Part shown: one piece after another, positions 1-61,691 of the stretch | How positions within the stretch are numbered: position 1 is the stretch's first letter | Layout: every line of letters starts with the position of its first letter | NCBI GenBank assembly: GCA_000388065.2 | Contig: KB932202.1 | Strand: one strand, 5' to 3' | Length of the DNA: 61,691 bases | From: Fonticula alba ATCC 38817 | Lineage: Eukaryota > Protista > Nucleariida | Notes under the pieces: model-generated | Seen by the model: only the letters and a program-made list of their open reading frames with translations | What the model was told of the DNA's origin: nothing | Database searches by the model: none | Program-made: the position numbers and the translations under genes

Positions 1-81
1 GCGGCTGCCACGCGCTCCTCTTCGCCCCCTGACCCGCAGCCCCTCGACGTCCTCGGCTAACATCCTACCCCCCCCCCGCAG

Positions 82-2164
82 TCCGAAGTCCGGTGCATCA
101 TGCCCGACGGGGCGACCGTCAACTTCCCCTTCAAGGTTACCGAGACCCTGGGGGACTTCCTCGGCCGCCTGACCGACCGCGAGTCCGACGAGGAGAAGCG
201 CCGGTACAAGGTCCTGATCTTCAAACGCGGCAACGACGGCGGTGCGCGCCCCCTCCCTCTTGCATATGTTTCCCTCCTTCCTCCCCTCCTCTCGCTCCCG
301 GGCGCTCCTTCAGCCGGCTGACTGTCGCGCCCCCCCCCCCCCCCCCTCCCCCATGGCTTCCCAGTCACCTTCGAGTACCTCCCGCAGCTCGAGAGCAACC
401 TGATGCTCATGAAGAAGGAGTGGGACACGGACCGCTTTAATGAGACCTTCCTGAAGATCCTGCGCATGACCGAGGTCGTGACCATGCACTTCAACATTGT
501 CTTCCGCCTGACGGCCGGCGTCGGGCACTCGGCCGTCAAGTTCTACGTCAACGAGCATACCCTGGTCCGGCATCTGGAGGAGGACGTGCGCGCCTTCCTG
601 AAGATTCCCCCGACCGAGACGCGCTTCGGCATCCTCGGCGAATATGGCGTCAATGGTGTGTTTGCATCCTGGCCCTCTGTCGCGTCCCTTCGTCTCCCCC
701 CCTGCCCAGGCATGGGACTCACACCATGCCCCCCCCCCCGCCTCTCGACAGCCATGCGCAAGATCCTCCCCGATGAGAATGTTCTCAAGCTGCGCACCGC
801 CTACGACGTGGAGCACCTGACCAAGCCGAAGTTCTTCTATTACGGCGTCCTGCCGGAGGCCGAGGATCACCGGCACTTCGGGGCCGAGAAGTCCGGCTGG
901 CTGGAGATCTGCCACGGTGGTGCCATCTCCACCTGGCGCCGGCGCTGGGCCGCCCTCCGGGGGACGACGCTCTTTTTCTACAAGACCGAGAATGACCCGG
1001 AAATCCAGCTGCGCTTCGACAATGTGGAAAAGCGCGAGGTGACCGACCTGCCGAATGCCCGCAAGGCCATCAGCCAGAAGTTCCCCTGCCGGTGCGTCCG
1101 TTCGCTTGAGACCCCCTCGCCGCCGGCCTGCTTGCCACCCGCCGCCATTTGTGCTGACCCAGCCCCGGGTCTAACCTTGTCGCTGCCTGCTGTGCCCCCG
1201 CGCTCGGCCCTCGGTCTCCTGTTTGTGGATCTGCCCATGTGGCTCCCTCTGGCTGGCCTCTCTCTCTCTCTCTCTCTCTCTCCCTCTCTCTTTCTCTCTC
1301 CCTCCCTCCCCTTCTCTCTCTCTCTTTCTCTCTCCCTCCCTCCCTCTCTCCCTCCCTCCCCCTCTCTCTCCCTCCCCCTCTCTCTCCCTCCCTATGACGT
1401 GCCCCTCGCGCAGCTTCGACCTGTCCAACGACCCGAAGCCCGTGCAGCTTGCGGCCGAGGACGCGGCCACCGCGCAGTCCTGGATCCAGGCCATCCAGTC
1501 GGTGGGCACGCGCCATGCCAACCGCACGGCCGCCACGGCCATCGGCTCGTCGCACGGCGACGCGTCCGCCGGCGGCAAGCCCCAGAAGCGCACGCTCATC
1601 CCCATCGACGAGGCCCAGTACCGTGTGGCTGCCTATGATCCGGCCCTGTCCGGGACCAAGGGCATCCAGGTGGAGCTCACCGTCCGGGAGAAGCTCCAGC
1701 ACCTGGTGGACACCTTCAATGAGGATGCGGTGGCCGTGTTGGACACTCGCGGCCAGGAGATGGCCGCCCAGATGAAGAAGCTGACCGGCGCCTTCCCGGC
1801 CTTCGTCACGCACCTGGACGAGCGCCTGGACGAACTGATCTCCGGCACGACGCCGCCTTTGTCGACGGAGCGCGGCCCGCGTGGGCGCCGGCCTGATGCC
1901 CCGCCACCGCCGGTGCAGAAGCCCCTCCCGCCGGCGGCGGCCACGCGCAAGCGCAGCCAGCTGAAGGAGGAGCTGCTGAAGGCTCGCCAGCTGCTCAAGG
2001 ATTCCGTGAGCGCTGTGCGCCCGGCCTCCTCGCTGCCGAACCACACCGACGGCGGCACCGAGCTCAACGAGATCCGCGTCTTGCGTGAGAGTCTTGAGCA
2101 CTTTATCTTCGCCTGTCAGATGTGTCTCACCCTGCTGGAGACCGATGGTGCGTTTGTCTCTCTC

Positions 2165-2213
<49 letters not shown>

Positions 2214-3925
2214 CTCTCTCTCCTTCTCTCTCTCTTTCTCTCTTTTTCTCTCTCTCTCTCTCTTTCTCTCTTTCTCTCTCTCTTTCTTTCTCTCTCTCTC
2301 TCTCTCTCTCTCCTTCTCTCTCTCTCTCTCTCTCTCCTTCTCTCTCTCTCCCTCTCCCTCTCTCTCTCTCTCTCTTTTTCTACTTTCCCCCTTTTCCCTT
2401 TTTCTTTCTGCTCCTTCCACTCCCTTCATTCTCCCCCTTCCTCCTTTACTCCAAGACACAGGAACACACATATCCAGCCTCCCTCCCCCGCTCACCACTC
2501 TCCTCGCACATGTGCATATCCCCCGGCCCCCCGGCCTGCAGAGAGCTCCGAGTTCGGAGACTTCTTCGTCGACCAGCAGCTCAGCACCACGGCCCCCATG
2601 GACTCGGAGCTGTCGAATGTCATGTCACAGTTTGCCAACTTCGGCATCAATGAGCAGCTTCTGGAGCTGCAGCGCAAGGCCGCCGGGACGGCGGCCCCTG
2701 CCCCGGCGGCGGCGGCCGCCGCCGACCCTACGTCCCTGTCCGAGACGCTGGGCGGCTCGGACTTTGGTCCGATCGTGGCCGAGGATGCCCCGGCCGCCGA
2801 TGCCATGGACTTCAATGACCCCGAGTTCGACTCCATGCTTCAGAACCTCACCTCGGCCGTGTCCGCCCTCGACTCCGGTGGCTTCCACGCGGCTTTCGGC
2901 TTTGGCACCGGTTCCTCCAACATCGGGCTCAAGGGTGCGCTCTTCTTCCTTTTCCTTTTCCCTGTCTCTCTGGTTTTTTTTTTATTTTGCCTCCTCGGCC
3001 CCGCCGGCCAGGCACTCCCTCGAGGAGAGGACCGGACGCCGTGTGCTGACCTTCGGTCCTTCTGGCTCCCTCTCTCCCGCCCTCCACCAGGCTCGGCCAC
3101 CATGCACTACTGCCAGTCGTGCTCTGGGCCGATCGACCCGGGCCTCGAGCTCATGGTCGACGACTTTGCCTTCCACGACTATTGCTTCTTCTGGTGCGTT
3201 TGCCTCAGGATGGCCCACTCCCACGGATGCTTTGCCCCTTTTCCGGCTGCCCGTAACTCATCGTCTCTTCTCCCGGATCCGTGTCCACGCCCATGCCCAC
3301 GCAGCACCACTTGCGCTTGTCCGCTTGTGGACCCGGCCACCAATCCCGGGGCCCACAACGCGGCGCACTCCATCCGCGGGACCATCTACTGCCACATGGA
3401 CTTCCTGGCGGCCTGCCCCAGCTGCGCCAAGTGCCATGACCCGGTTCCTCCGAACGAAGCCCAGGAGGTCGGCCCGAGCACCTTCCACAAGAAGTGCTTC
3501 ACCTGTGCCGACTGTGGGTGCGGCTTCCCCGACGGGCGCGGTGCGTGTGAGAGCCGAAGCCTCTCTCTCTCTCTCTCCCCCCGCCCTTTTTCTTCCTTCA
3601 TCTCTTTCTCTCACATTCCCCCCCTCTCCGCTAACCTCCCCCGCCTCACCATGCCTCCCTGCCTCCTTGCGGTCTGGCCGCAGTCTTCCCCCAGGCCGAC
3701 GGGGCCATTCTCTGCGAGAAGTGCTCCTACCGCCGGGTGGACCTCCTGTGTCCGGTGTGCGAGAAGCCCATTACCGACGACAAGGCAGTCCAGGTGCTCG
3801 GCTCTCGCCGGCACATTGCCTGTCTGGTGTGCTCGCACTGCAAGGTCCACATCCAGCCGGACGATGTGCGCATCCGCAAGGAGGCCGTCTGGTGCATCAA
3901 CTGCGCGCGGCGCTTCCACGGATGA
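82..3925 (+). CDS. 5'-truncated multi-exon scaffold: ubiquitin-like/RA-type region, PH domain, helical region, LD-like motifs and 3 C-terminal LIM domains
   Basis: GT-AG exons join in one frame: 82-241, 365-655, 752-1091, 1414-2147, 2542-2934, 3091-3193, 3305-3540, 3684-3925(TGA). PH signature KSGWLEI...WRRRWAALRGTTLFFYK...AQSWIQAIQ. Three LIM patterns: CQSC..HDYC FFCTTC; CAKC..HKKCFTCADC; CPVC..HIACLVCSHC..CINC. An upstream intron end (CTAAC branch, cag at 79-81) shows the gene starts before the window. Confidence 0.8.
1259..1390. repeat. (CT)n-rich compound microsatellite in an intron of gene 1
   Basis: Visible CT/CCT run. Similar tracts at 2157-2380, 15670-16010 (GA), 30540-30900 (GA), 36596-36635 and 56297-56335. 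Confidence 0.9.
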
Positions 3926-4760
3926 GCGGCCGCGCTCGCCTCCCTGCCCTTCTTCCCGTGCACATGTTCATACGCGCAAGCATCACCATATGTGTAGCCA
4001 CGGCGGCCTCATGCATCCACACGCACACGTACATATATGCACACGCGCGCGTGCCCATGTGTGGACCTGCTTCCCACCCTCGGTCCCGCTTGCGTGCTTC
4101 TCTCGCTGCCGGCCAGCCAGACTCGACCTCCCTTTCCCTCCCCCATCCTCCCTTCCTACGCACCCCTCCCTCTGTGGGCGAGGGGGGGGGGACCCCATGC
4201 AGCAATACACAACAAAAGCTTCCTCCTGCCCGGGGGCTTCAGCCCTTTGCAACTCTTCCGAGCTCCTCGTGCTCCTTGCCGTGTCGGCACGAGCNNNNNN
4301 NNNNNNNNNNNNNNNNNNNNNNNNNNNNNNNNNNNNNNNNNNNNNNNNNNNNNNNNNNNNNNNNNNNNNNNNNNNNNNNNNNNNNNNNNNNNNNNNNNNN
4401 NNNNNNNNNNNNNNNNNNNNNNNNNNNNNNNNNNNNNNNNNNNNNNNNNNNNNNNNNNNNNNNNNNNNNNNNNNNNNNNNNNNNNNNNNNNNNNNNNNNN
4501 NNNNNNNNNNNNNNNNNNNNNNNNNNNNNNNNNNNNNNNNNNNNNNNNNNNNNNNNNNNNNNNNNNNNNNNNNNNNNNNNNNNNNNNNNNNNNNNNNNNN
4601 NNNNNNNNNNNNNNNNNNNNNNNNNNNNNNNNNNNNNNNNNNNNNNNNNNNNNNNNNNNNNNNNNNNNNNNNNNNNNNNNNNNNNNNNNNNNNNNNNNNN
4701 NNNNNNNNNCCCCCCCCCCCCCCACTCCCTGGGATCCGAGGTTGGTTCTCCTGAACATAC

Positions 4761-5179
4761 CCAGCTTGGACGGGCGCCACATCGGAGATACGTAGGTCCT
4801 CGGCATCCGCGCGATCCAGTGAAAGGAGCAGTCGGGTCAAGGCCTCGGAATACGCCGGGGCGTCGGCCTTGGCGTCAAGCAGCTGGGCATTGCTGGAGGG
4901 GAGGAAACAAACGAAAGGCACACGGGCCCGGTGCGGGGGACGCGCGAGAAAAGCAAAGTCAGTGACCGTCCGCTGGCCCGGCCGACGCGCGAGGCAGGAG
5001 GCAACAATGCCAGCACATACAGCGACTCAATCTCGCCCTCGAGCTTGCCGGAGGCCAGAATCAGGTTGAGCACCTCCTGGTGCACAGCCGCGTGCGTTTG
5101 GGCCACACTCCGGAGCTCGGGATCCTCAGCCTCCAGATCGCGCATCAGGTCGGGCGGCAGACGCACCGCGGCCGACGGC
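4761..5179 (-). CDS. Small hypothetical helical protein (weak BAG-domain resemblance); both ends unresolved
   Basis: Exons 5179-5021 and 4892-4761 join in frame across a gtatgt..cag intron (PSAAVRLPPDLMRDLEAEDPELR...IESL-NAQLLDAKADAPAYSEALTRLLLSLDRAD). A further gtatgt donor at 4760 leads into the N gap 4295-4709. The start exon is uncertain. Confidence 0.45.
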
Positions 5180-5503
5180 TGGAGCGGGGGCGAGGCCATC
5201 GGGTGTGGGGTCGGATGTGTGTGCGCAGGGGGGCACGTGCTTCGAAAGGCCGGAGGGGGGGGGGCGAGGAGGAAGGGGCGAGCAGCACAAGCGATCCGGG
5301 CAGGGGGGGGGGGAGAGGGGGTCACACGGAATACAGGCATGGATGTGTCTATTGTCGCAGGAGGGGGGAAGGGTCGAAAGGGCATCCATGCCCCAGTTGT
5401 AGCTTCGGCCTGGCCATCCCCCGCGTCTCGCCCCGGACAAGCGGGGGGCAAGGGGGGGGGGGGGGCCGCAACAGGCGCGCCGATCGCCCCACTGCCAACG
5501 CAC

Positions 5504-9718
<4,215 letters not shown>

Positions 9719-9917
9719 CCGTAAGGAGAAGGAGGAGAGGGGCGCAGGGAGAGGAGGCCGGCACACGCGCCACAGGGAGGAGGGATCGTGGGGGAGAGGA
9801 AGGGGCAGGGGGTGCCCCCAGCGCGCGACGCGGTTCAGCCACCGGCAGTCGGCATCTCTTCGATGGCCCCTGGGGGGGCGGCGGCCCGGGCGCAAGCACC
9901 CTACATGTGTGTGTGTG

Positions 9918-9955
<38 letters not shown>

Positions 9956-11462
9956 GTCTAGGCCGAGGCGCGCGCATCTACACGACACACACGCCCGCCG
10001 CCCGGTGGCCAGGGCCGGCGGGTTCTCCTGGACGCCCCCCCCCTCCCCCCTGTGCGCATCTGGGGCCGGCAAAAGGCGGGGCGCCTGATAGATGCCAACG
10101 CACGTGAGGGCCTGCGTAAAATGGGACACCGACGGCCGATCACGCCGGGGCCGGGCGCCAGGTCACGCCGGCCCCCCGGGCCAAGCTGGACAGTAGGCCC
10201 TCTCGTCAGAGGGGGTGCTCTATCTCCCGGCCTGCGGGTGCTTTTTTCTTTTTTTTTTTCTTTTTCCGTCGTTCGGGTGAGGTCTCGCGCGTTCGACCCC
10301 CCTCTTTCGCTCTTTCTCTCGGGCCCTCCTCCCCCCCCGGGGGAGGGCGCGGGGGCCGGCGGCGGAGCCTGGGCCGTCCGACGGGGCCGCCCGGGCCCAG
10401 GCGTGCGTGCGCACACATGCGTGCGTGCGTGCGCCGGGACCGGTGTTGGCCCCTGGAGGCCTCCGGCGGTGGAGAGGACAGCTGGGCAATCGGTCGATCA
10501 TCGGTGCGATTGTTGCCCGTCCGCCGATCAGTGCGCGCCCGGGGCGGGGCGGGGCGGGGCAGGGGCAAGCAAGTCACTAAGCAGGCCCGAGCCGTGCCGG
10601 GGCACGATACTCGTGCGAGCCATGGCGGCCCATTTTCACATGGCTGCCATCCCGCCGCCCCTCGCTCCCTCTGTGCGTGGCGGGCGTCCGGGCGTGAAGA
10701 AGACTGCCCGGTGTCGCGGAGCGCCCGGCCGTCTGCGCGCCCCGCCCCCGCCCCTGTGGCAGTTGCGCGGGTAGCAGGGCAGAGGGAGCAACCCCAGAAG
10801 GCGCGGGAATCTTCCCACGCAGGGCCGGATCCTGGCGCATCCTCCCGCCCGGCTGGTTTGGGTGTGTGTGTGTGTGTGTGTACGCGCGCCGGGGACCCCG
10901 GAGGGGGATGTCGGGCAAGCACCTCGGCAAGCGCCCGCGCCGCGATGATCGCCCTGGCCGGCGCGCATGTCCCCGGAGCCGGCACACAGCATGCGCACAG
11001 ACGCCCCGCCGCCCCGGGGCAGCCGGGACATTCCCCCCCCCCCGCCCTGGGCTGTGGGATGTTCGCCAGGGCCGCATGAAAAGGGGACCCCGGCCGCTGG
11101 CCGCGAGGGGCCGACGCCACAGCCAAGCATCCACACTCGCCCAGTATCCCATCCCCTCCCCCTGCTATTACCTCTCCTCGGATCTCCCCCCCCNNNNNNN
11201 NNNNNNNNNNNNNNNNNNNNNNNNNNNNNNNNNNNNNNNNNNNNNNNNNNNNNNNNNNNNNNNNNNNNNNNNNNNNNNNNNNNNNNNNNNNNNNNNNNNN
11301 NNNNNNNNNNNNNNNNNNNNNNNNNNNNNNNNNNNNNNNNNNNNNNNNNNNNNNNNNNNNNNNNNNNNNNNNNNNNNNNNNNNNNNNNNNNNNNNNNNNN
11401 NNNNNNNNNNNNNNNNNNNNNNNNNNNNNNNNNNNCCCCCCCCCCCTCTGCCATACAGAACC

Positions 11463-13341
11463 ATGTCCAGCGCCATCACCAACGCCGCCAAGGAGGCCAC
11501 CGCCCGCATGGGCAGCCGCAAGTTCGACCTCGTCCTGTGGGGCGCCACCGGCTACACCGGCAAGCTGGTGGCCCAGTACCTGGCGTCGCGCTATGAGAAC
11601 CACCCGGCGCACGAGGAGGGCCTCCCCTCCGGTGGCGATGGGCTGACCGAGCGCAACCTGTGCATCGCCCTGGCCGGGCGCAACCGCCAGCGCCTGGAGG
11701 AGCTGCGCTCCAGCCTGGCCCTGATGCGCCCCTCCTGGGCCAACGCCCCGGTCCTCGTGCATGACCTGACCAACCAGGCCTGCATCGACTCCATGGTGGA
11801 GAAGACCCGCGTGATGGTGGCCCTGGTCGGGCCCTTCTCCCAGTACGGCACGCCGGTGGTGGACGCCTGCGTGCGTCTCGGCACGCACTACGTCGACATC
11901 ACCGGCGAGGTCCCCTGGACCAAGAGCATCATCGACAAGTACCACACCCGCGCCGAGACCGCCGGCATCAAGCTTGTCCCCCACTGCGGCTTCGACAGTG
12001 TCCCCAGTGACATCGGCACCCTGATGGCCGAGCGCGCCTTCGCCCTCAAGTACACCGGCCAGTCGCCGAAGATCGTCAAGGGCAGCTTCCTCGAGGCGAC
12101 GTGCGTGCACCCTTCCGCGGCTGCTTTTTTCGGCCGCCTGGCCCTGCTTTTCCTCCTCTCCCCCGCCCCTCGCCCCTGGCCCGGCTGACCGCGTGTATGT
12201 ACATCCCCCTCGCCCGTGCCTGCGCCTTTGCCGTGGCCCGGCGCGCATGTGCCGGTGTGCTGGCCCATTTGGTCCCCTCCGGCCCCGCCCGCCGCGCACA
12301 CACCTGAGCACAGTGGCGGTCTCAGCGGCGGTACCATCGCCACCATGGTCTCCCACATCGAGAAGCTGAACACCCGGCCGAACCTGCTCAACCCGGCCGG
12401 TGTCAACCAGACCCTTGACCACAAGGACCAGGTGCGCACATGCTCCCTCCGCTCGTGCCTCCTTCCTCCCCCCCCCCTCCCTCTCGCCGTGTCTTGCCCT
12501 GCCCCTTCATCCTCCACCTGTCGGTGCCGGCCTGTTTCTGACCCTTTTGTCGCCCTCTCCATCGGCCCGGCGCGCCGCTGGTCCCTGCACAGAACATGCT
12601 TGCCTACGACGCGGACTTCAAGCGCTGGACCCTGCCCTTCCTGATGGCCTCCATCAACACCCGCCTGGTCCGGCGGTCGATCGCCCTGCGCGGCCAGCAG
12701 TATCGCTATGACGAGAATGCCTCGCACAAGGGCCTCCCCCGGGCGGCGCTGCAGTTTGCCTTCCAGTTCTTCTTCTTCCTGATGTTCCAGTTCGCCATGA
12801 CTCGCAACTTCCTGCTGCGCATCCTCCCCTCGCCGGGCGAGGGCCCCTCCGAGAAGGAGGTCCGCACCGGCCACTTCAACGCGCAGTTCATCGCCAAGAA
12901 GATGGGCACCGGCCAGAGCGTGCGTGTCGTCTCCCCTTCCGCGCTGTGGCGAGGCCCCCCCCCCCCTGCCTCCCTGCCTCCCTGCCTCCCTGCCTCCCTG
13001 CTTTCTCTCCTTCTCTCGGCCATGTTTCCCCACTCCCCCACTGACCCCGGTGCCCTCCCTGTGCTGGCGGCCGCTTCGCCCTCTCCCCCCCTCTCCCCGT
13101 CCTGAAGGCCTCCGTCTGCATTAAGGGTCCCTCCGCTTACCAGCTGACCGCCGTCACCGTTGCCGAGGCCGCCATTGTCCTGGCCCTGGGCCTGGACTCG
13201 TCGGAGGGTGACAGCGACGACAATGACAACCCGGCCGTCCTGCCCAAGGCCCTGCCGGCCGGTGTGCTCACCGCCTCCACCGCCCTCGGACCCCACTACA
13301 TCAGCCGCCTGCGCCGTGGCGGTGTGACTTTCAATGTCTGA
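11463..13341 (+). CDS. SCCPDH: Saccharopine dehydrogenase-like oxidoreductase
   Basis: Rossmann motif FDLVLWGATGYTGKLVA, plus IALAGRN, GPFSQYGTPVVDAC, HYVDITGE, CGFDSVPSD and SGGTIAT. Exons 11463-12100, 12314-12431, 12593-12919, 13108-13341. Confidence 0.92.
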
Positions 13342-14399
13342 GCAAGTGTGCCGGACGCCCCATTCTCCCACTCCTCCCCCGCCCCCGCCCCCTCTCCCCT
13401 TCTTCCCTCTGCTGTGCCTCTGCTGTGTGCACGGGCGCGCACACGATCACACATATATATATGTCGAGACAGAGTGAATATAGTCTCCACATCGCGACTT
13501 CCCGACTCTTGTGTGCGTGTTTTCCGCTGCGCGCGCGCGCGCATGAGGAGGCGGCCCAAGAGGCGAATGTGCCGCGGGCGCACTCGCGGGGGGAGGCGGG
13601 AGGGGGCGGGGGGGCGGCATGCGCAGAAGCGATCTGCTTGACCTGTGCTCCTTCTGTCCCCCCTGCGCATGGTCTTCTCTCATCGCGCCCCCCACTGTGC
13701 CACATAATCCCATGAATAATAATGTCACGCGAAATGCCCTCGCTCACGCGCGCGTGTGTGTATGTGTGTATGCGTATGTGCTAACACAGGCGGAGGGAGA
13801 CAGGGGGGGTGGCGCATGTGAACACACATAGTGTGTGGCCGGCCGGTTGTGCGAAAGGGCAGCGGAAGAGAGGGCCATAGACCGGCGGGCACATATACAC
13901 ACACAGACACACTCACCTAGGTGTGACTCCCATTCGGCGGCGCCCCCTCCGATGACGCGAGAGCCCTCCGCACGCCGCCAGCACACACCCGCCTCTAAAG
14001 GACGACGCACCGCGATTCCCCCTGATCCTCATGTACCGCGTTTCTTGCCTCAGTGTGCGTGTGCGTGTGCGCGCGCGCCTGCCGGCCAGGCGCCTTGTGT
14101 CGCTGGTCCCCTGGGCCCCGGGAGAAAACACCGATAGGGGGAGGGGGTATCCGCGTGTGCATGTGTATTTGCATGCGACCGCAAGGGCCGCCGCAGGGGG
14201 NNNNNNNNNNNNNNNNNNNNNNNNNNNNNNNNNNNNNNNNNNNNNNNNNNNNNNNNNNNNNNNNNNNNNNNNNNNNNNNNNNNNNNNNNNNNNNNNNNNN
14301 NNNNNNNNNNNNNNNNNNNNNNNNNNNNNNNNNNNNNNNNNNNNNNNNNNNNNNNNNNNNNNNNNNNNNCGGAGACCCGAGCAGGCGGGAAAACAGGTC

Positions 14400-15976
14400 T
14401 CACGGCGAGGCGATGGTCGGCATGCCGGAGAAGGCCCGTTCCAGGGTCTGCATCTGCTCGTCGTACGTGGGCCGAGCGCTGAGCAGGGCAGTGTCGACCG
14501 GAGGGGTCGTCGCCCCGGCAGCCGACTCGGTGGCCAGCAGCCGCGGCAGCGACGTGGCCAGGTCCGGCTGCAGGAGGTGGAAGTTCCGGTAGATCAAGTC
14601 CACCACGATGCGGTAGTGATAGAGGTCGAAGTCGAAGAGGCCGAGGCCCACGTCGCTCAGCAGGGACATGGACCCGGCCCCGGTGCCGGCCGGGTCGACC
14701 CCGAGCAGGCCGATCGACGGGCCGGCCCCGCTGGCGGCCCCGCTGGACGAGCCTTCGTCGCTCGGGTCCATCAGCATGCTGGCCATGTCGCGCACGCCGG
14801 GCGACCGCGACCCCAGCAGATTCGGCGTCGAGACCAGGCTGCTGCATGGGGACCCGTGGCCGGCGGCCGCGCTGCCGAGGCCGCCCCGCCGCCGGGATGC
14901 CGCCGACGCCACCAGCGCGATGACCGAGTTGGCGTCCAGGTAGAGCAGTTGGAAGAGGGCAAGCGCCCGGGCCAGGGAGGGATGCTCGCCGAAGGCGGGC
15001 GACGCACCGCCGGCCATGGGGTCGGCCGCGGCCACCACCCGGCCGGTGCCCGCCGGAACCGGGACCTCGGCGAAAATCGCCCCGAGGTGCTGCTGGATGT
15101 AGAAGACATTGAGTGTGAGCTGACCCGCGGCCGGCGCCGGCCGTGACAGGGCGAGAGCAAGGCCCAGGGAGGAGGACAGAGGAGAAGGGAGGGAGGGAGG
15201 GAGGGGGGGGGGCGGGACAGGCAGGCACGGGTAAGCCACATGTTGCGGGGCAAAAAATGCACAGGACAACCAGGGAGGGCCAACGTACCCGCAAAACACC
15301 CTGGCGGTTGATGTAGTGAATGTACTGCGAGCTGTCGATCAGGGACTCGGCGATGCACATCGGCAGGCCGTAGAAGACGAAGCGCAGCGCCGGCCGGGCC
15401 AGGGTCGGCTGCAGCAGGGCGAAGGTCCCCTGCAGGGCCGAGCAGATGGTCCGGATGTTGACATCGGCCTCGACACCATGGCGCACGCCCCGGTGGGGGG
15501 TGTAGTCGCCACGGCGGATCCCTCGCGAGGCGTATACACAGGCCATGCGCAGGATCGAGGACCGGACGACAAAGAGGAAGCGCTTGGCCAGGGAGTGCAG
15601 GTTGTTCAGGAGGGCTGTGAAGGAGCTGTGTGGTGCGACGAACGCCAGGCGGAGGGCAGGCAGAAGGAGAGCGGAGAGAGAGAGAGAGTGGCATGGGTGA
15701 GTGGGGGCGAAAGAGAGGGAAGGAGAGACAAGGAGAGAGAAGGAGAGGGAGGGAGAGGGAAAAAGAGAGGAAGACAGAAGGGAGAGACAAGGAGAGAGAA
15801 GGAGGGAGAAGGAGAGACAAGGAGAGNNNNNNNNNNGGAGAGGGAAAAAGAGAGGAAGACAGAAGGGAGAGACAAGGAGAGAGAAGGAGGGAGAAGGAGA
15901 GACAAGGAGAGAGAGAGAAGGAGAGGGAGGGAGAGGAAGAAAAAGAGAAGGAGAGGGAAAAAGAGAGGAAGATAGA

Positions 15977-16011
<35 letters not shown>

Positions 16012-19000
16012 AAGCGCTCCCATGCAAATGAGGTCGCCGGCAGTGACAAGTGCGCGTGCGGGCGCGCGCGCACGGCGGGCGGGACACGCACGTTTCGTAG
16101 GTGCTGTTTGTGTGGGGCACAAAATAGAGCCCGGCCAAATCCGAGCGGTTCAGCGGCAGCGACGGCTGGATGGTGTTGGCCACGGCGTCGCCCTGCGGGA
16201 TGCCGGGGATGAAGTTGGTGGACTGCGATTTCCCCGGGCAGGGGGGAGGGGGGCCATGTTAGCGCGCAGCCCTGGGCGCAAGGAGCGCGGAAGGGAGAGC
16301 AAGAGGAAAAAGAGCAACCCCCAGAGGGGCATAGCAGCCTATCGGCGGCGCCCCCTGCGAGGCCTCCGTACCAGGCTGATGAAGAGCTTGACCGCGCCGT
16401 CGACCACATGCGTGCCGAGGGACTGCTGGTGGCTGAGAGCAAAGGCATCGGCGGCGATGGTGGCCGCGGGGCCCTTGCTGCCGCGACTGGCGGTCGCGGC
16501 CGCCGCGTCACCGCCACCAAAGCGCAGGAGAGAAATGCGCGAGTAGAGCCAGTTCTGCCGGGAGGGGAGGCACGTCAGACGCCGGGCACCGGGCGCGGGA
16601 GCCAGGAAGGCCCACCAGGGGACCAGGGGGGGGGGGGGACCAGGACATACCATGCTGTGGGAAATGATGGCCAGGGTCTCCATGCGGGCGGGGCTCAGCT
16701 CGAACTTGAGCGCCGCCTCCGACAGGACGGTCGACCCGTCGTCGTATGCCGAGAAGGGGGACACCGCGCCCGGGGAGTAGTACGTCGGTCCGGAGCCAAT
16801 GTGCGACCGGCCGAAGTCCGCATGCTGGGCCGGCTTGTTTCGGTAGTCCGGCTGCTCGGTCTTGCGAATGGACCGCATGCGCGCGCGGTCCTCGTCGAAG
16901 TCGCGCCGGCACAGCTGGTCCGCGGTGAGGAAGTCATTCTGCAGCCGAGGAGCACCAACCAGGGGCAGGGTGGCCGGCCGGGGGATGGGACAACCCCCGC
17001 CCGATTCCGCGAGCCCAGCAGCAGGCCGAGAGTCAGAACGCGCCTTCCAAGAGACCCCCCTGGAGCAGGAAGAAAAAAAAAGACGGCCGAACGCGTGCGC
17101 CGGGGAGGGGGGGGGGGGGGGACCACCACGCTTGCGCACCACGCAGATGTTTTTGAAGAGATGCTCCAGCCGGTCGGCCGAGGGTTGCAGGTCGCTCGGC
17201 AGGATGTCATACGAGGCCTGCTCGATGCCGGACACCAGCAGATTGTTGCTGGCCCGCGAAAGGATATTCTGCCCGAGGGTGTAGTACTTCTTCACCAGGG
17301 CCACGGCCAGCTGGACGATGGAGTCCCGACATTCGGCCGGCAGGCCCAGGCGCTCGGACCGCGACGACACGAAGGCCAGCTCGGCCAGGATGGCCAGCAG
17401 CCGAGCCGCCGACCGGAGGACCGGCGGTCCGCTCGGCTGCGGACACACCTCCGGCACCGGGCTTTCCGCGCTCAGGGCCGCCAGGCTGCCGGCCGGCAGG
17501 GCCCCCGCGTGAACCTCCGCCGGCCCGGCCCCGGCATTGTACTCGAACAGGCGGTTGACCTCTTGGAAAATCTCCAACGAGATGGTCTCCGCTCGGGAAA
17601 AGAGCGCCGGCAGGAAGGCATCCATCATGAAGCGCCGCAGGTAGTCGCTGAAGCCGAGGACCGCGGCCGAGCCCGGGGAGCCCGACCCGGTGGACCCGAG
17701 CCCGGCCCCGGGCCCGGCCGAGGAGTCGCCCCCGAGGCCGGGGCTCCCGCCCGCCGGCCCCGGCGCCGGTCGCTTGGCCGCCAAGGTGTTGATGCTGCCG
17801 CCGATGGCAAAGTAAAACTTCTCCATGGCCAACTTCCCATAGTTCGAGGGGACAAACTCCGGCGGGGCAATCGACAGCGAGGCCTTGCACCGGCGGAAGC
17901 AGACATCCGTGAAGGACCGAATGGGGCCCGTCACCACGATGGTCAGGCAGGCATTCGGCATGGCCAGCAGGCGATGCCCAGTGACACCGGTCTGCCCGGC
18001 CGATGTGCCGGATTCGGCGTCGGGCCCGAGAGTGTGCAGAAGCCCATGAGAGCTGCCCAGTGGGCCGCCGGTGGGGGAGCGGCCAAAGCCGGGCCCCGGG
18101 GGGGGGGGGGGAATCCAGGCGGCAGAGAGGCGAGGGTGAGTGTCTGGCGCATTTGCGCATCAGCCAGCGGGGAAGCACAGCGGAAGCAGGCACGAACCTG
18201 GTCGAGTGGGCACGCAGGTGGTCGGTCACGGCCAGCGATGCGCGCGAGTTGGCCAACTTCAGGAGCTGGCCTCGGCCAAGGACGGGGAGAGGAGGTTAGA
18301 CAAAGCGGCGCCCCCACCGGGCCAGTGCAAACAACATGCCCCCCCCCCCCCCCCCCCCCCCCCCGGCCATCGCTCCGTGTGTGTGTGTGTGTGTGTGTAT
18401 GAGAGAGAGTCCCTCCCTCGTGCTCGTTGCACACCCCTTGCAGCTGCTTCCCGGGGTGGAGACGCACCCCCCGGCCCTGGGCATTGATGGAGTCCACGGA
18501 GGCACCGGGCTTCTTGGCGACCGTTTGCGGGCGCTTGAAGCCGAAGATGCCGCCCGAGTCGGAGATGTTCTGCGTGATGGTCTTGGACATTTCCGACAGC
18601 GAGGCCATCGTCGCGGCCAGGGTGGAGCTTGTATCGATCGACCGGATGGACAGGTAGTCGTCCATGAAAACGCGGAGCTGCACAGCGAGCAAGAAGCCGG
18701 TGAGTCAAATGCGCGTGCTGGCGGGCGGCCACACAAAGGCCGGGGCGCAGGCATGGCAGCGGCCCTGAGGGAGGGCCAGCCGGCCTGCTCTCTCCCCCAG
18801 CATGCCCTGTGCGTGTGTTCAGATGCAAATGTGTGCACGGCCGCATGTGCGCGTGTGCGCGTGTGCGCGTGTGTTTGAAAAGCAATGCGCGCACCTCCCG
18901 ATCGATGGCAATCCAAATGGGCTCAATGGGCGGGAAGCGCGCGTGCGCATTCGACGAGATGGTCTGGTACATGTCCATGTGGGACTTGGGCGGGGCCGAG

Positions 19001-21650
19001 CCCACGGGAATCAGGCCGAACTCCACGGCCGCGCAGCGGATTTCGTGCGAGATGTACAGGTGCAGCTCGTGGCACAGGCCCGACAGCTGGAAGAAGGCCG
19101 CCAGGAGTTCCCGCACGAAGGTGGCATCGCGGAAGGCCACCGCCGGGGTGGGCCCAGCGGCGCCCCCGGTCCCGGGGCCGGCGTCCCCCGCACGGCCGCC
19201 CGCATCGCGCGAGGCAGTGCCATCAGACCCCGGNNNNNNNNNNNNNNNNNNNNNNNNNNNNNNNNNNNNNNNNNNNNNNNNNNNNNNNNNNNNNNNNNNN
19301 NNNNNNNNNNNNNNNNNNNNNNNNNNNNNNNNNNNNNNNNNNNNNNNNNNNNNNNNNNNNNNNNNNNNNNNNNNNNNNNNNNNNNNNNGGGGGGGGGGGG
19401 GGGGGGGGGAAGAGCGCGGCAGATCGGCGGCCACAGGAGAACGGGGCACAAAAGGACATACGCGGGAGGCGGGAGCATTGGCGCGGGTCAGTGTCCGAAG
19501 GATGGGCCGCGTCAAGGGGGGACACAGGCCAGGGCGCGAGGCAGGAACGGCAACCAAAAGACGACCAACCGCCGCACGCACTTCTGGTCGGCCAGCTGGA
19601 TGGCGTGCTCCATCATCTGGAAGACATTCTTTTCCAGGGACTGATTCAGCTTCTCCACCAGATAGTCCAATAGGCCGAGCTTGGCCGAGGACTTGATGAG
19701 CGATCGGATGCGCGCACGCAGAGGGCAACTGATCCACCAGTCAAACTCGGTGGCTAGACCGGGTCCAGGGGCGGGAGGAGGGGGGCGGGATGCAGGGCGA
19801 AAGGGTGAGCCAGCGCCGATGCGGCCAGCCGGGAGACCAGCGGCCAAGGTAGGCAGGGAGGGAGGAGCAGGGCAAGCGGGGCGCGGGGGGACGGCATGGG
19901 GAGGCGCGCACCGGCCGGGTCATGGGCGCGGCCCAGCTGGCGGAAGGCCGCGGAGTTGGTCGCCTGCGAGGTGTCCGGCGTGGCCTGGTATTCACTGAGG
20001 AGCTGCCGCGCGGAGGCCTCGATGGCAGCCACCGAGGCGTCATGCACACTCGGGGCCAGGTCGATGACGGCGCATTCCCCAAAAAGGATGGCATCGATGT
20101 CCTCCTCTTCGTCGGCCGGCGCCGGGGCCGGTCCCGCGCCGGCCGAGGGGAGGACCGCCCCGCGCGGGGCATCCGGCCCGCCATCGGCCCGCTGCTGGTT
20201 CAGCATCTTCAGGACGCTGGCAAATTGCCGCGAGTGGCGCTTTTCCACGTCGTCGGTCAGGTGCGCGGCATTGCGCATCGGCGGGCCGGTGTCAAACTCG
20301 GCCCGGCCGATGGGCCGCCGGCGATCGGTGTCCCGGCCGCCGGCCGTGAGCCCATGCGACGCCGAGTAGAGGGCCGCCACATTGCGACCGCCGCGCGGCC
20401 CGCCGGCACCCCCGCCCGGGGCCATGATGCTATTGGTGCGCAGGAGGAGGCTGGTCCGGAACTCGGCGTCCACCCCGGGCGAGGAGGGGGCCGATCCGGC
20501 CGGCGAGCCGGCCGCCGATCCGGCCATCGCCCGCGCCGCCGACGAGGTGGACATGAAGGAGGCCAGGGCCGAGGTGGTGGCCACCTCGGCATCCAGGAGG
20601 GCCGCCTCCCGCGTGGCGCACTCGGCGAAGAACTGCATCGCCTCCTCGCTGGTGGTGCGGTCCGTCAAGAAGAGAATGCCCATCAACTCCTCGAGGATGG
20701 TGTTGAAGAGGTCCTGCAATGAGGCCGGAGGGAGAGATCGTCGAGGGGGGGGGGGGGGGGCGCACGGGCCGGCGCCCGGGGAAGGGACCATGGCCGAGGG
20801 CCGGTCAGCACATGAGGAAGGGCCGAGGCCTGGGCGGCCTGGCGCTGAAGAGGGGGGCGGGGGGCCGGAGAACGAACCGAGGACAGCACACCCAGCGACG
20901 AATGGAGCTTCTGCAGGGCCGTCAGCTCGGAGAATTCGTCGGAGCTGGTCTGGTTAAGGGCAATGTGCAGGACGTCGGCCGCGGCCACAATTTGCCGGGC
21001 ATCCATCAGGCGCTGGATGTACGCCGGGGTGCGCTGGATGATGCGCCTGTCAAGGGCAGCGGCGGGGCAGGAGCGGGACAGCAGNNNNNNNNNNNNNNNN
21101 NNNNNNNNNNNNNNNNNNNNNNNNNNNNNNNNNNNNNNNNNNNNNNNNNNNNNNNNNNNNNNNNNNNNNNNNNNNNNNNNNNNNNNNNNNNNNNNNNNNN
21201 NNNNNNNNNNNNNNGGGGGGGGGGGGGGGGGGGGGATCGGTCAGCCGCGCAGACACCAGGCCAAGCCACATGGAACTGGACTCGTGGGAGGCGCCAACAA
21301 ACGGGGGCCCACGGCCGGCGAGGGCCACGCACATCTTCTCCGAGATCGAGAGGGCCGTATCATGGCGCAGCTTGTCGAAGAGCAGGGCCTCGAGCGCCTC
21401 GCGGTGGAAGCGGAATTGCGCCTGCTCGTGCTTGATCCCGCGCAGGTTGCGCAAAATGATCTCCAGCTGGGTCTCGGCCAGACGCACGCCATCGGTGATC
21501 TGCCCGAAGGTGACCAGCACGTCGGTAATGCTAACATGGTTGCCTGCGGGCGGGTGGGCATTTCAAATGGACGTGGTGAGCGGCCGACTGCGTGTGAAAA
21601 CCCGGCGCAGGGACTGGACAGAGAAAGAGGGAGAGGGAGAGGGAGAGGGA

Positions 21651-21685
<35 letters not shown>

Positions 21686-22449
21686 GGGGGGCAGGGAATG
21701 GTGGCGCGTGACGCACGCGTGATGATCTCGTCCAGGGCCTTGCACGTCGAGTCCAGCAGGTTGGTCAGGAGGCTGGTCGATTGCGACGCATGGACCAGGT
21801 GGTGGGGGATGGCCTCGGACCGGAAGATCGGCATGACCTCCACGTCGCAGTGGTCATTCCGGAGCCGGTGTGTCTCCGAGTGGTAGAGGATGGCCAGGGA
21901 AACCTGCAGCGCGTCGTACTCCGTGTTGCCGGCATACAGCGGCTGGTAGAAGTCCCGGATGACCTTCTGCGAGTGGGTGTAGTGCGACCGGCCGGAGGGG
22001 AGGTATGACGAGCCGCCGGAGGCGCCGGCGCCGCCGTCATCCCCGCGGCCCCCATGGCGGCCATACGCCCCGCTGCCTGCGCCGCCACCGGCCTCGTCAT
22101 CCGAGCTGTCGTCGCCATTGTAGGCCGGACGCCCGGCGGTCGGGGTGGGGGCGGTCGGAGTCGGCGGCCCGGCTCGGCCCCGGCGGCCGAACTGCAGCCT
22201 CCGCACCGAGGAGGTCAGCGCGTCGGAAATCGGCGAGAAGGGCTGCAGCGCCGCCATGGAGGCCGACGCGAAGGCCGACGAGGAGGAGGAGGAGGAGGCC
22301 GGTGCCCCGGCGCCATCTGCCGTGGCGCCGCCATTGCTTCCATTCGCCGAGGCACTTCCCTCGCGCCGGAGGAAGCTCAGCGGCCGACGTGAGGCCGCGG
22401 GCCCGGCCGCAGGGGGCGCTCCGCCGGGCGGCGGGTGGCTCGGGGGCAT
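14400..22449 (-). CDS. EXOC4: Exocyst complex component 4 (Sec8)
   Basis: Recalled Sec8-like blocks in the expected order: QRTPAYIQRLMDARQIVAAADVL, DLFNTILEEL, GHRLLAMP, RFVFYGL..IAESLIDSSQYIHYINRQGVLRLTLNVFYIQQHL, LARALALFQLLY. Exons 22449-21717, 21543-21333, 21046-20878, 20713-19912, 19753-19582, ~19233-18895 (start in gap), 18677-18468, 18265-18198, 18052-17140, 16938-16651, 16554-16372, 16222-16092, 15625-15289, 15119-14400. Confidence 0.87.
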
Positions 22450-23191
22450 GGCACGCGCGAGGCTCAAGCGGACCGGAGCGACGGGGGGAGAGGAGCCCGA
22501 GGGGGAGGAGCCGAGCCGAGCCGGGGAGCCGGAGCGGGATGGACAAAGAGACGGGGGGNNNNNNNNNNNNNNNNNNNNNNNNNNNNNNNNNNNNNNNNNN
22601 NNNNNNNNNNNNNNNNNNNNNNNNNNNNNNNNNNNNNNNNNNNNNNNNNNNNNNNNNNNNNNNNNNNNNNNNNNNNNNNNNNNNNNNNNNNNNNNNNNNN
22701 NNNNNNNNNNNNNNNNNNNNNNNNNNNNNNNNNNNNNNNNNNNNNNNNNNNNNNNNNNNNNNNNNNNNNNNNNNNNNNNNNNNNNNNNNNNNNNNNNNNN
22801 NNNNNNNNNNNNNNNNNNNNNNNNNNNNNNNNNNNNNNNNNNNNNNNNNNNNNNNNNNNNNNNNNNNNNNNNNNNNNNNNNNNNNNNNNNNNNNNNNNNN
22901 NNNNNNNNNNNNNNNNNNNNNNNNNNNNNNNNNNNNNNNNNNNNNNNNNNNNNNNNNNNNNNNNNNNNNNNNNNNNNNNNNNNNNNNNNNNNNNNNNNNN
23001 NNNNNNNNNNNNNNNNNNNNNNNNNNNNNNNNNNNNNNNNNNNNNNNNNNNNNNNNNNNNNNNNNNNNNNNNNNNNNNNNNNNNNNNNNNNNNNNNNNNN
23101 NNNNNNNNNNNNNNNNNNNNNNNNNNNNNNNNNNNNNNNNNNNNNNNNNNNNNNNNNNNNNNNGGGGGGGGGGGGGGGAGGCAGCGCGCAC

Positions 23192-26100
23192 CTGCGGGTC
23201 GAGATTGACCCCGCTGCTTGGGGCTGCCGAGGACCGAGCCAAGCGCGAGTACATATCGTGGTCCCGGCGGACGCGGTCGACCAGGTCCCGAAGCGGATCG
23301 AGGACCTTGTGTCGGATGACGGCCGGCCGATTGGCCGACTTCGGTCGCGCGCCCATCCCGAGGCAATCCCAGGTGAAGGGGTGAGCGGGCGAATGCAGGG
23401 CGGCGAGATGCCACCCGAAGGGCGGGCGGAAGGAGCGCATCGGCCGGGGCCGAGCATGCCGCTGGCGACAACCAAAAGGGCCGGCTGGACGCACCTCGGA
23501 ATCAGAGCCATACAATCCGGACCGGAGGCCAAACTGCAGGATGGCCAGCAAGGCAGACAGGACGTCCCGATTGTCCAGCAGGGCTCGAACGGAAAGGGGC
23601 TGGGCCGGGTCCGGCCCGCCGGCGCGGGGCTGCTTCGGCGGGTTGATTTTGTCCCGCACCAGGGAGTCCACCACGCCGGCCAGGGCGTCGAAGGACCCCG
23701 CCCCGAAGGCGCGGTCCGTCTGGCCGGGGGAGCAACGGCGACATACGTCAGGGGAATGGCGGCAACCGATGGGGAAAAGGGCGCGAGGGAGCCCGGGAAG
23801 AAGAGGGGGGGAGGGGGCAGCACGGCGCCACGCACCGCCAGCGATGAAGAGAGGCTCAGCCGGTCGAAGTCCTTGTACAGCAGCAGCAGGGCGCCTTTCA
23901 CGGGAACCGGTGGCAGCATGGGGGGGGGGGGGGGTCAGAAAAGGGGAGGAAGAACAAGGAGGTGCCACACACTCGTGCCGGGCAACATGAACAGAGAGGG
24001 GGGGGGGGGAAGTGACCCCGGGCTCCGGGCGTACCCTTTGACGTCGGGAAGGGGCACCGCGCGGCCAGGTCCAGCAGCGCACGCCGCCGGGCCGGCCCCT
24101 CGGCCAGGCCCAGCACGCGCACCAGGCCCAGGTCCCAGGCGGCCGCGGAGAAGGCGTAGCTCGGCGACCCGAAGGAGGCCAGGGAGATGATCGACTCGCA
24201 CAGCGGCCCGAGCAGCTGCTGGTGGAAGTGGGCCAGCCGGTGGGGGCCGCCGGCATCGGGCCCCTCCGACGCCGTGGCCGACAGCCGGAGGTACTCGCTG
24301 ACCAGGCGACTTTCGCGGGTGATGGTGAAGGGGCTGCCTGTGGCGGAGGCCCGCGCCAGCGCCGGCTGGACAAACGGCAAACCCGGGGGCCGGGGGGTCG
24401 GCCGGCCGGACCGGCATGCGGCCAGGCACCCGGCCGATGCGAACTCCAGCAAGGTCCGCCCATAGACATTGGCCTGGGCCACCGGACTTCGGTGCCAGGC
24501 GGGGCCGGGGTGTGTCAGTGGCCGGTGGGCATGCGCATGTGTTTCTGGGCGCATGTACATGCACATCATGCGCCAAGGGAGGCCTCCCCCCCCCCTCCGG
24601 GGGGTGGGCCCTGGCTGCCGGACAAAGGGCCAGGAGGACAAGGAAAAGGGGGAGGAGCGAGGGGGCGGGGGGGGAAACACACCTGTCCAAGAGGGCAAAG
24701 GCGGCCGGCACCAGCAGGAGCAGGCGCTGGCTCGAGTGCAGCGGCGTCGGCAGGCAGGGCAGGACGGCCGGCGCGGTGGCCGGGCAACAGGCCTGCTCGC
24801 AGGGGCGCCCCGCGTCCAGCGGCCAGGCCAGGGGCAGGCTGCCCAGCAGGGCCCACAGCCCCACGCCCAGGGGGTGGACCTGCGGCGGGGCCCGCGCCCG
24901 CGAGGCGGTGTGCTGCTCCAGCAGCTCGGACGGCGCCATGCCCAGCGTGGCCAGGGTATCGGCCACCGATCGGCCCTCACGCGGCCACGCCGGGTCACCC
25001 TCGGCCGGACGGTCCGGCTCATTTTCCGGATCGAAGGAGAAGTCCACCACCTGGAGAGCATCCTCCGGGCCGCCGAAGTCCGGCTCGAAATCCAGCGACG
25101 GAACCCCCCGGTCATACGGGTCAAACACGTCGTAGCACAGGTGCTCGGCCTTGTCCGCCTGCAGGAGGGCCTCGAAGTCGAAGTCCTCGGCCCCGGGAGA
25201 GGGGGGACCCGAGGACGCCGGCGGCGGGGGCATTTCCGGATGCTGCATGCCGGCCACCCCGGCGTCCAGCCGGTCGAAGCGCACTCGCCGGCATTCCAGC
25301 AGGGCCACCGCGGTCAGGATCTCCCCGCCGGCCAGGAGCCCCGTCCGGCCGGCCGCATGCAGCAGAGCCCCCAGCCCGGGCAGGGGGGGCGGCAGCCGGC
25401 CGCCACCGGGGCCGGACACCGCCGGACAGTCGGCCGCCAGCCCGGTGGGCAGGATCCCGGCCGCCGGCAGCCCACGCTCGATGCCGCTGCCGGGGCCCGG
25501 GCTCAAGGGGCCCGGGGGCAAGGCCGCATCCGCGGCCCAAGGGGCCACCCCGGCCGGCAGCAGGAGCAGCGTCCCGGCGGCCAGCCGCGACAGCAGGGCC
25601 CCGGCATGGCGCTTGGCCAGATGCGCCGGGCCCTCGAAGGGGGTCGGCTTGAAGGCCCAGTCGATGCGGAGCTCGGCGAAGGCCCGGCATGCGGCCGGCC
25701 GGGACAGCGCCCCGGCATGCAGGAGCCCCGTGCCGATGGCCAGCCCGGTGACCGGGGCCCCGGCCGCCCCGAGCCCCTGGGGGTCCCCCTCGGCCAGGCC
25801 GACCGCCAGCGACAGGCAGGCCACCGCCACCGGCACCGACGCGTGGAACAGCTGGAAGAGCAGGAAGGCGCGCTTCGGGCAGTGTGTCGCCGGCGCGGCG
25901 GGGCCCGGCCCGGCCCCGGCCCCGGCCCCGGCCCCGGCCTGTGCCACACAATAGGCACTCGGGGCCCCGGTGGCCGAGGCCGCCGGCCGGTCGGCCAGCT
26001 GGCGCTCATGCCGCGTGCGCGCCGCATTCACCTGCTCCCAGTCGCGCGCGCCCCGGTCGAAGGAGCGCTGGAAGACGCGCGCCAGGCAGCGCGACGCCTC

Positions 26101-26712
26101 GCCCAGGACACGCAGCGCATCGGCCTCCGGCGTCCTGCCGGCCAGGTGGCTCAGACAGACGGCCAGCGCTCGCAGGGCCAGCGCGCAGCGCGCCCCAAAC
26201 CGGTCCATCTTCGGACTGCACTCGGCCGAGCGCAACTCACGGACACAAGCCCGCGCCAGGCGCTGCGCGAACATGGCCCCCCCACCGGGGCCGGCCCCGG
26301 CACACCCGGCCAGCGACACCCGGTCCAGCAGGTGGCACACGGCATCCAGGCCAAGCCGGTCGGCCTCCAGCCCGGGCACCTGGCCCAGGAGCAGACGCAT
26401 CAGGCGCCCGGCCGCCGGGGCCAGCCCGGCGAACACGTCCGTCCCGGCCAGCAGCCCCACTAGGCCCAGGAGAAATCCCCGACGCAGGGACACCCCGGCA
26501 CTGACGGGCCCCGGCGGCCGGTCGGGCCCCGGGGCCGGCCCGCCCACCGGCCCTCCGGGCGCCGCCATCGCCTGCTCGATGACCACCTGCGCCGGGGCCG
26601 ATGTCAAGTCCAGCGGCAGGGGATGCGGCTGGCCGGTGCTGATGTCCTGGAAGAGGGGACCCGGCTCGGCCCCGGGAGCCGGGGGCCGGGCGATCGGGGC
26701 CGGCGTGGGCCG

Positions 26713-26746
<34 letters not shown>

Positions 26747-27015
26747 TCAACCAGCGCGCCCACCGCCGCGTCCAGCCCGGCGAAGGCGTCCTCCAGGGCG
26801 CCGAGGACCTGCTGCAGGGCCGCCACCCCGGCCGGGCCGGGAGGAAGGTTTTCACGGGCCCCCTCGGTGCCGGCCCCCGGGCGCGGCCTGCCAGACAGGG
26901 GGAAGTCCTCGACGGCCGGGACCATGTGCGTGCCATCGCGCACGCCAACCGCATACTCGACGACGCTTGTGGCCACCGGGTCCAGCAGGGCCAGGATCTC
27001 GTCGACGCGAGGCAT
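23192..27015 (-). CDS. Large helical protein with a C-terminal RUN-like domain; 3' end lies in the N gap 22559-23163
   Basis: Exons 27015-24683, 24486-24035, 23894-23836 and 23719-23192 join in frame. The segment FDALAGVVDSLV...VLSALLAILQFGLRSG...TWDCL...LRDLVDRV resembles RUN blocks (L..IL.HGLK...WD.L). The final donor CAG|gtgcgc runs into the gap. Confidence 0.6.
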
Positions 27016-27730
27016 GGCTGCTCGGGCGAGGCTCGTAGTGGCTGGAGAGGAGCAGCGAGAGAGAGAGAGAGAGAAGAGGAGGAGGAGAAGGAAAGGGCAG
27101 GGAGGAGGATGGAGCGAGCGGAGGAGGATGGAGCCGGCGGAACGGCACACGGGAGACACTCACACAAGCGAGCCAGCCGCGAGAGGGGAGAGAGAGAAAG
27201 AAAGGAAAAAAAAGAGGAGGGACAGACCCGCGATCGGGGGAGGAAGGCATGAGGACGCGCGCACGGCGGCAAGGAGGACACTGCTGACCGCCCCCCGCCG
27301 GGCAAGGTCGCCCGGCCGCACACCCACCCAGGCAGCCCTTCAGCCCGGATCTGTCAGGGCATGCCGGCGGACGGGGACGGGCGCCGGTGCGCCAGGGGCC
27401 CTGGTGCCAACGAACTCGCCGGCCCCGGCGCAAGTCACCCCGGCTCCCGGCCGGCGCCGGCGCCCGGAGCTGACCATCATTGAAAGCGATCTGCACCGGG
27501 GGGGCGGGCGGATCCAGGCCGCGCCGGTACACGCCTCCCCCCCCCCCCCTCCTCCCCTCTCCCTCGTCCCTTTGCTCCTGCCCTCCCGGGGGCCGATTTT
27601 GCACCGCCCCGTGTCCCGCGCCCTCGGGCCCTCTGCCCTCCTCCCCTTTCTCCCCCCCCCCGACTCTCGTACCTTGTGGTCGCTGCCGCCGCCGCCGCCG
27701 AACCGCACCGCCGTCCCCGTGCCGCGTCCC

Positions 27731-29689
27731 ATGGCGGCCAGCAACCCGGCAGCCTGGCCCCTGGTGTCGGGCCCATATGCGCATACGGACGACCCGGAGG
27801 CCGGACAGCCGGCCGGTAGGCGGGCGTCCGGCGCGCGGGCCCGGCCTCGGCCCCGGGCCCGGCGCCGCAGCGCCACCCTCGCCCTGGCCCTGGGCCTGGT
27901 CCTGCTGCTGGGCATGGGCCTGGTGATCGTGCGCCATGGCGCCCCGGCCACCGGGGCTCCGGGCACCACGGCGCCGGCTGCGACCGGCGGCCGGCCGGAA
28001 GCCTGCCCGGCCCGAGGCCGGGTGCGCCTGTCACCGGCGGACCTGCCCCTGCATCCGCACTGCCCGATCTCCGGCCTGGCGGCCGGCGGCCCGGCCACCT
28101 GCCCGGTGGACCTGCTCCAGCGGTGGGCCCCGGCCAGCGTGACCTGGGCCGGCACCCCGGCAGCCCCCTTCCTCCACCTGTTCGTGGGGTTCATCTCGGC
28201 GGATGCCCTGTCGGCCGAGCTGCTGGAGCACCTGCTCGCCTTCCAGACGGCCGCCCGCACGGGTGCCCTGGCTGCCGAGCTGGACTCGGTGCCCCGGTCG
28301 GCCGGGCTCGAGCAGCGCTTCCTCCTGGGGCTGGCCATCCTGCCGGGCACCGGCGACGCCGACCAGGGCCCCTCTGTCCGGGCCTTCCGTGGCCAGCTCT
28401 CCCGGGCCGGCGTCCCGACGGTCCTGCTGCCGGCCTCCGGGACCGGCGCCCCGGAGGCCCACATCGCCCAGGCCGCCGGGCGTCTGGTGGCCGAGGCCAT
28501 CCGGCCGGACTTCTATTGGCTGCTGGATTACGACCAGCTGACCGGGGCCACAAGTAGCCCGGCCGGGCGCCGGCTCCCGGCCCCCGGGGACCTCGTTCGT
28601 GGCGAGGTGGCCCCCCTGGCCGGGGGGCTCTTTCAACCCTTCGGCCTGCGCCCGGCCACCGATGGGGCCTGGCTGGATGACCTGTTCGCGGCCCGGGCCC
28701 CGGGGGCGGTGGCCGTTCCGCCCGGGCCTGGGGCCTGCTCGCCGGGCGCGCCCCATTCCCCCTGGCTGGCGCATCCGGATCCGGGACGCCTGGCCGCCGG
28801 CCTGGCCGCCAGCCCGGCCGCCAGCCCGGCCGACGCCGCCACCGAGCCCGGGCACCTGGGCTCCGCATCCCCCTCGGCCGATGGCGACCGGCTGCACCTG
28901 CCGCCGCTGCCGCCGGTGCTGATCCCCTTCCCGACGCCGGTTGGCCTGCTGGCCGGGGATGGGACGTCCTCCTCCGGGCCCGAGGGGGCATGTCGCGCCT
29001 CCCCGGGCCCGGCCGACCATTCGCACCCCACCACCAGTGCCACCGGCCCCGGCCCAGGGCCGCACCGGCTTTGGGACCGGCTGTTGCCCTCGCGCACGGC
29101 CGACCCGCCGGTTGGCGCGGGCCTGCCGACCATTTTGCGCCACACGCCGCCCAAGGCCGACCCGGGGCCGCTGCTGGCGCCGGCGCGGGCGGCCCAGCCC
29201 GAGCGCCAGCGCCATTGGCCCTCGAGCCAGTGTGTCCTGGATACGGTGGCCGCCGCCGGGCCCGGAGGCGATGGCCGCCAGGGGGGCCCCCTTGGCGGGG
29301 CCAGCTGGCGCGTGCTTTCCTCGAACTTGCAGCTCCGGGCCCCGCACGCGGACTTGGCCGGGGGTCGGCTGGTGGCCACCGGGCCGTGGCTGACGCCGGC
29401 CACCGGCGGGGCCGGCCCGGCAGCCCTGTCGGCCCAGCTGGCCAATCGGGTTCTGCCGGCGGAGCATCCCCTGCGCAGCACCCTCTGGGAGCCGGTCCTC
29501 GGGCTGTCCTGGCGCGCGGTAGCCGTCCTGGATGCGGCTCTGCGTGCGGACGCCGCCTACCAGGTGGCCGGCGTGGGGCCTCCGATCTCGGCGATGCCCG
29601 GCCACCAAGCGCGCATCCTCGAGCAGCTGACCCTGCTGCCCTCGCTGCTGCACTACTGCGGGCTCATTTCGCACTTCGCGGGCCGGTGA
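27731..29689 (+). CDS. Intronless type-II membrane protein, putative GT-A-fold glycosyltransferase (652 aa)
   Basis: ATG at 27731. An Arg-rich cytosolic tail precedes one hydrophobic span (TLALALGLVLLLGMGLVIV) and a Cys-containing stem. Hydrophobic strand plus DxD (FYWLLDYD) at 28526-28534. The function is inferred. Confidence 0.6.
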   Translation: MAASNPAAWPLVSGPYAHTDDPEAGQPAGRRASGARARPRPRARRRSATLALALGLVLLLGMGLVIVRHGAPATGAPGTTAPAATGGRPEACPARGRVRLSPADLPLHPHCPISGLAAGGPATCPVDLLQRWAPASVTWAGTPAAPFLHLFVGFISADALSAELLEHLLAFQTAARTGALAAELDSVPRSAGLEQRFLLGLAILPGTGDADQGPSVRAFRGQLSRAGVPTVLLPASGTGAPEAHIAQAAGRLVAEAIRPDFYWLLDYDQLTGATSSPAGRRLPAPGDLVRGEVAPLAGGLFQPFGLRPATDGAWLDDLFAARAPGAVAVPPGPGACSPGAPHSPWLAHPDPGRLAAGLAASPAASPADAATEPGHLGSASPSADGDRLHLPPLPPVLIPFPTPVGLLAGDGTSSSGPEGACRASPGPADHSHPTTSATGPGPGPHRLWDRLLPSRTADPPVGAGLPTILRHTPPKADPGPLLAPARAAQPERQRHWPSSQCVLDTVAAAGPGGDGRQGGPLGGASWRVLSSNLQLRAPHADLAGGRLVATGPWLTPATGGAGPAALSAQLANRVLPAEHPLRSTLWEPVLGLSWRAVAVLDAALRADAAYQVAGVGPPISAMPGHQARILEQLTLLPSLLHYCGLISHFAGR

Positions 29690-30249
29690 CCGGGGCACGG
29701 TTGCCCGGTGGTGCGTGGCATCCCCCCTCCCCCATAGACATAGATCAGGAAGTGCGTGCGGGTGTGTGTGGCTGTGCGGCCTTCTAGGGGGGGGGGGGGG
29801 GGGGCCTCTCTTGCGGCTGTGTGGCCATGTGTCCGTGTGTACTGGTGTCGATGCATGGCTGTGCATGTGCCGACACGTTGAAATGGACCAGGAGGGGGGA
29901 CAGAAAGGCCGAAGGCGTATATGGATTCATATGTATTGGATTGGATTGCTGGGGGTGGGGGGGGGGGGGGGCGGGGGGGAGAGTGGCGAACACGGGCGCA
30001 CAGACAGTGTGGGTAAGGAGGGCGAGGAGCAGCGAACATTCGCGTGCATCTAGCTGTCCGAACGGGCGTGTGGGCCAAGACCCGGGGCAGTGCGCGACAA
30101 TCACAGAGGAAAGGGAGGAGGGGATCTGAAGAGGGGAGGGCAGGCACGAATAAACATGGCAGACAAACCACCCAGAGAAGGAGGGGAAAGGGGGAAGGAA
30201 GGGGAGCGCGAGAGGCAAGAGGGTGGCCGGGCGCGACACCGAGGTATGC

Positions 30250-30718
30250 TCACTGCTCGGGCATGGTCCGCTCAAGCAGGTCGCGCGCCTCATTGATCTT
30301 GTTACACAGGAACTCCGAGCCACCGCGATCCGGATGGTTCTGGGTGATGAGCTTCCGGTGGATGGCGTTCAGGTCGCTCAGGGTGTAACGGCCCCTGCGA
30401 GATGGCGAGAACCGGGCAGGGCAGACATGAAGCCAGACATGAAGCAGAGCATAGCAGGATATGCCGAGTCGAGGCGGGGCATCAAAGCGCGGCACAGCAT
30501 CCCAAAGAATGGGACAGGGTGGGGGAAAGATGGGGAGAAACAGAACGAGAAGAAGGGGAGAGAAGGGGGAAGGAAGGAGGGAGGGGGAGAGGGGGAGAGG
30601 GGGAGAGAGGAAGAGAGGAAGAGAGGAAGAGAGGAAGAGAGGAAGAAAAGGAGAGAGGGAGAGGGGGAGAGAGGAAGAGAGAAAGAGAGAAAGAGAGGGA
30701 GAAAACATAGTCAAGAAC

Positions 30719-30749
<31 letters not shown>

Positions 30750-30783
30750 GAGAGAAAGAGAGGGAGAAAACATAGTCAAGAAC

Positions 30784-30814
<31 letters not shown>

Positions 30815-31454
30815 GAAAGAAAGAGAGGGAGAAAACATAGTCAAGAACAGAGAGAGAGAGAGAGAGAGAGAAAGAAAATAGACCCAAGGAGAGAGAGAGA
30901 GGGAAGGAGTCAGATGAAAGGCGGCCGGCAGGAAGCAACGTCAAGCGCAGCCACACAGGCACCAAGACAAAATGCACGCACTCGATGTTCATGATGTTGA
31001 GGGCCTCCTCGCGATTCATGGTCTTCTCGAACCAGTTGTTGGGCTTGATGAGCTCCTCCGTGTCGGTCAGGGACTTGAGGTTGTAGAGGTGCGCACGGAA
31101 GTTGAAGAGACGCGCCGCCTTGCGGATGTCCGCCGACCGGACGGCCGCATAGACGCAGCCCACCGCGAAGACCGCGAACATGGTCGGCCGGAAGTACTGG
31201 AACAGGACCACCCCCTGCCAGGGGGAACGGTGCTCGTTGAATCCGCCAGACTGGTCCTCATCCTGCTGGAAGGACTCCAGCCGCGAGGACATGATGTCCC
31301 GCCGCAGGACACCGGAGTGCCGGAAGTCGAACTGCTCGTGGTCCGTGGTCACCGGGGTCTCGGCGGTGGCGGGCAGCTCGTCGCGCGGCCGGTACGTCAA
31401 GGGGACGACCTCGGCATTGGGGTCGTCCTTGACGTTGAGCAGATCGAAGAACAT
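30250..31454 (-). CDS. PAM18: Mitochondrial import motor J-protein Pam18/Tim14 (DNAJC15/19 family)
   Basis: [14 protein letters not shown]|..[29 protein letters not shown], with intact HPD and an upstream TM segment ([14 protein letters not shown]). Exons 31454-30982 and 30394-30250. Confidence 0.9.
30693..30870. repeat. Three 65-nt-period copies of GAAAACATAGTCAAGAAC followed by (AG)n, in the PAM18 intron
   Basis: The core starts at 30701, 30766 and 30831. Confidence 0.9.
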
Positions 31455-32178
31455 GGTGGGAGAGGCGGATGGAGAGGGAGGGGGGGGGGNNNNNNNNNNG
31501 GGGGGGGGGGGGGGGGAGGGGGTTGCGAAGCGGGGGCAAGGAGCGAGGCAGGAGGGGAGGGCCGAGGCGAGGGGGAGGCGAAGAGGGGAAGGGGGCGGGG
31601 GAGGGAGGGAAAGGGGCTGGCCATCTGGCGCCAGCGCCCAGGCCGGGCACAGCCGGCCGAAGAAGGGGATCCCAACGCCCGGGCGGCGGCGGCGCGCGCG
31701 GCCCTGCGATCTGGCCTCCGCCCGGCCAAGCGCCGGCGCAGACACATGCGCGATCTCCCCTCGCCGAAGGGTCAGGAAGCGTGTCGCGGCACTCGCGGCG
31801 ACGCGGGCACCGGCCCCCCTCCCCCGGGCCCCCCCAGTGCCAGAGGGCACATGCATGAGACGCGCACGACGCGCGGCCCTGACGAGACAGACCAGGCAGC
31901 AGTGGCATGGTCATGTGTGTTTGGGACGTGCATGTGATCTGAAGAAGGTGTTCCGTTCTGGTGTGCATCGCCGCCGTTGGCCGGCCTCCGCTCGGGGCCC
32001 ATCAAGCGATCCCCGATCGAGTCGGCCGGCGGGGGGGGGCGGCGATGGGGGCGGCGGCGGCGGCGATCCGGCACACCTCTCTGCCGGGGGCCGCGGCGGC
32101 CCCTTCGGCGGCGGCTTTCAGGCCCGGGCCTGCTGGCTCATGCGGCGGCCTCGGCGCGAAGCACACCCGTACACGCAC

Positions 32179-32221
32179 CCTCTCCCGCACACGCATCCTC
32201 TCCCGCACACGCATCCTCTCC

Positions 32222-32228
<7 letters not shown>
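32179..32228. repeat. 18-nt tandem repeat CCTCTCCCGCACACGCAT (about 3 copies) upstream of RTT106
   Basis: Copies at 32179, 32197 and 32215 (partial), followed by (CA)n. Confidence 0.85.
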
Positions 32229-32255
<27 letters not shown>

Positions 32256-32355
32256 CACAGACGCACGGACGCACGGACGCACGCAGCTGCCACACACGCC
32301 ACCCCTCGCCTCCCGGACCCTTCCCCTCCTGGGCCCTTCCTCCTCCCCTGCAGAG

Positions 32356-34038
32356 ATGACCAGCGCCGACTGCGCGTCCCAGCTGGAGCCGTTCCTCAAG
32401 GGCGATCCGGCCCTGCTGGCCCGCGTTCGGGCTGCCCTCAGCGCGCAGCCGGACTTGGCGAGTCTCCTGCTGGACGTGGTCCGGGCGGCGACCGGCACGC
32501 CGGGCCCCGCGAAAAAGACCCCCGACCCGGTCGCCGGCAGCCCGGCGCCGCTCGTGCAAATCGATGGCCTGCTGAGCCTGACACCGGCGGCGCGTGGAGG
32601 CGCCAAGGCCCAGGCTGGAGCCCGGCTGCGGCTGCTCCCCGGCGGTCGGGCGGAGCTCCTGTCGGCCAGTGAGGCCGGCGGCGCGCCGCTGGCCGTGATC
32701 GAGCGCCTGGCCGGGCTCCTGGCCGTGCCGCTGGCCGCCGATGCCAAGGCCGAGCATGGGCTCTTCGCCGGGTACGAGACGGCCACCGGGAGCCCCGCCA
32801 GCGAGGCGGATCGCTGGGCGGTCCTCCTGCATGGCACCGCCGACGGGGGGGCGCCCAGCTCGGTGCAGAGCATGCGCCTGGGGGCGCACCTGGCCGGGCC
32901 GGTGGCCGAGCGCACCGTGGTCGGCCTGATGCGTGCCCTGAAGGCCGCCCTGCCGGCGATCCGGCTGGAGGTGACGGCGGACCCGGGGTCGGCCGACGCC
33001 GCGCGGCACCGCCCCTCGGGCCTGGCTCCTGGGGATTTGACCGCGGGCTTGCTGGCGGCGGCTGCCCCGCTGACCGGCATCGCGGCCTACCTCCGCGCTC
33101 GGGAGAGCCGGCTGCTCTTTTCCCCGTGCGGCATCTACTTTGGCCTGGAGCGCCGGCCGGTGGTGGTCATCCCGGCCGACCGGGTGGCCGACATCCAGGT
33201 GGACATGTCGGCCGCGCCGCGGTCCCTGGGGCTGGCGGTGCGCCTGCGCGAGGACCCGCCCGCCGACGAGCCGGGCCCCGCCGCCACTCCGGGCACCCCG
33301 CGCCGCCGGCAGCCGGCCATCGAATTCCACCAGATCGCCATGGGGCAATTGCACGTGCTCCAGGCGGCCCGGCGGTACTTTGCGCCCGGCCCGACGGAGG
33401 ATGACTCGGCCCCGGCGCCCGGGGTGGTGGCCCCGACGGCCGGCAAGTCCCTGGGTCTGGCGGCCGGGTCGATCTTGGCCCGTACGCTGGCCGATCTGTC
33501 AGCCGGCAAGGAGCCGGGCCTGGCCCATGCCGGGGCCGATGACGAGGACGATGATGACAGTGAGGCCGGGGACTATGAGCCCTCGGACGAGGGGTCGGAC
33601 CTCGATGGCGGGGCATCCGGCAGCGATGACTCCGACTCCGACTCCTCCGCGTCCTCCGACGCGGACTCCGGCTCCAGCGATGGCGACGACGATGATGAGG
33701 AGGAGGCGGAGGCCATGTCCAGCGATGAGGACGCCGGGGCCGACCCGCACGCGGCCACTCCGCCCGCTGTGTCTCCGCCCCCGGTGGCCAGCCCCAAGCG
33801 CGCCCCGAGGCCTGCTCCGAAGCCCAGCTCGAAGGCCGCCGCCCCGAAGCGCAAGCAGCCGGCCCCGGCGGGGGATGCACCCGCAACCAAGAGCGCCCCC
33901 CCGCCCAAGCGCGCCAAGCAGGCCGCCCTGCTGGCCGACTCGTCGGTCGTCGGCCCCATGGCCGCGGCTCCTACGGCCGCGGCCCGCAAGAAGGGCACCA
34001 TCCAGCAGTTCTTCCGTGCCTCCACCGGCTCCTCATGA
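32356..34038 (+). CDS. RTT106: Histone chaperone Rtt106-like protein (double PH domain, acidic tail), 560 aa
   Basis: AYLRARESRLLFSPCGIYFGLERRPVVVIPADRVADIQV...AIEFHQI matches the recalled Rtt106/SSRP1 second PH pattern. The N-terminal segment resembles the Rtt106 dimerisation helices, and there is a long Asp/Glu tract. A splice acceptor (cccctgcag) 2 nt before the ATG implies a 5'UTR intron. Confidence 0.78.
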   Translation: MTSADCASQLEPFLKGDPALLARVRAALSAQPDLASLLLDVVRAATGTPGPAKKTPDPVAGSPAPLVQIDGLLSLTPAARGGAKAQAGARLRLLPGGRAELLSASEAGGAPLAVIERLAGLLAVPLAADAKAEHGLFAGYETATGSPASEADRWAVLLHGTADGGAPSSVQSMRLGAHLAGPVAERTVVGLMRALKAALPAIRLEVTADPGSADAARHRPSGLAPGDLTAGLLAAAAPLTGIAAYLRARESRLLFSPCGIYFGLERRPVVVIPADRVADIQVDMSAAPRSLGLAVRLREDPPADEPGPAATPGTPRRRQPAIEFHQIAMGQLHVLQAARRYFAPGPTEDDSAPAPGVVAPTAGKSLGLAAGSILARTLADLSAGKEPGLAHAGADDEDDDDSEAGDYEPSDEGSDLDGGASGSDDSDSDSSASSDADSGSSDGDDDDEEEAEAMSSDEDAGADPHAATPPAVSPPPVASPKRAPRPAPKPSSKAAAPKRKQPAPAGDAPATKSAPPPKRAKQAALLADSSVVGPMAAAPTAAARKKGTIQQFFRASTGSS

Positions 34039-35422
34039 AGCCTTGGCCGGGTTCTTTCTGCTGGCGGCTCGCCTGTGGCCGTTTTTGGCCCCCCCCCCCC
34101 TGGCAGACACACGGAATACATATTTTTTTGTTCTTTTTTTTTTTTTTCTTCCTCCCCGGCCCCACCCGCCTGCGGCCAAACCCGCACTGGACCCCTGAAC
34201 ACACGCACGCACGCACGCACGCACGCATACGTTCGGGCCTGTCTGTGCGGCGGCTGGCATAGTCATTGTGGGGTTTTTGAAGTCCCCATGTGATCCGCCA
34301 ATGCACATGACCAGCGTCAACATGAAACCGCCGACGCCCGGCGGGTCTTCGGCTCGGGTCCGCCGACGGCGCCGACGCCGGTAGGAGGCGCCCTGCGGGG
34401 TAGTCTCTCCCGTTGGTGTGTTGTCCACGCCAGGCGCGGCGTATCTTCCTCCCCCCCCCCCCCTGCCAAGCGCCCAGAGGCCCGCCACCTTAGAGCCACA
34501 AAGGAGGGAGCTGGGCGGGTGTGTGTGTGTGTGTGTGTGTGTACGCGCGCAAGGGGCAGCCGCATAGGTGGACCTGGACCCTCAAGACCACCAGGGCGGG
34601 CGGAGGGGAGGGAAGGTGCCCGGGAAAGCCCGGAGGAACTCGGGAAAAAAACAACAATAATATTTGACTTACACATATCTCCCCGGCCCGAATGGGGCCT
34701 ATGCCGTGCCGAGGTGATCCTTTCTCCCACACACGTTTGCTGGACTGCACACACACACACACGCACACGCACGCACACACGCACACACGCACACACGCCT
34801 GAGAGTGCGCACACCCCGGGCCCGGGGTGTGAAACATTCCGCTCGACGTTCTGCCGCTCCTTTTCCGGGCCACCGCCGCGCTAATCAGCCCCCGGGCTTC
34901 CCCCCCCCGGCCCCTTTTCCCGGGCAGGCGCCTCTTCGGCCGGGGGGCCGGGTCCCCGCACAGCCCGCCTCGCGCGGCCCCCCCTCCCCCCCCGTTTCTA
35001 GCCCGTGTGCCCCCCTTTTTGCGGCCCCTTTCGCGCCGAGAGTGCTTCCCTTTTAGGCCCCTGCGGCAAGCCGTTGTGTTCGTCGGAGTCCTGCCACTGG
35101 CACAAAGCGCGGGGCCGGCGCGGCCCGGGCCCGGCCCCTTTCCCCCTTCCTCGGGGGCGGCTCTTCTCCGGAGAAGCCGCGCTTAGGAGCGGCGGAGGGG
35201 CCGGCCGGGGGGGGGGGGGGGGTGCGCGCGCGCGCGCGCGCGCCCGCGATGGCATATCAGCCAGCGTGGCCGCGAATCCCGACTGACGACCGTCCTCCGG
35301 GTCCCGCTCCCCGGCCCGGCGGGGGTCTCGCCCGACGGAGCGCGGGGGCCGCCGGGCCTCCTTTTATTGGGCACGGTGCCCGAAATAGACCCAAACACCG
35401 GCCGCCCCCGGGCCTCGCCCGT

Positions 35423-35455
<33 letters not shown>

Positions 35456-35460
35456 CCGGG

Positions 35461-35498
<38 letters not shown>

Positions 35499-36000
35499 GG
35501 GACCGATGGTGCTCTCATGCACGCGCATTCGCGCACCCTTGTCGAGCCAGCGCGCGCGCGCGCGTGCCCCTGGATGTCCACCGGGGCCCGGGAGGCTGGC
35601 TGCGACGACCCCCTCCCCCCCGTCCGGGGTGGAGGACGGAAAACAACAAGCCGGGCACCCCGCCCCGGGCGCGCAACAACCCCCCCCCCCCGCCCACCCA
35701 TTCGGCCTGCAACCCCCATGTGCCCGCTGCAAGACCGCGAAGGCCGTGGCCGAATGCTCAAGGCGACCCGGGCTGCGCCCGCACCGAGGCCCGACCGTGT
35801 GCGCTTGGCCATCGCTCTCCTCCCTCCCCCCCTCCCCCCTCCCCTGCCCTTGGTTTTTCGCCCTTTCCCGGTGTCAGCATCACTGCCAGCCCCATCTCCC
35901 ACACGTGCCCCTCTTGCCCTTGTTCCTTTTCTTCCCCGTCCTCCGTCCTCCGGTTCCCCCCTCCCCCTCCCCCGGAAGCCCGGCGCCCTAGACCGCCAGC

Positions 36001-36593
36001 ATGGGCAACCTCCTTTCCCTTCGTTCACGGACAGCGGAGCACGCCAATCTCGTCCAGGCGGCCTCCTCCTCCGGCGCCCAGCTGAACCTCTTTCTGCGCC
36101 GTACGTGGAGGCCTGCCCCCCCCCCCTTTCTCCCGTGGTCATCGCTCGTCGTTCCCGGCCTTGCCTGCCACTCCTCCAACTGACTGCTCTCTCCCCCCCC
36201 CCCCCCCCTCCCCCCTCCCCCTGCATCTCCCCTTTGGCGCTCTTTCCGCCTCGCTCTTTCCGTCTCGCTCTTTCATCCCTCTGCTCTTTCATCCCTTTGC
36301 TCTTTCGCTCTTTCGCCCCGCCCCCCTTCGCTCTGACATGCAGCACCGCCGCCCGAGAGCAGCGATGCCATGAACATCTACTCGTGCACGTCCGAGGCGC
36401 TGGACAACTTCGCCGGGTCCCTCCTAGATTGCCTGAAGATCCGGGAATTCTACCATGCGCGAAACTCCAACAAGACCGGCGCCGTGAGCATGATCTCCTC
36501 CGACTCGGACGAGGATTACCTGCGTCTGCTCAACAGCGCACGGGTTGTCTCGACTTCGGTGGTGGACGCCCGCTCGACGGGTATGTTCATGTT

Positions 36594-36639
<46 letters not shown>

Positions 36640-38316
36640 GCCCCCTGTGACATGGCCTTGGCCCCTCGGCCGGTTCGCCCCCGCGTCCTCTTTTCATTGT
36701 CAGGCCCTGACCGCCGTGTGCCGTGTCTTCCCCCGCCGCGGGATGTTGCCCCCTCCTCCTCGGTTTTTTCCACTCCCCCCCCCCNNNNNNNNNNCCCCGC
36801 CCCCGCCCCCGGCCCCGCCCCTCCACTTGCGCCGCAGCCGATGGCATCCTGTCGATCCTGTCCTTCCTGTCAACCGGCCCGAACGACACCCCGGCCATGC
36901 TGAAGGAAACCACGGCCGCAAACTTCGCCGCCCACCCGTCGCTTGTGCGCATCCTGGCCGACCTGATCGTCAGCTCGATGATCTTCGACTCGGTGAAGGT
37001 ACGCTCGTCGCACTGGCCGCACTGGCCTCCAGGCAGTCATGGATGCCACCGTTCCTCGGTGATGATGCCGGCAGGGCCTGCTGCTCGCTCTGTCGCCCCG
37101 TCGCTCTGCTCCGATGCTCGTCCTGACACCGTGGCTTCGCTTTGCCGGCTCTCCTCCTGTGCCCCGCCCGGGCCGCAGTTCGACACGCCCCAGCTCCTGA
37201 ACGATATGCCGCTCTTCCGCCGGACTCGTGTCAGCCGCCAGAAGAACCCCAACGCCACGCCAATCGACGACCGTATCCCCGGCGACGACCAGATTGGCCT
37301 GGTGTCGCTCTTCCTCGGCTCGCCGGTGCCCTGCCTGCACCTGATCCAGCGGACCCTGGTGGAGGGTGCCGTACGTCCGGGCATTTGTCCTCGCCCCTTG
37401 GCCCCCTCGCCCCTTGGCCCCCTCGCCCTTTTCCTGCTCTGCCCCCGGGCCGGCCTTCCCGGGGCCCCCTTCCTCGCTCACCCCCTCGTCCTCGGCCCCC
37501 CCCCCCCCACTTCCTCCACGCGCAGGGTGCCAATGTGCACGGCCTGCTGACGGCCCTCTCGTTACTGGCGGTCATCTGCCAGCTGTACCTCATGGAGGAG
37601 GACCGGCCGCGGTCCGTGGATTCCGATGACCCGAATGCCACCTGGCTGCCGGTGGACCACTCGGAGCTGGGCAAGCTGATCGGACACTCGGCCGCGCCGG
37701 ACCACTATGCCCTGCGGCTGCTGGTCGGCTCGGTGCTCATCTATGACCATGTGGCTGGCGAGAGCGCCGCTCTGGCCGGCGGCGCCTTCGACAACAGCTC
37801 CGGAGTATCGGTGCGCCCGGCCTCGCTCGCCGTCTTCTCGCGTGATCCCCCTCCGCCCCCCCCCCTCNNNNNNNNNNNNNNNNNNNNNNNNNNNNNNNNN
37901 NNNNNNNNNNNNNNNNNNNNNNNNNNNNNNNNNNNNNNNNNNNNNNNNNNNNNNNNNNNNNNNNNNNNNNNNNNNNNNNNNNNNNNNNNNNNNNNNNNNN
38001 NNNNNNNNNNNNNNNNNNNNNNNNNNNNNNNNNNNNNNNNNNNNNNNNNNNNNNNNNNNNNNNNNNNNNNNNNNNNNNNNNNNNNNNNNNNNNCCCCCCC
38101 CCCCCCTGCCCCCCCTGGTCGCCCGTGTCCCGGCCATTGCCGGCGTAGATGCGCAATGTCATTCGCCTGGTGCAGCAGCGTGCCCCCACCTCCGAGGTGG
38201 CGAACGCCACCCCGGGGCTGCCGCCGCTCACGGTCGACTCGCTGTTGGCCTCGCTACGGTATTTCTCCCGGAATTCGGCCCACTCGCCGAGCATCCTCCG
38301 GCTCTTCCCGGAGTAG
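36001..38316 (+). CDS. CYRI: CYFIP-related Rac1 interactor (FAM49/DUF1394)
   Basis: MGNLLS N-terminus, LNDMPLFRRT, LVSLFLGSPVPCL, YALRLLVGSVLIYDHV...GAF and VDSLLASLRY. Exons 36001-36100, 36344-36580, 36838-36998, 37179-37370, 37526-37810, 38149-38316. Confidence 0.88.
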
Positions 38317-40378
38317 GGCCCCTGCCGCTGTCCCCCCTTTTTTTCGCACGCAAAAAAGGGGGATGTGGCCCAGTTGGCCGCGGCGCTACGCCCGACGGCC
38401 CGGCGCCGCCTCCTTCCTCCTCCGTTTCATTTTCTCGCCTTCCTCCTTGTTGGTCTGTGGTGCTTTCCCCTCCCCCTCCCTCCTTTTCTCTTCCTCCCCT
38501 CCCCCTTGCTCCCATGTATGCGTGTGTGTGTGTGTGTATGCGCGCGCGTGTGCGTGCGTGTACGCGCATGTGCACGCGCCCGAGCACTTGCCCTCGCCCA
38601 ATAAAAACCTCTCCCTCTCGCGCCCCTCAACGCACGCGCCATGCACATGCTGCCTGCCTGTGTCCTGTGGACGTGTAGGGTACATGGCACACGGCCGTCC
38701 ATCCTCGGGCGCCCATCGGCGGGGCAGGGGCGAGGCGCCGCGCACAGGTCTTTCTTGCCACTCCCGCGCACACCTTTTGTCAGGCCCATTCAGGCATGCG
38801 ATCGGTGCGCGTGTGCCGCACGCGGCCGCGCGCACACGGCTGACCCCCTCTTGCCCGTGTCCTGCCTGCTGCTTCGTGCCTTCCACACATGCGCCTGGGA
38901 ATGGGGCCTCCCTGCACATGTGTCTCCGGGACCTGCGGGCATTCCCCCCCNNNNNNNNNNNNNNNNNNNNNNNNNNNNNNNNNNNNNNNNNNNNNNNNNN
39001 NNNNNNNNNNNNNNNNNNNNNNNNNNNNNNNNNNNNNNNNNNNNNNNNNNNNNNNNNNNNNNNNNNNNNNNNNNNNNNNNNNNNNNNNNNNNNNNNNNNN
39101 NNNNNNNNNNNNNNNNNNNNNNNNNNNNNNNNNNNNNNNNNNNNNNNNNNNNNNNNNNNNNNNNNNNNNNNNNNNNNNNNNNNNNNNNNNNNNNNNNNNN
39201 NNNNNNNNNNNNNNNNNNNNNNNNNNNNNNNNNNNNNNNNNNNNNNNNNNNNNNNNNNNNNNNNNNNNNNNNNNNNNNNNNNNNNNNNNNNNNNNNNNNN
39301 CCCCCCGGGCCCCCCTGCCGCGTCGCTTGGAATATGGCCCCCGTCCGGGGGCGGGGCCGCGGGCCGGGCTGGGCACACACACACACACGCAGACACACAC
39401 ACACACGCAGCAGGCCCCCATTGAGGCGGATCGCCGCCAAGTCTTTCACACGTCCACGTGATCGTGTCCCAATGTTCTCACTCCCCATCGGCCGCCCGAC
39501 CGGGTATCTTGGGCCTGTGTCTTTTTTTTTTTGTGCATTGTGTACCCGGTCGTGTGTGCGTGTGCACCGAGAAGACCGGGGGACAGGGACTGAGGGGCAG
39601 AGAGATTGTGAGTGCGGCCACCACGGCGGCAGGCCTCCTGCCCGGCCCCCGCGCCCCGGGGGTGTGTTGTGTCGAGCGCGGTCGGTCGGCCTTGGGCAAG
39701 GGGCGAGGCCCGGCCGGAAAAAATGCGTCCCGGGCGCGCTTCCTCCTCTCTCACGTTGGCGTGGCGGCGTCGACGGCTGGCCGGCCGGCGGGGGGGGGGG
39801 CGGGGGGGGGGGCCATTATCTCCCCCTTCGGAGGATGGCCCCGGCCGGCCAGCCCTCGGTCCGCCGTGGCCCTCTGATCGATCGGCCCCGCTCGTGACCC
39901 GGGCACGGCCCACTCTGCCCGAGGGCGCGCGGCCCGGGGTGGCGGGGGACGCCAGCGGCGGACAGCTGGCCCCCTCAGCCGGCTGTGCCGGGAAAAATGG
40001 CCGCCCTTTCCCAAGCAGCCACCACCGCCGGAGACGGGGAAGACACGCAGGCCGGGCGGGGCACGGACATGTGTATGTGTGTGTATGTCTGGGCGCGCGT
40101 GTGTGGAAGATCGCAGGCCGGTGTTTCATCTCCCGGCGGCCTGCGCCGCACGGTTAATGAATCGGACGCGTGCGTGCGCGCCAACCGGGCCCCAGGCGGC
40201 ACGCGTGCTTGTGCCGTTGTCATCCTGGATCAACGGCCGGGGGCTCCGCGCGAAGGCTCGCCGGCGGTTTTGTCCGTTCGCCGGCCTGGCTGGCTCTTCG
40301 GCGCGCGCGCGCGCCGGCCGGCCGGCCGGCAGCCGGGTCCGGCGGCCTCGGCGCTGGGGATTTCCTTTGAACTGCACT

Positions 40379-40433
<55 letters not shown>

Positions 40434-41330
40434 GGCTGCCGGCCGCCCTCCGGGCCGGGCCGCCCCCCCCCATCGCCCCCTCCCTGTCCCCTTGGGGCGC
40501 CTGGCCCCAACTGCGCGCGAGCCCGCGCACGCGAGTTCGCCGGGGCCCAGGAGGGGGAGAGGTCCAGTTGTCCCCCCCCCCCCGTCCTCCCGTCCTGGAA
40601 GGGGCGTCTCCGCGCGCGCACGCGCGTGTGCGCTCCCATCTTGCCCCCCTGTGTCCCCCCCCCCCACCTACCTGCTTTGAACCCGGCCACCACGCCAGGG
40701 CCCGGCCCCACTCACTCATCCCCCCATCTGCGGCGCAGCACGAGAGCCGGAGTCCGGCCGGCGCCGGGGGCCCCGCCTCGTCGCACGNNNNNNNNNNNNN
40801 NNNNNNNNNNNNNNNNNNNNNNNNNNNNNNNNNNNNNNNNNNNNNNNNNNNNNNNNNNNNNNNNNNNNNNNNNNNNNNNNNNNNNNNNNNNNNNNNNNNN
40901 NNNNNNNNNNNNNNNNNNNNNNNNNNNNNNNNNNNNNNNNNNNNNNNNNNNNNNNNNNNNNNNNNNNNNNNNNNNNNNNNNNNNNNNNNNNNNNNNNNNN
41001 NNNNNNNNNNNNNNNNNNNNNNNNNNNNNNNNNNNNNNNNNNNNNNNNNNNNNNNNNNNNNNNNNNNNNNNNNNNNNNNNNNNNNNNNNNNNNNNNNNNN
41101 NNNNNNNNNNNNNNNNNNNNNNNNNNNNNNNNNNNNNNNNNNNNNNNNNNNNNNNNNNNNNNNNNNNNNNNNNNNNNNNNNNNNNNNNNNNNNNNNNNNN
41201 NNNNNNNNNNNNNNNNNNNNNNNNNNNNNNNNNNNNNNNNNNNNNNNNNNNNNNNNNNNNNNNNNNNNNNNNNNNNNNNNNCCCCCCCCCCCTCAATACT
41301 GCCCCAGCTCCCAGCCCGCCGGTTCATGTC

Positions 41331-44151
41331 ATGTCCCTGGAATCGAGTGTCCCGCTGCCGGAGTCCACGTCGTCCGAGGCCTACTCGCCCTCGCCTCTGT
41401 CTACGCCGCGACCACACCGCCTGGGTCGATCGGAGCCGATTTCGCCCCCGGCTGCTGTCCCCGCCGCTGGCAGCCCCGCCGACCAGGCAGCCCGCCTGTC
41501 GCCCGCTCGCACCCCGGCCATGACGCAGCCCAGCCCCGAGCCGCCGGCCACCGACCCGCGGCACGACCTGGCTGCGCTGTCGGACTCTTCCGGCAGCAGC
41601 AGCAGCAACAGCAGCAGCAGCGGCGGCGGCAACAACAGCGGCCCGTCCTCGGGGGCCGCCTCGGGCAGTGCCCCTAAGTGCGCTTCCCTTCCTCCCGCTC
41701 GCCGCATCCGGCCGGTCACAATCCGCGATCCAGCCCGACACTGACCCTTCCGCTGCCCCCCCCCCCCCCCCTCTCTCTCTCTCTCTCCCTGTCTCCCTGT
41801 CTCCCTCTCTTTCTCGCGCGCGTGCGCGCCCCGTCTCTCCCGGCGCCGGGGGGACCCGGCCCCCAGACGCAATCGCATGGCCCGCGAGCTGGAAAGCCTG
41901 ATCGCCTTTAACCTGGTGCTTGACTGCTTCCCGGCGGCGGGCTCGCGCGCGCGCACTCGACGCTCCCCCTCGGTCCATCCGGGGGGGCCGCGCAGCGGGT
42001 CACCGACCACCTCGCTCCCCGGCGCGCCGGGCTCCGGCAGCGGGGCCTCCCCCGGGGGCGGTGCGCCCGTCGCCGATCCCGGCCGATCGCCCCCGGTATC
42101 GCCCTCGCCGCGCGGCGGGGGCCCGGCCTCGCCGGTGACCTCCACGCCGGCCGGCCGGCCCGGCCCCGGCGGCAGGACGCCCTCGCCATTGGCCGCGACG
42201 CCGGCCGGTGGCCCGGGCAGCCGGCGCGCCTCGCTCGACCTGTCGGCCGGTGGCGAGGCCGTGCACGGGCTCGGGCTGCCGGCTGTGCATGCCGGCGCCG
42301 CCGGCGCCGTCCTCCTGACGATCCCCGGGGCCATGCCGCGGCGCATGTCCGACCCCGGGCTCCATGGGGGCGGCGGCGGCGGCGGCGGCGGCGGGCTGCT
42401 GGCCGGCTCGGATGGGGCTACCCCGCCGGGCGATGCCCCGGCGTCGCGCGTTTCCCCCTCGAAGCTCCTGCTGACGGTGCCTGCCACGATGATGTCCTCG
42501 GCCGCCGGTGACTGCTCGGCGGCCGCCGGCGACACCAAGCCCCCCGGGTGTGGGCCCGGCTTGGGTGGCTTCGACGCGGACTTTGCCCCCGGCGAGCTGG
42601 CCCATGTGCCGACCCCCTGGCTGGCCGGGCAGCCAGCCACGCCGGCGGCCACCGGCTCCGCCAAGGGCCCTGCCGGAACCGATGCCGACTCCGATGCCGA
42701 GGGCCTGGCCGCCAGCATCGACCCGGGGCCCGCCCTGCGCGGCGGCGTCCATCTGGCCGAGACCCTCGACCGGGCCGGGCTCTCCGGCTCCGCCTACCTG
42801 ACCCCGCAGCTGTTGGCCCATGCGCGGCATCATCAAATTTCCCGGTCGCTCATCGCCCGCCCCAGCCAGGTGGGCATCGAGCGCCTGCCGGTCTTTGTGG
42901 AGGGCGGCGCCGGGGTGGCCTTCTGTGGCTCTGGCGCCTTTTCCTCGTGGTGGCCGCTGGCCATGGTGCGTGTGCAGCGTGCCGCATTGCCGGTCCCCCC
43001 CCCCCTCGTCATGGGCACTCACTCCGTCATCCCTCCCCCCNNNNNNNNNNNNNNNNNNNNNNNNNNNNNNNNNNNNNNNNNNNNNNNNNNNNNNNNNNNN
43101 NNNNNNNNNNNNNNNNNNNNNNNNNNNNNNNNNNNNNNNNNNNNNNNNNNNNNNNNNNNNNNNNNNNNNNNNNNNNNNNNNNNNNNNNNNNNNNNNNNNN
43201 NNNNNNNNNNNNNNNNNNNNNNNNNNNNNNNNNNNNNNNNNNNNNNNNNNNNNNNNNNNNNNNNNNNNNNNNNNNNNNNNNNNNNNNNNNNNNNNNNNNN
43301 NNNNNNNNNNNNNNNNNNNNNNNNNNNNNNNNNNNNNNNNNNNNNNNNNNNNNNNNNNNNNNNNNNNNNNNNNNNNNNNNNNNNNNNNNNNNNNNNNNNN
43401 NNNNNNNNNNNNNNNNNNNNNNNNNNNNNNNNNNNNNNNNNNNNNNNNNNNNNNNNNNNNNNNNNNNNNNNNNNNNNNNNNNNNNNNNNNNNNNNNNNNN
43501 NNNNNNNNNNNNNNNNNNNNNNNNNNNNNNNNNNNNNNNNNNNNNNNNNNNNNNNNNNNNNNNNNNNNNNNNNNNNNNNNNNNNNNNNNNNNNNNNNNNN
43601 NNNNNNNNNNNNNNNNNNNNNNNNNNNNNNNNNNNNNNNNNNNNNNNNNNNNNNNNNNNNNNNNNNNNNNNNNNNNNNNNNNNNNNNNNNNNNNNNNNNN
43701 NNNNNNNNNNNNNNNNNNNNNNNNNNNNNNNNNNNNNNNNNNNNNNNNNNNNNNNNNNNNNNNNNNNNNNNNNNNNNNNNNNNNNNNNNNNNNNNNNNNN
43801 NNNNNNNNNNNNNNNNNNNNNNNNNNNNNNNNNNNNNNNNNNNNNNNNNNNNNNNNNNNNNNNNNNNNNNNNNNNNNNNNNNNNNNNNNNNNNNNNNNNN
43901 NNNNNNNNNNNNNNNNNNNNNNNNNNNNNNNNNNNGTCCGCGCGTCCCCCCCCCCCCCGGCGGAGTGCTTCCCAGGCGCCCGGGAGGGGTCTTGCCGGGG
44001 CCATTTTTCGCCCGGGCTAGATTGATCCCCCAGGAGCCGGCCAGGCACGTTCCCACCTTCGTGGGAGCGGCCAGCAGGGGGGGGGGGGGGGGGACGCGGG
44101 GCGGGGGGGCGGCCACCCGGCAAGCCACCCCCCCGCGCGGGCGCGCGCGCG

Positions 44152-44186
<35 letters not shown>

Positions 44187-47100
44187 TGCCGACTGACCCC
44201 CCTCCCTCTGTCCCCCGTCGGCCCACCTGCCCCGGGCTGCTGTGGTGCCCTGCGCGCAGCATGGCTGTCCAGGTGTCGAAGCTGGCATCGGTGGACCCGG
44301 CGCGCGAGCCGTACCTGACCTTCCGGCGGAACCCCGCCTTCCTGGCCTGCCTCGGCACCCGGGCGGCGGTGAGCTTCATCCGCCATGGCCGGGTGCCGGC
44401 CGGCTTTGCCTGGTGGCCGCGCGGCCGCGAGGCCGAGCACAAGCCCCCCATCGATGGGCCGACCTCCACGGGGTCGGTGACCGGTCGACCGGTGCGCGCG
44501 GCAGCCATGGCGGCGGCGGCGGCCGTCGCATCGGGCGCCACCCCACCGGTGGCCGGGCTCAGCCCGGCCGCCGCCAATGCCGACCTCCTTGGTCAGGCTC
44601 TGCTTTCCGGCGGCGCCCGGCAGGTGGCCGTCATCAAGCAGGAGCCCCTGGCCAGTGGCCCGGTGGCGGCGGGGGCCGATGACGATGCCCCCGGGCCCGG
44701 GGCCACCACCGAGCGCGAGGACGATGACCCCCCGGGCAATGGCGACCCGGCGGGGGGGTCGTCCGGCCCGGCGCCGGAGCCCGGCGATCGGACCCGGCGC
44801 TCGCGGCGCATGCCCACTCGATCTCCCGGGCCGGATGCCACGCGGTCGCCCTCGCCGCAGCCGGTACGCCGGTCTTCCCGGCGGCCGCCCACCCCGCCGG
44901 TGTATTTCCCGTCGGCCAGCCTGGCGGACGCCCCGGGCGATGGGCCAATGGCCGACCCCCCCGGGCCGGCGGCCCGCGGCATGGACCCCACCGAGGAGGA
45001 CAATGCCAGCCCCAGCGGGGGCGGCTTCCTGTCGGACACCGGCACCCGCAAGCGCCGGCGGCGCATCAAGTCCCCCGATGTGCTGGATGATGATTTCGAT
45101 GCCGACCCGGCGGCCGGCGGGCCGAGCGCCGGGCAGGATGAGCCCGGGGCCCGGGGCTCCGGCCCGGGCATGCCGGCCCCCGGCCCCGGCAGCGGGCCGC
45201 ACTCCTCGATGCCGCCGTATCCCCCCCCGGGCACGCCGGCCGGCGGCATGGGCTTCCGGTCGGTGTCCCCGAGCCCGGCCCTGTTCGCCAGCTCCGGCAC
45301 GGCCACCCCCACGGACCCGGGGCTGGAGGGGGCCGGCTCGGGGGCCGGCGATGTGGCCGTGCTGGCCACCGCGGGCGATGTGGCCCGGCACCTGCTGTAC
45401 CTGCCCTCGGACCGGGAGTTCATCCGGGGCCCGACCGTGTCGCCCGGGGCCGTGGCCTTCTACGACCGCCTGCGTCGGGTGTGGGATGGCTTGGATTATG
45501 CCTTCTCCGATTCGGACCTGGACTTGGATTCCGGGTCGGAGTCCGAGGCCGAGGGCGGCGGCGCGGGCGCCCCCTCCCCCGGGCAGGCGCTCCTCTGCGA
45601 GGAGACCGGGGCTCTGCGACTGCCCTCCGGGGCGGTGCTCGGCCCGGCGGCGCAGCTACTGACGCCGGCCGGCCTGCTTCAGGCGCGTGCCGAGCATCTG
45701 GCCGAGCTCCGGCGCCTGCAGGTCGACCACACGTCGGCCCTGCATGGCCAGCCCCCGGACCCCGGGAGTCCGCCCTCCCCCTGTGCCTCCTCTTCGGCCA
45801 CCGTGGCCGGGTCCTCCGCCTCCTCCGCCTCCTCCGCCTCCTCTTCGCAGGTCAGCGACCCGCCGACGGACTTCCACAGCTCGGACTTTGACTCGGCCTA
45901 TGAGAGTGATGCCGAGGACCTCCCGCTGCCGGGCGAGCAGCTGGCCCCGTCGGTGGCGGCCCTGCGCCGGCGACCGCGCGATGTGACCCGAGCAGGCGCC
46001 AGCCCGGCCCCGGCCGCGGCCGCGGCTTCAACCCCGGCCTCGGCCGGCTCCGCGTCGCCGCTGCTCCGGTCCAGCCGCCAGCGGCAGTCAGCCGTGGCGG
46101 CGGCCGGCGCCTCCTCGGCCACGCCCGGCGGGTCCGCCGGCGACCCCGATCAGAAGCTCTTCGCCGACGTGTCGGCCCGGGTCTTGCGGCTGGAGGCCGA
46201 CAACCCGGATGCGCTGAACCTTCGCTGGTGGCGCTCGGCCCTGCGCACGGCCTGCGCCACGCGAACCCCCCTGCTGACGGTGCTCGGCGTGCCGCGCCTT
46301 ACCCGGCCGCCGGTCGTCGGTGCGTGTGATGCATCCCTCCTCCTCCTCCTCCTCTCTCTCTCTCTCTCCCTGTCCCCGCTCGCTGCATGTTTGTCCGACT
46401 GACCCCGTCGCCCTCGCGCTCGCCCTGGGCCCTGGTGCTGGGTCCTGGCGCGCTCCCCCCCCCCCCCCCGTCCCCTGTCCAGGCAATGCCCAAGTGGACC
46501 TGCGACAGCTGTACCGGGCCGTTCGCCGACGCGGCGGCGTCCAGGCCGTCACCGAAACCTCCCTCTGGCGAGATGTCTACTATGCGATTGAGCTGCCGAA
46601 TTACACCACCAACTTTGCGTACCACCTGCGGGATGTCTATCGGCGGTACCTGCTGCCGTATGAGGCGCGGCTGCGGCTGCGCCGGCGGTCGCACACCGAT
46701 CCCGAGGCCTGGCACCCGCACGTCCTCGACCAGTCACTGGTGCTCCCGGTGCCGGAGGCGGTGCTGGGCGGCCGGTCTGGCGGCCCGGCGGCCGGGGGCA
46801 GCGCGCGCCGCGGTGTCGGCACCACCGAGCCGGCCGCGCACCTCGGCTCGCTGGTGCTCGGCTGGCCGAAGCGCCTGCGCCGGCATCTCCACTGCGGGGG
46901 GGCCTTCTCCGCGACGTCCGTCCGCCAGCTGGGCCCCCTGCTGGCTGGGACCTTTGTGGGTAGCTCGGCGGCTGCCTTCCCGGCGGTGACCACCGCCGCG
47001 CACTCGGCCCTGGTGGCGGCCAGCGCCGTTGGCCATGGGCCGGGCGGGGCAGCCGGCGGGGCCCCGGGGTCCGGGCCGTCGTCTGGCGGCGGGGGGGCAT

Positions 47101-50100
47101 CGCCGGCCGCCACGACGGCGGCCACGGCCGCCGCCGCCGCCGCCGCCGGGCAGGTCCCCCTCATCGCGCCGGTGCTCGTGGTGCTGACGGTGCTCTTCAG
47201 CATCCACGCCAATCCGCAGATCCTGGCAGCCGGGGCCATCGGCCCGCCGAGCCCGCAGCTGAGCCGGTCGCCGACCGACTCGGCCGCGGCGGCGGCCCTC
47301 ATCGCCTCGGTGTCCGGCGCGGTGGTGGCCCTTTCCGGGGACCGGGTTGCCTACCGGCCCAATGACCGGGTGGTTGTCCTGTCCCCGCGCGACCGGGTCG
47401 AATACTCGGCGCGCATCCTCAAGTTGGACTTCGAAGGGAAGTCCTCCGGCGGCGGGCCCGGCACCCCGGGCGCCTCCTCCGGGCCCGGCGGCGGCAGCGG
47501 CAGCGGCAGCGGCAGCGGCAGCAGCCCTGCCACCGGCGGCGGGGCTGGCACCGGACCGGCCAGCCGTCGCGGCGGGGCCACCGGGCCCGCGGGTGCCAGC
47601 TCGACCGCCGGGCCCGACGCCGGGCCCGCCATCCCCCGGCGGTACTTCGTCCACTACAATGGCTGGAACTCCAGCTACGATGAGTGGGTCCCCTCAGACC
47701 ATGTGCTCCGGCCCCTGGGGCCGATGGCCGCATCGGCCGGCAACCCCTCCAGCGGGGCTGGGGGTGGTGGTAGCGCATCGCGCAAGCGCCCGGGCGCCAG
47801 CCCGGCCGCCGCCAGCCCCTCCACCCCCTCGGGCCCGGCCCGGCCGGGCGCCGGGCGTTCGCTGCTGGCCGACAGTGTGGCCATGCCGCCGACCTCGCCA
47901 TCGGCCCCGCCGGCTCGGCACAACAACGCCAATGCCTCGCCGATGACCTCCTCGCCGTTGATCTCGGTGGTGGCCACGGCGGCCACCGTGGCTGCCAGCC
48001 AGTCGGACCCCGGGTCCGATCAGCCGTCGGCCTCCTCGGAGGCCGAGGACGCCACCTCCGACGACGACACGACCGAGGCCCAGCAAACCCGCGCGCGCCG
48101 GTCTGCCCGGCGGCAGCTCAAGCGCCGGAGTGTCCTGTCTGACGGGTCGGACACCATGGAGGGCGGGGGCAGCCCGCCGGCGGCTGGGCCGGCGGCCGCC
48201 AAGCGCCCGCGCCTCGTCGCGGCCCCGGCCACCAGCGACCACGACGAGGATGCCAGTGACGGCGGCGAGGTGCCGACGACCGGCCCCGATGTGGCCTCTC
48301 CTGCGCCGGCCGCCGGTGGGGACCTGCCCTTCGAGCTGAAGCTGTCGCCCGACATGCGGGCTACCGCCACCGCCGCCGCCGCCGCCGACGCCGACGCCGA
48401 CGCCGACGTTTCGCTCGAGGATGATGCGACCGACAAGGCGGGCCTGGTGGAGGTCAAGCCTGATCCGGACCGGCGGGCGTTCGCGCGCGCTGCCTCCCCG
48501 CCGTCTGCCGGTGGTGGCATTGGCCATGGCACCGGCGGCGGGCCCTCGCCGACACGGGGGCCGGTCGCACGCTCGGCCGCCCCCCCGGGGGCGCGGCCCG
48601 TGGTCGCCTCGAAGCCCGGGCCCGATGGAGCCGTGGCCGATGACACCATGGCTGATGCCGACTGCGAGGGTGCCAGCGAGGATGGCGACGATGAGGAGGA
48701 GGAAGAGGAGGACGAGGATGTGGCGGCGGCGACGACGACGACGGAAGCACGCCCGGCGATGGGCCCTGTCCCGGCCACTCGGCCGAGCACGCCGCCGCCG
48801 CCGCCGCCGCCGGCCACCATCCCGGCACGCGGGCCCACGCGCCCCAAGCGCGAGGACGTCCCGGCTGCCATGTCCGGCCCGTCGCACCCGGCATCCCCCC
48901 GGCGGATGCCCTCGGCCAGCGCGGCGCCGCATCTTTCCCCCCAAATCAAGGACCACTCGCCGACCCGGGCGACGACGGCGGCGGCCGGCTCGTCGGCCTC
49001 CTGCAACGATGTCCGGTTCTCCGGGCCGGTGGTGGAGTCCGACCCGTCGGACGAGTCGTTCCCCGCGTCGCCGACCTCCTCGCCCGGGTCGTCGGCCGCC
49101 TCGACGCCGGTCAATGGCGCGCACCTGCGGCCGCAGCGCGGCGCCACGTCGGCCACCGCGTCGCCGGCCGGGGCGCTGCACTCGCCGGCCCCGGCCGTCG
49201 ACCGGCGCAGCTCGATTGTCATCAAAATGGAGTCGCCCAATCCGCTCCCCTACCACCGGGCGGACCCGTTGCTCGCGCCTGCCCGGGCCCTGGACCCGGG
49301 CCCGGACCTGGAGGACGACTCCGCTGCCGGGGGCCTGGTCAATGTGTCCTCCGAGCGCCGGGGCACCGAGCGTGCGGGCGAGTGGGAGGACTCGCCGCCG
49401 GAGACCCCGGCCGCTCCGCTGGCCCTGACCCGGCCCCGGCGCGCGGTCCAGCGCTCGCCCAACTACACCTTCGACTTGGACCCGGCGGACTTGCTGCAGG
49501 GCGACGAGCCGGACCGGGTGGCGGCCACGGCCCCATCCAGCCGGTCGGAATCGTCCGGCTCCCTGTCCGTCGGCAGTGGCGAGGGCGGGGCGGCGGCGGC
49601 GGCGACGGCGACGGCTACTGTCGACCTGGCGGACCCTGGGTCCGGCTCGGCCACCCCTGCCGCCTCAGGTCGGGCTGGTGCTCCGGGCCCGGCGGCTGAC
49701 GATGCCTCGGACGCCGGGCCGCCGGGCAGCGGCCGGCCGATCGCGGCCCGGTCGCGCATCGCCTCGCGCAACCACTCCCGGTCGCGGTCGGCCTCGCCGC
49801 ATCCGGATCGCCTCCTGCGCCGGGCCAATGACTCGGGGCCGGGCGGCGACTCGGACGCCGGGGCCGAGGACGATTTGGTCACCATCACCCCGGCCAAGCA
49901 GCCCGGTGCCCGGGGCGGCGACTCGGGCACGACCCCCGGGTCGGCAGCCGCGGCGGTGGCTGTGGCCCGGCTGTCCCGCAGCGGGGGCGGCCCCGGTGGC
50001 GGTGGCGGCCGGCTTCGGTCGCGCTCCGCCTCGCCGGTGAATGCCCGGCGTCGGGCCTCCTCGCGCGCGGCCGCCACCGGCCACCACCTGTCGCTGGGCT

Positions 50101-50981
50101 TCGAGTCCGAGAGCGGCAACGAGTCCGACCACTACTCCTCGGACACCGGGGCCGGGACCACCCCCCGGACGCCGGGGCCTCCCTCGGACGAGCTCGACCC
50201 GCTTGGCAGCACCACCGCAAGTGGCAGCGGCAGCAGCAGCAGCAGCAGCAGCAACACCAGTGCCGCGACCAGTCGCGGGGCCAGTGTCTCCTCCTCGGCA
50301 GGCGTGTCGGCCTCGGCCTCGCTGGCCTCGCTGACGGATGCCGACAGCCCGGCCCCCCCGTCGGGTGATGAGGCCGTGACCCCGGCCGGCGGGGGCAGCC
50401 GCCGGGGGGGTGCCCACGCCTCGGGGGCCGGCTCACTGTCGGCCGCCCGCGCCGCGGGCAGTGGCCTCGGCGGCCGGACGCCGCATTCGCCGCTGGCGCA
50501 TGGCGGGGCGGCGGACGACTCGCCGGTGGCACAGCGCCCGCCGCACCCGCCCTCGGCCACGCGATCGACCAAGCGGGCCCATGCCACGGCCGGGTCTCCC
50601 AGCTCGCCGGCGGTGCAGTCCTCCTCCGGGGCCGAGGCCGCCGATGGGGCCGCCGGCCGCCGGGGCGGCGCCAAGCGCCGGCGCATGGTGATCCTGCACT
50701 CGGTGTCGGTGCCGGAGTCCCTGGCACAAGCCCTGCGTGACCGGGCCTCCGAGCACACGGTCGACATCAATGCCCTGCTGCCGGGTCTGGCCCGGGAGAC
50801 ATCGCCAGCCGAGCGCATCCGCATGATGGAAGCCCGCCTGACGGAGCTCCGGCAGAAGTACCAAGACCTGCGTATGACGCTCATAGAGAATACCGCGTCG
50901 CTGGCCGGCGGCCGGCACGCGGCGATGGCCGTCTCGGCCTTCCCGGAAGACGATGACGACGAGGGGCACGACTCCTCTTAG
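41331..50981 (+). CDS. ARID4: ARID4/RBBP1-like chromatin protein: RBB1NT/PWWP-like, ARID, chromobarrel (Tudor-knot), C-terminal coiled coil
   Basis: ARID: RPPVVG|NAQVDLRQLYRAVRRRGGVQAV..LWRDV..LRDVYRRYLLPYE. Chromobarrel: VEYSARI..YFVHYNGWNSSYDEWV. C-terminus: ERIRMMEARLTELRQKYQDLR. RBB1NT-like: SSWWPLAM..AAVSFIRHGRVPAGFAW. Exons 41331(start uncertain)-41677, 41867-42965, [exon(s) in gap], 44260-46319, 46483-50981. Confidence 0.8.
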
Positions 50982-51530
50982 GGATGAGAGGGGGCCCGGC
51001 ACGCGCGGGCCGCGGCAGAGCCGGGCGAGACATGGGTGCCTGGTCGCATGTGCGTGGCTGCGCGTGACTGCTTACACCCTCGCCACCCTCTCCCGGTGTC
51101 CCCCGCCGCAAGGATGGCCGAGAGCAGGCCAGGCAGCGCCGTGAATCCACACACACACACACACACACGCACATGCACACACCTATCTTTGCATATATAT
51201 ATATATATATGCCCTCCTTCTGCTCATCTCCCTCTCCCTCTCATTCTTGCTCCCTTCCGAGCACCCCCCGGCTGTTTCGCCCCCTGCGCAGCCCCCCCTT
51301 CCCTCACACACACACACACGCACCACACATGTCCTTGAGTATTTACAATACATTGTTACCCTTCGCATCTACAGCCCGCCTGCCCTGGTGTATGTGCGTA
51401 GATGCGCGCACTCGGGGTCCTGCTCGGAGCCAGACCGCCCCGCAAAAAGGGAGGGAGGAGGGGAACCGGGCCAGGGAGCAAGCGGGGGGTGGGGGGGAGG
51501 GACAAAAAGCCGGACGGCGGCGGATCGACA

Positions 51531-52750
51531 TCACTCGTCGGTCTTGCGCTTCTTGCGCACGACACTCTGAATGTCGGAGATCGGGGCATCCGGCGAGACC
51601 CCGGGGAAGGGATTGCGCTTGGCACCGGCACCGGAGGCCGGCTGGCCGGGCGCGCTGGCGCCAGCTGCCCGGGAGGACCCGAGCCCGAAACCGGCCGCCA
51701 CATCGGAGAAGGCCTCCGACGCGACGCGCTTCATGTTGCCGTACTCCGCCTCCAGGGCGTCCACTTCGCGGCGCTTGGCCTGCATGAGGGTGATCAGGTC
51801 GGCCAGGTCGCTGGAGGCGGTGGTCGCCGTGTTGGCCGACGTCCGCAGCGTGGCGATGGCCTCGTCCAGGCACCGCCGCGCGCCGCGGAAGTCGTTGGTG
51901 AGCAGGTGCGCGCGCAGCCGGTTGAAGTCCGTGTTGGCGGCATCCAAATGGCGGGACCGAGGGGAGGGGGGAGGGGCAGGAGAGAGAGAGAGAGAGAGAG
52001 AGTGGGGGGGGGAAACAGGGGAGGAGGATGCGAGTCAAGGAAGCACACCGTGGATTGAGAGGAGAGGGGGCAAGCGTCAAAGCGGAGGGAGTGGCGCGAG
52101 AGGCACAGGCAAAAAGGGGCCCGGAGAGGGGCACAGAAAGCAGAGGCACAGAAAGGATATAGTTCGGCGAAGCGGCGCGCGTGCTCCGGGTTGTCGCGGT
52201 CAAGGAAGGACGCGCTTTTGTCGAATTCCGCGAGGGCAAGCTCGGCGTTGGCCGCTGCACCAGGCAGCGGCCGGGCGCACGGGCACAGCAGGTGAGCATG
52301 GAGCAGGCAGCGCGGGCAGGGCCGGCAGGCCCTCAAAAAAGCAGGTGGGGCAAGGGGCAGAGCCGCCAGGGCACGCACAGTCATCAATGTAGATCTGCCC
52401 CAGGTAGTTGTGGACGCGCGCAAGGCCCAGGCGGTTGGAAGTGCTCTCGAAATGAAGGCGGGCAATCTCAAACATCTCCCAGGCCTCGTCGAAGTCGTCC
52501 AGTGTCTCGGGGTCCGCCTCGTCGGCGGCCTCGTCCGAGTTACCGGTGGCGGCGGCGGCCGGCTTGGCGGCCGGCTTGGCGGCGGCGGTGCTGGCGGTAG
52601 CCCCGGAGGACGACGCCTGGAAGGGGTCCACGCTGCGCACGGCCCCCTCGAACAGGGCCACACCGTAGGTGAAGTGGTCGTTGGCAAAGTCGTCATCCAT
52701 CTCCATGGCGAGGCTGGACCTGTGGCCCGGGGACATGGCGAGGATGGGCG

Positions 52751-52812
<62 letters not shown>

Positions 52813-53520
52813 CGTCAAAGAGAAGAGGGGGTCAGAGATGGGCGTCTTTGGGCCACACGCGCGCATGGCGTTGCCCCGTGGCGCCTGTCGCCCGCTCACA
52901 CATGCATGCATGGACACATGGCGAGACCGACGCCGGGTGTGCATGGCCCCCCCCCACCAAAGTCCACACATACCGGAGGGTCAGCACGTCGGAGGCCAGG
53001 CGCTTGAAGAGCTCCGAGCTCTCCAGCGAATCGTCGTCATTTTGCGTGAAGGATTTGATCGACTTGCGGACCGTGTCGATGACGGCCAGGCGCTCGATAT
53101 CTGCAGCGCACCGGGGGGGGGGGGGGGGGGCGTTTCGGGGGTAAGAGCAAGAGGGGGGTGAGTGGCGAGCCATTCATCCATGCGAGACCACCTCCAGGGA
53201 GGAGAAGGCGAGCGAGCAGAAGGGGAGAGGCAGAGAGCGATCCACCCGCCCACATGGCCTGGACTGGGTGGCCGGAGACGGGGAAAAAAAAACAACAACC
53301 GAGGACGGGGCGCACCGTTGTTGCAGCCGGCAAAATACCGCTCGAGGACCTGCTCGGCATCCTCCTCGATGACGTCCGGGTCGGAGTCCTCATCGCCAGC
53401 GGGCGCCGCGCCGTCGGCGTCGCTGCCGCTGTCGTCCTCGCTGTCGACCACTGAAAAGACGAACTGCTGCTCGGCGGGGGCATCCTGCCCGGTAGACTGG
53501 TCATCGGTGTCCTTGGACAT
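51531..53520 (-). CDS. NASP: NASP/Sim3/Hif1-family SHNi-TPR histone chaperone
   Basis: DHFTYGVALFE, DDFDEAWEMFEIARLHF, LARVHNYLGQIYID, RRFAEL and C-terminal ISDIQSVVRKKRK. Exons 53520-53316, 53100-52974, 52719-52379, 52254-52161, 51930-51531. The last intron is AT-AC. Confidence 0.9.
51931..52160 (-). other. U12-type (minor spliceosome) AT-AC intron, 230 nt, phase 2
   Basis: 5' end ATATCCTTTC, 3' end CCAACAC. No AG dinucleotide occurs inside. TTCCTTGAC lies at 52042-52034. Splicing gives RRFAEL-DFNRLRAHLLTNDFRGARRCLDEAI in frame. Confidence 0.85.
52752..52812. repeat. About 60-nt G homopolymer (poly-C on the NASP transcript) in NASP intron 2
   Basis: Directly visible run of G. Confidence 0.9.
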
Positions 53521-54136
53521 GGTGAAGGCGACGGGCGAGAGGGAAGGCTGCTCCTGGGAGAAAGAGAGGGAGAGAGAGAAAACAGGCGCGTATGAAGAGG
53601 CGGGGCGGAGGAGGAGGAGGAGAAGGATGGTGGGTGGTATATCTCCCCGGAGCCACGGTGGCACCCGGCCAGGCGCGCGGTCTGAAGAAGAGCACGAGAG
53701 AGTGGGAGAAAAAAACGGATCTAGCGGGGGGAGATGATGGGCCGGCCGCCGGCCAGGCAAGGGCGGTGGGAGATCGGGCGCGAGGGCAGATCGGGCGCAC
53801 CCCGGGCGTGACTTCCGGGTCACCCTCGCATAGGGCGAATGTCAATCACATGCTCTTCGCCGTTGGATTTAAACTCCCCCGCTGGCATCCCGCGATCTGC
53901 CTGCTCTTTGCGGCGGGCAGTGCGCCCCCTGCCCATGCCGAGTGGCGGACGGGAGCAGGCGCGGGTCGACGAGTGGCGCCTGTCGCCCTCGGAAAGATGA
54001 TGCATTCTCGGCGCCCTTTCGCCCCGCCCTCGCACGTCTGCCACTCCGGAGGAGCCCCGCCACACGCGCAGTAGATCTGGCCCCAGGGCGGGCCATGCCG
54101 GTCGGGGCGGGTGGCCATCTCGCTTCCTTCCCCTCT

Positions 54137-54168
<32 letters not shown>

Positions 54169-54233
54169 CCTCGCCGCCCCTCCCCCCGCCGTCCCTCCCT
54201 TCGCCGCCCCTGCCCCGCGCCCACAAGTACACG

Positions 54234-54300
54234 ATGGAAGTCGACTCGCCCAGCCCCCCCCGCCAGGACAGCCACCTCCCATGGTCCGACCTCTTTTGCC

Positions 54301-54332
<32 letters not shown>

Positions 54333-55115
54333 CGCCGCCGCTTCATCCTTTCCCCGCCCCATGTTCGCCATTCGCGCTGACATTTGTGGCCCGCCGGCCT
54401 GATCATGCTCAGGATCGAAAAATACCGTCCCTCCGGCCTGGAGGAGGTCGTGGCCCAGGAGCACATCGTCTCCACGCGTGCGTGCTTCGCCCTCCCTCTC
54501 TCCCCCTCCCTCTCTCCCCCGCTCCCCACTCTAAATGGACACCACCGCCCCGTCTGACCCCCCCTCGCCCCCTTTCCGACCCGCCAGTCAAGCGCTTCAT
54601 CAATCAGAAGCAGCTGCCTCACTTGCTTTTCTATGGACCCCCAGGCACGGGTAAGACCTCCACTGCTCTGGCCTGCTGCCGGGCTCTCTATGGCCCGACC
54701 TTCGGCAGCATGGTTCTCGAGGTGCGCTCTCCCTTCCGCCATCGCCCCCCACCCCCGCCCCCCCCCCCCCCCCCCCCCCCCCCCCGTCGGGCGAATATGC
54801 CCCCCGCCCCCGCAGGCGCTGACCCCTTTCGCGCATGCACACACCCTTCGCACAGCTAAATGCCTCGGACGAGCGCGGCATTGCCACCGTGCGCGATCGC
54901 ATTGTCTCCTTCGCGTCCACCTCCTCGGTGAGCTTCCGCTCGGCGACGGCCGACCGCGTCGGCTTCAAGATGGTCATCCTCGACGAGGCCGACGCCATGA
55001 CCAACATCGCCCAGGCGGCCCTTCGCCGGAGTGCGTTTCCCTTGGCCCGAGGGCCCGGCCTCTGTCCTTCTCTCCGCTGCCGCTGGCACCCGCCCGCCCG
55101 CCCCCCTCGGCCTCG

Positions 55116-55156
<41 letters not shown>

Positions 55157-56292
55157 ACCCCCCCCCCCCCCCCGCCTCCCCCCCCCCCCCCTCCTCTTCC
55201 CCTGCCCACTTTGTGTCGCCCCCAACTCCCCTTCCCCCCTGCCTCGCCCACCGATAAACCGAGCGCTTAGTTGCACACATGCCCATGCACATACACACGC
55301 ATCTGCCTGGAGGGGGGAAAACACGGGGTGCCCTTGGCAGGGCCTTCGGATAGGGAGCCGTAGTATTGCACGGCGCGTGTCGAACACATGCGTGCGCGCG
55401 CAGNNNNNNNNNNNNNNNNNNNNNNNNNNNNNNNNNNNCATGCCTCATGCAGCTAATGCCCCTCTCTCCCCCCCTCTTCCCTCCCGCGGGGCATGCCTTT
55501 GTGCGTGCAGTCATCGAGAAGTACACCAAGCATGTGCGCTTTGTGTTGATTTGCAACTATGCGGCGCGCCTGATCCCGGCGCTGCAGTCGCGCTGCACCC
55601 GGATGCGCTTCGGCCCCCTGGGCCTGGAGAAGGTCTCCGACCGGGTGAAGGAGATCGCCGCTCTGGAGAAGTGCGCCCCGGTTGCCATGCCCCTTTCGCC
55701 TCCCCCCCCCCCTCCCCCCTTGGCTCCTCGATGCAGGACTCCCCACTGACCCGATGGCCGGCCCGTGCCCAGTGTCCGCATGACCCCCTGCGGGTTGCAG
55801 GCCCTGCTGCGGCTGACCCATGGCGACATGCGCCGCGCCCTGAACATCCTCCAGGCGGCGCATGCGTCCGTGTCGGACGAGGCCGACCCCTCGACCAGCG
55901 GCGGCACCGACACCGGCGCCGTCAACGCCACGGCCATCTACCAAACCACCGGGCATCCGCACCCGGATGACGTGGAGCTGGCCTTCAAGTGGCTCCTCAA
56001 TGAGGACTATGTCGGGACCATCAGCCGTGCGTGCCTTGCTCCTTGCGCATCCTCCCCTCGCCCGCCCGTCGGCCCGCGGCCCTGCTCCTCCCCTCGCCTT
56101 TCTCCACACCAGCCACTGACCTCTGGACCTGGGTCGCCTGCCTGCCCGCGCCCGCCCCCCCGCCCGCCCGACAGGCTTGGAGGACCTCACCCGGAACAAG
56201 GGTATCGCGCTGCAGGACCTTGTCCGGGAAATCCACCCGCTGGTTCCGCTCGTACGTGCTTCTGCCGGTTGGGCGCGCGCACTCCCTCCCTG

Positions 56293-56338
<46 letters not shown>

Positions 56339-56684
56339 GCCCTTTCCTCGGTCTTTCCTGGCTGACCTCCCTCCGTGCACCTGCATCGCTGACGGGTTGC
56401 TCTTCCCTCACAGCTGGACATCCCCAAGGAGGCGCGCATCTTCCTGCTTGACCAGCTCTCGGAGCTTGAGTGCGTCTCCTCGCTGCCTGACTCGCTGCCA
56501 CGCCACATGCACATACGCCGTCCTGGAGGCTGACCCCCCGCCCCTCTCCCCCTCCCCCACGCCCTGCAGGTACTCACTGGCGCAGGGATGCAGCGAGCAC
56601 TTGCAGATCGGCTTCCTCGTTGGCTTCTTCCAGGAGTGCAGGCTGGTTATCTCTAGATTTGTGGCCCCGGCGGCTTCCTCGTAG
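54234..56684 (+). CDS. RFC5: Replication factor C small subunit (human RFC5 / yeast Rfc3)
   Basis: LPW|IEKYRP, Walker [19 protein letters not shown], Walker [18 protein letters not shown] and [11 protein letters not shown]. Exons 54234-54283, 54413-54477, 54588-54721, 54856-55030, 55511-55670, 55773-56026, 56175-56251, 56414-56469, 56570-56684. Confidence 0.95.
55255..55403. repeat. Copy 1 of a duplicated element (RFC5 intron 4); copy 2 at 56797-56945
   Basis: A 19-nt block and a 95-nt block are identical between copies at a constant offset of 1542, separated by a 35-nt unrelated core. Upstream flanks are also similar. Confidence 0.85.
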
Positions 56685-56796
56685 GTGGCGGCCTCCTGCG
56701 CTGTGGCTCCATGCCTCGCCCCCCCCCCCCCCCTCCCCTTCCCCTGCCCCCTTTGTGTCGCCCCCACCCCCCCCCCCCCCCTCCCTCCCCCCCCGC

Positions 56797-56945
56797 TAAA
56801 CCGAGCGCTTAGTTGGCACGTTAGGCAGTTTTCAGTTCAACTAATGCGACGGAGGGGGGAAAACACGGGGTGCCCTTGGCAGGGCCTTCGGATAGGGAGC
56901 CGTAGTATTGCACGGCGCGTGTCGAACACATGCGTGCGCGCGCAG
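56797..56945. repeat. Copy 2 of the duplicated element, between the RFC5 and lipase stop codons
   Basis: Matches 55255-55273 and 55309-55403. Contains the inverted repeat TTAGTTG (56809-56815) / CAACTAA (56838-56844). Confidence 0.85.
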
Positions 56946-57204
56946 GGCGGCACACAGGGGCACGGCTGGACAAAAGGACGGTGCGACGATGGCAAGGCAA
57001 CACTCGCACGCCCGTCAGCACGCGATACAAGGACATATGGGAGGCACACCCCCCGGGCGAGGGGCGAGATAGGGAACGGGAGGGGAGCAAGGGCGCAGGG
57101 CCAAGGGAGGTCATGCGCATGGCGCTTGCCCCCCGGGGGGGGGGGGGCAGGCAAGGGGAGGGGACCCACTCAGCCGGGCCCCGGGCGGCGCACAGGACGA
57201 GGGG

Positions 57205-60200
57205 TCAGATGCCAGCTGCCGGTGCACCGGTCGTCGACTGCCGAAGGGCGATCGCGCGCTCCAGCGACCGGACATAGTCGCACGGCAGGTGGTTGAAGCT
57301 CTCCGGCGTGGCGATGCGGATGAACGCCCGGAGCAGGGACTCCCGGTAGGACCAGGACATCTGCAGCGCCCGGAGGGTCTTCTTCATGATGTAGTACCCG
57401 GGCATGAGGATCTGCGGCAGAACCGGGATGAGCACATCAAACAGGAGCTTCCGCAGGACCTGGTACAGGGAGAAGCCCCGGTTGGCACCCTGCTGCCGGA
57501 GACGACGGAATCGCGACCGAGCGGCGTGCACCGCGCGCGAAGGGGGCGTCGGGCCCGGGGGGCCCGGGTCCGGGCCCGGGCCCGGGCCCGACCCGGCGGC
57601 ATCCTCGCTCGGCGGCGTCGGCGGGGGCGACGGGGGCGAGGCCGCGGCCACAGACGCACCGGTGGCGGCTGCCTTGCCCCCGCCCGGGCCGCCGGCACAA
57701 TGGCCACCGCTCCCATGATGTGTCTCACCATGCTCGCCATCATCGTCGTCGTCGTCGTCCTCCTCCTCCTCCTCCTCGAGGCGCAGCAGGCCGGACATGT
57801 TCATGACAATGCCGCGACTGACATGGCAGTATCCCTGGCCGTCGGACGACCGGCCGGAGAAGGTCCGGAAGAGGAAGTGCTGCTCGACCAAATTCCGCGT
57901 GACCAGCCAGTCCGGGATGACGGTCGGCACATTGGGGATGGCGTCGTTCTCATGGACAAAGCGCCACATCCGCGCCACCAGGTCGAAGGGCACCGCCTCG
58001 GCGAACTTGGTGTCCCCGACACGCGGGGCCCCATAGGTGTAGACCCCATCCGGCAGCCGGGCCCGGCCCCACGCCGACAGGGGAAAGATGTCCGCCTCGG
58101 GGGCGGGGGGGTGCTCGGGCTCGGCCGGCGGACTGGTGGCCCCGGCGTCCGTCCCGTCCAGCGCCGGGTCCAGGCAAAGGGACACCGAGAAGAGGGTGGC
58201 CAGCGCGGCGCCGAGGCTATGCCCGCAGATGAAGAGCCGATGCTGCCCGGGGCCAGCAGCGGGGGTGCCGGCCCGGCCCGGCCCGTGCCCCGGCGAGGCC
58301 AGCCCCTCGGCCTCGGCCGAGGTCTCGGGCGAGCAGGCCCCGGTGGTGGAGGCGGTGGTCGACGGAGCGGCCGGCCGGACAATGGCCCCGGACAGCGGGT
58401 CCACCGTCAGGGCCCCATGCTCCAGCAGCAGGGAGATCACCTCATGGTAGAGGGTGGCCGGCTCGTCGGAGGGGCCGCCGCCATGCGGGCCGCCGGGCCG
58501 GCCGCCGGCCCCGGGGCCAGAGCCGCCGCCTGCTTGGCCGCCCGCGCGGCCCCGGCCCGCGGCGCTGGCGGCACAGTGGTCCGGCTCGTCCGGCGTGCTG
58601 GCCGCCGATCGGAACAGCCGCCCGAGGAACCAGTGGATGCCGGCCGGAGCGACGTGGGCCCCGTGCTCCGGCGGCCGGGACAGAACCACCGCCGCGGCGG
58701 CCGCCAGCAATCGGACCAGCAGGCCGCCGGTGCCGGCGGCCAGGCGCAGCAGCAGCACCCCCAGTGCCAGGCCCACGCGCAGCGGCAGCAACAGGCCCAT
58801 GACCAGCCCCGGGAGCAGGCGCCGCCGGGAGGAGCCCCCACGTGCCGCGCCGGCGGCCCCGGCCGAGGAGGACATGGAGGACAGGCTGCTCGGGGACCGG
58901 CTTGGGCCGGGGCCGGGGCCGGGGCCGGGGCCGGGGCCGGGGCGTGCGCCGGCCATGCCGGCCGGCAGCCAGCGGCCAATGCGCCCAGCCGCCCAGCCGG
59001 CCACCAAGCGCCCGACACTGGCGGCCACAAACACCGGGCTAACCAGGATGTTGGCCAGGCTATTGAGCAGCAACGGCAGTGTCAGCCCGGACCCCGGGGG
59101 AGCCGGTGCCGGCACAATGGCCTCGCCCTCGGAAGCCGGCGCCGGGGGGGATGCCGCCGAGCGAGCCGACTCACGCGGCCCAGCCAGCCCGGGCCCGGCC
59201 GGCGGGCAGGCCGATGCGCCCGGGGTGCCGGCGCCGCCACGGGTGGCCAGGCGTCGCGCCCGCAGGCCCCCCCCAGCCCCGGTCACCGACAGATCATGCA
59301 CCGGGGCCAGGACAGCCTCGGGTGGCGAGGCGGCCGCATTCGGCCCGGCCAGATGCCCGGAGCGCGAGGCATCGGCATACCAGTCGTCGTCGGCCGGCGG
59401 CCCGGCATCGGCCGGGTGGCTCGGGCTGGCGGCGGCGCCCGGCAGCGGACGCCGCTCCAGAGCCGACTGCAAGATGCCGAGAGCCCGGCCAAAGCCATAG
59501 TGCACGTGCCCGAGCCCGGCCTGATAGAGGGCCTGCCGGCGCTCCGGACCGGGGGGCACCCCGGCAACCGCCGCGGCCTCGACGGTCGAGGCGTCCGGCG
59601 CCAATGGCCAGAAGGCAGGAGACGCGGCCGGCCCCGGGCCCGGGCCGAGGCCGGGCGAGAGGGCGCCGGATCCGGCGGCGCCGGCCCCGGCACCGGGAGT
59701 TTCCTCGGCCCCGGCGCCACCGGCCGGCCCATGGAGCGAGGGCTCGGCCGAAAGCGGCCCAGACGCATGGGACATGAGGTGCATGGAGCCGGACATGAAG
59801 AGCGATGCCTGGAGCGGCTCGAAGGACATGGCAATCAGGTCGCCGGCCGTGGACCCGGGCAGGACCACCCCGCCGGCCACCGTGCCAACCAGAGCCCCGG
59901 GCGACAGGACCGGCGCCAGGGCCATCGGCGAGGTGTCCGCCGGGGCGTCGGGGCGGCCGGCGGCAGCAGCCGCGGTGGCGGCCGCGGCGGCCACCGTCGA
60001 GACGAACCCCGGCGCCGCCGGGCCGGCATCCGTCCCCAGACGGAAGTGGCTGAGATTGCTCTGGATGTCGGCCAGAATGTGCCGCAAATCCAGGGGCTGG
60101 GTGCCGCCAAAGACCAGGAGTGTCACCATGCCCCCGGTGGCCAGGCGATCGGTGGCCACATACCCGCGGATGGCCTCGCGGCCGCCGACACTGAAGGGGT

Positions 60201-61296
60201 CCACCCGCTGGAAGCCGAAGCCCCCGGGGCCGGCCACGGCGGCCATGACCGTCGGCGACTCGTAGGCCAGCTTGGATGCCAGGGCCATGGCCAGCGAGCG
60301 CTCCGGGCCGCCGAAGTCCTCCTCGCCGGCCGGGTCGAAGCCCGGCCCGAGGAACTCCACGTCAAACCCCTCGAAGGAGGCGTCGCAGGCATTCACCAGG
60401 GACCAGGTGTGGAAGCGCGAGGAAGGTGGTCCGGAGCCGATCAACGGCACCAGGCGCAGCAGCAGCCGGGCGGCCACATCCAGCACCAGCACCAGGCGCG
60501 TGACCCCGAGGAAGGACGACCGCCAGCCATAGCGCAGGGCCACGCGCAGCCATCGCGGCAGGCGGTCCCACACTTGGAGAAAGCGCCCGAGCAGGGTGTC
60601 CGTCAGCACCAGCCCGATGAGGAAGAGCTCCCAGGCCAGGAAGCCCACCACGCAGGCGGCCGGCGCCAGGACAAACAACAGCGCCAGGGCCAGGCTCCCG
60701 AGGATCCACATGATGCGAAGGGCCAGCACCAGCAGGGCAAGCGCCCCGATCAGCCAGTCAGCCCAGTGGCCGGGCTGCCGCGATGCGAGAAGACCCGCGG
60801 GCGAGGCCCAGCCGAGGGTTGCCCGGGCGAAGGCCAGCACCAGGCGCGGCCAGGTGAGGAGGCTGCCGCCGAAGGTCGAGCCGGCTGCCGGGCCGGTGAA
60901 CAGGTGGAAAACCGCGTCAAACGGCCCGGCCGAGATGGAGTCGGCGACGGTCGGAGCCGGGGCGCCGGTGGCGGGGGCGAGCCGGAACCAGGACCGGAGA
61001 TCCGGGAATGAACGGGCCAGCCCCGACGCGCCGACGGGGGACAGGGAGGCCGGCGGCGAGGGCGAGGGCGAGGGCGAGGGCGAGCCCGAGGATGGGAGGA
61101 CCAGGGGAAGCCCAGAAAGCAGGTCCAGCACCCGGTCACAGGAGGAGAGCACCGGCTGGAAGACAAAGAGCCCGAGCCTTGACAGCAGGTGCAGCCCGGG
61201 TGGCAGGGGGATGAAGCGCGGGACGAAGAAGCGCAGCAGCGACTGAAAGAGGTGGAGCAGCGACTGGCCGGGGGAGGTGGTGGCAGTGGTGGTGGT

Positions 61297-61341
<45 letters not shown>

Positions 61342-61599
61342 ACTCGAGGCACTGAGGCAGATGTGCGACGCGGTGTGGGCGATCAGCGGGCGGACTGCCA
61401 GCCAGGCCGACCAGCAGGAGACCGAAAAGAAGAAGAAGCCGGCGAGGCAGCAGAAGCTGAGGAAGGCGCCCAGGCGAAACCAGCGCCAGAGCAGGGACCG
61501 CCAGCTCAGCTGGAAGGGGATCGGCAGGGGGGGAGGGAGGGCGGCGGGCCTGGGCCCTGCGCAGGTGTGAATGCGCAGGTCCGGGCCGGCGGAGAGCGC
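57205..61599 (-). CDS. Class-3 (Lipase_3) triacylglycerol lipase with hydrophobic N-terminal segments; 5' exon lies outside the window
   Basis: MALASKLAYES, LLVFGGTQP, HVHYGF, nucleophile elbow FICGHSLGAALA, VYTYGAPRVGD, RFVHENDAIPNVP, YCHV and C-terminal FNHLPCDY. The frame stays open upstream of the supplied ORF to an acceptor (ctgac..cacag) at 61600. Confidence 0.85.
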
Positions 61600-61691
61600 C
61601 TGTGGGCGCCGTCAGAGGAGCGAGGGGAGGAGGAAGATCGAGGCGAGCGGGCGGGCGGGGGAGGGGGGGCGCGCCATCTCCCTGGGCCAAG

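Follow-up and report, generated by a model that had tools for sequence, protein, structure and literature searches.

Introduction

The closest described counterparts of the intron analysed in this work are the U12-type AT-AC introns of animals and plants. U12-type splicing in animals needs a branch site placed about 10-20 nt ahead of the 3' splice site, and the GUAAGGAA box of the U12 snRNA pairs with the branch motif TTCCTTGAC. AT-AC ends are also found in introns of the major (U2-dependent) type, which carry major-like donors (ATAAGT or ATACGT) and are not known to contain the TCCTTRAY motif. The gene concerned, NASP, belongs with N1-N2, Sim3 and Hif1 to the SHNi-TPR histone chaperones.

An AT-AC intron, the fourth of the gene, interrupts H696_01431 of Fonticula alba (contig KB932202.1, assembly GCA_000388065.2), which is contained in the stretch of 61,691 nucleotides (61.7 kb) that was analysed and that is called the window hereafter. 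This intron resembles the U12-type AT-AC introns of animals and plants in its AT-AC ends, its donor ATATCCTTT, its TTCCTTRAY branch motif and its precise excision, and also in being the only one of its type among the major introns of a housekeeping gene. It differs from the U12-type introns of animals in the position of the branch motif, which is placed 104 nt upstream of the 3' splice site, and from classic U12 introns in the long C/T-rich tract that follows this motif. With the major-type AT-AC introns it has only the termini in common and, unlike them, it contains both U12 motifs. Introns of the U12 type are well known, and the existing annotation of the gene is correct; the main weight of the finding lies in the distant branch motif and in the probable deep conservation of the intron.

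Structure of the gene and identity of the encoded protein

The coding range of H696_01431, from start to stop codon, extends on the minus strand over positions 51531-53520 in both the spliced model and the public protein of 388 amino acids, and the gene range given for H696_01431 on KB932202.1 agrees with the limits of the spliced model. The coding part of exon 1 (53316-53520) is followed by intron 1 (53101-53315), a GT-AG intron of 215 nt (GTGCGC...CAG) defined by its signals and by the RNA joint 53100/53316. Exon 2 (52974-53100) and exon 3 (52379-52719), both placed by the model and by RNA, flank intron 2 (52720-52973), which is also of the GT-AG type, measures 254 nt and is backed by RNA and signals. 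Intron 3 (52255-52378, GT-AG, 124 nt) corresponds to the RNA joint 52254/52379. Exon 4 (52161-52254), supported by sequence, model and RNA, ends with ...GCC GAA CT, where the AT-AC intron begins. This intron 4 (51931-52160, 230 nt) lies in phase 2 within the codon of Leu256 and is documented by its sequence, by an exact RNA joint and by a counterpart in Marchantia. The last of the five coding exons (51531-51930, from the model and hhalign) encodes the last TPR, a coiled coil and the conserved ...VRKKRK tail, and includes the stop codon. All these features are on the minus strand. In intron 2, an uninterrupted run of C of about 70 nt (52753-52830, minus strand) separates the 3' site from the branch-like motifs CTGAC/TTGAC, which lie 95-112 nt away from it; intron 1 likewise contains a C run, about 20 nt long.

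The full-length H696_01431 protein was obtained by a region-restricted protein search on a stop-free stretch, and its UniRef name is 'Tetratricopeptide SHNi-TPR domain-containing protein'. It is identical to the AT-AC-spliced model in 388 of 388 residues, so the AT-AC intron is already correctly annotated, and the suspicion raised in the sequence-only reading that automated annotation mis-modelled the gene has proved wrong. The identification of the gene as NASP made in the same reading stands. In an hhalign comparison with a profile of 21 NASP sequences built without H696_01431, the protein was matched at 99.8% (E 1.9e-27) over residues 106-388, a region that takes in the interrupted TPR, the LAWE motif and the C-terminal ...VRKKRK tail. 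A phmmer search against the PDB gave Arabidopsis NASP as the best match (9e-4) and human NASP as the next one (0.02), and it reproduced the gap-free alignment to human NASP that had been proposed over the junction. The SHNi-TPR domain was present in 17 of 19 aligned sequences (H696_01431 plus 18 of its hits in an exhaustive phmmer search), and the profile of this alignment, which includes H696_01431, matched human NASP at 5e-86. With H696_01431 alone, the Pfam SHNi-TPR domain did not rise above threshold and only TPR_12 was found, under the cut-off (E 0.0019); Pfam and PDB searches carried out with single exons returned only noise. Judged by these comparisons, the H696_01431 protein is a divergent NASP, a histone H3-H4 chaperone.

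Excision of intron 4 from the NASP RNA

Intron 4 is exactly excised from Fonticula alba NASP RNA. An RNA-assembly contig of 497 nt (run X1, depth 11.4) joins position 51930 to position 52161 without any positional ambiguity ('both' = 0), precisely at the junction that had been predicted for an AT-AC intron, and the ends of the skipped segment, GT..AT when read on the plus strand, correspond to AT..AC on that of the gene. This joint comes from one assembled contig of one run and says nothing about minor isoforms or retention. No RNA contig covered intron 4; the material consisted of assembled contigs and not of individual reads. Of the words sampled from the NASP gene, about half were present in four public runs of one study, as would be expected of spliced mRNA.

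The joined exons read ...RRFAEL/DFNRLRAHLL..., with the frame open through to VRKKRKTDE and the stop codon. The length of intron 4 is 3n+2, so its retention leads to a frame shift and to an early stop that cuts off the last TPR together with the coiled coil and the VRKKRK tail; comparison of the spliced and retained models has confirmed this effect, which had been foreseen from the sequence.

It is hardly credible that the joint is an artefact caused by an assembly error or by a genomic deletion variant and not by splicing. Such an origin could be argued from the single contig, from the run type, which is presumed to be RNA, and from the (CT)n repeat in the skipped part. However, the same contig likewise skips the neighbouring canonical GT-AG intron 52255-52378 and a second RNA contig skips the remaining two, introns 1 and 2; in addition, the joint is unambiguous, restores both the frame and the conserved TPR alignment, and is identical in the independent public annotation.

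Splice signals of intron 4

Intron 4 opens with ATATCCTTTC and closes with CCAACAC, and the absence of any AG throughout its 230 nt, on which the sequence-only reading had relied, has been verified. The U12-type signals claimed in that reading are also present, in the form of a complete donor and one exact branch motif. The 5' splice site ATATCCTTT (52152-52160, minus strand) agrees with the U12-type consensus RTATCCTTT in all 9 of its 9 positions. Sequence and RNA establish CAC (51931-51933, minus strand) as the 3' splice site, and a further AC is present 2 nt upstream of the one used. The motif scan located the putative branch-site motif TTCCTTGAC at 52034-52042 (minus strand), corresponding to intron positions 119-127. 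It is the sole exact TTCCTTRAY within the intron, where the runner-up has three mismatches, and the chance of finding an exact branch motif in an intron of such composition is about 0.004.

Two copies of the RTATCCTT 8-mer were counted in the 61.7-kb window, versus 0.28 expected, and TTCCTTRAC was also found twice, versus 0.23 expected. The second RTATCCTT, ATATCCTT at 17260-17267 (minus strand), was considered as an intron start and rejected because it is exonic, being placed inside coding sequence (...GQNILSRA...). The other exact copy of TTCCTTGAC is in exon 4, at 52199-52207 (minus strand), where it covers the codons S-F-L-D and precedes the AT-AC donor by 38 nt; this copy is probably due to chance, and less probably a decoy or an old duplication.

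The set used for comparison consisted of nine RNA-supported GT-AG introns, three of NASP and six of the adjoining RFC-subunit gene. Their donors are GTGCG, GTACG or GTATG and their branch motifs mostly CTGAC or CTCAC, clearly unlike the signals of intron 4. By its motifs, intron 4 would belong to the U12-type AT-AC class, an assignment that is well supported.

Conservation of intron positions in NASP genes

The introns of NASP genes of other organisms were placed on the protein alignment. Intron 4 of the Marchantia polymorpha gene MpNASP (L010:3147-3490, AP031354.1, 344 nt) occupies the same alignment column as Fonticula intron 4 and is also in phase 2, with Leu256 of Fonticula aligned to Thr229 of Marchantia; hhalign independently agrees with this placement. 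The Marchantia intron reads GTATCCTCC...TCTTCCTTAATTGAAGCAG, with GT-AG ends, and contains the donor GTATCCTC and the branch motif TTCCTTAAT, the branch A being 9-10 nt before CAG. From these signals it can be classed as a textbook U12-type GT-AG intron. The two introns are alike in gene family, aligned codon, phase, U12-type donor and branch motif, and they differ in that the Fonticula intron is AT-AC, 230 nt long and has its motif at 104 nt, whereas the Marchantia intron is GT-AG, longer, has its branch site close to the 3' end and shows no pyrimidine bias.

The coincidence in codon and phase with a U12-type intron of Marchantia indicates that intron 4 is ancient, and the two introns are very probably one ancestral intron, whose GT-AG ends in one organism and AT-AC ends in the other point to a subtype switch. 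The phase-2 position, for which the sequence-only reading had proposed a comparison with plant or animal NASP genes, is shared with the plant but not with the one animal sampled, the fish Syngnathoides, in which the site has no intron. The site is likewise without intron in the sampled ichthyosporean Sphaeroforma, fungus Tieghemiomyces and amoebozoan Balamuthia. The NASP gene of Amoeboaphelidium (fungi) has no intron at the site and is intronless as judged by its length, and three homologues from metagenome or Logan data, each consisting of a single ORF, likewise lack an intron there. Nor is NASP listed among the minor-intron genes of human and mouse in the tables of Olthof 2019. The simplest reading of this distribution would be that the minor intron of NASP predates the plant/opisthokont split, that it is now GT-AG in Marchantia and AT-AC in Fonticula, and that it has been lost in the other lineages sampled, animals and fungi among them.

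Other introns of the gene have counterparts as well. The position and phase of Fonticula intron 2 (phase 2, between (I/L) and R in ...L(E/T)(I/L)R) are common to Marchantia, fish, Tieghemiomyces and Balamuthia, and on this alignment intron 2 is a very old major-intron position. Fonticula intron 3 lies at most one codon from an intron in Marchantia and in fish.

Assignment of intron 4 to the minor spliceosome

It is very likely that intron 4 is a genuine U12-type AT-AC intron of the Fonticula NASP gene, descended from an ancient minor intron that Marchantia has kept as a U12-type GT-AG intron, and its motifs suggest that it is cut by the minor spliceosome. In the proposed mechanism, U11 and later U6atac would pair with ATATCCTTT at the 5' end of the intron, and U12 would pair with TTCCTTGAC. 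Two splicing steps would then join ...GAA CT to G GAC..., with the frame restored across the last TPR and the coiled coil, down to and including the VRKKRK tail, a nuclear-localisation signal. An unspliced NASP transcript would be frame-shifted and would end early.

It is very improbable that the major (U2-type) spliceosome cuts this AT-AC intron and that the minor one has been lost from the organism. AT-AC introns of the major type are known in other eukaryotes, and the minor machinery has so far been searched for in the 61.7-kb window only, where the Rfam scan (gathering and E-value thresholds) gave no snRNA but low-complexity noise (mir-297, ZEB2_AS1), and where no minor-specific protein was found. 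Nevertheless, ATATCCTTT and TTCCTTGAC are both exact U12-type consensus sequences, the nine nearby RNA-supported GT-AG introns carry other signals (GTGCGT/CTGAC), and the orthologous Marchantia intron is of the U12 type; furthermore, there would be no pressure to preserve both motifs if the minor machinery were missing. Removal of intron 4 by the minor spliceosome would imply that minor splicing has been kept in the nucleariid lineage, a deep-branching relative of fungi.

No paper joining Fonticula with U12 introns or with the minor spliceosome was found in the library searched, although large surveys may include this genome without naming it in the text. Neither Fonticula nor NASP is named in the text or the available supplement of Larue & Roy 2023 (PMC10639083), and Fonticula is not named in the supplements to the CENATAC paper. 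The same library gave no paper linking NASP, or At4g37210, with U12 introns; the papers naming At4g37210 seem, from their titles and abstracts, to be unrelated to splicing.

Distance between the branch motif and the 3' splice site

The 3' splice site of intron 4 lies 104 nt downstream of the branch A of TTCCTTGAC, well outside the spacing of about 10-20 nt needed in animals. C runs and a (CT)n tract make up the intervening spacer (51934-52033, minus strand), which is about 80% pyrimidine and free of AG. One AC in this spacer, 32 nt beyond the branch A and 71 nt from the intron end, is not used.

The nearby GT-AG introns are built in a similar way: their nearest CTRAC-like motifs are found 21-112 nt from the 3' site, with AG-free tails of 36-126 nt or more. 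In view of these distant motifs, it is somewhat more likely than not that TTCCTTGAC is the branch site used and that the spacing has been relaxed in Fonticula. We lean, with some reserve, towards a minor spliceosome that in Fonticula uses the consensus branch site 104 nt upstream and that would have lost the tight spacing regarded as inherent in U12-type splicing, in parallel with the major introns that combine a distant branch site with a C/T tract.

The other arrangement considered also involves the minor spliceosome, with the branch formed at a non-consensus adenosine no more than about 20 nt from the 3' site, so that TTCCTTGAC at -104 would be a relic stranded by expansion of the C/T-rich low-complexity sequence. 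This arrangement seems rather unlikely, even though it would agree with the short branch-to-3' distance that U12-type splicing needs, adenosines are available at -13 and -19, and the skipping of the AC in the spacer shows that no simple rule of 'first AC after the branch' applies. Every candidate in the last 55 nt of intron 4 has at least 4 mismatches in 9 positions. An unused 9-mer would be unlikely to remain perfect in a fast-evolving low-complexity intron, given the probability of a chance match mentioned above, and distant branch motifs are also a feature of the major introns of NASP and of the adjoining RFC-subunit gene. The use of TTCCTTGAC as the branch site of intron 4 consequently appears the better reading of the motifs.

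If splicing does proceed from the distant motif, introns of this kind could be under-counted by classifiers that restrict the search for a branch motif to roughly the final 55 nt, automated surveys may miss minor introns in similar genomes, and intron 4 would offer a natural system to study how the minor spliceosome selects the 3' splice site.

The adjoining RFC-subunit gene

The gene located at 54720-56569 (plus strand) was named as an RFC-subunit gene from its Pfam hits and contains six RNA-supported GT-AG introns. Their donors are GTGCG or GTACG and most of them have a CTGAC motif at 21-55 nt from the 3' site, with CTAAT/CTCAT at 54-63 nt in one intron.

Just after this gene, at 56717-56954 (plus strand), there is a C-rich low-complexity segment in which the summed contig depth reached about 250-510x, versus about 10x in the flanks, with the peak at 56758-56954. 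Backward joints (56782 to 55699) were observed at this depth peak, and Rfam returned only a sub-threshold lncRNA hit. A small RNA was considered as its origin and discarded; the peak is most likely due to cross-mapping of C-rich contigs.
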